From: Bdellovibrionales bacterium RIFOXYD12_FULL_39_22
GTDB lineage: Bacteria; Bdellovibrionota; Bacteriovoracia; Bacteriovoracales; Bacteriovoracaceae
Reading direction: 5' to 3'
NCBI GenBank assembly: GCA_001770205.1
Contig: MEQL01000009.1
Span: forward strand, 1 to 56,773
DNA: 56,773 nucleotides
Shown here piece by piece: positions 1 through 56,773 of this stretch. Numbering within the stretch: position 1 is the first letter of the stretch; every line of letters begins with the position of its first letter. Below the pieces are notes generated by a model. It did no database searches. It saw nothing but the letters and a program-made list of their open reading frames with translations, and was not told the DNA's origin. A program made the translations under genes and the position numbers.

Positions 1-96
1 CAAGAAAAAGTTAAAATAAATTGGAAGTTTTCGCGAAGGAAGGCTCGGGTAAAGTTCAAGTACAAAACCGGCAAAAATTAAATTGTCGCAGTACTA
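1..96 (+). mobile_element. Probable right end of an IS630-family insertion sequence (transposase C-terminus 1..81, ending at TA within CTAG)
   Basis: Frame 1 reads QEKVKINWKFSRRKARVKFKYKTGKN* (stop 79-81), resembling the I-N-W-x-F...A-R-x-K C-terminus of IS630 transposases as I recall it. It is followed by TTGTCGCAGTAC-TA-G; IS630 elements target TA. Confidence 0.55.
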
Positions 97-1205
97 GGTA
101 TATTAATGGAAGAGAATATTCAAAAACATTTTCTTCCTTGAGGGAGGCAATTACTTGGAAAAATGTTTTCCATCCCTCAATTCCTGAGAAAGTTATTGAG
201 ACCGCCCCTGTACCTAACCCAGTTCAACAAATTAGGACTCGGCAAAATGGTGAAGATTTAGGATACCGTTTTAGTGACATTTGGGATTTGTATAAAAAAT
301 TATATATTACGTCCTTAGAGAAATCTACGGCAGTAGGCCGTTTGTCTAAAGAAGGTTTTTTGTCTCCACTGTTTAATTTTAAAATGGTGGAGATTACGGC
401 GGACTTGCTTGATAAATTTATTGCAAGACACAAGGCGGATGTCTCAGTAATGAAAAGTGGTCGTAGATATAATTTCAATGATGAGCTAAAATGTTTAAAG
501 GCCATGTTGAATTGGTATCGAGAAAACTATGATCCCTTTTTTATAAATCCAGTATTAAAACGACACAAGACGGCAGGAGTAATTCGAAAAATAGAAAAGC
601 GTGACAAAAAAATGTCGGCCGAAGAAGTATTAAAGTTTTTCGAACAACTTCCTCCATTTTGGAGGGACTTTGCAGAAACTCAATTTTATATGGCCGGTAG
701 AGTTGGAGAAGTTGCAGGATTGCAGGTATCGAGTATTGATTTTCAACAGCGGGTTCTAACTGTAAAATACGTTATCGCATGGGCCAGAACATCTAAGCAT
801 TTTGATTATCTGAAGGATATGCCAAAGAATGGAGAAGAAAGATTTGTATTTTTAAATGAGAAACTTTTCGAAATTCTAACAAGAAGAGTAGCACACGCAA
901 GCGGTGGCTATGTCTTTCACGATAATGGATCTCCATTATCCTATAGGCAGATTCAATATCAGTATAATCATGCATTAAAAAAGGCCGGACTATTTCCCAA
1001 ATTTAGTTCAACCCATATTATGCGGCATTCAATGGGAACCATTACTAGAATGGTAACTGGTAGCATGGATTCAGCACAGGCGGTGACTGGCCACAAGGAC
1101 ATTAAAATGGCACAGCACTATTCATCAATGCCAACTGATATGAATAAGAATGCGGTAAACGATGTTAATCAATTTATGAGAAATCTAGAATTATCTGCAA
1201 AATAA
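21..1205 (+). CDS. Tyrosine recombinase/phage-type integrase; native N-terminus probably displaced by the IS (native sequence from about 95)
   Basis: Catalytic set is intact: R (AGRVGE), K (PKNG), HxxR (HIMRH), H (TGHKD), Y (QHYS). N-terminal arm-binding-like segment RYINGREYSKTF. Converges on the tRNA-Glu 3' end. Confidence 0.9.
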   Translation: MEVFAKEGSGKVQVQNRQKLNCRSTRYINGREYSKTFSSLREAITWKNVFHPSIPEKVIETAPVPNPVQQIRTRQNGEDLGYRFSDIWDLYKKLYITSLEKSTAVGRLSKEGFLSPLFNFKMVEITADLLDKFIARHKADVSVMKSGRRYNFNDELKCLKAMLNWYRENYDPFFINPVLKRHKTAGVIRKIEKRDKKMSAEEVLKFFEQLPPFWRDFAETQFYMAGRVGEVAGLQVSSIDFQQRVLTVKYVIAWARTSKHFDYLKDMPKNGEERFVFLNEKLFEILTRRVAHASGGYVFHDNGSPLSYRQIQYQYNHALKKAGLFPKFSSTHIMRHSMGTITRMVTGSMDSAQAVTGHKDIKMAQHYSSMPTDMNKNAVNDVNQFMRNLELSAK

Positions 1206-1254
1206 TGGAGCAGATCCAAAAAAAAGGCGCAGCTATCCGGTCACTTGGACCATG

Positions 1255-1279
1255 TGCCTCCCAATGAGGCATTTTTTTT
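1255..1279 (+). terminator. Intrinsic terminator after integrase
   Basis: TGCCTC-CCAAT-GAGGCA hairpin followed by T8. Confidence 0.65.
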
Positions 1280-1319
1280 GATTTTGAGGCAAATTTTTTT
1301 CAAAATAACGAAAATTACG

Positions 1320-1407
1320 CACAAAGTGCTCAGGTCAACCTCCTGAGCACTTTTTCTGACTCGAAAAAAAGTGGGCTGTAGACCTGAGCAAACCTGAGCA
1401 CTTTGTG
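1320..1407. repeat. Four CCTGAGCA repeats (putative integrase arm-type sites of an att junction)
   Basis: Copies at 1327-1334 (inverted), 1342-1349, 1383-1390 and 1393-1400. Perfect 16-bp inverted repeat 1320-1335 / 1392-1407. Confidence 0.75.
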
Positions 1408-1414
1408 AAAAGGC

Positions 1415-1443
1415 AAAAAAAAAGCCTCTGTTTCCAGAGGCTT
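1415..1443 (-). terminator. Intrinsic terminator of the tRNA-Lys/tRNA-Glu transcript
   Basis: Minus strand AAGCCTCTG-GAAA-CAGAGGCTT followed by a T run. Confidence 0.8.
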
Positions 1444-1453
1444 ATCCAACAAG

Positions 1454-1531
1454 TGGTACACCCACGGGGATTCGAACCCCGGTTACCGCCGTGAAAAGGC
1501 GATGTCCTAGGCCGGGCTAGACGATGGGTGC
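1454..1531 (-). tRNA. tRNA-Glu (anticodon TTC)
   Basis: Cloverleaf GCACCCA...TGGGTGT-A-CCA; anticodon arm TCGCC-TT-TTC-AC-GGCGG; T-loop GTTCGAATC. Confidence 0.97.
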
Positions 1532-1588
1532 ATTTAAAATCAGTATAGATCCGGCAATCTATTAAACTGCTATCAAATTTCCCTTGAA

Positions 1589-1665
1589 TGGTGATCCCGC
1601 TGCGACTTGAACGCAGGACCCCATCATTAAAAGTGATGTGCTCTAACCAACTGAGCTACGGGACC
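1589..1665 (-). tRNA. tRNA-Lys (anticodon TTT)
   Basis: GGTCCCG...CGGGATC-A-CCA; anticodon arm CATCA-CT-TTT-AA-TGATG; D arm AGCTCAGTTGGTTAGAGC. Confidence 0.97.
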
Positions 1666-1695
1666 TTTTCAACATCAAAAGAAATGTGATGTGAA

Positions 1696-1724
1696 AAATT
1701 AAGTGTTTTTGTATTTAAAGTCAA
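1696..1724 (-). promoter_or_regulatory. Putative sigma70 promoter of the tRNA pair
   Basis: Minus strand TTGACT-17 bp-TAATTT, about 30 bp upstream of tRNA-Lys. Confidence 0.55.
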
Positions 1725-1882
1725 ATGGAAAATTATCGCTCTTAAAAAAACTTTTTTGGTTTTCTGCATTTGAGGTAACAAATTTTTAGTTTTTAATATT
1801 GGTGTTTGACTAATTATCTCGCTTCGCATTTAAAGACAGGGAAAAAATAGTAAAAGTAAGTAACAAACTTTCTTTGTTTTCT

Positions 1883-3313
1883 ATGAAGAGGATGAAATTG
1901 TCAAAAGTAGATTTGTTAGCAAATATCAATGATATTGAAACATGTGGTGATGTCACAAAAAAGAGAACAGTATCCTTTTATACATTAGGATGTCGCCTAA
2001 ATAAGGCGGAGACCGGTACTTTTACTAAGCAGTTTATTGATAATGGTTTCTCGGTGGTTGATTTTGAAGAATCTGCCGATGTTGTTTTAATTAATACCTG
2101 CGTGGTGACAGACAAGGCGGAGTCAGTTTGTAGAAATGTAATTCGTAGGGCGCGTAAAATATCTCCTGATGGTTATATCGTAGTGGTTGGTTGCTATGCG
2201 GAAATTGAAGGTCAGAATATCTCAAAAGATGTTGACCTAATAATAAAGGCAAGCGAAAAGCACAAAATTTTTTATTATCTAGATAAGTGCGAAGAGAAGC
2301 ATTCTTTACTGCAAGTTTTTGGGCCAATCAAAGAGAAAGTGGCCACAGTCTCCGAAAATGCTCTAAATACTACTTTTTTCCATGCAGCATCTTCAATTGA
2401 AAATGGCAATACTCGGGCATTTTTAAAAATACAGGATGGCTGTAATTTTTTTTGCTCTTACTGCATTATTCCTTATGCCAGAGGCCGCTCGAGAGGAGCA
2501 GATATTGAAACCGTGTGTACTCAGGCCCGTGAATTGATATCTAGCGGATTCAAAGAGATCGTCTTAACAGGAATAAATATTGGGGATTATCGAAGTGTGG
2601 ACGGCGATAAAATAAGTAGATTGCCACATTTGCTAAGAGCAGTGTTGTCTTTAAATGGCCTAGAACGATTGCGATTGTCATCGATTGAGCCAAATACAAT
2701 TACAGATGAATTATTGGATGTTGTTTGCGATGCGCCTAACTTTATGAATCACTTCCATATTCCTCTGCAAAGTGGTGATGACGAGATATTGCGTTTAATG
2801 GGCCGGAAGTATACGTTGGTGGATTATACTAATGTTATTAAAAAAATTATAGACCGGATTCCTAACGTTACGATTGGAACGGATGTCATTGTTGGCCATC
2901 CTGGAGAAACTGAAGAGCATTTTGTTCAGACCAAGAACTTTCTTCAGGATATTGCCGTCTCTCATTTCCATATTTTCCCTTATTCGCTACGTAAAGGAAC
3001 AAAGTCTGCACAAATGCCCAATCAAATAGAAAAACGGATAAAAAAGATGCGAGCACGAGAATTAATAGAGCTGGGCCATTTAAAGTTAAAGGCCCGTTTG
3101 ATAGAAGAGGTTAGCGCGCAGCGAATTTTTCAGGTTTTATTTGAGCAACAAGTATCATCAGGAGTTTGGGAAGGATATACTTCAAATTATTTAAGAGTTC
3201 GCGTTCGGCCTAAGCAAGCATCAATTAGTTTAAAAAATGAAATTAGGGATGTGGTAATCATTTCAGTAGGAGAAGATTTGTACTTAGAGGGAGAGATTAT
3301 CGCTGATAAATAG
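1883..3313 (+). CDS. mtaB: tRNA t6A37 methylthiotransferase (radical SAM)
   Basis: TLGCRLN and INTCVVT motifs, radical SAM CNFFCSYC within LKIQDGC, RGRSR; start uncertain. Confidence 0.9.
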   Translation: MKRMKLSKVDLLANINDIETCGDVTKKRTVSFYTLGCRLNKAETGTFTKQFIDNGFSVVDFEESADVVLINTCVVTDKAESVCRNVIRRARKISPDGYIVVVGCYAEIEGQNISKDVDLIIKASEKHKIFYYLDKCEEKHSLLQVFGPIKEKVATVSENALNTTFFHAASSIENGNTRAFLKIQDGCNFFCSYCIIPYARGRSRGADIETVCTQARELISSGFKEIVLTGINIGDYRSVDGDKISRLPHLLRAVLSLNGLERLRLSSIEPNTITDELLDVVCDAPNFMNHFHIPLQSGDDEILRLMGRKYTLVDYTNVIKKIIDRIPNVTIGTDVIVGHPGETEEHFVQTKNFLQDIAVSHFHIFPYSLRKGTKSAQMPNQIEKRIKKMRARELIELGHLKLKARLIEEVSAQRIFQVLFEQQVSSGVWEGYTSNYLRVRVRPKQASISLKNEIRDVVIISVGEDLYLEGEIIADK

Positions 3314-3428
3314 AACGGAAAAATATTAGGGGCCACTTTTTATACTCTTCATATTTATATTCTTCATATTTTGTTGGAATTATCCTATTCTTAATTTTGT
3401 TCCAATAAAATAACCAAGGAATTTTATA

Positions 3429-5051
3429 GTGAGTGTTGCGAATATGGCCGCAGATCCTAGGCCTTCTGAGGTTCTTGCAAAAAAAGATAAAAGCTCTTTT
3501 CAGAAATTAATGGGATCCTCTTTAAAGATGGCCTCGGCCACTTTCTTAAGTCGGATTTTAGGACTTATTCGGGACCAGGTTATGGCCAAAATGTTTGGCG
3601 CCTCTGGGCTTACGGACGCCTTTGTGGTTGCGTATCGGATTCCAAACCTACTTCGAGATCTGTTTGCGGAGGGAGCCTTCTCATCGGCCTTTGTCCCAAC
3701 TTTTACAGAAGCAAGATTAAAAAGTCCAGAAACTGCCAGACGTCTACTGTGGTCATTATTTGTTATTTTAGCGGCCATCACTTCTATATTCACGTTACTA
3801 ATAATAATCTTTGCTCCGGAAATAACGGCCATTTTTGCTCCGGAATTTAAAAGTGATCCAGAAAAATTTCAAATAACAGTTTCCTTAGTTAGAATTATGG
3901 CCCCATTTTTGGTATTTATTTCGCTGGCCGCCCTTTTTATGGGGGTTCTAAATTCCATAAAAATATTTTTTATACCTTCCTTGGCACCAGCATTTTTTAA
4001 TGTAGTAATGATTTCTTCAATGCTCTTATTATCTCCATATCTTGTTTCTCATGGCCATAATCGAGTTTTTTCAATGGGAATTGGAGTGTTAGCAGGCGGT
4101 TTTGTACAATTACTGGTTCAATTGCCGCTAATATTTATAAAATCCTATGGACCGAAAGGGCCCTTGGAATTTGTATCCGATTACACTAAGCGCATTATTA
4201 ATCGTCTGGGGATTGGAACTATTGGAATAGCGGCAACACATATTAACGTTTTGGTAACAACCATTATCGCGACTTCAACGGTAGTAGGGGCAGTCTCCTG
4301 GCTTAACTATGCCTTTAGACTTTTTCAACTTCCTATTGGAATTTTAAGTGTCTCCATTGCTGGATCGACACTGGTTCACTTTAGTGATGCTTGGAAAAAG
4401 AAAGATTTTGATCATAGTCGAGAGCTTTTAGCATCGAGCTATTTCCTTTCTCTGCTGGTAATTGCTCCAGCACTTGTTTTAATGTACGTGCTAAGCTTTC
4501 CAACTGTAAATATTATTTTTGAACGAGGAGCATTCATTAGACACGATACTGAAATGACAGCACTTGCCATGCAGTACTATGCTCTTGGCCTTCCATTTTA
4601 TGGGTTATTCAAAATTTTTGTCCCCACATTTTATGTTTTTGACCGTCCTCAAATTCCTGTAGCAATATCCATAACCACAATAATTATTAACATTATTTTT
4701 TGCTTGTTACTTACCCCGGTATATGGTTTTAGAGTATTGGCCATTGGAACAACTTTATCTATGGCCATAAACTCTCTTGCCCAGGCCTTTTTTCTATCTA
4801 GGCAGATCAATTTATCACTTTCATTTTTTATAAATCGACGCGTTTTTAAAATTATTTTTGCGGGATTTATTGCCTATATGGTTTGTCGTCTATCTATCGA
4901 TCGCTTTTTTTCGGCGGAATATGGCCTTTTTAGAAAAGTTCTGTTGTATTCTTCATGCGTAGTAGTTACAATAACTTCATATATTATCCCGTTGGCCTTG
5001 TTGGGCGAGTTTGGGCCACTAAAAAAACTAGTGTCCAAAAGGGTTGCATAG
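3429..5051 (+). CDS. murJ: Lipid II flippase MurJ/MviN
   Basis: SRILGLIRD, AYRIPNLLRDLFAEGAFSSAFVP, many transmembrane helices. Confidence 0.95.
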   Translation: MSVANMAADPRPSEVLAKKDKSSFQKLMGSSLKMASATFLSRILGLIRDQVMAKMFGASGLTDAFVVAYRIPNLLRDLFAEGAFSSAFVPTFTEARLKSPETARRLLWSLFVILAAITSIFTLLIIIFAPEITAIFAPEFKSDPEKFQITVSLVRIMAPFLVFISLAALFMGVLNSIKIFFIPSLAPAFFNVVMISSMLLLSPYLVSHGHNRVFSMGIGVLAGGFVQLLVQLPLIFIKSYGPKGPLEFVSDYTKRIINRLGIGTIGIAATHINVLVTTIIATSTVVGAVSWLNYAFRLFQLPIGILSVSIAGSTLVHFSDAWKKKDFDHSRELLASSYFLSLLVIAPALVLMYVLSFPTVNIIFERGAFIRHDTEMTALAMQYYALGLPFYGLFKIFVPTFYVFDRPQIPVAISITTIIINIIFCLLLTPVYGFRVLAIGTTLSMAINSLAQAFFLSRQINLSLSFFINRRVFKIIFAGFIAYMVCRLSIDRFFSAEYGLFRKVLLYSSCVVVTITSYIIPLALLGEFGPLKKLVSKRVA

Positions 5052-5116
5052 GCATAAAAAAGTTGATTTGTGGGCCTATTCGGGGAGTGGTTAGTATATA
5101 TTGGGGATTACAAACG

Positions 5117-5563
5117 ATGAAAACAGATTTTGAAACATTGAGAGCACTGGCATCATATACAATCAATTTGCTTTTGGATCACAAGATGATTGATTTTAAT
5201 ACGGAAATGCGGACTGAATTAATTGATTCTATGGCCACTGAGTACAACGTGTGCTTTTCCACTGACGATGATATTAAACAGCAGGCCATTGAGGATGTTG
5301 AAGATAAAATGGGAGATGTGTCACTTCCTGAGGATATTGCAGAATCTGAAATGTTTAATCATGCTCGCAAAGAAATAATAAAATCATTTAATGGTGAAAA
5401 TATTGCAGGCCTTTATTTGGTTGAGTCGTTGCATCAAGTAGGCAATCGAATGACTGAATTTCTATTAAATAATGAATTAATCGATGATGTTTTCGGAACT
5501 GATGAAGAGATCGCTAATTTTTTGATCGGGAAAATTCGCAATTTCTCTATTAAGCGTGGTTAG
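5117..5563 (+). CDS. Acidic hypothetical protein (DUF507-like)
   Basis: ATG at 5117 preceded by GGGG; longer ORF call overlaps murJ; C-terminal IDDVFGTDEEI resembles DUF507. Confidence 0.6.
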   Translation: MKTDFETLRALASYTINLLLDHKMIDFNTEMRTELIDSMATEYNVCFSTDDDIKQQAIEDVEDKMGDVSLPEDIAESEMFNHARKEIIKSFNGENIAGLYLVESLHQVGNRMTEFLLNNELIDDVFGTDEEIANFLIGKIRNFSIKRG

Positions 5564-5568
5564 TTTTT

Positions 5569-6414
5569 TTACTCCAAAATTTTCAAACGTTTTTGACAGT
5601 CGATATCAATTATACTTTTGGATTTAGGGTGCGGAAACTGTATTCTATATGCTAGCAGCTTAAGTCCTGACCTGTTTTTATTTCCTTGGCCATACTGAGG
5701 ATCTCCAATTAATGGGTGGCCAATCAGGTTAAAATGCTGCCGGATTTGATGATAACGGCCACTGATGATTTCAATATCGACAAGTGTTTTTCCGTTGGCA
5801 ATCTCCTGGACGGAATATTTTGTAATAGAATTTTTGCCATCAAGTGGCAGAGTAATTTCTGCTTTACTGCCAATTCCACTTTTAATTTCTCCTAAAACAA
5901 TGGCGTGATAATATTTAAAAATATTATTATTTTTTGTTTGTGTTGAAAAATATGCTGCTGCTTGCTTGCTATGAGCAACAATCATCACCCCCTCAGTTTC
6001 GCGATCTAGTCGTTGTACGATAAATGGCGATTTTCCCAAGGTCTTTATGTAGTGAGACATAGAGCAGAGTTCTCCATATTTACTTTCCTGCGAAAGCATT
6101 CCAGTTGGTTTATACAAAACAGAGAAATCCTGTCCATCATAGAGGAGCTCTACTTTTTTATATAGGGAGATGGCCAAAGTGGGTAGGTTCGGATCATAGT
6201 AAAATTCTACTCGATCACCTTGGTGTAGTACTGTAGAGTTCCGTCTTATACATCCAAGTCCTTTTTTATTTCTAATCCACAGGCCGCCTGATTCTACAAC
6301 TGCTTTAATTTTAATTTTGGAAAGAGTTGTTTTTTTGGCCAACCAATCAACGGCCTTTACCTCGTCTTTCTCTTTAAAAGTCTCTTTTAAAATAATTTTA
6401 TTATTTTCGCTCAT
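5569..6414 (-). CDS. RluA/RluD-family pseudouridine synthase
   Basis: KPTGMLSQ, catalytic QRLDRETEG, GRYHQIRQH, GHPLIGDPQYG. Confidence 0.9.
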   Translation of the reverse strand: MSENNKIILKETFKEKDEVKAVDWLAKKTTLSKIKIKAVVESGGLWIRNKKGLGCIRRNSTVLHQGDRVEFYYDPNLPTLAISLYKKVELLYDGQDFSVLYKPTGMLSQESKYGELCSMSHYIKTLGKSPFIVQRLDRETEGVMIVAHSKQAAAYFSTQTKNNNIFKYYHAIVLGEIKSGIGSKAEITLPLDGKNSITKYSVQEIANGKTLVDIEIISGRYHQIRQHFNLIGHPLIGDPQYGQGNKNRSGLKLLAYRIQFPHPKSKSIIDIDCQKRLKILE

Positions 6415-6429
6415 GGGTATTAATATGTG

Positions 6430-6457
6430 AAAAAAAAGGGCCCAAAAACTGGGCCCT
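6430..6457 (-). terminator. Intrinsic terminator after RRM gene
   Basis: Minus strand AGGGCCCA-GTTTT-TGGGCCCT followed by a T run. Confidence 0.8.
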
Positions 6458-6492
6458 CTCTGCTAATAATTTAATTTTAGGTTTTAATTAAA

Positions 6493-6840
6493 CTACGGAC
6501 GGCCACCACGGCCACCGCCTTTAAATCCCCCTCCGCCGCGATTAAAACCGCCGCGTCCACCGCCGCCGCCGCCACCGCCACCAGTGCGTGGCTCTTGTGG
6601 TTTGGCCTCATTAACTTTTATGTTTCGGCCTTCAACTTCTTTTTCATTTAATTGAGCGATAGCATTTTGTGCTTCTTCATCGCTACTCATTTCAATGAAC
6701 CCGAAACCTTTGCTGCGTCCAGATTCTCTGTCGATAATCACTTTAGCTGATTGAACAGTTCCAAACTGTGCAAATAGTGACTCTAGTGACTGATCGTTGC
6801 TTGAGTATGGCAGATTGCCAACGTAAATCTTCTTTCCCAT
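6493..6840 (-). CDS. RRM RNA-binding protein with Gly-rich tail
   Basis: RNP2 IYVGNL, RNP1 KGFGFIEM, RGG-rich C-terminus. Confidence 0.95.
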   Translation of the reverse strand: MGKKIYVGNLPYSSNDQSLESLFAQFGTVQSAKVIIDRESGRSKGFGFIEMSSDEEAQNAIAQLNEKEVEGRNIKVNEAKPQEPRTGGGGGGGGGRGGFNRGGGGFKGGGRGGRP

Positions 6841-7077
6841 TTCCTTCCTCCAGGATGCTTTTCGAAACCAGAGGGCAGAAATCTATCTCCTCGGTATTCT
6901 ACTAATCTTGTTAAACACTGGCAGGCCAACATGGCCAGCCGACTATTTAATCTTATAATTCATAATTAATATAAAAACAATACTTATCGTATTTTATTTT
7001 TTCTTGACCTTAAATTAGTTCGAAGGGAAGAATTAAAATATAGTTGAAAGATGCCAAGAAGGTTGTTTCGAGATTGA

Positions 7078-7746
7078 TTAAGACGCTTTAAGAAGTGATT
7101 CCTGATGTGTATCCATAGTTTCAAAAAATTTTAACACGCGTATTATTCCAGGATCTTCAATATGAGGCGATTCTTCGTTCGGAATAAGTAGGTTTAACAT
7201 GTTGATTTTTTCAAAAATGGAGTTTGTTTTAAGGAAAATCAGTTTTAGTTCAACATCACGAATTAAAAACATGGAGATATAGTCAACGATTTGATTGATG
7301 TTATTGATCTGTTTTAAGAAATTTTCTCGATCTAAAGAGTTAGATATACTCAAATTAATCCATTTATTAAAGATTCTGTTTAGACGTTCAATGCCGCTAT
7401 TAATTAAAATACCTCCGTCGCCAATTTCTTCAAGAAAATGTCCTTCCCAGATAGGATAGGGAATATTTTGTAAAGGGGTGTTTAAAATGACTTTTCCTAT
7501 TCCTTCAAGTGCAATGCGAATTCGGTCTTTATTGCTATCGTTGAGCAAAATAGGCCGCCCTATTGCGCAAATCTGTCCTTGCTTTATTTGTCCAGGACTT
7601 GGAAGGACGGAGAGGAACATTCCATTTTCGATAGAGGTAAGAACCATACTAATATATATCGGATCCGTTACATCTACAGGGAGAACAGTGTTTGGAAAGA
7701 ACACAACATCTGGAATGGAAATAATCCCAAATTTTGGACGCACCAT
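7078..7746 (-). CDS. Stand-alone Lon N-terminal (substrate-binding) domain protein
   Basis: PDVVFFPNTVLP...P.Y..MV motif; no AAA+ or protease domain. Confidence 0.75.
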   Translation of the reverse strand: MVRPKFGIISIPDVVFFPNTVLPVDVTDPIYISMVLTSIENGMFLSVLPSPGQIKQGQICAIGRPILLNDSNKDRIRIALEGIGKVILNTPLQNIPYPIWEGHFLEEIGDGGILINSGIERLNRIFNKWINLSISNSLDRENFLKQINNINQIVDYISMFLIRDVELKLIFLKTNSIFEKINMLNLLIPNEESPHIEDPGIIRVLKFFETMDTHQESLLKAS

Positions 7747-7888
7747 GTCAAATATGATAGCATATTATTTGATAGAATTAATAAAATAGTTTCTTTTGCA
7801 AAAACCATGTATAATATTAATGATTTAAGATGCGGATTTTTTATTTTTAAATATTATTTTTATTTATGGCCACGAGCGGCCACCATTT

Positions 7889-8830
7889 ATGGAGAGCAAA
7901 GTATTAAAATTAACACCTGTACTATTTGAGCGAATCTGGGGGGGGCGTCGTTTGGGCCAACTTAAAGGAATGCCCAATGCATTATCTTTGGGGGAGAGTT
8001 GGGAGGTTTCCGTCCACCCAGAAGGAGTTTCGCAGGTAAGAGGGCAAGCGCTTAGTTCCGTAATTGACGGTAGACATTTGCCCTATCTGGTAAAATTTAT
8101 TGATACAGAGAGTAATTTATCTGTTCAGGTTCATCCAGATAATGAATTTGCTCAAGAACATGAAGGAACCTCTGGAAAAACAGAGTGCTGGATTATTCTT
8201 GAGGCCGGACATGGTGCTGGTATTTACTTGGGAGTAAAAGATGGAGTTACGCGCCAGCGCTTTCATCGGGCGCTTCTTGAGCGCGAAGATATTTCGCTGC
8301 TGCTAAACTACTACCCTGTGGGAGTCGGAGATTTTTTTCTTGTGCCGGCAGGAATGCTGCATGCTATTGGGGCAAAGGTTTTTTTATTAGAGATTCAACA
8401 GTCTTCCGGAATCACCTACAGAGCATGGGATTGGAATCGGTTCGATCAAAATGGCCATCCGCGAAAGTTACACCAGGATAAGGCCATGCAGGTAATTAAT
8501 TTCGATAAAGAATTTAATGGGCAATCTGCAATTAGTTATCAGAGAAATGTGTTTGGAGAAAAATGGATAAAGAGATTGGTTGAACATCCTGATTTTTCTG
8601 TTGATAGCCATACTCTGGTGCAGGGGGAAGAGCTTAGCTTAGAGTCCAATGAAACATCAGGAAGATATTCCTCTATTCTCTGCCTGTCCGGCCAGGTGAC
8701 GATTCAGGGAGGAGCGTGTAATGAATGTTTGGCCACCTTTGAATCTTCGCTACTTATTCGAGGGAGATCTCACCCCCCATTTAGAATAAAACCATTATCA
8801 AGCACGGCAACTATTGTGGTAGTATATTGA
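7889..8830 (+). CDS. manA: Mannose-6-phosphate isomerase, class I
   Basis: RIWGG, GESWEVS, LSVQVHP, GKTECW, HAIG, LEIQQSS. Confidence 0.9.
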   Translation: MESKVLKLTPVLFERIWGGRRLGQLKGMPNALSLGESWEVSVHPEGVSQVRGQALSSVIDGRHLPYLVKFIDTESNLSVQVHPDNEFAQEHEGTSGKTECWIILEAGHGAGIYLGVKDGVTRQRFHRALLEREDISLLLNYYPVGVGDFFLVPAGMLHAIGAKVFLLEIQQSSGITYRAWDWNRFDQNGHPRKLHQDKAMQVINFDKEFNGQSAISYQRNVFGEKWIKRLVEHPDFSVDSHTLVQGEELSLESNETSGRYSSILCLSGQVTIQGGACNECLATFESSLLIRGRSHPPFRIKPLSSTATIVVVY

Positions 8831-8873
8831 GATTGAGATTGAGATTGAAGCATTTTAATAGGAACAATTTAAT

Positions 8874-9689
8874 ATGGGTGAACGGGTTCTTGGACGCTTA
8901 ATATTTTGTTTTGTTTTGTTTATAAACTATTCGTGTCAGAAGTATTCAAGTTATAGTGTTCATAGTAGTGGAAGTAGCTTTGTTGCCATAGAGGATTCCT
9001 TCATTGTGGATGTGTCGGTGGTTAAATGGTCGGTGGGGGTTTTGCATAAAGATACGATTTCCAAGGGAATCAATCTCAAAATTAAAATGCCTATAATGGA
9101 TTCATCAGATGTTAAGGAAATGGTAGCTGCTGGGAAGGTTGATTCGTGGCTGTTACGAGTGAGAAAAATGTCTTATTCGGGTTCATCAGAGATTGGATAT
9201 GTAAAGATTCCTATTATAATTCCCGGGAGAACGTCGGAAATGGGTTTTAAGATAAAACAGCTAGATTATGTACAGCTCAACATCTATTATTCTTCTATAG
9301 CGGTATCATCACGTTTTGAGAGCTTACAATGCCCCCCTATCGATCAAAGTAAGGAAATTGGAACAATTACCTTGGAAGATAGCGTTCGAGAAATGAATAA
9401 GATAACTATCGGGGCCACAGACCAGGAAAGAGTTCCCGGTAAAATAGAACAGTATGGCTATAAGCCTATGGTTTTAAGTGGAGGAATGGAGTTGACCGGC
9501 CGTTATGCGGTAGATATCGCCCTACTTGATTCAAATCGCGGGAGCAGGGTTAGTAGTTATTTTGAATTACCTAGTGCGGTGGAAGTCTCTGGGGAGAGAG
9601 CAAAAATTTTAAAAGGTTGTTTTAATTTTAAAGTGCCAACAATTCGGCCCAATGATCCCGACCTGTACCAGAACTTTCGATTTAGATAG
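8874..9689 (+). CDS. Hypothetical lipoprotein
   Basis: 271-aa ORF with hydrophobic N-terminus and lipobox-like NYSC. Confidence 0.65.
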   Translation: MGERVLGRLIFCFVLFINYSCQKYSSYSVHSSGSSFVAIEDSFIVDVSVVKWSVGVLHKDTISKGINLKIKMPIMDSSDVKEMVAAGKVDSWLLRVRKMSYSGSSEIGYVKIPIIIPGRTSEMGFKIKQLDYVQLNIYYSSIAVSSRFESLQCPPIDQSKEIGTITLEDSVREMNKITIGATDQERVPGKIEQYGYKPMVLSGGMELTGRYAVDIALLDSNRGSRVSSYFELPSAVEVSGERAKILKGCFNFKVPTIRPNDPDLYQNFRFR

Positions 9690-9708
9690 GGAAGATTGAT
9701 TTTTTTAC

Positions 9709-10065
9709 CTATTTCCACTGACATTCTATGGGGTAAATTATCTCGTGTCCTTTTTTGGAATGGATGGCAAGATAATCGTCGTAACTAGAAAAGTTATCTT
9801 GATTTTCGATATGGAATGAATATTTTAAATTATCATAAGTGATAACCTTGGTTATACCGCTAGCGTGGCGCTGAGTTCTAATTTTAGAAACGGAGGCGAT
9901 GGCCCGGCCACCTTGATCTTCGATGTCATAGAAAGTTACGGAGTGCTCTTTTAAATGAAAGGCCTTATTAAGTCGTTCCACTGAACATATTAACTTCTGC
10001 TCAGAGGCCAAGGAGGTTAGCATCAGTAGGGAAGTGTAAGCGATAAGTACTAATAGTTTTTTCAT
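9709..10065 (-). CDS. Small secreted hypothetical protein
   Basis: MKKLLVLIAY... signal peptide; GAGG RBS; two terminal Cys; start placed downstream of the sigma54 promoter. Confidence 0.7.
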   Translation of the reverse strand: MKKLLVLIAYTSLLMLTSLASEQKLICSVERLNKAFHLKEHSVTFYDIEDQGGRAIASVSKIRTQRHASGITKVITYDNLKYSFHIENQDNFSSYDDYLAIHSKKGHEIIYPIECQWK

Positions 10066-10105
10066 AAGAGACCTCACCTTTTGGTTATTCCTTTGCCTTT
10101 TACTA

Positions 10106-10122
10106 AGCAACATGGATGCCAG
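10106..10122 (-). promoter_or_regulatory. Sigma54 (-24/-12) promoter
   Basis: Minus strand CTGGCATCCATGTTGCT with exact GG-N10-GC spacing, about 40 bp upstream of ATG 10065. Confidence 0.7.
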
Positions 10123-10284
10123 AATTATCGAAGGTAGAGAGGCCTGTTTTTAGATGGATACATTTTGTCGGGTATTGAAAAGTGTGTATAAATTATCATC
10201 TGTCAAAAATATTTACAGTATGATGGCAGCATAGTACCGTTTGAGTACAAACCGTTTTTTTAAGAAATAATGTGGGGATACACA

Positions 10285-10740
10285 ATGCGAGAATTTGGTG
10301 AATTAGAGCATAAACTATTTGAGTTAATCTCGATGGCCGCTACAGTTCAGGGATGTTCTAAATTCTTTGAAAACTGTGGAATCTTGACATCTGCAGAGGA
10401 AAAATTTCTTTCGCTGATTGGCCAGAGAGAGAGAGTTACTATTAGCGAGATAGCTACTGAGTTAAAAATGACAAAGTCGGCGGCATCGCAATTTGTGGAT
10501 AAGCTAGTGGAAAAAAAATATGTTGAACGGAAAGTTGATACCGTTGATCGACGTAAGGCGTATTCATCCTTAACTATCCTTGGTCGAGAAATTTTTGAAA
10601 AAGGAAAAAACTGTAAGGATGATTTAATTATAAAATTTCGCCAGGAAGTAGGAGTGGACGAGCATAAATTTATTGGTGTTATGACGGTAATCATTGAGTG
10701 TTTACGAAAACATTACAAAGAGATTTCGGAGCGCCATTAA
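10285..10740 (+). CDS. MarR-family transcriptional regulator
   Basis: Winged HTH TISEIATEL..TKSAASQFVDKLVEKKYVER; DRR motif; LT..G. Confidence 0.9.
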   Translation: MREFGELEHKLFELISMAATVQGCSKFFENCGILTSAEEKFLSLIGQRERVTISEIATELKMTKSAASQFVDKLVEKKYVERKVDTVDRRKAYSSLTILGREIFEKGKNCKDDLIIKFRQEVGVDEHKFIGVMTVIIECLRKHYKEISERH

Positions 10741-10779
10741 TTCTTTTTTTGATACAAATTTTAGGAGAGGTTTATACAC

Positions 10780-12147
10780 ATGAAGACTCTTTTGGTTATT
10801 ATCGCAGTGATTTTTATTTTCATCTCGTACTCATCAACTTATGCTGCAGATAGCGTGGCCTCGGTGGTAATCGCCAAAGGAGAAGTACAGGCACACTTAA
10901 ACGGGAAAAGCACTGCCATCAAGGGCGGAGATAAAATTGTAGAGGGTACTCGCATTAAAACTGCTAGCAAGAGTTTTGTGAAGTTGCTCTTTAATGATAA
11001 GTCACAAATAAATGTGGGCCCCGAGAGTGAAATGCTTGTTAATCAATTTGAAAAGGGGAGGCCAGGTGTTTTGTCAGTATTAGGTGGACAGATTCGGGCA
11101 CAGGTGGAGAAAGGTGGAGATAAAAACAAACTTTTTATTGGGACTAAAACGGCCTCTATGGGAGTTCGCGGCACGGATTTTTCGGTTATTTTTAATCCGC
11201 AAAATAATGTGTCTAATACTATTACTTACAGCGGAGAAGTTGTGGTGGCGGCCGGACAAAAAGATCTTTCTTGGCGGAGTTTGGATAAGGTTATGTCTCG
11301 TCCAGAGGTGGTGCGGATTAGAGAAGGGCAATTTTCAATGGTCAATCCGGCAGTTAGTACTAAGCCTACTATGGCGGTTAAATTGAGTCCGGCACAATTT
11401 AAAGTTTTAGCGCAAAATACAAATTTTGCGGAAAAAGATAAGAAGGAAAAATCTTCTGAGCGAGATGAGAAGAAAACAGTGATACGGAGTATGATTCCGG
11501 CCGGACTCAATTCTAGAGCGGCCATGACGGATAACAAGGGCCTAGACAAGATGTTGGGCGAAGAGTTGATTCAAGCAGTGAAAGAAGAAAAAAAAGAAGA
11601 AACTTCGGCCGCAGTTGCCAGTAATATGGCCGTGGTGGAGGTTCCACCCGCCGAAGGACTTTTTGATAAGGAGAGTGGCGCAATTGCGCCACCAGCTGGA
11701 GGATTTATTGACTTTGGTACGGGGCTATACATTCCACCACCACCTGGGAGCATGTTTGATGAAAATACCGGGGTCTATATTCCGCCAGCAACGCTGGGAA
11801 GTTTTGATATGGATACCGGTTCATATGTTAATCCGGAGGGATTTAAATTAGATGATAGTGGACAGTTCGTCGTGGATTCGGCCGCGGGGAATGAGGCGGG
11901 GAGTGCAATGGTGACAATAGAAAGTCTGCCTCCACCCATGTCTGTTATTTTGACAGAGAGTAACGTTGGTACGGAGGTATTCGCTAAAGAGGATGCTGGT
12001 ATCACAGGAGAGGTGGATATAGGTATCGATACTTTTGATGAGGAAGAGGCCCAGACTGTTGCGGACGAGATTTTAGATCAATATAACAATACGATTCCGG
12101 AATTTTCCCCTGTCTCCATGGTGGAATTTAAAATTATTGTCCAGTAG
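10780..12147 (+). CDS. Secreted FecR-domain protein with Pro-rich repeats and acidic tail
   Basis: Signal peptide; KGEV...IKT...LLFNDKS...GPES and TKTASMGVRGTDF FecR motifs. Confidence 0.8.
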   Translation: MKTLLVIIAVIFIFISYSSTYAADSVASVVIAKGEVQAHLNGKSTAIKGGDKIVEGTRIKTASKSFVKLLFNDKSQINVGPESEMLVNQFEKGRPGVLSVLGGQIRAQVEKGGDKNKLFIGTKTASMGVRGTDFSVIFNPQNNVSNTITYSGEVVVAAGQKDLSWRSLDKVMSRPEVVRIREGQFSMVNPAVSTKPTMAVKLSPAQFKVLAQNTNFAEKDKKEKSSERDEKKTVIRSMIPAGLNSRAAMTDNKGLDKMLGEELIQAVKEEKKEETSAAVASNMAVVEVPPAEGLFDKESGAIAPPAGGFIDFGTGLYIPPPPGSMFDENTGVYIPPATLGSFDMDTGSYVNPEGFKLDDSGQFVVDSAAGNEAGSAMVTIESLPPPMSVILTESNVGTEVFAKEDAGITGEVDIGIDTFDEEEAQTVADEILDQYNNTIPEFSPVSMVEFKIIVQ

Positions 12148-12174
12148 CTAGGTTTTCTGGTCAAGGAGTAGAAT

Positions 12175-13776
12175 TTGAGAGCTATTATTTTTACGATATT
12201 GCTTGCTATCGGTATTGTGCCAGCTAATTGGGCCGCTGAGACGACTAGGGAATATGAGCCCCTGGTAAAAAAGATATACGCCCTTTATGGACAAGGGGAC
12301 TATTCTGGGACAATTGCCACTATTGATGAGCTATTGTCTAGAGTTGGTGATTGGGGGATTGCGCTATATCTTAAAGGCCGCTGCTATGTTAAATTGCAGC
12401 AGTTTGAGAAGGCCAATATTGCCTTTGGAAAGGGCCTTAAAACAAAAGTTTTTCCACAGGAATCATATTACGAATATGCTCAATCACTCTATACAGCAAA
12501 TGAGTTAGTGGAGGGGAAGAAATTTTTTAATGAATCTATTAAGCGAAAAATAGAGGTGGCCCACTCCTACTACTATGTAGGAGATATTTTTCAAATTTTA
12601 AAAGATTACGATAATGCGGAGAAAAGCTTTAATAAAATATTGGGACTAGAAAATGCCGATGCGGAGATCAAGCAGGCAGCTGCCTACCGTATTGCCAAAA
12701 TATCTCTTGAGAGAATGTTGCAAAAAAAAGAGATTAGCAAGGAGGCGCAGGAAAAAGAGGTAAATCAATTTATTATTCCAAAATTTAAAGATGCTATAGA
12801 GGTCAGCCCTAAAACTAATTTTGCTTTTGAAATTAACCGCGAAATTAAGGAAATTCAGGAAAAATACAAGCTAGTTTATGCGGATGGCCGGCCCAAAAAG
12901 GCGAAGGCCTATTCCTTAAAAATCTCGCAAATTATAGATTACGATACTAACGTTACACAGACGCCTGATGATAGTGGTTCTCAAATGGCCGTTGATAGCG
13001 CTTCTTTAGTTTCAAAAAGTGAAATTCTTGGGAAATATAGTATTGATTTTAGCGATGCACTGGTGATGGGGCCAGAACTGAAATTAACTTACGACCAATA
13101 TCTCTCGGATACTCCGGAAGTATATCAGAATAACAGTTATTCCATTGGCCCTTCGTTGCGAACTCAATACAAGCATAAAGTATCCGACAAGGCTTCGTCG
13201 GCCATATTTGATATCGATTATAACTATTTTGCAAAAGATTATCAGCAGAATAAAACCTTGGCCTATTTCTCCGGGACGACCACTATTACCTTGGGAGAAA
13301 AAATTTCGTGGTTTGCAATTGGCCAAACTACGGGGAAGTTAAAATTTAAAACTTTTTCTGGCCACACTGCTTTGCTAGACTCTTCAACCGTCTCTTTTAA
13401 TTTGACTCAGTTTTATACTTTACCAGATAAGCAAATGATGCTTTTTCTTTTTAATATTGATAGCACTACTGCCTCGGTAGAATCTAATAGTACGACGAGC
13501 TATATGCTAAGAGTAGACTATTTAGGATTACCCTTGGGAATCTTTGCATTAAAAGCAGATTTTGCGCTTGCCACCACCATGCTTGATACCGGGTTGCAAT
13601 CGGCGGCCAGAGGAACCGAATTAACACTTTCTCCTTCGGCCAAAATAAGTAGAGTAGTATTTGAAAAAGGAGATCTTTTTTTGAGTTATGAATATTCTTC
13701 GAAATCATCGAAACAAGAGGATGTCTATGCCTACAGCAAGAATGTTATAAGCATGGGGATGAGTTATAATTTTTAA
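12175..13776 (+). CDS. TPR protein with predicted C-terminal outer-membrane beta-barrel
   Basis: Signal peptide, N-terminal TPR repeats, YDTNV then alternating beta strands, terminal YNF. Confidence 0.75.
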   Translation: MRAIIFTILLAIGIVPANWAAETTREYEPLVKKIYALYGQGDYSGTIATIDELLSRVGDWGIALYLKGRCYVKLQQFEKANIAFGKGLKTKVFPQESYYEYAQSLYTANELVEGKKFFNESIKRKIEVAHSYYYVGDIFQILKDYDNAEKSFNKILGLENADAEIKQAAAYRIAKISLERMLQKKEISKEAQEKEVNQFIIPKFKDAIEVSPKTNFAFEINREIKEIQEKYKLVYADGRPKKAKAYSLKISQIIDYDTNVTQTPDDSGSQMAVDSASLVSKSEILGKYSIDFSDALVMGPELKLTYDQYLSDTPEVYQNNSYSIGPSLRTQYKHKVSDKASSAIFDIDYNYFAKDYQQNKTLAYFSGTTTITLGEKISWFAIGQTTGKLKFKTFSGHTALLDSSTVSFNLTQFYTLPDKQMMLFLFNIDSTTASVESNSTTSYMLRVDYLGLPLGIFALKADFALATTMLDTGLQSAARGTELTLSPSAKISRVVFEKGDLFLSYEYSSKSSKQEDVYAYSKNVISMGMSYNF

Positions 13777-13782
13777 CTGATA

Positions 13783-14340
13783 ATGGTGGTTGCTATTGAT
13801 TCACAAATATATTCAGACTATATAGAAATTGGATATTGTGCAAAATCACATGGGATAAAGGGTGGATTGACCTTCAGCTTTTTTAATGAAGATTCGGCCC
13901 TGTTGCGAGAAAACGTCAGTATTTTTTTGGTCCCTCAAAATAAAAAAAGTAATTTACCCATAGATGGGGCGAACTATCAGATTGAAAAGATCTCATATGG
14001 GAATAAGGTTATTGTATATTTGCAGGGGGTTGTAGATAAGACGGCCGCTGATGCTATGATACCTTTCTTGATTAAAATTAAGCGCGAATTACTCCCGAAA
14101 TTAAATGATGGTGAGTATTATGTTGCAGAGATGGTCGGATTATCGGCATATGATTTTAATAGCAAAAAATATGTTGGTAAAATTGTTGATTATTATGAAA
14201 ATGGTGCCCACTTAGTGTTTGTAATCAGGGGGGAGGGAGTATCTGGTGATCTTGAAATTCCTTTTACTGATGCATTTTTTCCACACGTAGATTTGGACAA
14301 AAAAGAGGTGATGGTGATAGTTCCAGAGTTTGTGGAGTAA
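13783..14340 (+). CDS. rimM: 16S rRNA processing protein RimM
   Basis: IG...KSHGIKG, LPKLNDGEYYVAEMVG, IPF; directly upstream of trmD. Confidence 0.9.
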   Translation: MVVAIDSQIYSDYIEIGYCAKSHGIKGGLTFSFFNEDSALLRENVSIFLVPQNKKSNLPIDGANYQIEKISYGNKVIVYLQGVVDKTAADAMIPFLIKIKRELLPKLNDGEYYVAEMVGLSAYDFNSKKYVGKIVDYYENGAHLVFVIRGEGVSGDLEIPFTDAFFPHVDLDKKEVMVIVPEFVE

Positions 14341-15154
14341 TTTAGTGATTGATACAGTAAAAAAATTTAAAATTTGGATTATAACTATTTTCCCCGAATA
14401 TTTTAGGCCGCTCCTGGATTGTGGAGTGACGGCCAATGCACTAAATGGACCGAATGGCCTGGCCCTTGAGGTTAATTTAGTACCACTGGGAAATTATACT
14501 TTTCAAAAGTATAAAGGCATTGATGATACGCCATTTGGTGGTGGCCCTGGAATGATTGTGAGGGCAGATGTTTTAAAAAATGCGTTGGATTGTGGAGTAG
14601 TGAATGCTGGCAACTATGGAGGCAGTTATCGAGATAAGTTACACATAGTTTATACCTCTCCACGTGGTAAAGTTTGGAATCGTGACTATTGTAAAGAGTT
14701 CTCTGGACGTGTGTGGACAGAAAACGCTAGTAGAGATTTAGTTTTTATCTGCGGAAGATATGAAGGTGTTGACGAAAGATTTCTGCAAAAATATGTTGAT
14801 GAGGAGATTTCCATAGGCGACTATGTGTTGACGGGAGGAGAGATTGCGGTCATGGCAATTTTAGATTCTGCCTTGCGCTACCTTCCGGGAGTATTGGGGA
14901 ATCGGGAGAGTTCACAAAAAGACTCTTTTGAAGATTACTTGTTAGAAAATGGCCAATATACTAAACCGAGGGAGTTTGAAGGCGTTGTGGTTCCAGAAGT
15001 TTTGTTGTCTGGAAATCATAAAAAAATTGCTGAATATCATTTGGCAGAAAAGTTGGCATTAACTAAACAATATCGGCCAGATCTTTTTTTGAAGTTTAAT
15101 AAATTATCTGGCAAGGCCACTCAAAAGGTTGGGAATAAAAGTGGAAAAGATTAA
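14330..15154 (+). CDS. trmD: tRNA (guanine37-N1)-methyltransferase
   Basis: DDTPFGGGPGM, CGRYEGVDER, SIGDYVLTGGE, VPEVLLSGNH; start uncertain. Confidence 0.95.
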   Translation: MWSNLVIDTVKKFKIWIITIFPEYFRPLLDCGVTANALNGPNGLALEVNLVPLGNYTFQKYKGIDDTPFGGGPGMIVRADVLKNALDCGVVNAGNYGGSYRDKLHIVYTSPRGKVWNRDYCKEFSGRVWTENASRDLVFICGRYEGVDERFLQKYVDEEISIGDYVLTGGEIAVMAILDSALRYLPGVLGNRESSQKDSFEDYLLENGQYTKPREFEGVVVPEVLLSGNHKKIAEYHLAEKLALTKQYRPDLFLKFNKLSGKATQKVGNKSGKD

Positions 15155-15722
15155 TTCAAAACTTTATCTGGGACTAGTTCACTATCCCATTAACAATAAG
15201 CGTGGCAATACAGTTACTACTTCCGTTACCAATATGGATATTCATGATATTGCTAGAAGTTGCAAGAGTTTTGGGGTGGAGAAATATTTTATTATTACTC
15301 CGCTTAAAATTCAGCATGAACTAGTTTCTCGCATTTTGGGCCATTGGGAGGAAGATAAGGCGGCGGCCTATAATCCTGATCGGCAAAATGCATTATCTGT
15401 TGCACAGCTTAGTTTTTCTGTGGAGGAGGCGATAGCGGCCATTTCTGTGGCAAATGGAGGAACTCCACCGATTGTAGTTGTGACCGGAGCAAATTTTAGT
15501 AGTTTTGATGGGGCGGCATCTGATCTTCGACAGAAGATGGAGATTGACAAAGGCCCATATTTACTGCTATTTGGTACAGGCTGGGGACTGCATGCCTCTT
15601 TGATAAATCAAGCGGATTATAGGTTAAGGCCCATTACTGGCCCGGTTAGTGATAACTACAACCATCTATCTGTAAGATCGGCAGTGGCGATTTACCTGGA
15701 TCGACTACGCGGAGGCCTCTGA
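15141..15722 (+). CDS. SPOUT-class RNA methyltransferase (TrmD-associated family)
   Basis: LVHYP, TNMDIHDIARS, LLFGTGWGL, YNHLSVRSA. Confidence 0.85.
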   Translation: MEKINSKLYLGLVHYPINNKRGNTVTTSVTNMDIHDIARSCKSFGVEKYFIITPLKIQHELVSRILGHWEEDKAAAYNPDRQNALSVAQLSFSVEEAIAAISVANGGTPPIVVVTGANFSSFDGAASDLRQKMEIDKGPYLLLFGTGWGLHASLINQADYRLRPITGPVSDNYNHLSVRSAVAIYLDRLRGGL

Positions 15723-15783
15723 GTCATAATATAATTGCTCTCTTTTTTTGTTAATTTAAGAGGGCCCTGTTAAGGAGAAGGTT

Positions 15784-16149
15784 ATGAACCTTGTAGACAT
15801 TGTCAATCGCGACCATTTAAATGCCAAAGTAAAAGAACTTCCAAATTTTAAACCAGGTGACACCATTTCAGTTTCGGTGCGAGTAACTGAGGGTGCTAAG
15901 ACTAGAATTCAGTTGTTTCAAGGTGTCTGTATGGGCATCAAAAGACGTGATAAGATTAACGGCTCTTTTAGAGTGAGAAAAATTTCTGCGGGACTGGGAG
16001 TAGAGAGGGTTTTTCCTTTTCATTCACCTGCCGTAGAAAAAGTTGAGATTGTACAACAAGGTAGTCCACGAAAAGCTAAGCTTTACTACCTACGCGAAAG
16101 AGAAGGCAAGTCTGCACGTATTGCAATTGATTATGAAAAACGTGACTAG
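15784..16149 (+). CDS. rplS: 50S ribosomal protein L19
   Basis: [32 protein letters not shown]. Confidence 0.97.
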
Positions 16150-16188
16150 ACTGATTTAATAGCTAGAGTGATGAGATAATAATTACTC

Positions 16189-16221
16189 AAAACGCCTCGG
16201 ATCTTTTCGAGGCGTTTTTTT
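16189..16221 (+). terminator. Intrinsic terminator after rplS
   Basis: AAAACGCCTCG...CGAGGCGTTTT followed by a T run. Confidence 0.8.
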
Positions 16222-16234
16222 ATGGGCCATATTT

Positions 16235-17002
16235 ATGCTTAACGCTAATGTTGATCTCGAATACTTAGGCCAATTGAAAGCAAACTTCCCTAAATTTTTC
16301 TTGGCCGGAGCAGATGAGGTTGGCCGAGGGCCGTTGGCCGGTCAAGTAGTTGGTGCCTCAGCTTTACTTTTTTTAGAACAAGAATCTGCGGAAGAAGATC
16401 TTTCGCTGGTAGTAAAGGGGTTGCGCCAGATCGGGGTTACGGATTCAAAAAAATTGACCGATAAGAAGCGCAAAGAGATATTAAATCTTTTGGGTGTAGA
16501 CATTCGACAACTTTCGATTGAACGAGCAATTATTATCTCTTTGAATAAAAAAATTAAAATTATTACTTGTTTGGATGAGGTTTCCGCAGAATGCATTGAC
16601 CAAATTAATATTCTGAATGCAGCTATGCAGGCCATGAAGAACTCCTTTGTGAGATCTTGGCAGACGATTGGTGTAAATATACCAGGTATTTTATTGATAG
16701 ATGGTAATCGTGCCTTTAAACTGGATTCGCCGGAAGCGAATTTGGTTTCGATAACACCGGTAGTAAAGGGAGATGCGAAGTCTGTCTTGATAGGCTTGGC
16801 ATCTATTTTGGCCAAAGTATATCGGGATGAGATTTTTAAGGCATTAGATTTAAAATATCCGGGATATGATTTTGCACAAAATGCAGGCTATCCGACGGCA
16901 AAGCACCTAGGGGCAATTGCGAGTTTGGGGGTTACACCAATTCATCGAAAAACTTTTAGAGGAGTAAAAGAATATGTCGATGATGATGGAACGAGGCCTT
17001 GA
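16235..17002 (+). CDS. rnhB: Ribonuclease HII
   Basis: GADEVGRGPLAG, DSKKL, LIDGN, KGDAKS, ASILAKVYRD, GYPT, HRKTF. Confidence 0.95.
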   Translation: MLNANVDLEYLGQLKANFPKFFLAGADEVGRGPLAGQVVGASALLFLEQESAEEDLSLVVKGLRQIGVTDSKKLTDKKRKEILNLLGVDIRQLSIERAIIISLNKKIKIITCLDEVSAECIDQINILNAAMQAMKNSFVRSWQTIGVNIPGILLIDGNRAFKLDSPEANLVSITPVVKGDAKSVLIGLASILAKVYRDEIFKALDLKYPGYDFAQNAGYPTAKHLGAIASLGVTPIHRKTFRGVKEYVDDDGTRP

Positions 17003-17291
17003 ACTAGAAATTTTTCATTCAAAAATAATACATCAAAAAGAGATTCCATTGCTTATTTCTCCTTCCTTGCTTCGAAGTTTAGGGTTAGGTCAGATCGATA
17101 TCGCTAGTTTTGTTAGGGGGGCAGAGGGGGAATTTATTATAAAACTATATGAAGTTAAAAACAGTGTAGTGGTCAAGAGAGGACAGCGCTTGCGTCTGCA
17201 GTTGGCGGCAGAATTTTTGGCCAAAGTTTTTGATCTTAATGTTCAACTAATATATCTATTTGGTGCAAAAGAATTTTGCCAAACAGTGTAA
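16974..17291 (+). CDS. Divergent YraN-like PD-(D/E)xK protein
   Basis: GQIDIA...YEVK motif and position right after rnhB. Confidence 0.55.
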   Translation: MSMMMERGLELEIFHSKIIHQKEIPLLISPSLLRSLGLGQIDIASFVRGAEGEFIIKLYEVKNSVVVKRGQRLRLQLAAEFLAKVFDLNVQLIYLFGAKEFCQTV

Positions 17292-17355
17292 GGTTTTTTA
17301 TCCTATTACATGTATAATTAAAGACGAAAGAGTATTTAATACTCAGGAGTTTGTC

Positions 17356-17820
17356 ATTAATCGCATATTTGCCATATTGTTTTTAGTTTTCTCGCTTTCC
17401 GTAGTGATTCCTTCTCGCGTTGAGGCAGAGATTGATCCGAAAATTTCTGCACTTTTGACTATGGCCGGGTACGGTACTGTTTGTGGAGCTTTATTAGGTC
17501 TAGCTTCTCAAATGGCATTTGATACCGGCGGCCGTTCTATTTCGCAGGGTGCATCGCTTGGCCTATATGCGGGAATGTTTTTTGGAGGTTATGTCGTAAG
17601 TAGCTATTATATGAAAAAAAATAGTGCTGGACGTCCCAAAGATATCTATGACCCAAACTTGAATCCCTATGACTCAGGAGGAGGGTATTATCAATCTTGG
17701 GATCCATACTTTGAAATGGAAAAACAGCATACTCCGGCAAGTGGAATTAATCCGCTTACAGGTGGAAAAAAGCGAATCTCGCCTGAATTTTATCTTAACC
17801 TTTTTAGATTTCAATTTTAA
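17356..17820 (+). CDS. Hypothetical exported/membrane protein (start uncertain; ORF open from 17260)
   Basis: Signal-like NRIFAILFLVFSLSVVIPSRVEA and two Gly-rich hydrophobic helices; AGGAG 6 nt before an in-frame ATT. Confidence 0.6.
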   Translation: MNRIFAILFLVFSLSVVIPSRVEAEIDPKISALLTMAGYGTVCGALLGLASQMAFDTGGRSISQGASLGLYAGMFFGGYVVSSYYMKKNSAGRPKDIYDPNLNPYDSGGGYYQSWDPYFEMEKQHTPASGINPLTGGKKRISPEFYLNLFRFQF

Positions 17821-17841
17821 GCAAGTTACTCAACGTGCTAT

Positions 17842-18228
17842 TTAGTTTTGAAAGGTCTGCTTTCTGTTTCCAATATTTTGATTTAAAAATTCTGTTTCAT
17901 CATTTTCAAATTCTTTGACAATTAACTCCATCGCATCAAGATTAAATAGTTTAAAGACTTTTAAAAATTCACTTTTTACATTTTGCAGTTTAATTTGCTG
18001 TCGTTTGCTATTCATTGCTTTTATTGTTTCTACAAAAACTCCAATTCCCGATGAACCGACGAAATCTATATTATTCATATCTAAAGTGATAGTGGAATTT
18101 GGATTTTGAGATTTTAATGATTCTAATTCTGCGCGCAATGGAACTGTATTTTCAAAATTTAGTCCTCCTTCCATTTTTACGGTGATATCTCCTCGAGCGT
18201 CGATATTGATCTGTGCTTGCATAGACAT
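17842..18228 (-). CDS. STAS-domain anti-sigma-factor antagonist
   Basis: LDMNNIDFVGSSGIG; AAGGAG RBS. Confidence 0.85.
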   Translation of the reverse strand: MSMQAQINIDARGDITVKMEGGLNFENTVPLRAELESLKSQNPNSTITLDMNNIDFVGSSGIGVFVETIKAMNSKRQQIKLQNVKSEFLKVFKLFNLDAMELIVKEFENDETEFLNQNIGNRKQTFQN

Positions 18229-18385
18229 ATTTACTCCTTGGACCAATTAAGAGTTGGCCGATAGCGTTTGTTAATATTAGACCAACGGCACTGCGTATTA
18301 TACTATCACTCAATGCTGAATTTTTGAGGGAGAGGAAACTTTTGCTTCTTTCTTTTAGGATATTTACACGCAGAGGAGATTTTTT

Positions 18386-19234
18386 TTGGCAAAACTTTAT
18401 TTAATTTCAACTCCAATTGGCAATTTGGCCGACATAACTTATCGGGCAAAGGAGATTCTTGAGCAGAAAAGTTTGTTTTTTGCAGAGGATTCGCGGTCCT
18501 TAAAAAATCTTTTAACAAAACTGGGAATTGATTTTAGTAAAAAAGAGATCAACTCATATCACGATCATTCTGCGGACGTAAAAATAAAAGCAATAATAGA
18601 ATATCTCAAGCGAGGAGATGATGTTTGTTATCTTTCTGAGGCCGGCAGTCCAATAATTTCTGATCCTGCGTATCCACTAGTGGCGGCCGTGATAGATAAT
18701 GGACTGGAGATTGAAAGTATTCCTGGAACTAGTTCTGTGATTGTTGCCTTAGAAATGGCCGGACTTCCTGTTACCCCATTCTCTTATTATGGATTTTTAT
18801 CACGAAGCCGGGAAGAGCAATCGGCCTTATTTCGAGAGTGGAATAATATAAATGGAACAAAAGTATTTTTTGAGGCCGGTGGCCGTTTAATTGAAACACT
18901 AGAACTTTTGAGCAAACAACTTCCTAGTGCAAATATTGTAGTGGCCAGAGAATTAACCAAAATGTTCCAATCAGTTTATCGTTTTAAAGCATCTGAGTTT
19001 GCACAGGTGAAAGATGAAATTGTTATAAAGGGAGAATTTGTAGTGCTGGTTCATAATAATATTTGTAAAAAACAAATTTTTACGCTGGAGCAAGAGGCCT
19101 TGACTAAATTGGCCACAGACTATTTAGAGGGGAGTGGAAAACGTAATAAAATTTTAAGTAAAATTTTTGCATTAATTTTAAATCGTTCACAAAATGAAAT
19201 TTACTCAAAACTAACGTCTGGCCGAGAAGAATAA
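18386..19234 (+). CDS. rsmI: 16S rRNA C1402 2'-O-methyltransferase
   Basis: LYLISTPIGNLADITYRA, AEDSR, SEAGSPIISDP, RELTK. Confidence 0.93.
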   Translation: MAKLYLISTPIGNLADITYRAKEILEQKSLFFAEDSRSLKNLLTKLGIDFSKKEINSYHDHSADVKIKAIIEYLKRGDDVCYLSEAGSPIISDPAYPLVAAVIDNGLEIESIPGTSSVIVALEMAGLPVTPFSYYGFLSRSREEQSALFREWNNINGTKVFFEAGGRLIETLELLSKQLPSANIVVARELTKMFQSVYRFKASEFAQVKDEIVIKGEFVVLVHNNICKKQIFTLEQEALTKLATDYLEGSGKRNKILSKIFALILNRSQNEIYSKLTSGREE

Positions 19235-19331
19235 TTATTTTTATAAACTGCCATAAATTATTTGCGTAGCATCAAGATGTAACATAGAATATTAAATGTA
19301 CATTTGTTTGGCGCATTACTTGGAGCGTGTG

Positions 19332-20096
19332 ATGCTTGTAAGAGTTGTCGGTTGCCATGGAGGGGTATCGCCAGAGTTTAAAGCGACCTCTTACCTGATA
19401 GATGGCAAATTATTGATTGACGCCGGTTCGGTTGCTACTGGGTTGCTGATTTCTGAGCAAGTGGCAATCCAGAACATTTTAATTTCCCACCCACATCTTG
19501 ATCATATTAATGAAATGGCCTATCTTTGTGATAATTGCTTTGGACTAAAGGATTCCCCTTTCGAAGTTTATGCGGGAACTTCAGTTAAAGAGGCCATTCA
19601 AAAATATTTAATGAATGATGTTATTTGGCCAGATTTTTCTAAAATTCCCAGCATCACCAATCCGACCATTCGCTTTAATGATCTGATGGAAGAACAGGAA
19701 TTAGTTTTAGGAGAATACAAAATTTTTCCGGTTAAAGTTAATCATCCTGGAAATGCATTTGGTTTCATAGTCGAAAAAAGAAATGTTGCACTACTATTTA
19801 CTCAGGATACTGGCCCGACTCAACGTATTTGGGAGATTGCTAAACGCTATGATAAATTGCGAGGGGTGTTTACGGAATGTAGTTTCCCAAACCATTTGCA
19901 AAAGGTTGCCTTAAATAGTCAACACATGACCCCTAATGATTTAAAAATAGAGATTGCTAAAATGCCTCCAGATATTCAAATTTTTGTTGGCCATTTAAAG
20001 CCAAACTATCAAGATCAACTATTCAGAGAGATAAAAGATATTGGCTGCGACCGATTAAATGTTATGGGTACTGACGACACCAGTTACATTTTTTAG
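19332..20096 (+). CDS. Class II 3',5'-cyclic-nucleotide phosphodiesterase (MBL fold)
   Basis: GCHGG, IDAG, SHPHLDH, NDVIWPDF, DTGPT, ECSFPN, HLKP. Confidence 0.85.
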   Translation: MLVRVVGCHGGVSPEFKATSYLIDGKLLIDAGSVATGLLISEQVAIQNILISHPHLDHINEMAYLCDNCFGLKDSPFEVYAGTSVKEAIQKYLMNDVIWPDFSKIPSITNPTIRFNDLMEEQELVLGEYKIFPVKVNHPGNAFGFIVEKRNVALLFTQDTGPTQRIWEIAKRYDKLRGVFTECSFPNHLQKVALNSQHMTPNDLKIEIAKMPPDIQIFVGHLKPNYQDQLFREIKDIGCDRLNVMGTDDTSYIF

Positions 20097-20107
20097 ATGG
20101 CATAGCG

Positions 20108-21364
20108 ATGACTTCCACCGCCAACTCACCTCAACTTAAATTTAACAAAGAGATGGAAAACATTATTTCTGACTGGCTGGATGATCATTGCAGCACGGAA
20201 AGATATAGTCCTGGATTAGAGAGAATTTCAAAATTCTTTGAACCTCTGGTTACTCAGATTGCAAAATCAAAAGTGAAAATCATTACAGTTGGTGGCACTA
20301 ACGGTAAAGGGGAAACTGCGCACACCCTGGAATATCTTCTTACTAGTAGAAAACAAAATGTCGCACTATGGACATCTCCTCATATTTTGTCAATTACAGA
20401 AAGGTTTCGATTTAATGGTATTAATATTGATATCGATGAGCTGTTTGACCTTATGCGGGAAAATGGAGAGTTGCTGGCAAGCGCAAAGTTTAGCTATTAC
20501 GAATTTTTATTCTATATTTTTTTGAAAAGGACACTATTATCACAAGAATTAGATTATATAATTTTCGAAGTAGGAATTGGTGGGCGTTTTGATGCGGTAA
20601 ATTTGTTGGATGCGGATGTAGCAATTATTACCTCGATCTCTCGTGAACACCAAGAAATTCTAGGAAAAACGTATCGTCAAATTTTACATGAAAAACTTCC
20701 GATTGCTCGCCCCCAAAAAAAATTAATCACTTCACTTGAATTAAAATATTGCCAAGATTTGACTGCGACTTATTGTCAAATACGGCAAATTGACTGGATA
20801 GATCTTTTTGCTGGCGGAATTAGTGTACATTCAGATAATTTTTCTGCGCGCAATAAAAAATTGGCCCAATATGTTTATGAAACATCATTGGGATTGGGCC
20901 CCCCCCTTGTGGCCAACTATCCGGCATATAAAGGACGTTTTGAAAAAATTAGTTATGGCAAATGCGAAATGACATTTGTGGGCTCGCATAATATCGATGG
21001 AATGCGAAAATTGGCGCATTGGTTAGTAGAGCAAATTGATACAAACAGTTTCATTTATGACAGAATTATCATGGCGTTCTCACGGCGAGATAGTGATGAT
21101 ATAAGAGTAATGGTGGATACGCTTTGTAATATTCCCCACTACCATGGGAAAATTGTTTTGACGGTTTTTGAACATTACAAGGCCTTTTCTGCATGGGAGA
21201 AACTGGATTGGGCATTGGAATATTTCAACAGCAAAAAATTGCTTTTTATCCCTGATTGGCGAGGGCAACTGAAAGAGTGTCGAAACGAGTGTCGTACAAT
21301 ATTAATAACCGGATCTTACTATTTTGTTGGAGAAGTACAGAAAAATTCAATTGACTCATTATGA
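20108..21364 (+). CDS. folC: Folylpolyglutamate/dihydrofolate synthase
   Basis: VGGTNGKG, TSPHI...ERF, EVGIGGRFDAVN, ITGSYYFVGE. Confidence 0.88.
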   Translation: MTSTANSPQLKFNKEMENIISDWLDDHCSTERYSPGLERISKFFEPLVTQIAKSKVKIITVGGTNGKGETAHTLEYLLTSRKQNVALWTSPHILSITERFRFNGINIDIDELFDLMRENGELLASAKFSYYEFLFYIFLKRTLLSQELDYIIFEVGIGGRFDAVNLLDADVAIITSISREHQEILGKTYRQILHEKLPIARPQKKLITSLELKYCQDLTATYCQIRQIDWIDLFAGGISVHSDNFSARNKKLAQYVYETSLGLGPPLVANYPAYKGRFEKISYGKCEMTFVGSHNIDGMRKLAHWLVEQIDTNSFIYDRIIMAFSRRDSDDIRVMVDTLCNIPHYHGKIVLTVFEHYKAFSAWEKLDWALEYFNSKKLLFIPDWRGQLKECRNECRTILITGSYYFVGEVQKNSIDSL

Positions 21365-23769
21365 AACTACTCCGCCTTCTAATACTTGTTCTTTTCTCTG
21401 CGACGGCCCGTGAGTCCATCAACGTAGGGCCAGGTGATAAAATAAATATCATGTCAGATAAGGCCTACCGGATTAGCTCAACCGATTCATATGAAGCAGT
21501 GGGAAATGTTGTTATAACACTCAAAGATAAAGCGTTGTATGGAGAAAAAGCATCGTTGTCTATGTTAACGGGGGATGTTGTCGTTATGGGCAATGTTCGC
21601 TACGTATCTACCTTGGCCACCGTATATGGTTCGGAAATGTATTATAATATTCGCTCAAATAAGATGGAGATCGCCAATGGCCGGATTTTGTCTGACAACT
21701 ATGTTGTGCTAGGAAAGACTCTGGCAAAAGTTGATGAGAACAACTATCAAGGGAAAGATGCTGAATATACTACTTGTAAGGATTGTCCTGAATCGTGGTC
21801 TATATTTGGAAAAGATGTTTATATAACAATGAACGAATATATTCGCATAACTCACGCATACTTCAAGATTAACGGGGTAATTGTTATGTATATTCCTTAC
21901 ATAATTTTACCCATAAAAAAAGAAAGAGAGAGTGGCCTTTTGTTTCCCAACCTTTCAGTTAATGGGAGTAATGGAGTAGTTTTTCAACAGCCATGGTTTT
22001 GGAATATCTCTCCGAGCAACGATATGACTATTACCCCATCTGCCTTTGGGAATCGAGGTTTAGGGATGGAGTGGCAGTATAGACAGGTTCTCGGTGATCG
22101 CAAATGGTTTGAGTTAAATTCACTGCAATTGTTTGATTCAATTTATCGCCCGGATATTGGAATTTCATCAGATGCCAAAGATACTGGGAGAAATGAGTTT
22201 CGTCATTTCTCAGATTATGAACATCATTTTTCCGTTGGCAATAATCTTAACCATCATATTTACTTCAATGATGGAAGTGATCTGGACATGGTGCGTGACT
22301 TTAATTTTTTTACCTCTCCTAAAATTAGAGGTAGTGAATTAGGGGGAGGTGGTTTTGTAGATTATCGCACTTCTATTATGAACATGTCATTAGAGAGCTA
22401 TTTTAATCGCAATCAGTTAGTAAAAAAGAGCAAAACATTTGATGATGCCTATGTACAAATACTTCCTAAAGTCTCATTTAATATGGAACCATTTTCACTT
22501 ATATCCACAAGATATTTAGGGCTTCATAAAATTAGTATGACTTTAAATGGAGATTTTACTAATTTTCGACAAAATCATACTAACGAAGGAGAGTTCATAA
22601 GAAATGCCCAGCGCTTTAATTTCCGGCCAGCAATGAACTGGTACATGGGGCACATGGGACCGATAGATATGAAAACTATGGCCACTTTGGACTATCAACA
22701 TTACAGCTTTCCTAAGGAAGATGAAGATAATAATTTTACCAAAAGGGCCGTCCTGTATGAGACAGAACTTTTAGTCGAATTCGAAAAAATATTTGGAATT
22801 GCATTAAGCGAGGAGGTTCCTAGCGATAGTGTAGTACAAGAAGAAAGGTTAGAGGACGAATCGGATGTGGAGATGGCCAATAAGATAAAGGGAAACGAGT
22901 CACCAATAATTGGAACTTTGCCGGAAACAATGGATCAGTATGTAAACAAGATGGTAACGATAGCTAGTAATAGCTACAAACATATTCAACAATTTAAACT
23001 CAAACACTATTTTTTATCCGACACGGAGATGTATGGCAGTGATAGGTTTGAAAGACAGATAACAGATACTAGTACGTTGAACGGCCTTTTTGATAATGTC
23101 GACGAAGTTAAAGCAAAAGAGTTTCAGCTGTCAGCGATGGCCACTAGTAAAGAGATCCCTTTCAGTAATACTTTCGAGTTGCAGTGGAATAATTCTTTGA
23201 TCAGGAAATCTCCAAAAAGATTTGATCCCAGAATTGATGGGACCTTTTTGACCAATAATTTTCGCTATAGCAAACTGGCGCATTTTGATTTATCACAGGG
23301 ATTGGTCATGAATGCCAATGATGCTAGATGGCAGGATCGGCTAACTCGTTTGCGAGTGGGGGCGGGAATTTCTGTGCAAAACAATAGTATCGAGGCCACG
23401 GAATATTATTTTTATAATAATACGCATATATTTGTTTTAAAACTATCAAAGGATTTTACTGCGGGAAATATAGATTTGAATTTTCGATATAACTCCACTC
23501 AAAAATATTCCTCGGCCGTAAATGGATATCAGAAATTATTAGGAATAAGTGGCTCTCTTATGCCCATTGAAGTTTTAAAATTTACCTACGTTTATAATTA
23601 CAATTTACAGAAAAAACAAAATACAGAAAAAGAATTTGCGGTAACTTATTCACCTTATAATAATTGTTGGAAATTGGAGTTTCGCAGAGAAAGTACTTTG
23701 AATGATTTAAAAACATCAGTTAATTTTTTAATCAACTATAATAACAATAGCTTTCAGTCGTTGCTATAG
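21361..23769 (+). CDS. lptD: LPS-assembly protein LptD
   Basis: OstA-like N-terminus, YTTC...P..WSI, RESGLLFP, C-terminal NNCW. Confidence 0.85.
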   Translation: MKLLRLLILVLFSATARESINVGPGDKINIMSDKAYRISSTDSYEAVGNVVITLKDKALYGEKASLSMLTGDVVVMGNVRYVSTLATVYGSEMYYNIRSNKMEIANGRILSDNYVVLGKTLAKVDENNYQGKDAEYTTCKDCPESWSIFGKDVYITMNEYIRITHAYFKINGVIVMYIPYIILPIKKERESGLLFPNLSVNGSNGVVFQQPWFWNISPSNDMTITPSAFGNRGLGMEWQYRQVLGDRKWFELNSLQLFDSIYRPDIGISSDAKDTGRNEFRHFSDYEHHFSVGNNLNHHIYFNDGSDLDMVRDFNFFTSPKIRGSELGGGGFVDYRTSIMNMSLESYFNRNQLVKKSKTFDDAYVQILPKVSFNMEPFSLISTRYLGLHKISMTLNGDFTNFRQNHTNEGEFIRNAQRFNFRPAMNWYMGHMGPIDMKTMATLDYQHYSFPKEDEDNNFTKRAVLYETELLVEFEKIFGIALSEEVPSDSVVQEERLEDESDVEMANKIKGNESPIIGTLPETMDQYVNKMVTIASNSYKHIQQFKLKHYFLSDTEMYGSDRFERQITDTSTLNGLFDNVDEVKAKEFQLSAMATSKEIPFSNTFELQWNNSLIRKSPKRFDPRIDGTFLTNNFRYSKLAHFDLSQGLVMNANDARWQDRLTRLRVGAGISVQNNSIEATEYYFYNNTHIFVLKLSKDFTAGNIDLNFRYNSTQKYSSAVNGYQKLLGISGSLMPIEVLKFTYVYNYNLQKKQNTEKEFAVTYSPYNNCWKLEFRRESTLNDLKTSVNFLINYNNNSFQSLL

Positions 23770-23899
23770 AGTTCTGGCCAGCCTTGCGAATAGTTTATAT
23801 TTATGAGGTATTCAGTCGCCTATTTGGGCATTTTTTTGGCAGATATTTCCGATTTATCTTTTTTAGAATTTAAACGAGAAAGTTTGTATAATAGTGGCC

Positions 23900-24625
23900 A
23901 TGAGTCTGGAGATAAAAATTGATGGTATTTATGATGAGAAGACCTTTAATCATCTGGCGGCCATGGGAATTTTAAATTTTGGTTTTGATTTTCGCCCGCT
24001 GAGTTTTAATTTTATTCCGCAGCATAAATTTCAAGAATTGATTAATTCAAAATTTTCTTCAAAGCGGAGATTTTTTCTCCATTTTGCCGATGAAAAAGAT
24101 TTTATGATTTGGAAAATTGTTGATGATCTGACCAAGCTATATGTGCGCCTAAAAGATCTACAAGAAAAAGGAATAGAGTATCTGACGATGCAAAGTAATT
24201 TCTTTTTAGAGTTTTCTTATCTTAAAAATAACTTAGATTTTTATAATCAATTTAATCTTCCATTTTACCTCTATGTCGATGACACAAACGAAGGGGTTAT
24301 CAGTGATTTAGAAAAATTTCACAGGCCTTCTCATTTAAAGGGAATTATTTTGAATTATAATTCGCTGATGCATCGCTATGATAATGGTACTGTCGAGGAT
24401 ATTAAAAAAGGTTTGCTCCCATTGTTATCTACAAAACGTGGGCGTACCCAGATAGAGATTGTTTTAGACGTTGATTGGGATGCGGAAATCTTTACATCAT
24501 TACTAGAAATTTTTCCATTCCAGCGAGTTGCATTTAAGATCAATCCTAAGATTGAATTTTCCTATCGTAATGTCGATATAAATAGAGTAGAAAATCATCT
24601 AAAGAATTTTTCTCAAATGCTATAA
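23900..24625 (+). CDS. Hypothetical protein with weak TrpF (PRAI)-like features
   Basis: IKIDGI...GFDFRPLSFNFI resembles TrpF VKICGI...GFVFxxxSPRYV. Confidence 0.55.
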   Translation: MSLEIKIDGIYDEKTFNHLAAMGILNFGFDFRPLSFNFIPQHKFQELINSKFSSKRRFFLHFADEKDFMIWKIVDDLTKLYVRLKDLQEKGIEYLTMQSNFFLEFSYLKNNLDFYNQFNLPFYLYVDDTNEGVISDLEKFHRPSHLKGIILNYNSLMHRYDNGTVEDIKKGLLPLLSTKRGRTQIEIVLDVDWDAEIFTSLLEIFPFQRVAFKINPKIEFSYRNVDINRVENHLKNFSQML

Positions 24626-24679
24626 TAGTTTATGGCCGTGAATAGCTTAATAAAAAAAACAAGTGGTGGTGACAATTTT

Positions 24680-25453
24680 ATGAAGATTTTATTAACCAAT
24701 GATGACGGTGTTAATGCGCGAGGGATTAGAGTACTAAAAGAAAAATTATCCCAAATTGCAGAGGTAAAAATTGTGGCCCCAGACAGCGAACGCTCTGTCT
24801 GTGGCCATGGTTTAACTTTACGTGGGCCTCTCTTTATTAGTGAGGTTGAACAAAATATTTGGGGATGCTCTGGTTATCCTGCGGACTGTGTTTATTGGGC
24901 CCTAACGACTTTATACAATGGCCAACCTCCCGACCTTGTTATTTCAGGAATCAATCGTGGTGCAAATTTAGGCCAAGATACTTATTATTCTGGAACGGTG
25001 GCCGGAGCACGGGAGGCCACTTTTCATGGTGTAAGAGCAGTGGCCTTAAGCACTTCTATGCTAAGGTCACAAATTCACAACTATTCCCACCATCTTCACT
25101 ACGAAGTGGCCGCTGACTATATGCTTTCACTAATTGAAAAAGGTGTTTGTGAGGAAATAACGACGAATCATTTTTTGAATATCAATGTACCAAATTGCGA
25201 ACGCACACAAATTCAGGGTGTGGAATTGGCCACGGTGGGTTTTCGGAAATACTCTAACAGTGTTTCAACTAGAGTTGGCCCCAGCGAGCAGTCTTATTTT
25301 TGGATTACTGGGCAACTTTTAGGAGATGAGCAGATCCCCCAGTCTGATTGCGTAACTATCGAAAATAATAAGATTTCTGTAAGTTTAATTAATGTCATAC
25401 CAAAAAGCTCCGATAATACTACTGGCCTCTCCAAAATAATTAATTGGAAGTAG
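24680..25453 (+). CDS. surE: 5'/3'-nucleotidase SurE
   Basis: MKILLTNDDG, VAPDSERS, GYPADCV, SGINRGANLG, YSGTVAGA. Confidence 0.95.
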   Translation: MKILLTNDDGVNARGIRVLKEKLSQIAEVKIVAPDSERSVCGHGLTLRGPLFISEVEQNIWGCSGYPADCVYWALTTLYNGQPPDLVISGINRGANLGQDTYYSGTVAGAREATFHGVRAVALSTSMLRSQIHNYSHHLHYEVAADYMLSLIEKGVCEEITTNHFLNINVPNCERTQIQGVELATVGFRKYSNSVSTRVGPSEQSYFWITGQLLGDEQIPQSDCVTIENNKISVSLINVIPKSSDNTTGLSKIINWK

Positions 25454-25501
25454 CTAGAAATAATTCTGCTATCTTTTGGAGTAGGTTCGATCGGGGGATT
25501 A

Positions 25502-26188
25502 GTGTCTCATCACTTTATTCGTCTTTTGCTCTTAGGCCCACTTTTTTTTATTATCGCTTCTTGCGCTAATGTTCGGAGTGGCCATTATGTTGTTTTAGGA
25601 AAAAGTGATTCGATGGCCAAGCTATCCAGGGAGTTTGATGTCCCACAAAGAGAGTTAGAATTGGCCAATTGGGGGAAGAGTTTTTCTGAGGGGGAGTGGG
25701 TTTTTATCCCACTAAAAAGCGGCATATTACCTAATATTTTATCACGTCGAGGGCCGAATGGACTCTACTCTTTTATAGATAGTGGCGAATTCATTTGGCC
25801 GGTTCCTAGTAGTCAGCATATCACCTCTTCTTTTGGGCGCCGCTGGGGTAGAGAGCATAATGGAATTGATATAGCTGGCCGTGCCGGCAGCAATATAATA
25901 TCGACCAGTGATGGTGTCGTAATTTATGCTGGCCGCGAGTACGCGGGCTTTGGCAATATGGTAGTCATTGCACACCGCTATGGCCTGTTTAGTATCTATG
26001 CGCATAATAAGGCCAACCTTGTGAGAAAGGGTATTAGAGTGCATAAAGGACAAGTTATTGCCACACTCGGCAGAACAGGTAAGGCCACTGGCCCACATCT
26101 TCATTTCGAAATAAGACGCGATGGCAATCCGCTCGATCCTATTGCAATCATCTCCAAACCAAGTGTAAACTCTTACGCAAAAAAGTAG
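25502..26188 (+). CDS. LysM plus M23 peptidase lipoprotein (NlpD-like)
   Basis: Lipobox IASC, LysM-like segment, HNGID, YAH, HLHFEIR. Confidence 0.9.
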   Translation: MSHHFIRLLLLGPLFFIIASCANVRSGHYVVLGKSDSMAKLSREFDVPQRELELANWGKSFSEGEWVFIPLKSGILPNILSRRGPNGLYSFIDSGEFIWPVPSSQHITSSFGRRWGREHNGIDIAGRAGSNIISTSDGVVIYAGREYAGFGNMVVIAHRYGLFSIYAHNKANLVRKGIRVHKGQVIATLGRTGKATGPHLHFEIRRDGNPLDPIAIISKPSVNSYAKK

Positions 26189-26218
26189 GCATTCTACTTT
26201 TGGCAGAGGAGTTTTTTT

Positions 26219-27034
26219 GTGAAACACATTGTTGAAAGTAATGAAGTTTTTGATCTATATCAAAAGTCAGATTCCCAAACAAAAGTAAGAGGATTGATTT
26301 CAATTCCTCATGCGGGCATGGTGATTCCGGATGAGTTTAAAGAATTTCTAACCAAGTCGCTTGTAGACATAAACGAAGATGTTGATTTTAAAGTATACGA
26401 TTTGATCGACAAAGATCGTCTTTTGGATTTTGGGGTAGTGATACTGGTTGCAAAAATTCATAGAGTTTGTGTTGATCTTAATCGTGCGGAAAATATTGCA
26501 GTACTAAATTGGAAGCAGAATACTTTTGGAAATAATCTGACCGTTAAAGAGGTTCCCAAAGATATAGAAGAAGATCTTTTGAAACGCTATTACCGCCCGT
26601 ATTATAATAAACTTAAAGAGACACTTTTGTTCCATAGCGAAAGGTTGAAAGACCGGCCCTTTCCAGTTATTGATCTTCATAGCATGCCATCTAGACCTAC
26701 TGCATATCATTTAAAAAATAATCCCCTGCAAAGTATGGTACGGCCAGATTTTTGCGTCTCGGATCTAGAAGGAAAAACATGTAGTGAGGATTTTAAAAAT
26801 AAGGCCATGCACTTGTTACAAAGGCACGGCCATTCACCATCCCTCAATGATCCCTACAAGGGGGGATTTATAACAAAATATATAAATACTCTTCCCAGGA
26901 TGAATAATATTCAGATTGAAATTAATCGTGCATGCTATATGGATGAACAGAACAAGGCCATTATTCACAATTTAGCAGCGCAAGTACGGACCACGCTGAC
27001 AGAGATGGCCATGGATCTCTTTTCTGTTGATTAA
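26219..27034 (+). CDS. N-formylglutamate amidohydrolase family protein
   Basis: SIPHAG, R.CVDLNR, YYRPY, DLHSMP, NDPYKGG, QIEINR. Confidence 0.85.
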   Translation: MKHIVESNEVFDLYQKSDSQTKVRGLISIPHAGMVIPDEFKEFLTKSLVDINEDVDFKVYDLIDKDRLLDFGVVILVAKIHRVCVDLNRAENIAVLNWKQNTFGNNLTVKEVPKDIEEDLLKRYYRPYYNKLKETLLFHSERLKDRPFPVIDLHSMPSRPTAYHLKNNPLQSMVRPDFCVSDLEGKTCSEDFKNKAMHLLQRHGHSPSLNDPYKGGFITKYINTLPRMNNIQIEINRACYMDEQNKAIIHNLAAQVRTTLTEMAMDLFSVD

Positions 27035-27672
27035 GTTTTGATTGCAGCATCCATTATAAGATGAATCAATTGACGGTGTTTGTTTAAATTATTTTCGCTG
27101 CGGATATCTGACTCAAGTAGATGGGCCGTAAGTTTCGCATTGGCAAAGTAGGAAGAGATGATGCCAAGAATACCAATCAAGAGATTATCCGGATCGAGAT
27201 CGTTATTTATTATTTTCTTTTGCTTGGCAAGTTGTAGGATTTTTTTGATTCGGCCAAATATTTTTGAGGTAATGTTTTCCCAAATGCCCGCCGAGAGGGT
27301 TTGATCCATTTCAATTTCATTCCAGGCCATCATGCGAACAAAATCATTATCCCTTGCAAGCATATTAAAAAATTCAATTGCAAGCTTATTTAGACAATCT
27401 TTGATCTCTATGGCCGAGGATAAAGAACTAATATCGGGAATTGTTAAGTTGAGAATTCCATAGAACTGGCCTAGTTTTTCGTTGTAGATGGACTGATATA
27501 GGGCCTCTTTGCTACCGAAATGGTGATAGATCATGCGTTTGTTTTGGCCACTATTTTCTACGATGTCACTAATGGAGGTTCCATAAAATCCTTTTTTAAT
27601 AAAGAGATTTGCAGCGCTTATCTTTATGGAATCTTTAGTTAACTGGGAGTTTCTTACATTTGCTCTTTTCAT
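27031..27672 (-). CDS. TetR/AcrR-family regulator
   Basis: F..KGFYGTSISDI...GQNKRMIYHHFGSKEALY HTH. Confidence 0.92.
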   Translation of the reverse strand: MKRANVRNSQLTKDSIKISAANLFIKKGFYGTSISDIVENSGQNKRMIYHHFGSKEALYQSIYNEKLGQFYGILNLTIPDISSLSSAIEIKDCLNKLAIEFFNMLARDNDFVRMMAWNEIEMDQTLSAGIWENITSKIFGRIKKILQLAKQKKIINNDLDPDNLLIGILGIISSYFANAKLTAHLLESDIRSENNLNKHRQLIHLIMDAAIKT

Positions 27673-27710
27673 AAAAAGATCCTCTGGTGTCGTTTTGGCA
27701 TCTCTTGTTA

Positions 27711-27805
27711 AATAAAGTAACCATTCGGTTACTTTATTCTTGCCTTTTTACCATGTCGATGTTATATTGATTTAAAATGATAGTAACCGCATGGTTACTA
27801 GTCAA
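27711..27805. promoter_or_regulatory. Two TetR-type operators with overlapping divergent sigma70 promoters
   Basis: O1 AATAAAGTAACC-ATTC-GGTTACTTTATT (27711-27738); O2 TAGTAACC-GCAT-GGTTACTA (27781-27800); plus promoter TTGCCT-17-TATATT (27740-27768); minus promoter TTGACT-17-TATCAT (27805-27777). Confidence 0.85.
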
Positions 27806-27832
27806 CTTGTTTTTCTCAAACAAGGAGTTTAT

Positions 27833-27889
27833 ATGCGATTTTCGCAAATTTCTGAATGGCCAAGTGGTGATGAGGTGAATAACGGTTAG
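27833..27889 (+). CDS. 18-aa small ORF MRFSQISEWPSGDEVNNG (peptide or gene remnant)
   Basis: AAGGAG RBS 5 nt before ATG, downstream of the TetR-controlled promoter. Confidence 0.4.
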   Translation: MRFSQISEWPSGDEVNNG

Positions 27890-28024
27890 AAGTAGTTACT
27901 TTTTATTTTATGACACCGTTATTTATTATCGACAAGAATTTCCCTCTATAAAATTTCTCCAAAAAGATTAAACTTTAGTTTGCGTTCATATAATCGAGAG
28001 TATTCTTTTACCTTTGGGTGTGTG

Positions 28025-28501
28025 ATGGGAAAAGATTTGCTGAGTGAGATAATTAATCCAGATGATTTTAAATTAGTTAAGAGCACTGTGCTATTGCGTA
28101 ATAATACTTCAGGCACAGAAATTGTGGATTCTGAACAGATTGCTATTATTGAAATTAGTAACACTAGTATAACGTTAAGATTGCCACAAAATAGTTGTCG
28201 CATTTCTCATTTTTTGGATCTTTTTATATTCCCTTACCCTATGAAAAAAACTATTTCGCGTCTGCCATTACAAGGAGGGATTAAAGGCTCCTTAGAAGTT
28301 ATTGGTAGAGTGGTTGCTATAACTAGCATAGATAATTTGGATATTAATAAAAAAGAGAAAGAGGAAGGAAATTGTTTAACGTGTAATTGCGTAGAGATTG
28401 AATTGACTCAATTTGATGCGGCCAAATGGGAAAAATTTGTGACTCAATATGTAGAGATACAAGACAAAATAAATCGTTTGTCGGGGGCGAGGAATAGCTA
28501 G
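28025..28501 (+). CDS. Hypothetical protein, degenerate PilZ-like
   Basis: IIEISNTSITL...LEVIGRVV...VEIELTQF beta-barrel pattern; no RxxxR. Confidence 0.55.
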   Translation: MGKDLLSEIINPDDFKLVKSTVLLRNNTSGTEIVDSEQIAIIEISNTSITLRLPQNSCRISHFLDLFIFPYPMKKTISRLPLQGGIKGSLEVIGRVVAITSIDNLDINKKEKEEGNCLTCNCVEIELTQFDAAKWEKFVTQYVEIQDKINRLSGARNS

Positions 28502-29805
28502 TGGCAGAGATTGAAGAAAAGCACAAAAAGTATTTTAAGTCGAAGAAGATGATGCTTTTTGAGCCTTCGACTTCTGTGCGAACAACTATTCGGCGATTGA
28601 TGGTGGAGTTTGGCATAGAGAGTGGAAAGCAAGTTGTTGCCGCCGATTTCCACAGTGCGCTAGAAATTATAAAAAAAGATCGGCCGGATTATATATTCTC
28701 CTGTTTTGAGGCCAATCGAAAAAATTTTGTGGAGCTACTAGAAGCGCACCTAGAAGTAATCCCTAATCGTTTACATGGTGGTTTTTATGTATTGTCAGAG
28801 AAAAATTCTATGGCCATTGCTGCCATGGTCTTGGATTACGACATAGATGCTTTTTTTTCTCAGCCGATCACCTATGAGGCCGTTCGCAATTCAGTATTAT
28901 TGTCGTTGACACACAAAGTGGATATGGATGCTTACATGAAATCGGTTGAAGATGGAAAAGAAAAATTTAGACTTGCTCAGTACAACACTGCCCAGCAAAT
29001 GTTTGATTATGCTACAACTTTAAGCAAGGATGTATCGCTGGCCAATGCTTGGCTGGGAAATACTTATGTTAGGCTGAACAAATTGGAGGAGGCCAGGGCG
29101 GCCTATCGTAAGGGGTTGGAGAGTAATAATAAAAGTTATAATTGCATAAAAGGATTGATTGATTTGTCTATGCAAATGAAGCGCTATGAGGATGCATATA
29201 CTTTTAGTAAAAAACTAATTGAAAATTATCCCGTCAATCCCAATAAAATTGCTGATCTGGTGCGCTTGTCGATTACGAATCATAAATATGAGGATGTGGT
29301 AAATTACTGCAAGATTTTTTCTGGACTAGAGGAGAAAACCGATGCCGTTAAGAAGCATTTGGCGGCCGGTCTAGCGGTGTGTGGCAAATATTTAATCGCC
29401 AAACAAGATAAAGAAAATGGGGTTAATGCCTTAATGGAGGCGGCCAAATTAAGTGATGGCAAAAGGGAAATTTTATACAGTGTTATAAAGAGTCTTTTAC
29501 AGGTGGGGGCAAAAAATAAGGCGCAACAGGTTTTGGAGGAGTATTCTAATGATCAGACCGATGCTGCCGATTTTAGCATTATGGAGCTGGAAATAGTTTA
29601 TGAGACAGAAGATCCTGGGAGGGCCTTTAATCTTGGTTCTTCGCTTTTAAAAAAGGGAATAAAAGATCATCGGGTTTTTGAGATTGTCATCAAAACCTCT
29701 CTTTCGCTTGGCCGAGATATGGGGGCCATTGAAAATATTACTTTTGATGCTATTAAAGCGCATCCGGATAAAAAAGAACTTTTCAATGGCCTACTCAGTA
29801 AGTGA
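28501..29805 (+). CDS. Atypical receiver domain plus TPR protein
   Basis: REC-like N-terminus (LFEP..., PDYIFSC, SQP) followed by TPR repeats. Confidence 0.75.
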   Translation: MAEIEEKHKKYFKSKKMMLFEPSTSVRTTIRRLMVEFGIESGKQVVAADFHSALEIIKKDRPDYIFSCFEANRKNFVELLEAHLEVIPNRLHGGFYVLSEKNSMAIAAMVLDYDIDAFFSQPITYEAVRNSVLLSLTHKVDMDAYMKSVEDGKEKFRLAQYNTAQQMFDYATTLSKDVSLANAWLGNTYVRLNKLEEARAAYRKGLESNNKSYNCIKGLIDLSMQMKRYEDAYTFSKKLIENYPVNPNKIADLVRLSITNHKYEDVVNYCKIFSGLEEKTDAVKKHLAAGLAVCGKYLIAKQDKENGVNALMEAAKLSDGKREILYSVIKSLLQVGAKNKAQQVLEEYSNDQTDAADFSIMELEIVYETEDPGRAFNLGSSLLKKGIKDHRVFEIVIKTSLSLGRDMGAIENITFDAIKAHPDKKELFNGLLSK

Positions 29806-29810
29806 TTTCT

Positions 29811-32372
29811 CTAAACTTTAAAATTATTCATTTGGTGAAAGTTGAGATATTTGTAAATATCATTTTCTTTTCCTTGAATATTTGGCAAAGAGATTTCCAG
29901 ATATTCACTAAGAGTTGGAATTTTTCCCAGAAGTGCCACTACCGCCGCTAACTCGCTTGATCCGAGATATACCTTGGCATCTTTTCCCATGCGATTATTA
30001 AAATTGCGAGTAGAGGTTGAAAACACAGTAACGCCATCATCTACGCGTGCCTGATTACCCATGCAGAGTGAACAGCCAGGAATTTCAATACGTGCTCCGG
30101 CCTCGGAGAAAACAGAGAAGAGTCCTTCTGTTTTTAACTGATCGCTATCCATTTTTGTTGGAGGACAGAGCCATAGTTTTGTTTTAGCAAAGCCTTTGCT
30201 TTTTAATACTGCGGCCGTTGCACGAAAATGGCCGATGTTGGTCATACATGAACCGATAAATACATCATGAACCTTATCTCCGGCCACCGCCGATAGTGGC
30301 CTTACATCATCTGGGTCGTTAGGACAGGCCAAAATAGGTTCTTTCATTTCATCAAGATTAATATCAATTACGGCCGCATATTCAGCGTTGTGATCGGCCT
30401 CCATCAGTTTGCCATTTTTTATCCAATCGTTAACATCATTAATGCGTTTTTGCAGAGTGCTTTTATCTTCGTAACCATTTTCAATCATGGCCTGCATGAG
30501 GGCAACATTGGAGTGTAAAAACTCTTCAATGGTGTCTCGGTTTAGTTTTATGGTCGCGGCCGCGGCCGAGCGCTCGGCAGAGGCATCAGTTAGTTCGAAG
30601 GCCTGTTCAACAGTAAGGTTTGGAAGGCCTTCCATTTCTAAAATGCGGCCCGCAAAAATATTTTTCTTATTCTCTTTGGCCACAGTTAGAAGGCCCTGCT
30701 TGATAGCTTGATAGGGAATCATATTAACGACATCGCGCAGAGTAATTCCACGTTGTAATTTACCCTTGAAGCGAACTAGTACGCTTTCTGGCATGTCAAG
30801 AGGCATTGAGCCAATGGCCGCGGCAAAGGCAACCAGTCCTGAACCTGCAGGAAAGGAAATACCAATGGGAAAACGAGTGTGAGAATCACCACCAGTTCCT
30901 ACGGTGTCCGGAATCAGAAGTCGATTAAGCCAAGAGTGAATAACTCCATCTCCCGGACGAAGGGAAATACCACCACGTTTGCTGATAAAAGATGGAAGTG
31001 AATTGTGTGTTTTTACGTCAGATGGTTTTGGATAGGCGGCAGTATGACAAAATGATTGCATAACTAAGTCCGCATTAAATTTTAGACATGCCAATTCTAC
31101 TAACTCGCTGGCAGTCATCGGGCCAGTGGTATCTTGCGAGCCAACAGAGGTCATTTTGGGAAGGCAGGCAGTTCCGGGAAGTACTCCTTTCATGCCACAG
31201 GCCTTTCCTACTATCTTTTGTGCCAGCGTATAGCCTTGGTTGGCAGATGGCGTTGGATTGTCGGGATTTGTAAAAATACCACTAGACTCTAGCGAGGATA
31301 GTTTTAAAGAAGAGCGGGCCATTTCGGTTAGTTGTTTTCCAATAATTAATGGAACCCGTCCTCCGGCCTTGTATTCATCAAGTAGAGTGACTGGTCGAAT
31401 AGAAAATTTAGAAATAACTTTATCTTTTTCATCACAAATTTCCCCTTTAAGTGGATATATATTTACCACTTGTCCGGTTGTCAGCTTGGTTACGTCAACT
31501 TGAATAGGTAGGGCGCCAGAATCTTCGGCAGTGTTAAAGAAAATTGGCGCGATGGTGCTACCCAATATAACTCCGCCACTTTTTTTATTTGGAACATGCT
31601 TTATTTCTTCACCAATAAACCACAAAAGAGAATTGCAGGCAGATTTGCGAGAAGAGCCAGTACCAACAACATCTCCGACAAAACATACTGGGAGCTTATG
31701 TTTTTCATTTAATTTTTTTATATCAGCAGGGCCTTGAGGGAAGAGTGATCCTCCCATGGAGAGGGCATGAAGCGGAATATCTGCGCGAGTAAAGGCGTGA
31801 GAGGCCGGAGAAAAATCGTCAGTGTTGATTTCACCGTTTACTTTGTAAATTACGTTGGTAATTTTGTTTGGAATGGAGGGGCGAGAGGTAAACCATTCTG
31901 CATTGGCCCAGCTAGTAATAATTTCTTTGGCCAACTTGCTACCTGTTTTGGCCCAAGAATTTATCTCTTCAAAAATATTTACGGATAAGGGCATTTTTTT
32001 TAGTGCGTTAGCAGAAAGTTGGGCCAATTTATCATCTTTCCCTTTAACAATAGAAAGTAATGCTTCTAAATTGTACCCTCCAATCATGTGTCCTAAAAGC
32101 TCGATTGCCATTTCAGGAGAGATGATTTTGCACTTCTTATTATTATGAATAACCTCAAGCAAAAAATCTGCTTTGACTTTGGCGGCCGGATCGACTCCGG
32201 GATTTACGCGATTGGAGATAAGATCAAGTAGTTCGTTATCTTTGCCGCTAGGTATATTTTGTAAAAGTTCAACGACCTCCAACATTTGCTTATCAGTTAA
32301 GGCCAATGGCGGAATACCTTGTTTTTTGCGCTCTTCAACATGCTTATAATAGTTTTCAAAAAAATTAGACAT
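29811..32372 (-). CDS. acnB: Aconitate hydratase B
   Basis: PGVDPAAKVKA, GTGSSRKSA, SQDTTGPMT, GGDSHTRFP, IGSCMTNIGH, PGCSLCMGNQARV. Confidence 0.97.
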   Translation of the reverse strand: MSNFFENYYKHVEERKKQGIPPLALTDKQMLEVVELLQNIPSGKDNELLDLISNRVNPGVDPAAKVKADFLLEVIHNNKKCKIISPEMAIELLGHMIGGYNLEALLSIVKGKDDKLAQLSANALKKMPLSVNIFEEINSWAKTGSKLAKEIITSWANAEWFTSRPSIPNKITNVIYKVNGEINTDDFSPASHAFTRADIPLHALSMGGSLFPQGPADIKKLNEKHKLPVCFVGDVVGTGSSRKSACNSLLWFIGEEIKHVPNKKSGGVILGSTIAPIFFNTAEDSGALPIQVDVTKLTTGQVVNIYPLKGEICDEKDKVISKFSIRPVTLLDEYKAGGRVPLIIGKQLTEMARSSLKLSSLESSGIFTNPDNPTPSANQGYTLAQKIVGKACGMKGVLPGTACLPKMTSVGSQDTTGPMTASELVELACLKFNADLVMQSFCHTAAYPKPSDVKTHNSLPSFISKRGGISLRPGDGVIHSWLNRLLIPDTVGTGGDSHTRFPIGISFPAGSGLVAFAAAIGSMPLDMPESVLVRFKGKLQRGITLRDVVNMIPYQAIKQGLLTVAKENKKNIFAGRILEMEGLPNLTVEQAFELTDASAERSAAAATIKLNRDTIEEFLHSNVALMQAMIENGYEDKSTLQKRINDVNDWIKNGKLMEADHNAEYAAVIDINLDEMKEPILACPNDPDDVRPLSAVAGDKVHDVFIGSCMTNIGHFRATAAVLKSKGFAKTKLWLCPPTKMDSDQLKTEGLFSVFSEAGARIEIPGCSLCMGNQARVDDGVTVFSTSTRNFNNRMGKDAKVYLGSSELAAVVALLGKIPTLSEYLEISLPNIQGKENDIYKYLNFHQMNNFKV

Positions 32373-32489
32373 GAAACACCCTACCTTTTGATTGTAATGA
32401 TACTTTTTCTAGTTTTGGTTATTTGTAAAAATAGGTTAGCAATATACAAAATAGTTTATGCTTTTGAAAGAGAGTGGTGGGCTGTTTAT

Positions 32490-33035
32490 TTATAAATATC
32501 CCTGTATTGAACGTATTCTGTCTTGGCAATCAGGATTATCGGGGAATTCTTCCAAAACATCCTTTAAATGTTTGGCATATCCGCACATGGCCGCAAATTT
32601 ATCGGCCTCAAATTGTGCCTGCATAGGATCAATTATTTTGTATGAGTGATCAAGCGCCAGATGAGCAATTTCATGAAGTAAGATAGCAATGCCGCGATCT
32701 GGGGCGGCAGAGGTTAGTATTTTATAAAGGTCTGGGAAAATTATTATTATATGAGAATTCTCAATTGAGGAGAGGGCACAACTTAGACGGCCGCTGGCCT
32801 GGATAAAGAGTAATTTTTTTTTGTTGGCGGTTAGTTTTTGAAGAATATTTTGATCAATTTTCTCGACTAATGTCCAGAAGGATCGAGATAAATATTTATT
32901 GGATAAAATCCACTGGTGATGAGGAGAAAGTAGAAGTTCTTCAAAAAAGGCCTCGCTAGTAGTAGAGGTAGATAGTCGGGATTGATAGCGTTTATCTTTC
33001 GAAAGAAAAATGTAGTTTAAAATTTTTTTCCACAT
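32490..33035 (-). CDS. Small zincin (M48-like) metallopeptidase
   Basis: LHEIAH...EADKFA..GY. Confidence 0.75.
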   Translation of the reverse strand: MWKKILNYIFLSKDKRYQSRLSTSTTSEAFFEELLLSPHHQWILSNKYLSRSFWTLVEKIDQNILQKLTANKKKLLFIQASGRLSCALSSIENSHIIIIFPDLYKILTSAAPDRGIAILLHEIAHLALDHSYKIIDPMQAQFEADKFAAMCGYAKHLKDVLEEFPDNPDCQDRIRSIQGYL

Positions 33036-33186
33036 AAGAGAGACCTTTAATTACCAAAATGGCACTTATTAGATCGGAAATTTAAAAGGCATGTATCATT
33101 TTTTTTCTATAAATTTGAGGCCAGCGGTAACTTTTTCCGTACGTAATTAATTGGTGTAATACCTGTTAATATGAGAGTGGGGGCAA

Positions 33187-33585
33187 GTGATGGATTTGTT
33201 TATATGTGCGAGGATGAGATTTTATACAATGTCGATTATGACATTTATTATATTTTTATCATCTCCTCTTTTATCGGAAGAACGCTCAGAGTCTTTTTGG
33301 ATTCAGGCCCATGATACTTACATTAAAGTGTTGGCCCCAGAGCAATACACTCCAGGGATTACAGTTATTATTTCAAATAAAACCTTGGCCAGACTACTGG
33401 GTAAAGTAGTTACTGCTTCTGGAAAAGTTTTACAGTTTGTCACTATTGACTCGGAAGAGAGTGTCTCCGTGAAAATTGATGCTATTAGCAAAGAGTCTGT
33501 TTTCTTTGTTCCTCTTGTTCCGGCCTTTCAGGAAGTTGAATTAAAGTTCGGGAAAAAAACCTATGAGATTCCTCCAAAAAGATAG
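33187..33585 (+). CDS. Hypothetical exported protein (start uncertain)
   Basis: Hydrophobic N-terminal segment; overlaps the next gene start. Confidence 0.6.
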   Translation: MMDLFICARMRFYTMSIMTFIIFLSSPLLSEERSESFWIQAHDTYIKVLAPEQYTPGITVIISNKTLARLLGKVVTASGKVLQFVTIDSEESVSVKIDAISKESVFFVPLVPAFQEVELKFGKKTYEIPPKR

Positions 33586-34723
33586 AGTTGAAAAAACAAT
33601 TATTGTTCTTTCTGATTTACATTTAGGTGCCGGTGCTATCGTTAGTGGAAGGCGGAATCATTTAGAGGAGTTTCATTACGATAAAGAGTTAGTTGATCTG
33701 TTTGAATACTATTCGACAGGAGACTATGGAAGTCGAGAGGTTGAATTGATATTAAATGGAGATGTTTTTGATTTTTTGGCCATTCCTTTTGTGAAATATT
33801 TCGATGATGAGTTTTGGAGTGAAAAGGCCTCTTTGGAAAAGTTTAAAATGGCCATTAATGCCCATCGAGAAGTTATCGAGGCGCTGGGCAAATTTGCAGG
33901 AGGTAAGAAAAAAAAGATAGTCTATATCATAGGTAATCATGATGCCGAGTTAGTTTTTGAGTCATTGCGAAATTATTTTTTTGAACAGCTTCCAGTTAAA
34001 TCTCGGTCAAATGTAGAGGTTCTCTTGCGTCCCAGCGGTGAATATATTCCGGTGGCGGGAGTGTTAGTAAAGCATGGCCATGAATATGATATTTCTAATA
34101 ATATCGATTTTAAAAAATCAATTATTGAGGATGAGGAAGGGGCGAAATATTTTTTACCTCCCTGGGGTTCTTATTTTGTTACGAGAATTTTAAATAAGTT
34201 TAAAGAGGAAAAAAGTGAGATAGATGCGGTTAGACCGATTAAGAAATTTTTAATTAATGGGTTAATTTATGATTCACTTTTTACTATAAGGTTCATTTTT
34301 TCCTCACTTTACTATTTTTTTATGATTCGTTTTTTATATGTTTTTAAACAGCAGAGAAATTTTAAAACAGTATGGGCATATTTGCGCGATGACTTTTTTG
34401 TTTTTAAAGATTATGAGGCCATCACTTACGATATTATAAAAAAAAATCCGGGAACCAACGTTTTAATTATGGGCCATACGCATATGCCGGCACATAAGGT
34501 TTATCCTGATGGAAAAGTTTTTATTAATACAGGGACGTGGGTGGATATGCACTACTTGGATTTTGAGCGAATTAGAGATGGAGGGTTATTAACCTACGCG
34601 CAGATTGATGTGTCGGATTCCAAAAATGAATCAGAAGAAATTCCAAGCGAAAAGCTTGATGGATTTAATATTTCGCTCAATGCTTGGAAAGGGCGGAATG
34701 AACTACCATTCGTTGAGTTTTGA
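33563..34723 (+). CDS. Calcineurin-like metallophosphoesterase
   Basis: SDLH, GDVFD, GNHD, HGH, GHTH, NTGTW. Confidence 0.88.
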   Translation: MRFLQKDRVEKTIIVLSDLHLGAGAIVSGRRNHLEEFHYDKELVDLFEYYSTGDYGSREVELILNGDVFDFLAIPFVKYFDDEFWSEKASLEKFKMAINAHREVIEALGKFAGGKKKKIVYIIGNHDAELVFESLRNYFFEQLPVKSRSNVEVLLRPSGEYIPVAGVLVKHGHEYDISNNIDFKKSIIEDEEGAKYFLPPWGSYFVTRILNKFKEEKSEIDAVRPIKKFLINGLIYDSLFTIRFIFSSLYYFFMIRFLYVFKQQRNFKTVWAYLRDDFFVFKDYEAITYDIIKKNPGTNVLIMGHTHMPAHKVYPDGKVFINTGTWVDMHYLDFERIRDGGLLTYAQIDVSDSKNESEEIPSEKLDGFNISLNAWKGRNELPFVEF

Positions 34724-34765
34724 AAAGAGAGAGGACATTACGGCCTCCCTCTTAAAGATTTGAGA

Positions 34766-35776
34766 TTAGCCGAAGATAATTTTTCCCTTCCCTGCGGAAC
34801 CCAATACGTTGTTATTTTTAGCAACAATCATGGCCTTGAGTTCATCACGGGCCGGGCCTAGATATTTTCTTGGATCAAATTCTTTCGGATTATCTTTAAA
34901 TACTTTTCTTATAATGGCCGTCAATGCTAGGCGTCCATCTGAATCAATATTAATTTTACAAACTGCAGAACGGGCCGCCTTGCGTAACTGTTCTTCGGGA
35001 ATGCCAATAGCATTTTCAATTTTTCCACCGGAACTATTTATCATATCTACATACTTTGCGACTACCGAGGAAGCTCCGTGCAAGACTATCGGAAATCCTG
35101 GAATGCGCTTTTCGACTTCTTCCAAAATATCAAAGCGAAGTGGTGGAGGAAGTAAGGTGCCGTCCGGGCCTTTCGTGCATTGTGCCGGCTTGAATTTGTT
35201 GGCACCATGCGAGGTACCGATAGAGATGGCCAGTGAGTCAACTCCGGTTTTTTTAACGAATTCTTCAACTTCTTCTGGCCGAGTATAGGTGGAGTGGGCG
35301 GCAACTACATCATCTTCAATCCCGGCCAATACTCCCAATTCGCCTTCGACAGTAACGTCGTGATCATGGGCATATTGCACAACTTTTTTGGTGAGCTCAA
35401 CATTATCCTTGAAAGAGTGATGAGAACCATCAATCATTACCGAAGAAAATCCTGTGTCAATGCAAGATTTACAAAGTTCTAGGGTATCTCCATGATCAAG
35501 ATGGAGAGCAAATTTTAGATGGGGATTTAACTCTTTTAAAAGTTCGGAAGCACCCTGTGCCATATAACGAAGTAAGGTTTGATTGGCATATTTTCTAGCA
35601 CCGCTAGATACCTGCAAAATAAAAGGAGAATCTGACTCGGCACAGCCGGAGACGATGGCCTGTAGTTGTTCCATGTTGTTAAAGTTATATGCCGGAATGG
35701 CAAATTTACCAATAAACGCTTGGCGAAACATTTCCTTGGTGTTGACTAGTCCTAGATCCTTGTAACTAACTTTCAT
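34766..35776 (-). CDS. fba: Class II fructose-bisphosphate aldolase
   Basis: HLDHG, SSVMIDGSH, VEGELG, IGTSHGA, VLHGASSV, KINIDSD. Confidence 0.95.
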   Translation of the reverse strand: MKVSYKDLGLVNTKEMFRQAFIGKFAIPAYNFNNMEQLQAIVSGCAESDSPFILQVSSGARKYANQTLLRYMAQGASELLKELNPHLKFALHLDHGDTLELCKSCIDTGFSSVMIDGSHHSFKDNVELTKKVVQYAHDHDVTVEGELGVLAGIEDDVVAAHSTYTRPEEVEEFVKKTGVDSLAISIGTSHGANKFKPAQCTKGPDGTLLPPPLRFDILEEVEKRIPGFPIVLHGASSVVAKYVDMINSSGGKIENAIGIPEEQLRKAARSAVCKINIDSDGRLALTAIIRKVFKDNPKEFDPRKYLGPARDELKAMIVAKNNNVLGSAGKGKIIFG

Positions 35777-35794
35777 AAAATCCTCCTAATGAAT

Positions 35795-36517
35795 TTATAT
35801 TTCCAATAAAAAATTGAACCACGCTTTTAGGCCAGTGCCGTTTTTGGCACTGAGTTCGATAATTTTTGCTGTCGGGTTAATCTGTCGAATATATTTATGG
35901 GCAAGATCTAGTTCCCAATCCAGATGAGGAAGAAGATCTATTTTAGAGATCAAAATTAAATCGGCCTTGTTAAAAAGAACTGGATATTTAATTGGTTTAT
36001 CTTCTCCTTCTGTCACCGAGAGCATGGCCACTCTTTTACCTTCTCCTAAATCAAAGGCCGCCGGACATACCAAGTTGCCAACATTTTCGATAATAAGAAG
36101 ATCATCATTAGGAGAGACAAAAGATTCGAGTTCTTTTTGAATCATGGAGGCGTCAAGATGACAGGCGCTAACCGTATTGATTTGCTTTGCCCGTGCACCA
36201 TGATCTTTTAGACGCTGATAGTCCTGGTCCGTTTGTTGGTCACCTACCAAAACAGAAACCTTTTTATATTTATTTAATTCTGTAAGTGTTTTTTCTAATA
36301 AAAAAGTTTTTCCTGCTCCAGGAGAACTCATAATATTTACGGAGGCAATATTGTTTTTTGTAAGCCAATTACGATTACTGGCCGCGATGTTATCATTTTT
36401 TGCCAAAATACTTTGTTCGGATAAAATAATTTTGCGGGTTGCGAGAAGGGGCGTTGTTGTCCCCATTTGTAAAAGGGATCGCTGATTACCTTCGTGACAT
36501 CCACAATCTTTACACAT
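35795..36517 (-). CDS. hypB: Hydrogenase nickel incorporation GTPase HypB
   Basis: N-terminal MCKDCGC, SSPGAGKT, CHLDA, ENVGNLVCPA, TEGEDKPIKYP. Confidence 0.95.
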   Translation of the reverse strand: MCKDCGCHEGNQRSLLQMGTTTPLLATRKIILSEQSILAKNDNIAASNRNWLTKNNIASVNIMSSPGAGKTFLLEKTLTELNKYKKVSVLVGDQQTDQDYQRLKDHGARAKQINTVSACHLDASMIQKELESFVSPNDDLLIIENVGNLVCPAAFDLGEGKRVAMLSVTEGEDKPIKYPVLFNKADLILISKIDLLPHLDWELDLAHKYIRQINPTAKIIELSAKNGTGLKAWFNFLLEI

Positions 36518-36857
36518 CTTCCACCTCTAGATCTTTTATATAAAATTCCCTACCACTTATAACACTAACTTCTAACGAGTGACAATTGGGACAGTCCAAA
36601 AGAAATTCATCAAGGATTGACTCTTTTTTACAAGAAGTGCATCTTATTTTAATCGGAACATCTTCGAAGTAAAGTTTTGCTTGTTCCAGGATGCTATTTT
36701 TCACCACTTCATTTAAACAAAATGATAAGCTATCACTATCTACGCCAGAGAGTTTACCCACGGATATGGTTAATGAAATAACTTTTTTGAAATGCTCTCG
36801 TATTGCCAAATCATTGACTGTTTCAATCAGGGATTGGGCCAGTGCTAATTCATGCAT
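36510..36857 (-). CDS. hypA: Hydrogenase maturation nickel chaperone HypA
   Basis: MHELALA, two CxxC (CTSC, CPNC), GREF. Confidence 0.95.
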   Translation of the reverse strand: MHELALAQSLIETVNDLAIREHFKKVISLTISVGKLSGVDSDSLSFCLNEVVKNSILEQAKLYFEDVPIKIRCTSCKKESILDEFLLDCPNCHSLEVSVISGREFYIKDLEVEDV

Positions 36858-36879
36858 GGAGTATCTCGGGTTTATTAAT

Positions 36880-36915
36880 AAAAAAACAAAGGCCCTTCAT
36901 TCGAAAGGCCTCTGT
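36880..36915 (-). terminator. Intrinsic terminator after flagellin
   Basis: Minus strand AGGCCTTTC-GAAT-GAAGGGCCT followed by a T-rich tail. Confidence 0.7.
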
Positions 36916-36955
36916 GATGTTAACAGTTAATTTTGAAAATTATAACAACTTTCTA

Positions 36956-37789
36956 TTATCCAATTAACTTAAGGGCCGCTGACCCTTGAGAGTTAGCTTG
37001 CGCTAATACCGAGGTACCAGCTTGTGTCATAATGTTCAAACGAGTATTTTGTGCTGTCTCCGCAGCATAGTCAGTATCTCTGATTCGAGAATTTGCAGCA
37101 TTCAAGTTTTCAGAAGACACTTGCAAGTTTTGAATGGTGGATGATAGTCGGTTCTGCACCGCACCTAATTCAGCTCGCTGGCCAGAGATTTTTTGAATTG
37201 CATCATCTAGTACTGCTAAGCTTCCTTGCGATTCTTCTTTGCTTGAAACACTTAAGCTTGCAACTCCCAATCCTTCCATGGTGGAGTTTGTGATTCCAGC
37301 GTTATAACGGATTCTATCTTGGAAAGAATCGTTATTAATGCCGATTTGGAAATCATAAGATTCTCCAGTTCCGTTCAGCAACTTCTTGCCGTTGAATTCG
37401 GTAACTTGAGAAATCCTTTCAATCTCTTGCTTCAAATTTTGATACTCTAAATTGGTAAATTGTCTCTCAGCATCTCCCACTGTGTCAGAGGCAGATTGGA
37501 TGGACAATTCGCGTAATCTGATCAAGATGTTCGAAATTTCATTCATACCACCTTCTGCGGTCTGAATTAACGAAATACCATCGTTAGCATTTCGGCCAGC
37601 TTGAGTTACGCCTCGGATTTGTGCTTTCAATTTTTCACTGATTGCCAATCCGGCGGCATCATCGGCAGCGCGTACGATTCTGGTACCAGAAGATAGCTTC
37701 GATAGCGTTCTCTCCTGATCTGCGCTGTTGACGCCTAATGTTCGTTGTGCGGACAAAGACGTGACGTTGGTGTTAATACGTAAACCCAT
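36956..37789 (-). CDS. fliC: Flagellin (short, 277 aa)
   Basis: RINTN, LSSG.RI.RAADDAAGLAIS, NANDGISLIQTAEG, SRIRDTDYA. Confidence 0.97.
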   Translation of the reverse strand: MGLRINTNVTSLSAQRTLGVNSADQERTLSKLSSGTRIVRAADDAAGLAISEKLKAQIRGVTQAGRNANDGISLIQTAEGGMNEISNILIRLRELSIQSASDTVGDAERQFTNLEYQNLKQEIERISQVTEFNGKKLLNGTGESYDFQIGINNDSFQDRIRYNAGITNSTMEGLGVASLSVSSKEESQGSLAVLDDAIQKISGQRAELGAVQNRLSSTIQNLQVSSENLNAANSRIRDTDYAAETAQNTRLNIMTQAGTSVLAQANSQGSAALKLIG

Positions 37790-37918
37790 TGAAATCCTCC
37801 TTGTATTAGCGCCCCGTACTGGAACTAATCCCCGGTATAACCATGAGGATCAACAAGCTTACTGCTATTGCTTTGTTGGTTAATATTGCCGCTCCCAATC
37901 TTGGGTTCAGCAAAGAGT

Positions 37919-37945
37919 TCTTCGGAAGCAGAAAAAATACCTTGA
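37919..37945 (-). promoter_or_regulatory. Sigma28 (FliA)-like promoter of flagellin
   Basis: Minus strand TCAA-N15-TCCGAAGA versus consensus TAAA-N15-GCCGATAA. Confidence 0.65.
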
Positions 37946-38046
37946 GAAAAATTTTCCTAAAAAACCATTTTTTAAATTGAACAAATCTTCTCGGGAATTG
38001 TTTGTCAGAAAGTACCGTTATCCTTTTATTACCTCTGAAAATTAGC

Positions 38047-38073
38047 TCAAATTTTGTTGGAAAATAACGATAA
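38047..38073 (+). promoter_or_regulatory. Sigma28-like promoter of the cheY/cheX operon
   Basis: TCAA-N15-AACGATAA ending 6 nt before ATG 38080. Confidence 0.55.
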
Positions 38074-38079
38074 CATGCT

Positions 38080-41016
38080 ATGGATTATAAACGGCCACTA
38101 ATATACTTTTCTCCTCTTTCTCCTTCCGCAGAAAAACTTAAAAGTTTGACACGGGAGATATTAAGCAAAAAGGATCCAACGCAAGAAGAGATCGATGATG
38201 GTGCTGAGGTCGAAGATAAGAATTTTGAAATATATGAGGTAGTGGAAGGTGAAGAGATAAATCAACTGCTGCCAACTATTGGCCCTTCCTTGACGGTAGT
38301 ATCCTCTCCTAAAAAATGTGCAATGCTACTCAAAAGTAACAGCAAGTATATAAAGAAATTTCAATCAAAGGTTTTACTTTTGAGTGTTAGTGAGATTCCT
38401 TCTGACGTAATGAATAAACTGATGAAGCTGGGATTGACGGAGCATATGGCGGAGCCGGTGAATCCCAAAACACTTTTATTCAAAATTAAATTTTTATTGA
38501 AGTCACTAAAATCGCTACAAAAAGAAGAGGAAAAAGAGAAGACACAGGCGGTAGTGTTTAAAAAATCAGATGATGAAAAGAAAAAGGAAGAAAACACGAG
38601 CGAAGTGTTGAGAGTAGAGAAGGGGATTTTGACAGAAAAGTCTGCTAGCGAAATTAATTTAGATAGTGGAATTAAAGGAGAGAAAAAAGTTGATCTCGGA
38701 CTAGAAGAACCGGTGCCGGAGCTTTTGCAAAAATCATCACTAGATAATATGCTTCCTGCGGATAACAAACCTAGTATCAGTAAGAAAAGTAGTGATTTGC
38801 TCCCGGACAAAGCGTCGCCAATCAAAGATAAAAGCAACCTTAATCTTTTTGGTGAGGAGAACAAAGATAATTTTTTGGAAAAATACTACAAGGGTAAAAA
38901 TAGTGACGATCTTAAGCTGGATATGGAGGCAAAAGCTAAGCAAACGGAAGTGGTTGCTGACGATGATCTTTTTTTGCGCAAATCAGATGTTAATATTGTA
39001 GCGGCCCAAAAAGAGTTGGATGAACTTAACGCCCAAGAGCTTGAAAGAGTTGCAGATGACGAGCTAGATCTGGGCCTTGTTGCTGCATCAAAAAAGAGAG
39101 GTGGTGGCGAAAATTTGGATTTGGATTTGGCCGCTGGAAAAAAAAGCAAACAAGATAAAATGGAAGAGTTAGATCTTTTGTCAAAAGCTGCCCACCCCGA
39201 ATCGTTAAAGGGAGAGACGGATGAATCTTTGGGCCTAAAAAAAATAGCAGAAGTTAATTTATTGGGGGATGATTTTTCTGAAGATGATGCTATTCGCAAT
39301 GCTAAGCAAGAGCTACTAAATTTAGACCTTACACCCGGGAAAAAACATTCCGCTGATAGGCCGACAGACTTAGATGATTTGGTAGAGAGTTCGGTTGAGA
39401 AAAAACAAAATGAGGCCGTTATTGAAATTGATCTATCACGTGCAAAAAAACTTAAGCAAGAACTAAGTGATGACGAAGAAAAAGCACGCTTAAAATTAAA
39501 AGAGCAAGAAGTTGAACTGTCGCTAGATCCGACCGGCCCCAAACCTAGTGCCGAAATAAGCGAGCTTGATCTTGGCCTTAAGAAGGCAGGCCTGTTAGAT
39601 TTAGTGGATGCCCAGGAGTCTCAAGAAGATGATTTGCAAAAGAGGGCAAAGGCCGGTGAGATGATAATAGATCTGCAGGCAGCCAGAGAGAGAAAGGATG
39701 CCCAAGAAGTACTTGATATTGATGACGGCGTTATGGCCGCAGATAAAATAGAAATAAATACGGAAGGATTGCGACAGGATAAGAATAATCTAAAACTAGA
39801 TTTAAATTCTGACTTAGAAATAGAGTCTGGCAGTAAGAAAAATAAAGAGCAATCACTAGAATTGGATTTGTTTGGGGATAAAAAGCTGGCGCGAAAAAAC
39901 AAAAAAGATGAAGATGTAGAAATTACCTCGGAGATGGCAGGTGCCGTCAAACATGAGATTAGTTCTCGCGAGGATGAGTTATTGCGGGCCAAAAAAGTAA
40001 AAGATATTGAACTAGATTTGGACAGTAGTGGGAAAATAAAAAATCACGGAGTTGAACACATCTCCACATATTATGGATTAAAAAAGAAAGAGGGATTAGA
40101 GAAAGGTGCTGATTGGGATATTTTAAAAGAAGATAATGTGTTGAATGTTGAAAAGAGGAAGAGAAAAAAAGGTGGTGGATGGGAAGGCGAAGAGTCTGAC
40201 TCTTCAGCGATGGCCGGACAGGCCATTGATTATAGAAAAATGAAACAGGAATTTGCTTTAGTTGGCCAGATTTTGGCCAAAGGTAAGGCCGATGTTGGCA
40301 CTAATAAGTGGACTTCTGTTTCGCTAGAAGATCCAGAGGTGCAAGAGATGGTGGCCAAGCTTAATGCTCTTCAAGATGATCCGGCCAAAATGATAAAAGA
40401 GTTGGAGTTAGAGGAGGAAGATGAGGCACCGGTAATTGAACCAAAGTCAGAAGGATTAGAATTTATCATTAAAACTTATCTTCAATATACTCAGCCTAAA
40501 TTAGATGTGAAAAATATTTTCAAAGATATTGCGAGGATTATTTGGAAAGAGCATGAGGGAGTGACTACTTTTTTGGTTAATGAGTTTACCAAAGATAAAT
40601 ATTTTGAAGAGTATGTTGGGTATTTAGAGTTAGATGTTCCTATGGATCAAGAAGAATGTCTGGAGACTTGGAATAAATTAAAAGAAGTCCGGACAAATTT
40701 ATGGAGAATAACTAAATTGCCAACATGGTCAGATGATACATTTCAGTCACCCTCCAACGAGTTTGTCTATCCTTATTTTGAAGGTGATGGAAATATGGGA
40801 GTGGCCATTGTTGGTTTTAATAAACCATTTGAGCAAAAGTATGCCAAAACAATTGAGATTATTTTAGAGAGTGCCCGCGGAATTTTTTTAAATAAATTTC
40901 ACGAGCAAGGAGGGGCGGGGGCATATTTGGGAATGATTAGAAAAGATTATGCTCAAGATGAAAATGGAGAGGGCGAAAAGCTTTGGAATAAACTTTTTGG
41001 GAAAAAGGCCAGTTAG
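38080..41016 (+). CDS. 978-aa protein: pseudo-receiver N-terminus, long charged low-complexity region, GAF-like C-terminus
   Basis: VLLLS...LMKLGLTEHMAEPVNPKTLL REC pattern; repeated (E/D)L(D/E)L motifs; C-terminal FVYPYFEGDGNMGVAIV. Confidence 0.7.
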   Translation: MDYKRPLIYFSPLSPSAEKLKSLTREILSKKDPTQEEIDDGAEVEDKNFEIYEVVEGEEINQLLPTIGPSLTVVSSPKKCAMLLKSNSKYIKKFQSKVLLLSVSEIPSDVMNKLMKLGLTEHMAEPVNPKTLLFKIKFLLKSLKSLQKEEEKEKTQAVVFKKSDDEKKKEENTSEVLRVEKGILTEKSASEINLDSGIKGEKKVDLGLEEPVPELLQKSSLDNMLPADNKPSISKKSSDLLPDKASPIKDKSNLNLFGEENKDNFLEKYYKGKNSDDLKLDMEAKAKQTEVVADDDLFLRKSDVNIVAAQKELDELNAQELERVADDELDLGLVAASKKRGGGENLDLDLAAGKKSKQDKMEELDLLSKAAHPESLKGETDESLGLKKIAEVNLLGDDFSEDDAIRNAKQELLNLDLTPGKKHSADRPTDLDDLVESSVEKKQNEAVIEIDLSRAKKLKQELSDDEEKARLKLKEQEVELSLDPTGPKPSAEISELDLGLKKAGLLDLVDAQESQEDDLQKRAKAGEMIIDLQAARERKDAQEVLDIDDGVMAADKIEINTEGLRQDKNNLKLDLNSDLEIESGSKKNKEQSLELDLFGDKKLARKNKKDEDVEITSEMAGAVKHEISSREDELLRAKKVKDIELDLDSSGKIKNHGVEHISTYYGLKKKEGLEKGADWDILKEDNVLNVEKRKRKKGGGWEGEESDSSAMAGQAIDYRKMKQEFALVGQILAKGKADVGTNKWTSVSLEDPEVQEMVAKLNALQDDPAKMIKELELEEEDEAPVIEPKSEGLEFIIKTYLQYTQPKLDVKNIFKDIARIIWKEHEGVTTFLVNEFTKDKYFEEYVGYLELDVPMDQEECLETWNKLKEVRTNLWRITKLPTWSDDTFQSPSNEFVYPYFEGDGNMGVAIVGFNKPFEQKYAKTIEIILESARGIFLNKFHEQGGAGAYLGMIRKDYAQDENGEGEKLWNKLFGKKAS

Positions 41017-41036
41017 TAAGTAATGGTGAATAAAAA

Positions 41037-42071
41037 ATGAAAAAAAAGGACTATTTTGAAATAAGTTTAGAGATGTTGAAGGAGAAAAAGATTTTTCCTT
41101 TTCATCTGCATGTGTTCAATCCGCTTAATAAGCAATACTCTTCATATTTGCTGGCCAACAATCCGCTGACACAAAAAAAACGTGAGTTTTTGGAGTATAT
41201 AATAAAAAACGGTGGAAAATTAGCAGTGGCCTTTGGACAAAAATCTACTTTTTTAGAGGAGACGGAGACAAAGGAAGAAGAGGTTCCATCTTTGAAAGAT
41301 GCAGAACCTCATCCGCTAGAGAAGGCCCGCAAAATGTATCAGAAAATTTTAGAGGATAAAGATAAAATTAATGGGCCGTTTATTTTTCAAGAGGAGATGA
41401 ATAAGGCCGTCGAGGCAGAGAATTTTGCAATTATTATTGAAAGAACACATGATGAAATAATGACGTTGCCAGTTAATTTGTCTTCCACTGTTAGCTTGGC
41501 AGTACATCTTACAGATTTGTTAATGACTGAAGATAATTACATAAATCGAGTGGTGGCGGTGGCCTATCAATTGGCCAAAGTTAGCGATATGCGGGATGAA
41601 GAAATTTTAGGCGATTTAGTGTGCGCGGCATTTTTACACCATGTTGGAATTTCACAACTGGATATCGCAGTATCGCGGAAGGCCTTTTATGCAATTCCCG
41701 ATGAATTTAGAAAGGAATATAAAAAACATCAAGGCCTTGCTCATCATTTGATAAAAAAGAGTGGAGTTGAACTAAGCAAACGCTGTATAGATACCATTCT
41801 TGAGCATCACGAACGAAATGACGGCTCAGGATATCCGTTTCAAAAAATGGGTAATAAGATTACGCCGCTGGCCCTATTGTTAGGAGCTGTTTCTCATATT
41901 TTTGAATATGCTACTGGTAAAATCGATGGCAATACCAGATCGATCAAGTCTGTTTTGAGTAGTCTTAAAAATAAAACTTTTACCCCTGGACTTGAATTTG
42001 AGTTTGGCGATACAATATATAATAATTTAATATACTTAATGGAAAAAGAAATAACTAGTAATGCAGCATGA
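41037..42071 (+). CDS. Degenerate HD-GYP domain protein
   Basis: HHERNDGSGYP is intact, but the HD motif reads LHHVG. Confidence 0.85.
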   Translation: MKKKDYFEISLEMLKEKKIFPFHLHVFNPLNKQYSSYLLANNPLTQKKREFLEYIIKNGGKLAVAFGQKSTFLEETETKEEEVPSLKDAEPHPLEKARKMYQKILEDKDKINGPFIFQEEMNKAVEAENFAIIIERTHDEIMTLPVNLSSTVSLAVHLTDLLMTEDNYINRVVAVAYQLAKVSDMRDEEILGDLVCAAFLHHVGISQLDIAVSRKAFYAIPDEFRKEYKKHQGLAHHLIKKSGVELSKRCIDTILEHHERNDGSGYPFQKMGNKITPLALLLGAVSHIFEYATGKIDGNTRSIKSVLSSLKNKTFTPGLEFEFGDTIYNNLIYLMEKEITSNAA

Positions 42072-42091
42072 TTTCTAGATAGGAGTTTTTT

Positions 42092-42490
42092 ATGACGTTG
42101 AAGGCCGATATGAGAATTTTAGTGGTCGATGATATGGCGACAATGCGTAAAATTATAAAAAATATGTTAACGCAAATTGGCTTCACTAATATACAAGAGG
42201 CAGATGATGGATCAACTGCCTGGAAAAAAATGGAAGATGCCATTGCATCAGGGGCCCCGTACGAATTTATTGTTTCTGATTGGAACATGCCGCAGCTGAG
42301 TGGCCTTGATTTTTTGAAAAAAATTCGCTCAGTAGAAAGCTTAAAAAATCTTCCATTTTTGATGATTACTGCCGAAGCAGAACAAGGGAATGTCGTTATA
42401 GCGGTAAAGGCCGGAGTAAGTAATTTCATCGTTAAACCGTTTTCAGCACAAGTGTTGAAAGAAAAAATTGACAAAATATTTAATAAGTAA
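42092..42490 (+). CDS. cheY: Chemotaxis response regulator CheY
   Basis: VVDDMATMRK, SDWNMP, MITAEA, IVKPF. Confidence 0.93.
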   Translation: MTLKADMRILVVDDMATMRKIIKNMLTQIGFTNIQEADDGSTAWKKMEDAIASGAPYEFIVSDWNMPQLSGLDFLKKIRSVESLKNLPFLMITAEAEQGNVVIAVKAGVSNFIVKPFSAQVLKEKIDKIFNK

Positions 42491-42514
42491 TCTTTGCCTC
42501 CTGAGGATTTTACA

Positions 42515-43027
42515 ATGACAATGCAAGATGATCCTGCAATGAAAGAGATCATAGATGATTTTTGCAAGGAGACTAATTCACTTTTTGTTCCTCTTCAAAA
42601 GACATTAGAAAATTTGGAGGCAGCTCCGACTAATACCAAAGAATTAGAAAGGTTTGGCCAGATGATTGATCGTATCATGGGAGCGGCAAAATCTATTGGA
42701 GCAACCGAGATTGCCACTTTTTGTGAATTAGGAAAGACCATCGGGTATAAAGCATCGCAGACAAAAGATGTTCCACTACTAAATGTGGTAGTGGCCATTT
42801 TATTTGATACGATTGATCTTTTATCGAAAATGATCGCTAAGTTGCAAACAGGAAATGCAACTCCACTTCGTGGACTTAATACTGATGCGTTTGTAACTAG
42901 ATTGCGATGGTTGTCAGATAAATTTAAAAATATTGATAGAGCTTCTTGTATTGTGGAAGATCCAGATAGCAAGAAGAATCTTTCACAGGCCTCTATTGAT
43001 GAGTTAATGAATAGCTTAGGCCTATAA
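42515..43027 (+). CDS. HPt-like protein lacking the phospho-His, with CheZ-like motifs
   Basis: CheA-P1-like helices; ERFGQMIDRIMG; C-terminal SQASIDELMNSLGL; GAGGA RBS before ATG 42515. Confidence 0.75.
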   Translation: MTMQDDPAMKEIIDDFCKETNSLFVPLQKTLENLEAAPTNTKELERFGQMIDRIMGAAKSIGATEIATFCELGKTIGYKASQTKDVPLLNVVVAILFDTIDLLSKMIAKLQTGNATPLRGLNTDAFVTRLRWLSDKFKNIDRASCIVEDPDSKKNLSQASIDELMNSLGL

Positions 43028-43043
43028 TAATTTGGGGATACTC

Positions 43044-43547
43044 ATGAGTAATAATTTTATCGAGTTTTCTAAGCCTTTTATCGATGCGGCGAAAAATGTC
43101 TTCGAGACTATGGTTTTTACAAAGCTAGAACCTCAAAAACCTTTTATAAAAAAAGATAATGTTTCTCGCGGAGATGTTTCTGCTGTTTTAGGTATGAGTG
43201 GGGTTTTAAAAACTGGCGATAAGGGCCCGGTGGAATTTAAGGCCATGTTTGTTTTATCTTGGCCGTATGAGACATATTTCAAAGTGGCCAGTGCAATGCT
43301 TATGGCAACCTACACTACTTACTGCGAAGAGATATCTGATGCTGGCGGTGAGATATGCAACATGGTAACAGGAAATGCTAAGCGCGACTTAGCGGTTATG
43401 GGTTATAGTTCTAATATGTCTATTCCCTCAATGATTGAGGGGGCCGGGCATACCATCAAATATCCACCAGGGACAAAGATCATTGTTATCCCAATTACTT
43501 CTGCGCATGGCCCAATGTTTATGGAACTTTGCTACAAAGAGGAGTAG
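43044..43547 (+). CDS. cheX: Chemotaxis phosphatase CheX
   Basis: PFIDAAKNVFETM, DVSAVLGMSG, catalytic ExxN (GEICNM), SIPSMIEG. Confidence 0.9.
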   Translation: MSNNFIEFSKPFIDAAKNVFETMVFTKLEPQKPFIKKDNVSRGDVSAVLGMSGVLKTGDKGPVEFKAMFVLSWPYETYFKVASAMLMATYTTYCEEISDAGGEICNMVTGNAKRDLAVMGYSSNMSIPSMIEGAGHTIKYPPGTKIIVIPITSAHGPMFMELCYKEE

Positions 43548-43571
43548 TTTATTTTTGCTTCAGCTAAGCTA

Positions 43572-45044
43572 TTGCTTTGTGCTTGTCTCTCCACTGTATT
43601 TGCTTCGGAATTATCGGAATCAGAGGTGCGAAAAAATTTAGGTGATATTATCAAGGCACTGGATGATTATAAAATATCTATTTCTTCTCAAAAGAATGAT
43701 TACCGGAACAAGGTAGATAACATTAAAAAGCGACTGTTAGAAATACCTATTTCAAGTTGTAAGATGAAACCAACTTCACTAAATCAAGTTGGATTTGGAA
43801 TTAATTGCTACTTAGAGAATAAAAAAATTACACGGATTGGACTCAAAACTAAAAATGATAAAGATGAAATTGTTTTGGTAGAATATGAGATGTATGAAAA
43901 TGGAGCATTGAAAAAATATTCGATGATTTCTGATAATGATATTAGCATTCGTGGATTTTATTTGGATGGCAGCAAGTCCCTAGAAGTTACTAAGGCCTTA
44001 AATGAAAAAATTAAAGAGTTGATCTATGACAAAAATGGACGCCTAATTAGCGCTTCTATTGTGGATCGTGTCAATTATAATACTAAAGAAGAGGTTTCGC
44101 TTAATAATCAACTTTATGCTGGCCTTCGGCCGTTGATTGAAAAACATATTTCCTGTCAAGATAAAACTTTCGATCGAGGGGCGTTTGATAAAGAATTAGG
44201 AGAGCTTTGTTTGCAAAAGGGGATCTCTGATTTGTTGTGTGGTTATTCTTTTGCTGCCAAATATACGCGTGAGGCCGAAGATATTATGGAAATTCCGATC
44301 GGTGATATTGGAGCGTTTGGCATGAATGCGCTACTGCGTTTATGTGACAAAGAGAGGATTTCATGGGCGTGTGGAGAGTTGTCCGCAGGTATTCGAAAAT
44401 GGGACGGAACAGTAGTGCAGGATAAAGATGCTTCCAAGGTTGTTATTGATCATGTTGGGCAATCTTGTAATCTTGAACCTGGATTAGACATTCTTAATTT
44501 ATTTAGCACCAATGATAATTCCGGAGATTTAATTGAAATGGCCCAGGAGTTGGCGCAATTACCATTAGAGGATGCTTGTCGCTTTGCTGGGGAGGACTCA
44601 GAGTATTGCTATCAACTTATGCTATACGAAAAAGAGGAATCTCGAAGTCTACCTATGGCAATTGGGCAGTGTAACAACAATAATCGATTAAGTTGTTTGG
44701 CGTTAAAAGATGGTCGATTTGGGCAGCAGGGAGAGGCGGCGTACAACAATATTTCCGATGAAGCTAAAAAATTAACAGAGGCATGGCAATTCAATGAAAG
44801 AGAAAGTATTCGGATGGAAGATGTCGCTAATTTTCAAGATGATAATCATTTCGTGGGAGACTTTTTTGACTATTTTAATTCTAGTGGTGGAGTTATAGAC
44901 TATTGTGGAGAAGCAATTGAGCTTGCAAAAATTGATACTATTCAAGCAGATTTTGGACAGGACGATATCGGCGGGATGTTTGATGGCCTAACGCCGGAGG
45001 ATTATGGCGTTGGTGATTTAGATTTTGCAGGGCCTGAAGATTAG
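43572..45044 (+). CDS. Secreted Cys-rich hypothetical protein with MORN-like repeats (start possibly ATT 43551)
   Basis: Signal-like KLLLCACLSTVFA; YENG/YLDG/YDKNG repeats; paired Cys; acidic tail. Confidence 0.65.
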   Translation: MLCACLSTVFASELSESEVRKNLGDIIKALDDYKISISSQKNDYRNKVDNIKKRLLEIPISSCKMKPTSLNQVGFGINCYLENKKITRIGLKTKNDKDEIVLVEYEMYENGALKKYSMISDNDISIRGFYLDGSKSLEVTKALNEKIKELIYDKNGRLISASIVDRVNYNTKEEVSLNNQLYAGLRPLIEKHISCQDKTFDRGAFDKELGELCLQKGISDLLCGYSFAAKYTREAEDIMEIPIGDIGAFGMNALLRLCDKERISWACGELSAGIRKWDGTVVQDKDASKVVIDHVGQSCNLEPGLDILNLFSTNDNSGDLIEMAQELAQLPLEDACRFAGEDSEYCYQLMLYEKEESRSLPMAIGQCNNNNRLSCLALKDGRFGQQGEAAYNNISDEAKKLTEAWQFNERESIRMEDVANFQDDNHFVGDFFDYFNSSGGVIDYCGEAIELAKIDTIQADFGQDDIGGMFDGLTPEDYGVGDLDFAGPED

Positions 45045-45053
45045 AATCAAATC

Positions 45054-45992
45054 CTATTTGCTGGCCACAACTTTGAGTATTTTAAAGCGAAAAAACTGAT
45101 TTAGAGGACAATCAATCTCTTTACAGTAGTAGCTATCATTATCCAAAAAATCTTGCCAGCGTGAAATCAAAATATCATTGAGTTCAAAGTCTATGCCTTT
45201 TTTAATTTTGGCACACTTATTTATGCAAAACAGATTTTTAAAATCAAAAAAATAATCTGCTCCTTTTTTAATTTTTTCTAATAGGTCAGTAAAAATATTA
45301 TCTAAATTGGCCGGATCTTCTTTGGCCTTATCTATTTTTAAATAATCACTGATTTTGCTGGCCGCAGCAGAAGCGGCAGTTTCCTTTAAGTGTTTGGCGT
45401 ATGCACGTAATTTGCACTCTGAGAGGAATTTACAAAAAAGATGTCCGCGCTCATCTAGCATAGAAACGGCCTGGTAGGTGTTGGGATCAAACTCAGCTGA
45501 TGACTGAGGAGTTATAAATTTGCACTGGTTGTGGCAAAAAAGCTCTGCAGAAGAGAGGAGATCAAAAGAAGTTTCCGATGATTGTGTTTGGGCCAAGGAA
45601 ATTTTTTGTGCTTTTATCAAATGGTAGTAAAAGTTCATTTGATAAGGAAGGCCACCTGTAGCTAGTAAGGTTTTATCGGTGGATCTGATTTTAAAAATAA
45701 TTTCTTCATAATCTTTTAAATCTAAAATAGTGTTGGCGATGGAGTAATTGACAATACTGTCGTCTTTATCCCAAATATAGATAGTTTTTGCACATAAACT
45801 GGTAGTTGTAAGTTCCTCGGCAGAAAGTTTAAGGCGAGTAATTAAAAGATCAATTTTTTTTGTAGCAATTTCATTTTGAACGGAAGCAATATCGGAAACG
45901 GCGGTATAAGAATAGTCTAATTCTGTTAGGGCAAGATTTAAATTGTTAGTTGGATCGCTGGCATCTAAAAAAATCAGAGCGTTCTTTTGCAT
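45054..45992 (-). CDS. Pseudo-receiver protein with duplicated Cys4 domain
   Basis: REC-like N-terminus (ALIFLD...KIDLLITR); two C-x3-C-x29-C-x4/5-C units. Confidence 0.65.
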   Translation of the reverse strand: MQKNALIFLDASDPTNNLNLALTELDYSYTAVSDIASVQNEIATKKIDLLITRLKLSAEELTTTSLCAKTIYIWDKDDSIVNYSIANTILDLKDYEEIIFKIRSTDKTLLATGGLPYQMNFYYHLIKAQKISLAQTQSSETSFDLLSSAELFCHNQCKFITPQSSAEFDPNTYQAVSMLDERGHLFCKFLSECKLRAYAKHLKETAASAAASKISDYLKIDKAKEDPANLDNIFTDLLEKIKKGADYFFDFKNLFCINKCAKIKKGIDFELNDILISRWQDFLDNDSYYCKEIDCPLNQFFRFKILKVVASK

Positions 45993-45999
45993 GGAGTTC

Positions 46000-46260
46000 C
46001 TACTTCTTTGCAATTATTTCTGCTTCCAATCCTTCTTCACTGATTTCAAAAGTAAACTCTTCAGCGCCACTCTCTTTGGTATCATGAACTAAACCAACAA
46101 TGTCCTCAATAGAAAGTTCAGGATCGATATTATAATCGCCGCAAATACATGAGACAAGTTCATGAGCTACTTCATAATCTTTATCTGCTTTTAAATTTTT
46201 TATATTAAAGGTGATGATAAAGGAATCACTATCCAAATTCATGTCGACGTCTACTTTCAT
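46000..46260 (-). CDS. Small acidic hypothetical protein
   Basis: 86-aa ORF with GGAGG RBS, in operon between ABC-F and the next gene. Confidence 0.7.
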   Translation of the reverse strand: MKVDVDMNLDSDSFIITFNIKNLKADKDYEVAHELVSCICGDYNIDPELSIEDIVGLVHDTKESGAEEFTFEISEEGLEAEIIAKK

Positions 46261-46284
46261 TTATCAAGCCTCCCGTTTTACTTA

Positions 46285-47910
46285 CTATGCATTTGCCTGT
46301 TTGCGATCTAAATATTCCTGATAACTACTATCGTAAAGATAGACAGATCCTTTGTCTACCTCCAATACTTTATTTGTAAGTTGATGCAGAAAATATCGGT
46401 CATGGCTTACCATCATAATAGTTCCCTGATAACGCTTAAGAGAATCTAATAGTACCTCTCGTGATTTTATGTCTAGGTGGTTGGTTGGTTCGTCTAGAAT
46501 TAGAAAATTAAACTTTGAGGTTAGTAGGTAAGCAAGAACAACGCGGGCCTTTTCTCCTCCAGAGAGATGTTTAATCTTTTTGAAAATTTCATCGCCACGA
46601 AATAAAAAAGCGGCCAACAGGTTACGTAAAAAAGCATCGGTATGGTGTGAAAGCTTTGCCTGCATCTCCTCAAAAATCGTCTTCTCAAAATCAAGAGATT
46701 CCAAAGTGTATTGCCCGAAGTAACCGACGGCGATACTAGGGCCAAGATTAGCACTTCCGGCGGTGGGCAGAATTTGTCCGGCGATTATTTTCATTAGGGT
46801 TGATTTACCGGCACCATTTACTCCCACTACTGCAATTTTTTCTTGTCGTCGTATTGTCGTGGTTAAATTCGAAAAAACATGATTAGCTCGCTTTTGAGAG
46901 TCGTACCAGGTTTTACTTAGGTTAGAAATTACGGCAACGTCATTACCACCACGGGGAATTTCTGGAAGTAAAATAGACATTTCTTCCTCTTCTGACACTA
47001 ATTCAACGCGTTCAATTTTTTCTAATTTTTTAACCCGAGATTGGACTTGTGCGGCATGGGAAGCGCGTGCTTGAAAGCGAGCAATAAATTCCTCTTCTTT
47101 TTTTAACATATCCTGCTGACGATTAAATTGTGCCTCATTCTGTTTAAGACGAACTGCCCGTTCTTTGGTATAGAAGTCATAATTACCTGAGTAGATAGTA
47201 ATTTTTCCGGCGGCAATTTCGATAGTTTTTTTGATAATGCGATTTAAAAACTCTCTATCGTGACTAGTCATTAAGATTGCGCCCTTAAAGCTCTGACACC
47301 ATTTTTCTAACCATAAGATGGTTTCCATATCAAGATAGTTAGTAGGTTCATCCATTAAAATAAGATCTGGCATCACGATTAAAACTTTGGCCAAGGCGAT
47401 GCGCATTTTCCGGCCACCACTAAAATTTTCTATTAGTTTATTATGATCTTCTGGAGTAATACCTAGGCCGGTTAAGATTTCTTGGGCCTCGCTTTCAATG
47501 GTGTATCCACCACGTCGTTCAAACTCAATCTGAGCATCTCCCATTTTTTCTAAAATTTCATTCATCTGTTGAGTGGCAAGAGTTGGATCACAAAGTAGTG
47601 CTTCATATTGGGATAGCGAATGTCGTAGTTGTGCAACAGCGCTATTGCCTTCAATTACTTCTTCTAATGCACTCCTTCCGTGCATCTCCCCAACTTCTTG
47701 TGAGAAATAAGCGATTTTAGTCTGGCCTAAAAAACTAACCTGCCCTTCATCGGGGCGTTCATCTCCAACAATAAGACGAAAAATAGTGGTTTTTCCAGTA
47801 CCATTGGCGCCGACTAGGCCTATTTTTTCTCCTGGGTTTATTTGAAAACTGACATTGGAGAAGAGATTTTTTCCTCCTAATACTTTTGAAATGTTAGATA
47901 GATTGATCAA
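46285..47910 (-). CDS. ABC-F family ATPase
   Basis: Two NBDs (GANGTGKT, FSGG, DEPTN; GVNGAGKS, LSGGE, DEPTNHLD), linker, no transmembrane segments. Confidence 0.93.
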   Translation of the reverse strand: MINLSNISKVLGGKNLFSNVSFQINPGEKIGLVGANGTGKTTIFRLIVGDERPDEGQVSFLGQTKIAYFSQEVGEMHGRSALEEVIEGNSAVAQLRHSLSQYEALLCDPTLATQQMNEILEKMGDAQIEFERRGGYTIESEAQEILTGLGITPEDHNKLIENFSGGRKMRIALAKVLIVMPDLILMDEPTNYLDMETILWLEKWCQSFKGAILMTSHDREFLNRIIKKTIEIAAGKITIYSGNYDFYTKERAVRLKQNEAQFNRQQDMLKKEEEFIARFQARASHAAQVQSRVKKLEKIERVELVSEEEEMSILLPEIPRGGNDVAVISNLSKTWYDSQKRANHVFSNLTTTIRRQEKIAVVGVNGAGKSTLMKIIAGQILPTAGSANLGPSIAVGYFGQYTLESLDFEKTIFEEMQAKLSHHTDAFLRNLLAAFLFRGDEIFKKIKHLSGGEKARVVLAYLLTSKFNFLILDEPTNHLDIKSREVLLDSLKRYQGTIMMVSHDRYFLHQLTNKVLEVDKGSVYLYDSSYQEYLDRKQANA

Positions 47911-47988
47911 GAGGATTTCCTATTTTAAAATTTACGGAATTATCGAGAAGGTAGATTTAGCATGGCCAATATGATTTTTCACTTAAAT

Positions 47989-50900
47989 TTAGTCATTATC
48001 AATTTTTAGCGGTAACAAAATAAGTCTAATCTGTTCCTGATCTTTGCAAAGTAGGGCGTAGGCATAATCATTGCGCGCTCCCCACATTACGGGATTTTTG
48101 GCAATACATTGTGAAGGAATTTCAAGGTTAAATTTCGCCGGAGAGACTAAGTCCTGATTTTCATCTATGGTGGTTATGTAAATATGTTTACTGTTAATTT
48201 GAGTTGAATCGATATAAAGCGCCGGACGAGTCTCTCCGAGAATGTTCACAGTTACCGGAGAGTATAATTCTTGAAAGATATTTCCAGGCAAAAAACTAAA
48301 GCGATTTATCGGCACGGAAGAGGTATGCTCTTTACCGTTTGAATTTAAACTGTGATATATAAGTTCATCTCGACTTTGCCAGAAAGAGTGATAAATATTT
48401 TCTTTTCTAAAACTGGCCAAGAATCCAACAAGATGATCACGTCTATAGCTTTGAACTTGTTGGAAGGGAAAGTTAAGAGAGCTATTTGCAAGATCTAGTG
48501 CTAGGTGGGTGGCAATGTCATCACGCTGAAAACCGATAAAAACAGTTAGCCCAGTTAAATCGATTGAACTCCGCGTAATATTTATCGTTGGATAAACATA
48601 GTTATTGGCCAGATCACCGAGAGAACTATCTAGTAGCTCGAACTTATATTTAGAAGAAGTGTTGATGGGAACTATATAGAAGTTTTGTGCTAAATTTTCC
48701 CCAGAGGAAAAGATGGCCCGCAGTATTCCCGCCTGATAGTCGCTCCGCGATTGGGGAAGAACGTAGTGTAAATATAGTTCTTCATCCCAGTCAGTATCTA
48801 GTTCTCTGGTGGCCATTTTTATAAATTTATAGTTGTCAAAAATTCTAGTTTTTAGAACGACACTACCATTATCTATTTCGGGGGCCAAATAGTAGATGTG
48901 AGGAATATTATTACGCGCATCTACCAGGAAGGAATTGGGATTTTTATCCAGAAGTGGAACCTTTCCTTTGGCCAAAAAGGCCGGAAGGGCAACTTTGCCA
49001 AGTTGTGCAGTAGTGAAAGGAATAAACCAGAGAGTTTTAAGATCAATGAAGACTGTTTCTGGCGTGAATTTCCAATGTGATAATTTTTCAGAAAAAAGTG
49101 GAGAGAGGTTATTATTGTAAAAGGAGTATAGCAAATATTGCTCCTTTTCTGTTTTGACTAACGAACCGACAAAGTAATCATCGTTTCCATCGTAGTTGAT
49201 ATCAACCTTGAGAATAGAAATTAGTTTTTTTGCGTTGGGAATTGAGATAGAGGGAGCTAGTTTAGCATAGCTGTCATTTTGTAAACGAAAAATGGCAATT
49301 TCCATACCTTCTGGTGAGTACTCCTCTAAGTAGTATTCCGGTGAAGTGGTATTAGAAAACTTATTGGTGATAGTGGATAAAAATTCACTTTTTTTGGCGC
49401 TGATCGGCAGTTGGAAGGTGACAAGATCATGATCAGCGGCCAGATCTAGCGTTCGTGTGATGGTTAGATGATTATAGTAAGTTCGCTTATTGTTACTGCT
49501 TGAGCTGATAGTAATTTCTGCGGCAACTTTATTAGAAATAGAGGTATTTGTAATTTGACCATTTACCTCTAAAGTCGTTACCTCTCCAGAAGAAAGAGAG
49601 TCAATGTTAAAGTTAGATTTGCTTAATATCAAATGTGGTGAATTGAGTTTAATGGATACAACAATATTTTTCTCAATTGCCCAATAGTTTTTAATAGGTA
49701 GCGTAAAGGAAAAATTGCCATTTGCTTTGGAATAATTAATGTATTGAGCATGTTTTAAAATAGGCCTTACCATCGGTTGGGCCGAAAGCGTTAAGGCTTG
49801 CTCTAGGTTGGGAAGTCCATCGATACTAAATTTTTTGCCGCTGGCCGCGGGAGAAGAGGAGAGCGCTAGACGGGCAAAAAGCTCAGAGTTGGTAGCATCC
49901 TCTAGAGATGCCTTCAAGACTCCCAGCATAGCAGAGATAAAAGGAGCGGCCTGACTTGTCCCACTTTTGATTTCATATCCTTCTACGGAAAATGCCAGCG
50001 GATTTAATTTCTCTGGGTAGGTGCTTAGAATATTATCTCCTGGGGCCAAAAGATCTACGCTACCTCCATAATTAGAAAAACGAGATATTTTTCCATCGTT
50101 ACTAATAGAGCCGACACAGGCAACACCATCTAGCGCACAAGGGTATACTGGTTCGCTACTATTATTGTTTCCGGCGGCGGCAACGATGATTATTCCACTT
50201 GAGAGCGCTAGATTTATACTTTCATTTAAGTATTTTGTTTCTAAACTTTTTGGCCAGCCTAGACTTAGATTGATAATGTCAGCTTTCATTTTGATGGCAT
50301 ACAAAATACCTTTGGCCAGTCGGTCGGAGAGGGCCAACGTGGCCTTATTATTTTGATCTTTTTTATATAGAACTTTTACCGGAAGTACTTTTATATTTTT
50401 AGCAATACTGGTTATTCCGAGATTGTTGTTTGCTTCTGCCGCGATAATACCGGCCAGATGAGTTCCATGCCCATCATCATCATAAACTAGATTGTCGCCA
50501 CCTTCCTTTTTGCTGGTAAAGTTCCAGCCCATACAGTCGCCGCTATAACCATTTTGGTCATTATCGGCGAGGGGATTAAAGGGAAGTTTGCCATTTTCAC
50601 ACTCTATATCATTTTTTAAAATATTGTTTTTTATATCTGAATGATCAATATCTATTCCACTATCTAAAATGGCCACAACGATTTTTTTATCACTATTTTT
50701 TCCCATCGTTGAAAATATTTTCTTAACACCGATATCTGTTTTTTCATCACCGGCCACCTGTTCATAGTGAATGTCGTCCACGTCATATTGTATAATTTGT
50801 CCATGATTGAAAAGTCCCCATTGGTAGATAGTTAAAGGATCGTTGCTGTAGTGAATATCGCTACTGCGGTTGGGAATGATAGAGAAAGGTTCAAATTCAA

Positions 50901-51210
50901 AAACCTCTTCAACATTCACCACTCCACTAATATTTCTAATTGTTCTAATATTATTTTGAGGGCCATTAGAAATTTTTAGATCAACATTGTAGAGTCGAGA
51001 GAAGTAGTCTGATTTAATATTGTCGAAAGAAGATATTTTGATGATATCGCTGTTGGCCTTTATGAGCTGCTGGATTTTTTCTGCGGATAGTTGTTTGTTG
51101 AATTCAACAATAAAGCGTGCAGATCTAGCGGATTCTTCAGCGGAGATGGCCATGCTACTTATGATGGTTGAGATTATTGTTATACTTAAGATTGAATTTA
51201 TTAGTTTCAT
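47989..51210 (-). CDS. Large secreted S8 subtilisin-like serine protease
   Basis: Triad ILDSG, GHGTH, SGTSQAAP; oxyanion AAGN; signal peptide, prodomain, long C-terminal extension. Confidence 0.93.
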   Translation of the reverse strand: MKLINSILSITIISTIISSMAISAEESARSARFIVEFNKQLSAEKIQQLIKANSDIIKISSFDNIKSDYFSRLYNVDLKISNGPQNNIRTIRNISGVVNVEEVFEFEPFSIIPNRSSDIHYSNDPLTIYQWGLFNHGQIIQYDVDDIHYEQVAGDEKTDIGVKKIFSTMGKNSDKKIVVAILDSGIDIDHSDIKNNILKNDIECENGKLPFNPLADNDQNGYSGDCMGWNFTSKKEGGDNLVYDDDGHGTHLAGIIAAEANNNLGITSIAKNIKVLPVKVLYKKDQNNKATLALSDRLAKGILYAIKMKADIINLSLGWPKSLETKYLNESINLALSSGIIIVAAAGNNNSSEPVYPCALDGVACVGSISNDGKISRFSNYGGSVDLLAPGDNILSTYPEKLNPLAFSVEGYEIKSGTSQAAPFISAMLGVLKASLEDATNSELFARLALSSSPAASGKKFSIDGLPNLEQALTLSAQPMVRPILKHAQYINYSKANGNFSFTLPIKNYWAIEKNIVVSIKLNSPHLILSKSNFNIDSLSSGEVTTLEVNGQITNTSISNKVAAEITISSSSNNKRTYYNHLTITRTLDLAADHDLVTFQLPISAKKSEFLSTITNKFSNTTSPEYYLEEYSPEGMEIAIFRLQNDSYAKLAPSISIPNAKKLISILKVDINYDGNDDYFVGSLVKTEKEQYLLYSFYNNNLSPLFSEKLSHWKFTPETVFIDLKTLWFIPFTTAQLGKVALPAFLAKGKVPLLDKNPNSFLVDARNNIPHIYYLAPEIDNGSVVLKTRIFDNYKFIKMATRELDTDWDEELYLHYVLPQSRSDYQAGILRAIFSSGENLAQNFYIVPINTSSKYKFELLDSSLGDLANNYVYPTINITRSSIDLTGLTVFIGFQRDDIATHLALDLANSSLNFPFQQVQSYRRDHLVGFLASFRKENIYHSFWQSRDELIYHSLNSNGKEHTSSVPINRFSFLPGNIFQELYSPVTVNILGETRPALYIDSTQINSKHIYITTIDENQDLVSPAKFNLEIPSQCIAKNPVMWGARNDYAYALLCKDQEQIRLILLPLKIDND

Positions 51211-51211
51211 G

Positions 51212-54200
51212 CTAAAACCTCTCCAAAATCCAGTAGGCGTAAAATTCATTTTCATTCATTTCAATTTTGTTTTGCATATTGGATAAAGGCCCTAAGATAT
51301 TTTTATCTCCAAACTCCCCGATTGAATTGGAGATATAAGGTCGATCACCGGCCTCTTCTTTTTCACGGAATCCTTGAACGTTGGCAAAAGCGTAGAGATT
51401 AGATTCTCCGCCCACTACTTCAACAATTCCGGCAAGCGGTAATTCACTGTTTAGAATTTTTAATATCTTCATTAAGCGATTAAGTGCCACTTGCGGATTG
51501 CAAGATAGCGCTGCCAGTTGATAATCATCTCGGTATTCCAGGTAATTATTATAATTAAGTCGTAGTTTATTTTCCCAGTTAGGCCCATCTAGATATTGTG
51601 TTTGGGATTCATCGCGATTAGCGTATTTGTACATTATTTTAAGTAGTTTTTCACTGGGTATTTTTAATAGAGCATTGATGCCAGCATTATAAATAAAGGT
51701 TTGGAATTTTATCTCGTATAATATTAATTTTTTAGTATGGAGAAAAACTTCATCATTTTGGAAAAAGCGGCCATGAAATTTGCGATTAATATCAGATATT
51801 ATCTCGTTGGCCTGCTCTTTTTTGATAGACCAGCCACGCCAAGCTTCAGTAATGTTTATGAAGGGGCGATTGATGCTATCGCATTTTGCCCCGCGCATAT
51901 TTTCGCTTTCAATTTCTCCCTCTACTTGCATTGTTTTCCCGTGAGAATTACCAAAGACAGAATTGCCGGCCTGTTCACTGGTGGAGGTCGATATGTTGAC
52001 ATCTTCGAGTTCTAAGAATTCATCTTTTATAGCATTTATGACGTCAGTGGCCATCTGTTCATAATGTTTTCCGGTGGAGTTTCCTTCCTTGATTCTTAAA
52101 TAACGATTGGTTCCGCCACTAGGATGGGCAACTGTAAGCAAATCTTGGTCATTTTGTTTTGTCCAGCGCCAGAAAAAAAGTGACATTTTTTTTGAGCTTT
52201 GAGTAAAGGAATGATGTAGTTTATATGGAGAATTAAGCACAGAAACTAACTCAACAGAGTTTCCAGTTAAAAGTTCACGAAGCGCCGCAATTGCTAAAAA
52301 AATATCCGGGTTAACTTTTTCGTTACTATTGATGTTGAGATTATAAAAGTCTGTCTTGGCATTTCCCGCACCGCCCAACGCTTGAATATTGATTATGGGG
52401 ATAATCCCTTTTAGTCCAATAGAGATTCCAACTTTACCAACATCCCCGAGACTTTTATAGATCTGAATGGTGGAGCTATCTTTTTTGTAGATATGTAAGC
52501 GAGATAAAACAGTCCCGTTGGCCATCAAAGAGGCGTGGGCCTTGATTTTCTCTGTAAATCCATATTGGGCAGTTAACATCGGTTGGATTCCAATTGAATC
52601 GGAAATGATGATAGATTCTCCGGTGGCAAAGGATTCATCAAAAATGGCAAAAATTTCTTCGAGTTTTTTCTTTCGCTCTTCTATATCTGGCATGTTTTGT
52701 ACTTCATCTATGTTTGCAAAAATTTTGGCAAGATTGTTATTTAATCTTGGCACCATGATGTTTTTAAAGGGATACTTTAAGGCCTTTTTCATGCTCTTGA
52801 TTGGCTGTAGGTGAGTGTAGGTGCGCATGATGCTGGCCTTGGCAGTACCACTTAGCGCCCAAGGTGCTGTTACCCCTGTAGTTCCTAAAAAGGCCCCGCC
52901 GGCAACAGAGAAACCAATGGTGTCGGCCAGCTGAACTTTATTATCTACTCCCATATAACTTCCAGAGACAATTTCTCGAGAAGCGATCAGGTCAAAAGTT
53001 CCCGTGGGAATGGCCCAGAAACCAAAGGATGTTTTTTCCATTTTCCCCGTTTTAAGAAAGTTTAAAAATTGTTTTTTTGCTAATTCATATTGCTTGTCAT
53101 AAATGTCTTGCTGCAAATCCATGAGTTGGATTGCCTCATTTATTTGCACAAGAGCGTTGGAGATTATGTTGGAGATAAACTTAGATTTGATAAAGGCAAA
53201 AATTTCACTGGACGAAAGAGGAGATTCGGGATCTCCAAAGGCAAAACGTTCACTATGCCCTTCCCAATTTTCTTGCATCAATTTTCCTTCGACTAATTTC
53301 TCTCCGGCCGAGAGTTGTTGATTAATCGCTAGTGCGGGGGCCTTAATTTTAAAAAGTTCTATCAAACTATTTCGGCGAGAGATCATTTTCTCCGTAAGCA
53401 ACAGCCTAACTTCTTCAGGTAAGTAAGCTTCTGCAGAAATGCTTATGAAATCATTGCGTGTTAATTTTGCTAGGCGATTTAGAATCCATTTGGCATCTTC
53501 AAACGAGGTAGAAAAACTATTTTCTTCTGATAGATCTAACTTAACTCCTTCACTAATAACTCGTCCAGCAGTCCAGGCAAAAAGATTTAAGCTCTCAGGG
53601 ATATCTACAATAGCGTAGGGAATTTGTAGCGCATTTAATACTCGCCTTCCTTTAATAACGGAGTCGGGGATAAAGCCAATCGATAAGTTGTAAACGTAAT
53701 CATCTGCTGGCATGACGATAACGTCTTGCATGGTGAGTGATTTTGCTCCCTCCGCTACTTCTTCAGTAATCCATCGTTTAGGATCGCCAAAGGTGGCCTC
53801 TGCCAAGCGAGACAAGAAGGCCTTGGTGCTAATGTCGTTGGAAAAATTTAAAGTTATTTTGGGAAGGTATTTTAGTGGAGTGGTGAAGTATCCCAATTTT
53901 GAAAGCAGAGCGCGATTTAGCAGGACGTTGTGGATTTTTTTATTGGCCATGATGGTAAAGGTTTGTGGACGGCCATTGATATTTTTTATTACATTAAAAC
54001 GAAAATTTCCAGTGCGAGAAACTATAGGGGAAACGTATTCTACGCTGTCACCACTCTCTATTGCCAGTTGGCCGATCTCCTCGGGAAATCCGGCCTGTGC
54101 CCAAATTGCAGATTCTTCAGGATTTAATTTAGCTAAATCAAAGGAGTGATCGGCCAACACCTTTTTATGTAACTCCTGTGGCAGTTGAACTTTGCCATTA

Positions 54201-54352
54201 TAAATCAAGTCCGTGGCCGGAGCATTGTTATATTTTAGTGGCACCAGGCCGGGGACGGTGGAGGCGGCGTAGGTGGCCAGTGCTGATATACTCAACGTAA
54301 TAATAACAGTGAAAGATCGGATAAATTTTTGCGTTTTTTTTGATATTTTCAC
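51212..54352 (-). CDS. 1046-aa secreted hypothetical protein
   Basis: GTG start with GAGG RBS; signal peptide; stop lies 1 nt from the S8 gene ATG. Confidence 0.85.
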   Translation of the reverse strand: MKISKKTQKFIRSFTVIITLSISALATYAASTVPGLVPLKYNNAPATDLIYNGKVQLPQELHKKVLADHSFDLAKLNPEESAIWAQAGFPEEIGQLAIESGDSVEYVSPIVSRTGNFRFNVIKNINGRPQTFTIMANKKIHNVLLNRALLSKLGYFTTPLKYLPKITLNFSNDISTKAFLSRLAEATFGDPKRWITEEVAEGAKSLTMQDVIVMPADDYVYNLSIGFIPDSVIKGRRVLNALQIPYAIVDIPESLNLFAWTAGRVISEGVKLDLSEENSFSTSFEDAKWILNRLAKLTRNDFISISAEAYLPEEVRLLLTEKMISRRNSLIELFKIKAPALAINQQLSAGEKLVEGKLMQENWEGHSERFAFGDPESPLSSSEIFAFIKSKFISNIISNALVQINEAIQLMDLQQDIYDKQYELAKKQFLNFLKTGKMEKTSFGFWAIPTGTFDLIASREIVSGSYMGVDNKVQLADTIGFSVAGGAFLGTTGVTAPWALSGTAKASIMRTYTHLQPIKSMKKALKYPFKNIMVPRLNNNLAKIFANIDEVQNMPDIEERKKKLEEIFAIFDESFATGESIIISDSIGIQPMLTAQYGFTEKIKAHASLMANGTVLSRLHIYKKDSSTIQIYKSLGDVGKVGISIGLKGIIPIINIQALGGAGNAKTDFYNLNINSNEKVNPDIFLAIAALRELLTGNSVELVSVLNSPYKLHHSFTQSSKKMSLFFWRWTKQNDQDLLTVAHPSGGTNRYLRIKEGNSTGKHYEQMATDVINAIKDEFLELEDVNISTSTSEQAGNSVFGNSHGKTMQVEGEIESENMRGAKCDSINRPFINITEAWRGWSIKKEQANEIISDINRKFHGRFFQNDEVFLHTKKLILYEIKFQTFIYNAGINALLKIPSEKLLKIMYKYANRDESQTQYLDGPNWENKLRLNYNNYLEYRDDYQLAALSCNPQVALNRLMKILKILNSELPLAGIVEVVGGESNLYAFANVQGFREKEEAGDRPYISNSIGEFGDKNILGPLSNMQNKIEMNENEFYAYWILERF

Positions 54353-54469
54353 AAATACCTCTAAATAAGATTAAAGAGATCACTTGTGATGTTTTTAACA
54401 TGCTTTTGCGCTGCGCGACATAAAAACCGACGCAGACTGTAAAAGCTATATAGCTTTAATGTTTAAAAT

Positions 54470-54509
54470 AAAAAAAAGGGGCCTTTAATATAGTGTCAAA
54501 GGCCCCCTT
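54470..54509 (-). terminator. Intrinsic terminator after lipoprotein paralog
   Basis: Minus strand GGGGCCTTT...AAAGGCCCC followed by T8. Confidence 0.75.
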
Positions 54510-54537
54510 CTAAATTGATAAAATAGTTAAGTATTAA

Positions 54538-55323
54538 CTAGTTAACTAAGATTTTTTCAATAATCTTGTTCATATGTTCTGGAGAGACTTCATTGATGGC
54601 CGCAGCATCTTCAATTAGCTTGTTTAGATCTGTTTTATCTCCCTCTGCTGATTTTTGGAAACCATTTTTTAAGGACTCGATATTGGCCCCAAAAATTTCA
54701 AGTGCAAAGGAATTGGCATCCGCATCAGTCATACTTCTGGTTTTTGAAAGCTGTGACCACTCAGAAGTTAGTTTAGCAATATCAGTAGAACGCTTTTCAC
54801 TTAATCCAAATTCGGCGGTTAAGTATTCGCTCATTTTGGAAACTTTTAATTCCTCTTCAATTCCACCGATTTTTTCTAGGTCTTTAGATTGCTCTCCCAC
54901 ATCTTCAAAGTAAACGTCACCATATCCATTGTTGCCTTTCCAGGCCTGGTTGCCATAGAAGTCAGTTCCGGCGCGGGCCACTTCAAAACTTTCCACATTA
55001 TACCAGTCAAGTTCATCAACGTATTCACTCCAGCTCATGCCGGGAACATAATAGTATAGATTGTAGGCCATATAAGCATCTTGATAATCATCCCATACTA
55101 CAATGTAATTGACTTGCTCAGTTCCATTTTTAACGACGTAAGAGTCATCGGCGTCCCAGGGCATGTTGCTATTTAGCATAGTAACAAAACTTGAGGCGTA
55201 AGCAACTTCTGAATAGCCATAGTACACATAACTATCACTATCATCACTACCGCCACCACCACCGCTACAAGCATAGATAAAAAGTGTCATTGAAAGCGAA
55301 ATTAAAACTAATCCTCGATTCAT
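54538..55323 (-). CDS. Hypothetical lipoprotein, paralog A
   Basis: Lipobox IYAC plus Gly/Ser tether; near-identical to 55545-56324. Confidence 0.85.
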   Translation of the reverse strand: MNRGLVLISLSMTLFIYACSGGGGGSDDSDSYVYYGYSEVAYASSFVTMLNSNMPWDADDSYVVKNGTEQVNYIVVWDDYQDAYMAYNLYYYVPGMSWSEYVDELDWYNVESFEVARAGTDFYGNQAWKGNNGYGDVYFEDVGEQSKDLEKIGGIEEELKVSKMSEYLTAEFGLSEKRSTDIAKLTSEWSQLSKTRSMTDADANSFALEIFGANIESLKNGFQKSAEGDKTDLNKLIEDAAAINEVSPEHMNKIIEKILVN

Positions 55324-55544
55324 CTTTTTCCCCCTGGTTAAAAAATATTTCTATGGTGTTTTGTTGCTCATAAACGTATCGCTGGAAGAAATCCATAGTT
55401 TGCGCTGTTATACGCTAACTGGTTTTTTTTTATATAATTATTTGAATATTTGAAAAGTTTACAAAAACTAAAGAGATGGATGGGCAGTAAAGTTCCGGCC
55501 CATGCCTGTTAGAACATGGGCCAGAAGCGTCGGTTAGAAAAAGA

Positions 55545-56324
55545 TTAGTCTGCTAAAATTTTACTAACAATTTTATTCATGTGCTCAGGTGAAATTTCAT
55601 TAATTTCTGCTGCTTGCTCAATCAATTTATCAAGATCTGTCTTGTCTCCTTCAATTGACTTTTGGAAACCATTTTTTAAAGTATCAATGCCAGTTCCAAA
55701 TATTTCAACAGCAAAAGAATTGGCATCCGCATCAGTCATGCTTCTGGTTTTGGAAAGCTGTGACCACTCAGAAGTTAATCTGGCAATGTCGGTAGAGCGT
55801 TTTTCGCTTAATCCAAATTCAGCAGTTAGGTACTCGCTCATCTTGGAAACTTTAAGCTCTTCCTCAATTCCACCAATTTTTTCCAAGTCCTTAGATTGTT
55901 CTCCAACGTCTTCAAAGTAAACGTCGCCATACCCATTATTACCTTTCCAGGCCTGATTGCCATAGAAGTCAGTTCCGGCGCGCTCAACCTCAAAGGTCTC
56001 TACTCCATACCAGTCAAGTTCATCAACATATTCACTCCAGCTCATGCCGGGAACATAGTAGTATAGGTTGTATGCCATATATGCATCTTGGTAATCATCC
56101 CACACAACAATGTAATTGACTTGCTCAGTTCCATTTTTAACCACGTAAGAATCGTCTGCATCCAGTGGCATGTTGCTATTTAACATGCTAACAAAGCTTG
56201 AAGCGTAAGCGACATCGCTGTATCCATTGTAGGTGCTGCTGCTGTCGCTGCCCCCTCCGCCACCACCGCAAGAAAAGATGAAAAGTGTCATTGAAAGTGA
56301 AATTAAAATTAATCCTCGGTACAT
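55545..56324 (-). CDS. Hypothetical lipoprotein, paralog B
   Basis: Lipobox IFSC plus Gly/Ser tether; tandem paralog. Confidence 0.85.
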   Translation of the reverse strand: MYRGLILISLSMTLFIFSCGGGGGGSDSSSTYNGYSDVAYASSFVSMLNSNMPLDADDSYVVKNGTEQVNYIVVWDDYQDAYMAYNLYYYVPGMSWSEYVDELDWYGVETFEVERAGTDFYGNQAWKGNNGYGDVYFEDVGEQSKDLEKIGGIEEELKVSKMSEYLTAEFGLSEKRSTDIARLTSEWSQLSKTRSMTDADANSFAVEIFGTGIDTLKNGFQKSIEGDKTDLDKLIEQAAEINEISPEHMNKIVSKILAD

Positions 56325-56773
56325 GTTCTCCCCCTTGTTGGAAAATGTATTATCGTTCCCTGTATAAATAATTACAGCGAAATCATGGGGTATTTCTATA
56401 AAAATAAGCTTACTTTACTAGGGGGAATTGTGATGAGTAGAACGTGTCATTTTGCACCTGTTCCGTTTGAGTAGGAACATAGGAAGAAAAAAATATTGTG
56501 GTGTAAAAATGGCCCTTAAAAAAAATTTGCCTAAAACTTTTCTTACAATGTTTTGTTTGCTTGAGCGATGAGGTGGTGCCAGCTTGCCACTGATACTAAA
56601 AATTGTAAGCGTAAATTTAATCAGCAATCTGCGAGATAGAGATAATAGATAGAAGCTACTCCTTGTTAAAATCGTTGTTCTCATTAATACTAGTACCTCA
56701 TAGGTGATCGGTATTTTCATGTTGCGTATAGGTTATGAGTTGGTCTGAGGAACAAAGCTGTTAAGGGGACATT

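Follow-up and report, generated by a model that had tools for sequence, protein, structure and literature searches.

A histidine-less, aspartate-bearing CheA P1-like protein family with a putative CheY-docking tail in the CheY/CheX/HD-GYP module of Bdellovibrionota

A short gene lying directly downstream of cheY in a 56,773-nucleotide contig of Bdellovibrionales bacterium RIFOXYD12_FULL_39_22 (MEQL01000009.1; this whole stretch of DNA is referred to as the window) raises the question of what a chemotaxis protein built like a phosphotransfer domain may do when the histidine is missing. To our knowledge, the kinds of auxiliary CheY-P phosphatase are few, comprising CheZ, CheC/CheX/FliY and a region of CheA3, and the known ones place an acid side chain, an amide side chain or both above the receiver active site. 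A preliminary description of the locus proposed either a histidine phosphotransfer (HPt) scaffold repurposed as a CheZ-like phosphatase or a very divergent CheZ. The gene belongs to an uncharacterized family, widespread in the phylum, of P1 proteins that lack the histidine, bear an aspartate and carry a putative docking peptide of the CheZ/FliM type. Because Asp replaces the phospho-His and the C-terminal peptide is of the CheY-docking type, the protein probably terminates or redirects chemotaxis signalling.

The open reading frame originally given as 42494–43027 is present on the forward strand of the window. Its reading frame was retained, but its start was not: the TTG at 42494 lies seven codons upstream of an ATG that is most likely the true start, as indicated by a preceding GAGGA site and by the 34 of 34 homologues that start at the matching position (alignment A1). 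Because this ATG is the likely start, the residue numbers used previously are 7 too high, E52, Q56 and D59 (counted from 42494) corresponding to E45, Q49 and D52; the former numbering is kept below. The helix B core holds E52, Q56, D59 (the phospho-His position), R60, M62 and G63, and the whole protein contains no histidine (Table 1).

Table 1 Positions of the gene under study, its principal elements and its neighbours in the window
Feature	Position	Strand	Details and basis
HD-GYP-type phosphodiesterase gene, Bd1817-like architecture	41037..42071	+	Pfam HD_5 E 2.9e-12
cheY, single-domain response regulator with D13, D14, D63, T93, K115	42092..42490	+	Pfam Response_reg E 3.7e-25; alignment A3
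GAGGA Shine-Dalgarno-like site	42503..42507	+	7 nt before ATG 42515; read from sequence
His-less P1-like protein gene	42515..43027	+	170 aa; AF2 model, 347 homologues
Helix B core L-E-R-F-G-Q-M-I-D-R-I-M-G	42644..42682	+	Translation; alignment to CheA H48/K51/G52
Helix C Lys codon (K81 in former numbering, K74 from the ATG)	42734..42736	+	Alignments to CheA
Low-confidence bundle-to-tail linker	42947..42976	+	pLDDT 63 and 55 in blocks 141-160
C-terminal peptide N-L-S-Q-A-S-I-D-E-L-M-N-S-L-G-L, putative CheY-P docking motif	42977..43024	+	Translation, hhalign
cheX, CheY-P phosphatase of the CheC/CheX family	43044..43547	+	Pfam CheX E 3.4e-17; NCBIfam CheX E 3e-10

The HPt/CheA P1 pattern originally recognized in the N-terminal half was borne out by both sequence and predicted structure. 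Pfam Hpt matched the window protein with an E-value of 0.0046 (17.6 bits, under the cut-off of 24.6), phmmer against the PDB returned the P1 domain of Thermotoga maritima CheA (2ld6, E 3.5e-4), and hhalign aligned the family with E. coli CheA P1 across 52 columns (E 2.2e-4). The AF2 model (pLDDT 89.1) consists of five helices and a tail helix, and its best Foldseek matches in the PDB are the CheA P1 domains 2ld6, 3kyj/3kyi, 1i5n and 1tqg; VIA-align superimposed it on 1tqg with Z 16.4 (rmsd 1.7, 104/105 residues), on 1i5n with Z 14.6 and on 3kyj with Z 14.1. Within the family, 20 of 56 members match Pfam Hpt at E<=10, the best score among the 55 members scanned singly being 23.2 bits, and homologue L127 scores 25.2 bits. 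When HPt (PF01627) and CheZ (PF04344) are compared as possible relatives, the predicted fold and the profiles thus give CheA P1, and the protein is almost certainly a P1-derived domain devoid of the histidine. The idea of a repurposed HPt scaffold was accordingly the right frame, the scaffold being specifically of the CheA P1 type. The five-helix bundle, the sequence pattern of helices A and B and the Gly four residues past the acceptor position (G63, aligned with CheA G52) are common to both; the window protein differs from CheA P1 in standing alone, in having a C-terminal docking peptide in place of the P2 domain, and in the replacements His48 to Asp, Lys51 to Met and Glu70 to Lys. With no His anywhere, it cannot serve as a His phosphocarrier, and an ordinary phosphotransfer HPt was rejected for this reason.

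These replacements, read correctly in the preliminary description, coincide with the most conserved part of the family. E. coli CheA H48 aligns with D59 in both the phmmer and hhalign alignments, K51 aligns with M62, and E70 aligns with K81. Homologues were collected at E<=1e-3 (347 sequences), and 462 representatives were defined at 50% identity. Asp occupies the His position in 139 of 150 family representatives and in 55 of 56 members; R60, M62 and G63 are retained in 133, 133 and 137 of the 150, respectively, and K81 in 55 of 56 members and 133 of 150 representatives, with 11 gaps. The E-x3-Q pair had been put forward as the key motif; however, it is invariant among close relatives only, with E52 present in 104 of 150 representatives (D in a further 7) and Q56 in 107 (N in a further 18), and 10 of 56 members lack an amide at position 56. 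Because the Asp is kept better than E-x3-Q, the hallmark of the family is D59/R60/G63/K81. Judged from the alignments, these four residues are conserved more tightly than a purely structural role would demand, and strong conservation across the homologues places the residue pattern beyond chance. Mutual information calculated from 235 sequences (Neff 143) revealed no convincing coupling between tail and bundle, the best such pair ranking 29th and the leading pairs appearing clade-driven.

The C-terminal peptide is a putative CheY-P docking motif similar to the CheZ tail and the FliM N-terminus, and its earlier description as CheZ-like agrees with the sequence comparisons. BLASTP against E. coli CheZ found 7 of 14 tail residues identical (E 0.024), and hhalign against two CheZ alignments aligned the last 16 columns only (E 6.7e-4 and 3.5e-4), so that the CheZ profiles match the tail and no other part of the protein. 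Across the 14581 ORF segments of the genome, the motif was found 4 times, once at the N-terminus of FliM, whose CheY-P-binding peptide shares the pattern L-S-Q-x-x-[VI]-D-x-L-[LM]-N-x-[LV] with the tail. The match to residues 4-17 of this FliM is short and weak (hhalign E 0.01), and the motif is N-terminal in FliM but C-terminal in the window protein. Conservation of the tail, another point of the original proposal, holds for part of the family: a permissive pattern recognizes it in 79 of the 141 representatives reaching helix E and not in the rest, and no recognizable tail was found in P0394, which is located after cheY. The linker varies in length within the family, reaching about 60 residues in P0129, where the model gives it a pLDDT of 52-63. 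Because tail pLDDT is high in two monomer models, even behind the disordered 60-residue linker, the tail may pack in cis on the bundle rather than hang free.

The resemblance to CheZ was originally extended to its catalytic helix (D-x3-Q). The E. coli CheZ strings quoted in support are correct, but the match itself did not hold, the CheZ helix (invariant D-x3-Q within Q-D-F-Q-D-L-T-G-Q) being unaligned in hhalign and the G-Q-x-I-x-R-x-M stretch scoring a non-significant E of 0.30 in BLASTP. The first set of E. coli CheZ homologues was shallow, containing only relatives of at least 71% identity; with a broader gamma/beta CheZ alignment built from genome loci, the outcome was unchanged and only the tail aligned. 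Pfam CheZ gave no match to the window protein at E<=1, its best match in this genome (E 0.166) lies at a different locus, and it stayed below its cut-off both here and in all 201 sampled genomes of the phylum. CheZ is also missing from the best 50 matches of Foldseek against the PDB and of VIA-align, an absence that proves nothing, and the CheX/CheC models did not match the target protein. CheZ (PF04344; E. coli b1881) and the window protein do share a helical body, a variable flexible linker, a C-terminal peptide ending L-G-[FL], and acid and amide side chains on one helix face, and in this window cheY precedes the gene as in the canonical order. Beyond the tail, however, no homology is detectable. 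Set beside the long helical-hairpin dimer of CheZ, the model, computed as a monomer, matches P1 bundles, and conservation peaks at the Asp in the HPt His position, in contrast to the D-x3-Q pair of CheZ. The aligned tails, the resemblance of the G-Q-x-I-x-R-x-M stretch and weak Pfam CheZ matches in 5 of 56 members at E<=10 (best 0.0088) could be taken to indicate a true but very divergent CheZ homologue; given the tail-only profile alignment, the preference of sequence and fold for CheA P1 and the failure of the Pfam model in the sampled genomes of the phylum, we consider such a relationship extremely unlikely.

The genomic surroundings place the family among chemotaxis and cyclic di-GMP genes. 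The cheY gene ends 24 bases upstream of the ATG, and its product matches NCBIfam CheY model NF007901 with E 8.7e-43, under the cut-off of that model. On the other side lies cheX, listed as an ORF from TTG 43032, with a GGGGA site preceding ATG 43044; its product contains D-A-G-G-E-I-C-N with a P 22 residues further on, which fits what we take to be the active-site consensus of the family. The HD-GYP product matches the NCBIfam c-di-GMP phosphodiesterase model (E 4.5e-13), and its translation has H-H-E-R-N-D-G-S-G-Y-P. The cheY-then-target order emphasized in the preliminary description is found in 11 of the 30 loci examined, the target there directly following cheY. The most constant neighbour is instead the HD-GYP gene, not considered there: a Bd1817-type gene lies within 1.5 kb of a family member in 28 of 30 loci from several families; at 17 of these the pair is divergent, and at the other 11 the order is HD-GYP-cheY-target-cheX. 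In 13 of 16 f8 genomes, the genes for the best CheY orthologue and for the homologue are no more than about 9 kb apart, and in the listed f3/f23 genomes the distance is within 4 kb. Shuffled gene orders of the module occur at L127, L128, L146, L147 and L148, and CheX, which has an intact-looking active-site motif where it adjoins the target, is encoded in every module inspected. The cheY-cheX pair of Bdellovibrio-like genomes is found together with another HD_5 protein (459 aa), 6 kb away. Family members, CheY, CheX and a Bd1817-type HD-GYP phosphodiesterase make up a conserved module, which probably links chemosensory signalling to the turnover of c-di-GMP.

Fusions provide a further connection to HD-GYP proteins. 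In 3 of 36 family genomes, the Asp-bearing domain is fused N-terminally to REC-like-HD-GYP proteins. Pfam finds no receiver domain directly in P0393, where we infer it from homology to REC-HD-GYP proteins, and the REC-like domain of the fusion looks degenerate. Eleven longer family members contain no extra Pfam domain and hence no informative fusion. Genetic coupling of an HPt-type domain, a receiver and an HD-GYP phosphodiesterase is also seen in RpfC-RpfG (HPt to REC-HD-GYP) signalling, from which the window module differs in lacking a His for phosphotransfer and in having a separate CheY as receiver. The HD-GYP partner, of the Bd1817 family (DUF3391-HD-GYP), also differs in having a DUF3391 N-terminus in place of REC (bioRxiv 10.1101/2021.11.05.467447).

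Taken at sequence level, the P1 fold and the tail make it reasonably likely that the protein binds CheY or CheY-P. Our preferred but tentative proposal, which we rate as possible, is a P1-derived CheY-P binder in which a water-positioning Asp creates a CheZ-like phosphatase by convergence. Based on motif similarity, the tail would anchor the protein on phosphorylated CheY at its alpha4-beta5-alpha5 face, and the alphaA/alphaB face of the bundle would dock over the CheY active site in the manner of CheA P1, as the fold and the CheA3P1-CheY6 structure suggest. [quoted passage not shown] The protein would then act as a CheZ-like signal terminator that arose by convergence on a phosphotransfer scaffold within the CheY/CheX/HD-GYP module. 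Parallels are given in the available text of PMC3035606, according to which the imidazole site of the HPt His in Spo0B-Spo0F is the site of the attacking water, RapH Q47E retains full phosphatase activity, and an acidic residue has been proposed to orient water in Spo0E. Binding of a CheY by P1 alone, through alphaA/alphaB, is described in PMC2817712, and the P1 of Rhodobacter sphaeroides CheA3 binds its own CheY in this way. CheA3 unites a P1 domain and CheY-P phosphatase activity in one chemotaxis protein, but its P1 retains the His and its phosphatase activity belongs to a different region of this large protein, whereas in the window protein catalysis would fall to the P1-like bundle. Counted in favour of a phosphatase were the P1 fold with D59 on H48 and the tight conservation of D59, R60, G63 and K81, the CheZ/FliM-like tail behind a variable linker as in CheZ, and the proximity of cheY together with the lack of Pfam CheZ above cut-off in the 201 genomes of the phylum. 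Counted against it were the lack of an amide at position 56 in some members, the members without a recognizable tail and the possible cis packing of the tail.

Because CheX adjoins the target and occurs in every inspected module, a second phosphatase is not required. Coexistence of two separately controlled CheY-P phosphatases is nevertheless documented for Vibrio cholerae, according to the available portion of PMC12799141. Two observations, HD-GYP as the steadiest neighbour and the HD-GYP fusions, fit a regulatory or adaptor role at least as well, and such a role is the chief alternative: the protein would bind CheY-P by its tail and P1 face without catalysis and pass the signal to the Bd1817-type HD-GYP phosphodiesterase, or the reverse, acting as output partner of the adjacent CheY and leaving CheX as the only phosphatase of the module. 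The spacing and arrangement of the HD-GYP gene, the recurrence of the module in shuffled orders, the three genomes with fusions and the constant availability of CheX all point in this direction. However, a near-invariant Asp at the phosphotransfer position and its Lys partner exceed the conservation usual for an adaptor surface, contact of the target with HD-GYP, or with the DUF3391 domain of that protein, is hypothetical, and the Bdellovibrio-like cheY-cheX pair occurs with the different HD_5 protein. As a whole, this account appears somewhat unlikely.

The same objection concerning Asp and Lys applies to a non-catalytic competitor or protector, which we regard as improbable. Such a pseudo-HPt would cover the active-site and FliM-binding faces of CheY, either sequestering CheY-P by blocking CheA P1, CheX or FliM, or shielding the phosphoryl group so that it lives longer. 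HPt proteins can shield a phospho-receiver from hydrolysis, as in YPD1-SSK1, and competitor pseudo-HPt proteins occur in plants, where Asn stands in place of His and inhibition is competitive. As in the plant AHP6 type, the HPt fold is combined with replacement of the phospho-accepting His, and by analogy the receiver-binding face may have been retained without the carrying of phosphate. The P1 fold without His and a tail of the FliM-competing type are consistent with this, as is the steric block of phosphotransfer still exerted by catalytically dead RapH (PMC3035606, available text). The window family differs from the AHP6 type in its invariant Asp/Lys pair, its docking tail and its chemotaxis/HD-GYP gene context, and in being bacterial and clade-specific rather than from plants. 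A third alternative would let D59 itself be phosphorylated by CheY-P, taking up the phosphoryl group to form an acyl phosphate in the reverse of the CheY reaction with acetyl phosphate, and then either lose it to water as a covalent sink or transfer it to a receiver such as that of the REC-HD-GYP proteins. The chemistry is plausible, as receivers use acyl phosphates as donors; the invariant Asp stands precisely at the acceptor site, partnered by a Lys and followed by a conserved Gly at +4, and the domain is fused beside REC-like domains, as HPt domains are in phosphorelays. However, we know of no HPt helix on which an Asp acts as phosphocarrier, the helix has no Mg site or pocket of its own, and the REC-like domain of the fusion looks degenerate, making this route very improbable; if true, an Asp-to-Asp-to-Asp relay may wire chemotaxis to c-di-GMP.

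Should the phosphatase or the competitor reading be correct, a single active-site swap would have turned a phosphotransferase into a hydrolase or a signalling decoy, and with the former the role of CheZ would be filled in a phylum whose sampled genomes give no Pfam CheZ match above cut-off. So far, the family has been seen in Bdellovibrionota only, in 52 of 201 sampled genomes, and an atlas search likewise gave clusters from this phylum only. Literature outside subscription journals yielded nothing relevant on the family, on Bd1816/Bd1818, on a His-less chemotaxis HPt or on CheZ in Bdellovibrio-like organisms, and the gene neighbour of Bd1817 goes unmentioned in the available text of the Bd1817 literature searched. 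The HD-GYP linkage suggests a partner for Bd1817, structurally solved yet functionally obscure, and points to a direct wire from chemosensory signalling to c-di-GMP in predatory bacteria. At locus L003, the adjacent HD-GYP protein is either Bd1817 or an orthologue nearly identical to it (PDB 3tm8, E 1.3e-182), and the Bdellovibrio-type homologue stands head to head with Bd1817.

The protein encoded at 42515–43027 (hereafter the window protein) is, judged by alignment and modeling, a CheA-P1-type domain without the histidine. The Pfam Hpt model matched it below threshold (E 0.0046, 17.6 bits; cut-off 24.6), a phmmer search of the PDB retrieved Thermotoga maritima CheA P1 (2ld6, E 3.5e-4), and hhalign aligned the family profile with E. 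coli CheA P1 over 52 columns covering helices A and B (E 2.2e-4). In the phmmer and hhalign alignments, as in a multiple alignment that included CheA of E. coli, residues His48, Lys51, Gly52 and Glu70 of CheA correspond to Asp59, Met62, Gly63 and Lys81 of the window protein (numbering from 42494, 7 higher than true positions); the CheA His/Glu pair has thus become an Asp/Lys pair. An AlphaFold2 model, built from an input alignment of 56 diverse relatives, predicted five helices and a short C-terminal helix (pLDDT 89.1, pTM 0.84). CheA P1 entries made up eight of the ten top Foldseek matches in the PDB, including the Rhodobacter sphaeroides CheA3P1–CheY6 complex. Among 48,161 chains compared by VIA-align, 1tqg ranked first (Z 16.4, rmsd 1.7, 104/105 residues), and 1i5n (Z 14.6), 3kyj (Z 14.1) and 2ld6 (Z 13.9) ranked high among designed bundles. 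These alignments and the predicted fold, together with the complete absence of histidine from the window protein, bear out the preliminary description of an HPt-like protein with His replaced by Asp.

Homologs at E ≤ 1e-3 numbered 347 in a 90%-clustered database, where all named ones came from Bacteriovorax or Halobacteriovorax and were labeled Hpt-domain, hypothetical or "CheA"; a 50%-clustered library yielded 462 representatives at the same threshold. All motif residues are invariant in the 120 closest sequences. Among the 150 listed representatives of the 462, D59 is kept in 139, G63 in 137, R60 and M62 in 133 each, and K81 in 133 (with 11 gaps), while position 56 is Q in 107 and N in 18, and position 52 is E in 104 and D in 7. 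Across 56 hand-picked full-length members, the counts are 55 for D59, 55 for K81, 46 for Q/N56 and 39 for E52. The hallmark of the family is therefore an Asp at the phosphotransfer position with a Lys partner; E-x3-Q, initially proposed as a CheZ-type catalytic motif, is common yet dispensable. ATG 42515 is likely the true start codon, since GAGGA lies 7 nt upstream and the first residue of 34/34 homologs in the first alignment matches this position, which would give a product of 170 aa.

Resemblance to CheZ had also been proposed, and the E. coli CheZ strings quoted for that comparison proved correct against the actual sequence. The similarity of the C-terminal tail held up, whereas homology to CheZ and a shared catalytic helix did not. 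BLASTP against E. coli CheZ matched the tail (E 0.024), and the G-Q-x-I-x-R-x-M stretch was not significant (E 0.30). Profile–profile comparison aligned only the last 16 columns, with either a shallow CheZ alignment (E 6.7e-4) or a broader gamma/beta-proteobacterial one (E 3.5e-4). The Pfam CheZ model did not match the window protein and exceeded its cut-off neither in this genome nor in any of the 201 sampled genomes of the phylum; among 56 scanned family members it gave weak matches in 5, versus 20 for Hpt. The window protein is thus not a CheZ homolog, and the likeness is confined to a general plan of helical body, variable linker and conserved C-terminal peptide. The N-terminus of FliM is the classical CheY-P docking peptide. 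A scan of 14,581 ORF segments from this genome showed the tail pattern only four times, once at the N-terminus of its own FliM, and the sole match of the family profile to FliM pairs the tail with FliM residues 4–17 (E 0.01).

The family is present in 52 of the 201 sampled genomes, and gene context was compared at the 30 best loci. A gene for a Bd1817-type HD-GYP protein lies within 1.5 kb of the homolog in 28 of these 30; in Bdellovibrio-type loci it is Bd1817 itself or a near-identical ortholog (PDB 3tm8, E 1.3e-182). Seventeen loci, Bdellovibrio-type ones included, have the two genes head to head, and 11, including the window, have the order HD-GYP–cheY–target–cheX. Elsewhere these four genes occur in other arrangements, as at L147, L148, L127, L128 and L146. 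The cheY-then-target order noted earlier is real in the window, but the HD-GYP link, overlooked at that point, reaches 28/30 loci against 11/30. A close CheY match occurs in 50 of the 52 family-bearing genomes versus 109/201 overall; the best ortholog of this CheY is encoded no more than about 9 kb from the homolog in 13 of 16 family-bearing genomes of group f8, and within 4 kb in the listed genomes of groups f3 and f23. A Bdellovibrio-type genome (L146) carries a cheY–cheX–HD_5 operon about 6 kb from its Bd1817/target pair and therefore has two different HD-GYP-type proteins near chemotaxis genes.

Features of the window and of compared loci ("target", the window protein's gene or a homolog)
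Feature	Position	Strand	Remarks
Phage-type integrase gene	21-1205	+	Window start
Flagellin gene	36956-37789	-	3 kb upstream of module
978-aa protein	38080-41016	+	Very Lys/Glu/Asp-rich; directly 5' of HD-GYP gene, same strand; no Pfam match
HD_5/HD-GYP gene	41037-42071		5' of cheY; Pfam/NCBIfam matches; H-H-E-x-x-D-G-x-G-Y-P signature in translation
cheY	42092-42490		24 bases upstream of target; Response_reg E 3.7e-25, NCBIfam CheY E 8.7e-43
Target ORF, as first described	42494-43027	+	Confirmed in sequence
Tail	42977-43024		C-terminal peptide
CheX phosphatase gene			Downstream of target; Pfam CheX E 3.4e-17
Locus L147			cheX-cheY-target
Locus L148			Target head to head with HD-GYP-cheY-cheX
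Locus L127			Target 3' of cheA, adjoining an HD-GYP gene
Locus L128			Target, HD-GYP, cheX and cheY adjoin full che cluster
cheY-cheX-HD_5 operon, genome G131	L146:12208-14577		HD_5 protein 459 aa
Fusion protein P0393	C35:23837-25606 (L046:7838-9610)		590 aa; outside window
Relative of P0393	L145:1405-2793
Tail-less paralogs, examples	G095:C1:761561-761947; G146:C1:93051-93440; G088:C1:1302010-1302339

The second match of the family profile in this genome, P0393, joins an N-terminal target-type domain, whose Asp, +4 Gly and Lys are conserved, to a REC-like region and a C-terminal HD-GYP domain; its residues 180–578 align with REC-HD-GYP proteins. Full-length fusions occur in two further genomes of 36 (loci L130 and L131), and Response_reg scored E 1.1e-5 or better in seven of eight scanned relatives of about 450–490 aa. 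Fusion and gene neighborhood therefore link the Asp-bearing P1, the receiver and HD-GYP both ways.

What the data show is a P1 fold that has lost its His, an invariant Asp/Lys pair, a CheZ/FliM-like tail and membership of the module. In the mechanism we propose, the tail would tether the protein to CheY-P, and helices A and B would dock over the CheY active site as in CheA3P1–CheY6, so that the Asp would face the CheY phospho-aspartate. According to passages of PMC2817712, P1 alone suffices for binding in that complex. Passages of PMC3035606 place the attacking water of phosphatase complexes at the site of the HPt His imidazole in the phosphotransfer complex; they also describe RapH Q47E, in which a carboxylate replaces the orienting amide, as fully active, and an acidic residue of Spo0E as proposed for the same water-orienting role. 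Exchanging His for the shorter Asp would thus be a simple route to a water acceptor. We tentatively regard the window protein as a convergent CheZ-like CheY-P phosphatase, a reading that stays somewhat short of an even chance; if it is correct, the protein might belong to a new class of such enzymes. Against this reading stands the constant presence of CheX, though, according to PMC12799141, two phosphatases acting on one CheY do occur.

The HD-GYP linkage and the fusions also speak against the phosphatase reading: they fit a regulatory adaptor role, which is somewhat less probable than the phosphatase. HPt-like binders are able to shield or sequester a receiver as well, a role that appears improbable here, and direct phosphoryl acceptance by the Asp, the boldest reading, is very improbable. 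Whether as phosphatase or otherwise, the window protein is a bacterial P1/HPt domain that lacks His and carries a putative docking tail, a variant for which we found no published description; the literature searched, with most subscription journals outside it, contained no paper on the family or on bd1817-flanking genes.

The tail may pack on the helical bundle in cis, as hinted by monomer models in which its helix reaches pLDDT ~90 in the window protein and still 78–91 in a relative where a low-confidence linker of 60 residues separates bundle and tail; simple covariation analysis gave no convincing coupling between the two. A closed, auto-inhibited state of this kind would have to open before CheY binding.

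The chemosensory network of this genome is unusually complex: CheA-type kinases number five, and so do proteins with a CheX domain (contigs C51, C12 at two sites, C31 and C7; also C2, C35, C31 and C52). None of the five kinases lies near the target module. Some receivers of REC-HD-GYP relatives may be pseudo-receivers: in one pairwise alignment with P0393, the L145 protein has a non-Asp residue opposite the putative phospho-Asp of the fusion. Several same-family genomes also encode a second, tail-less paralog of about 150 aa, matching profile positions 2–140 at around E 1e-12.
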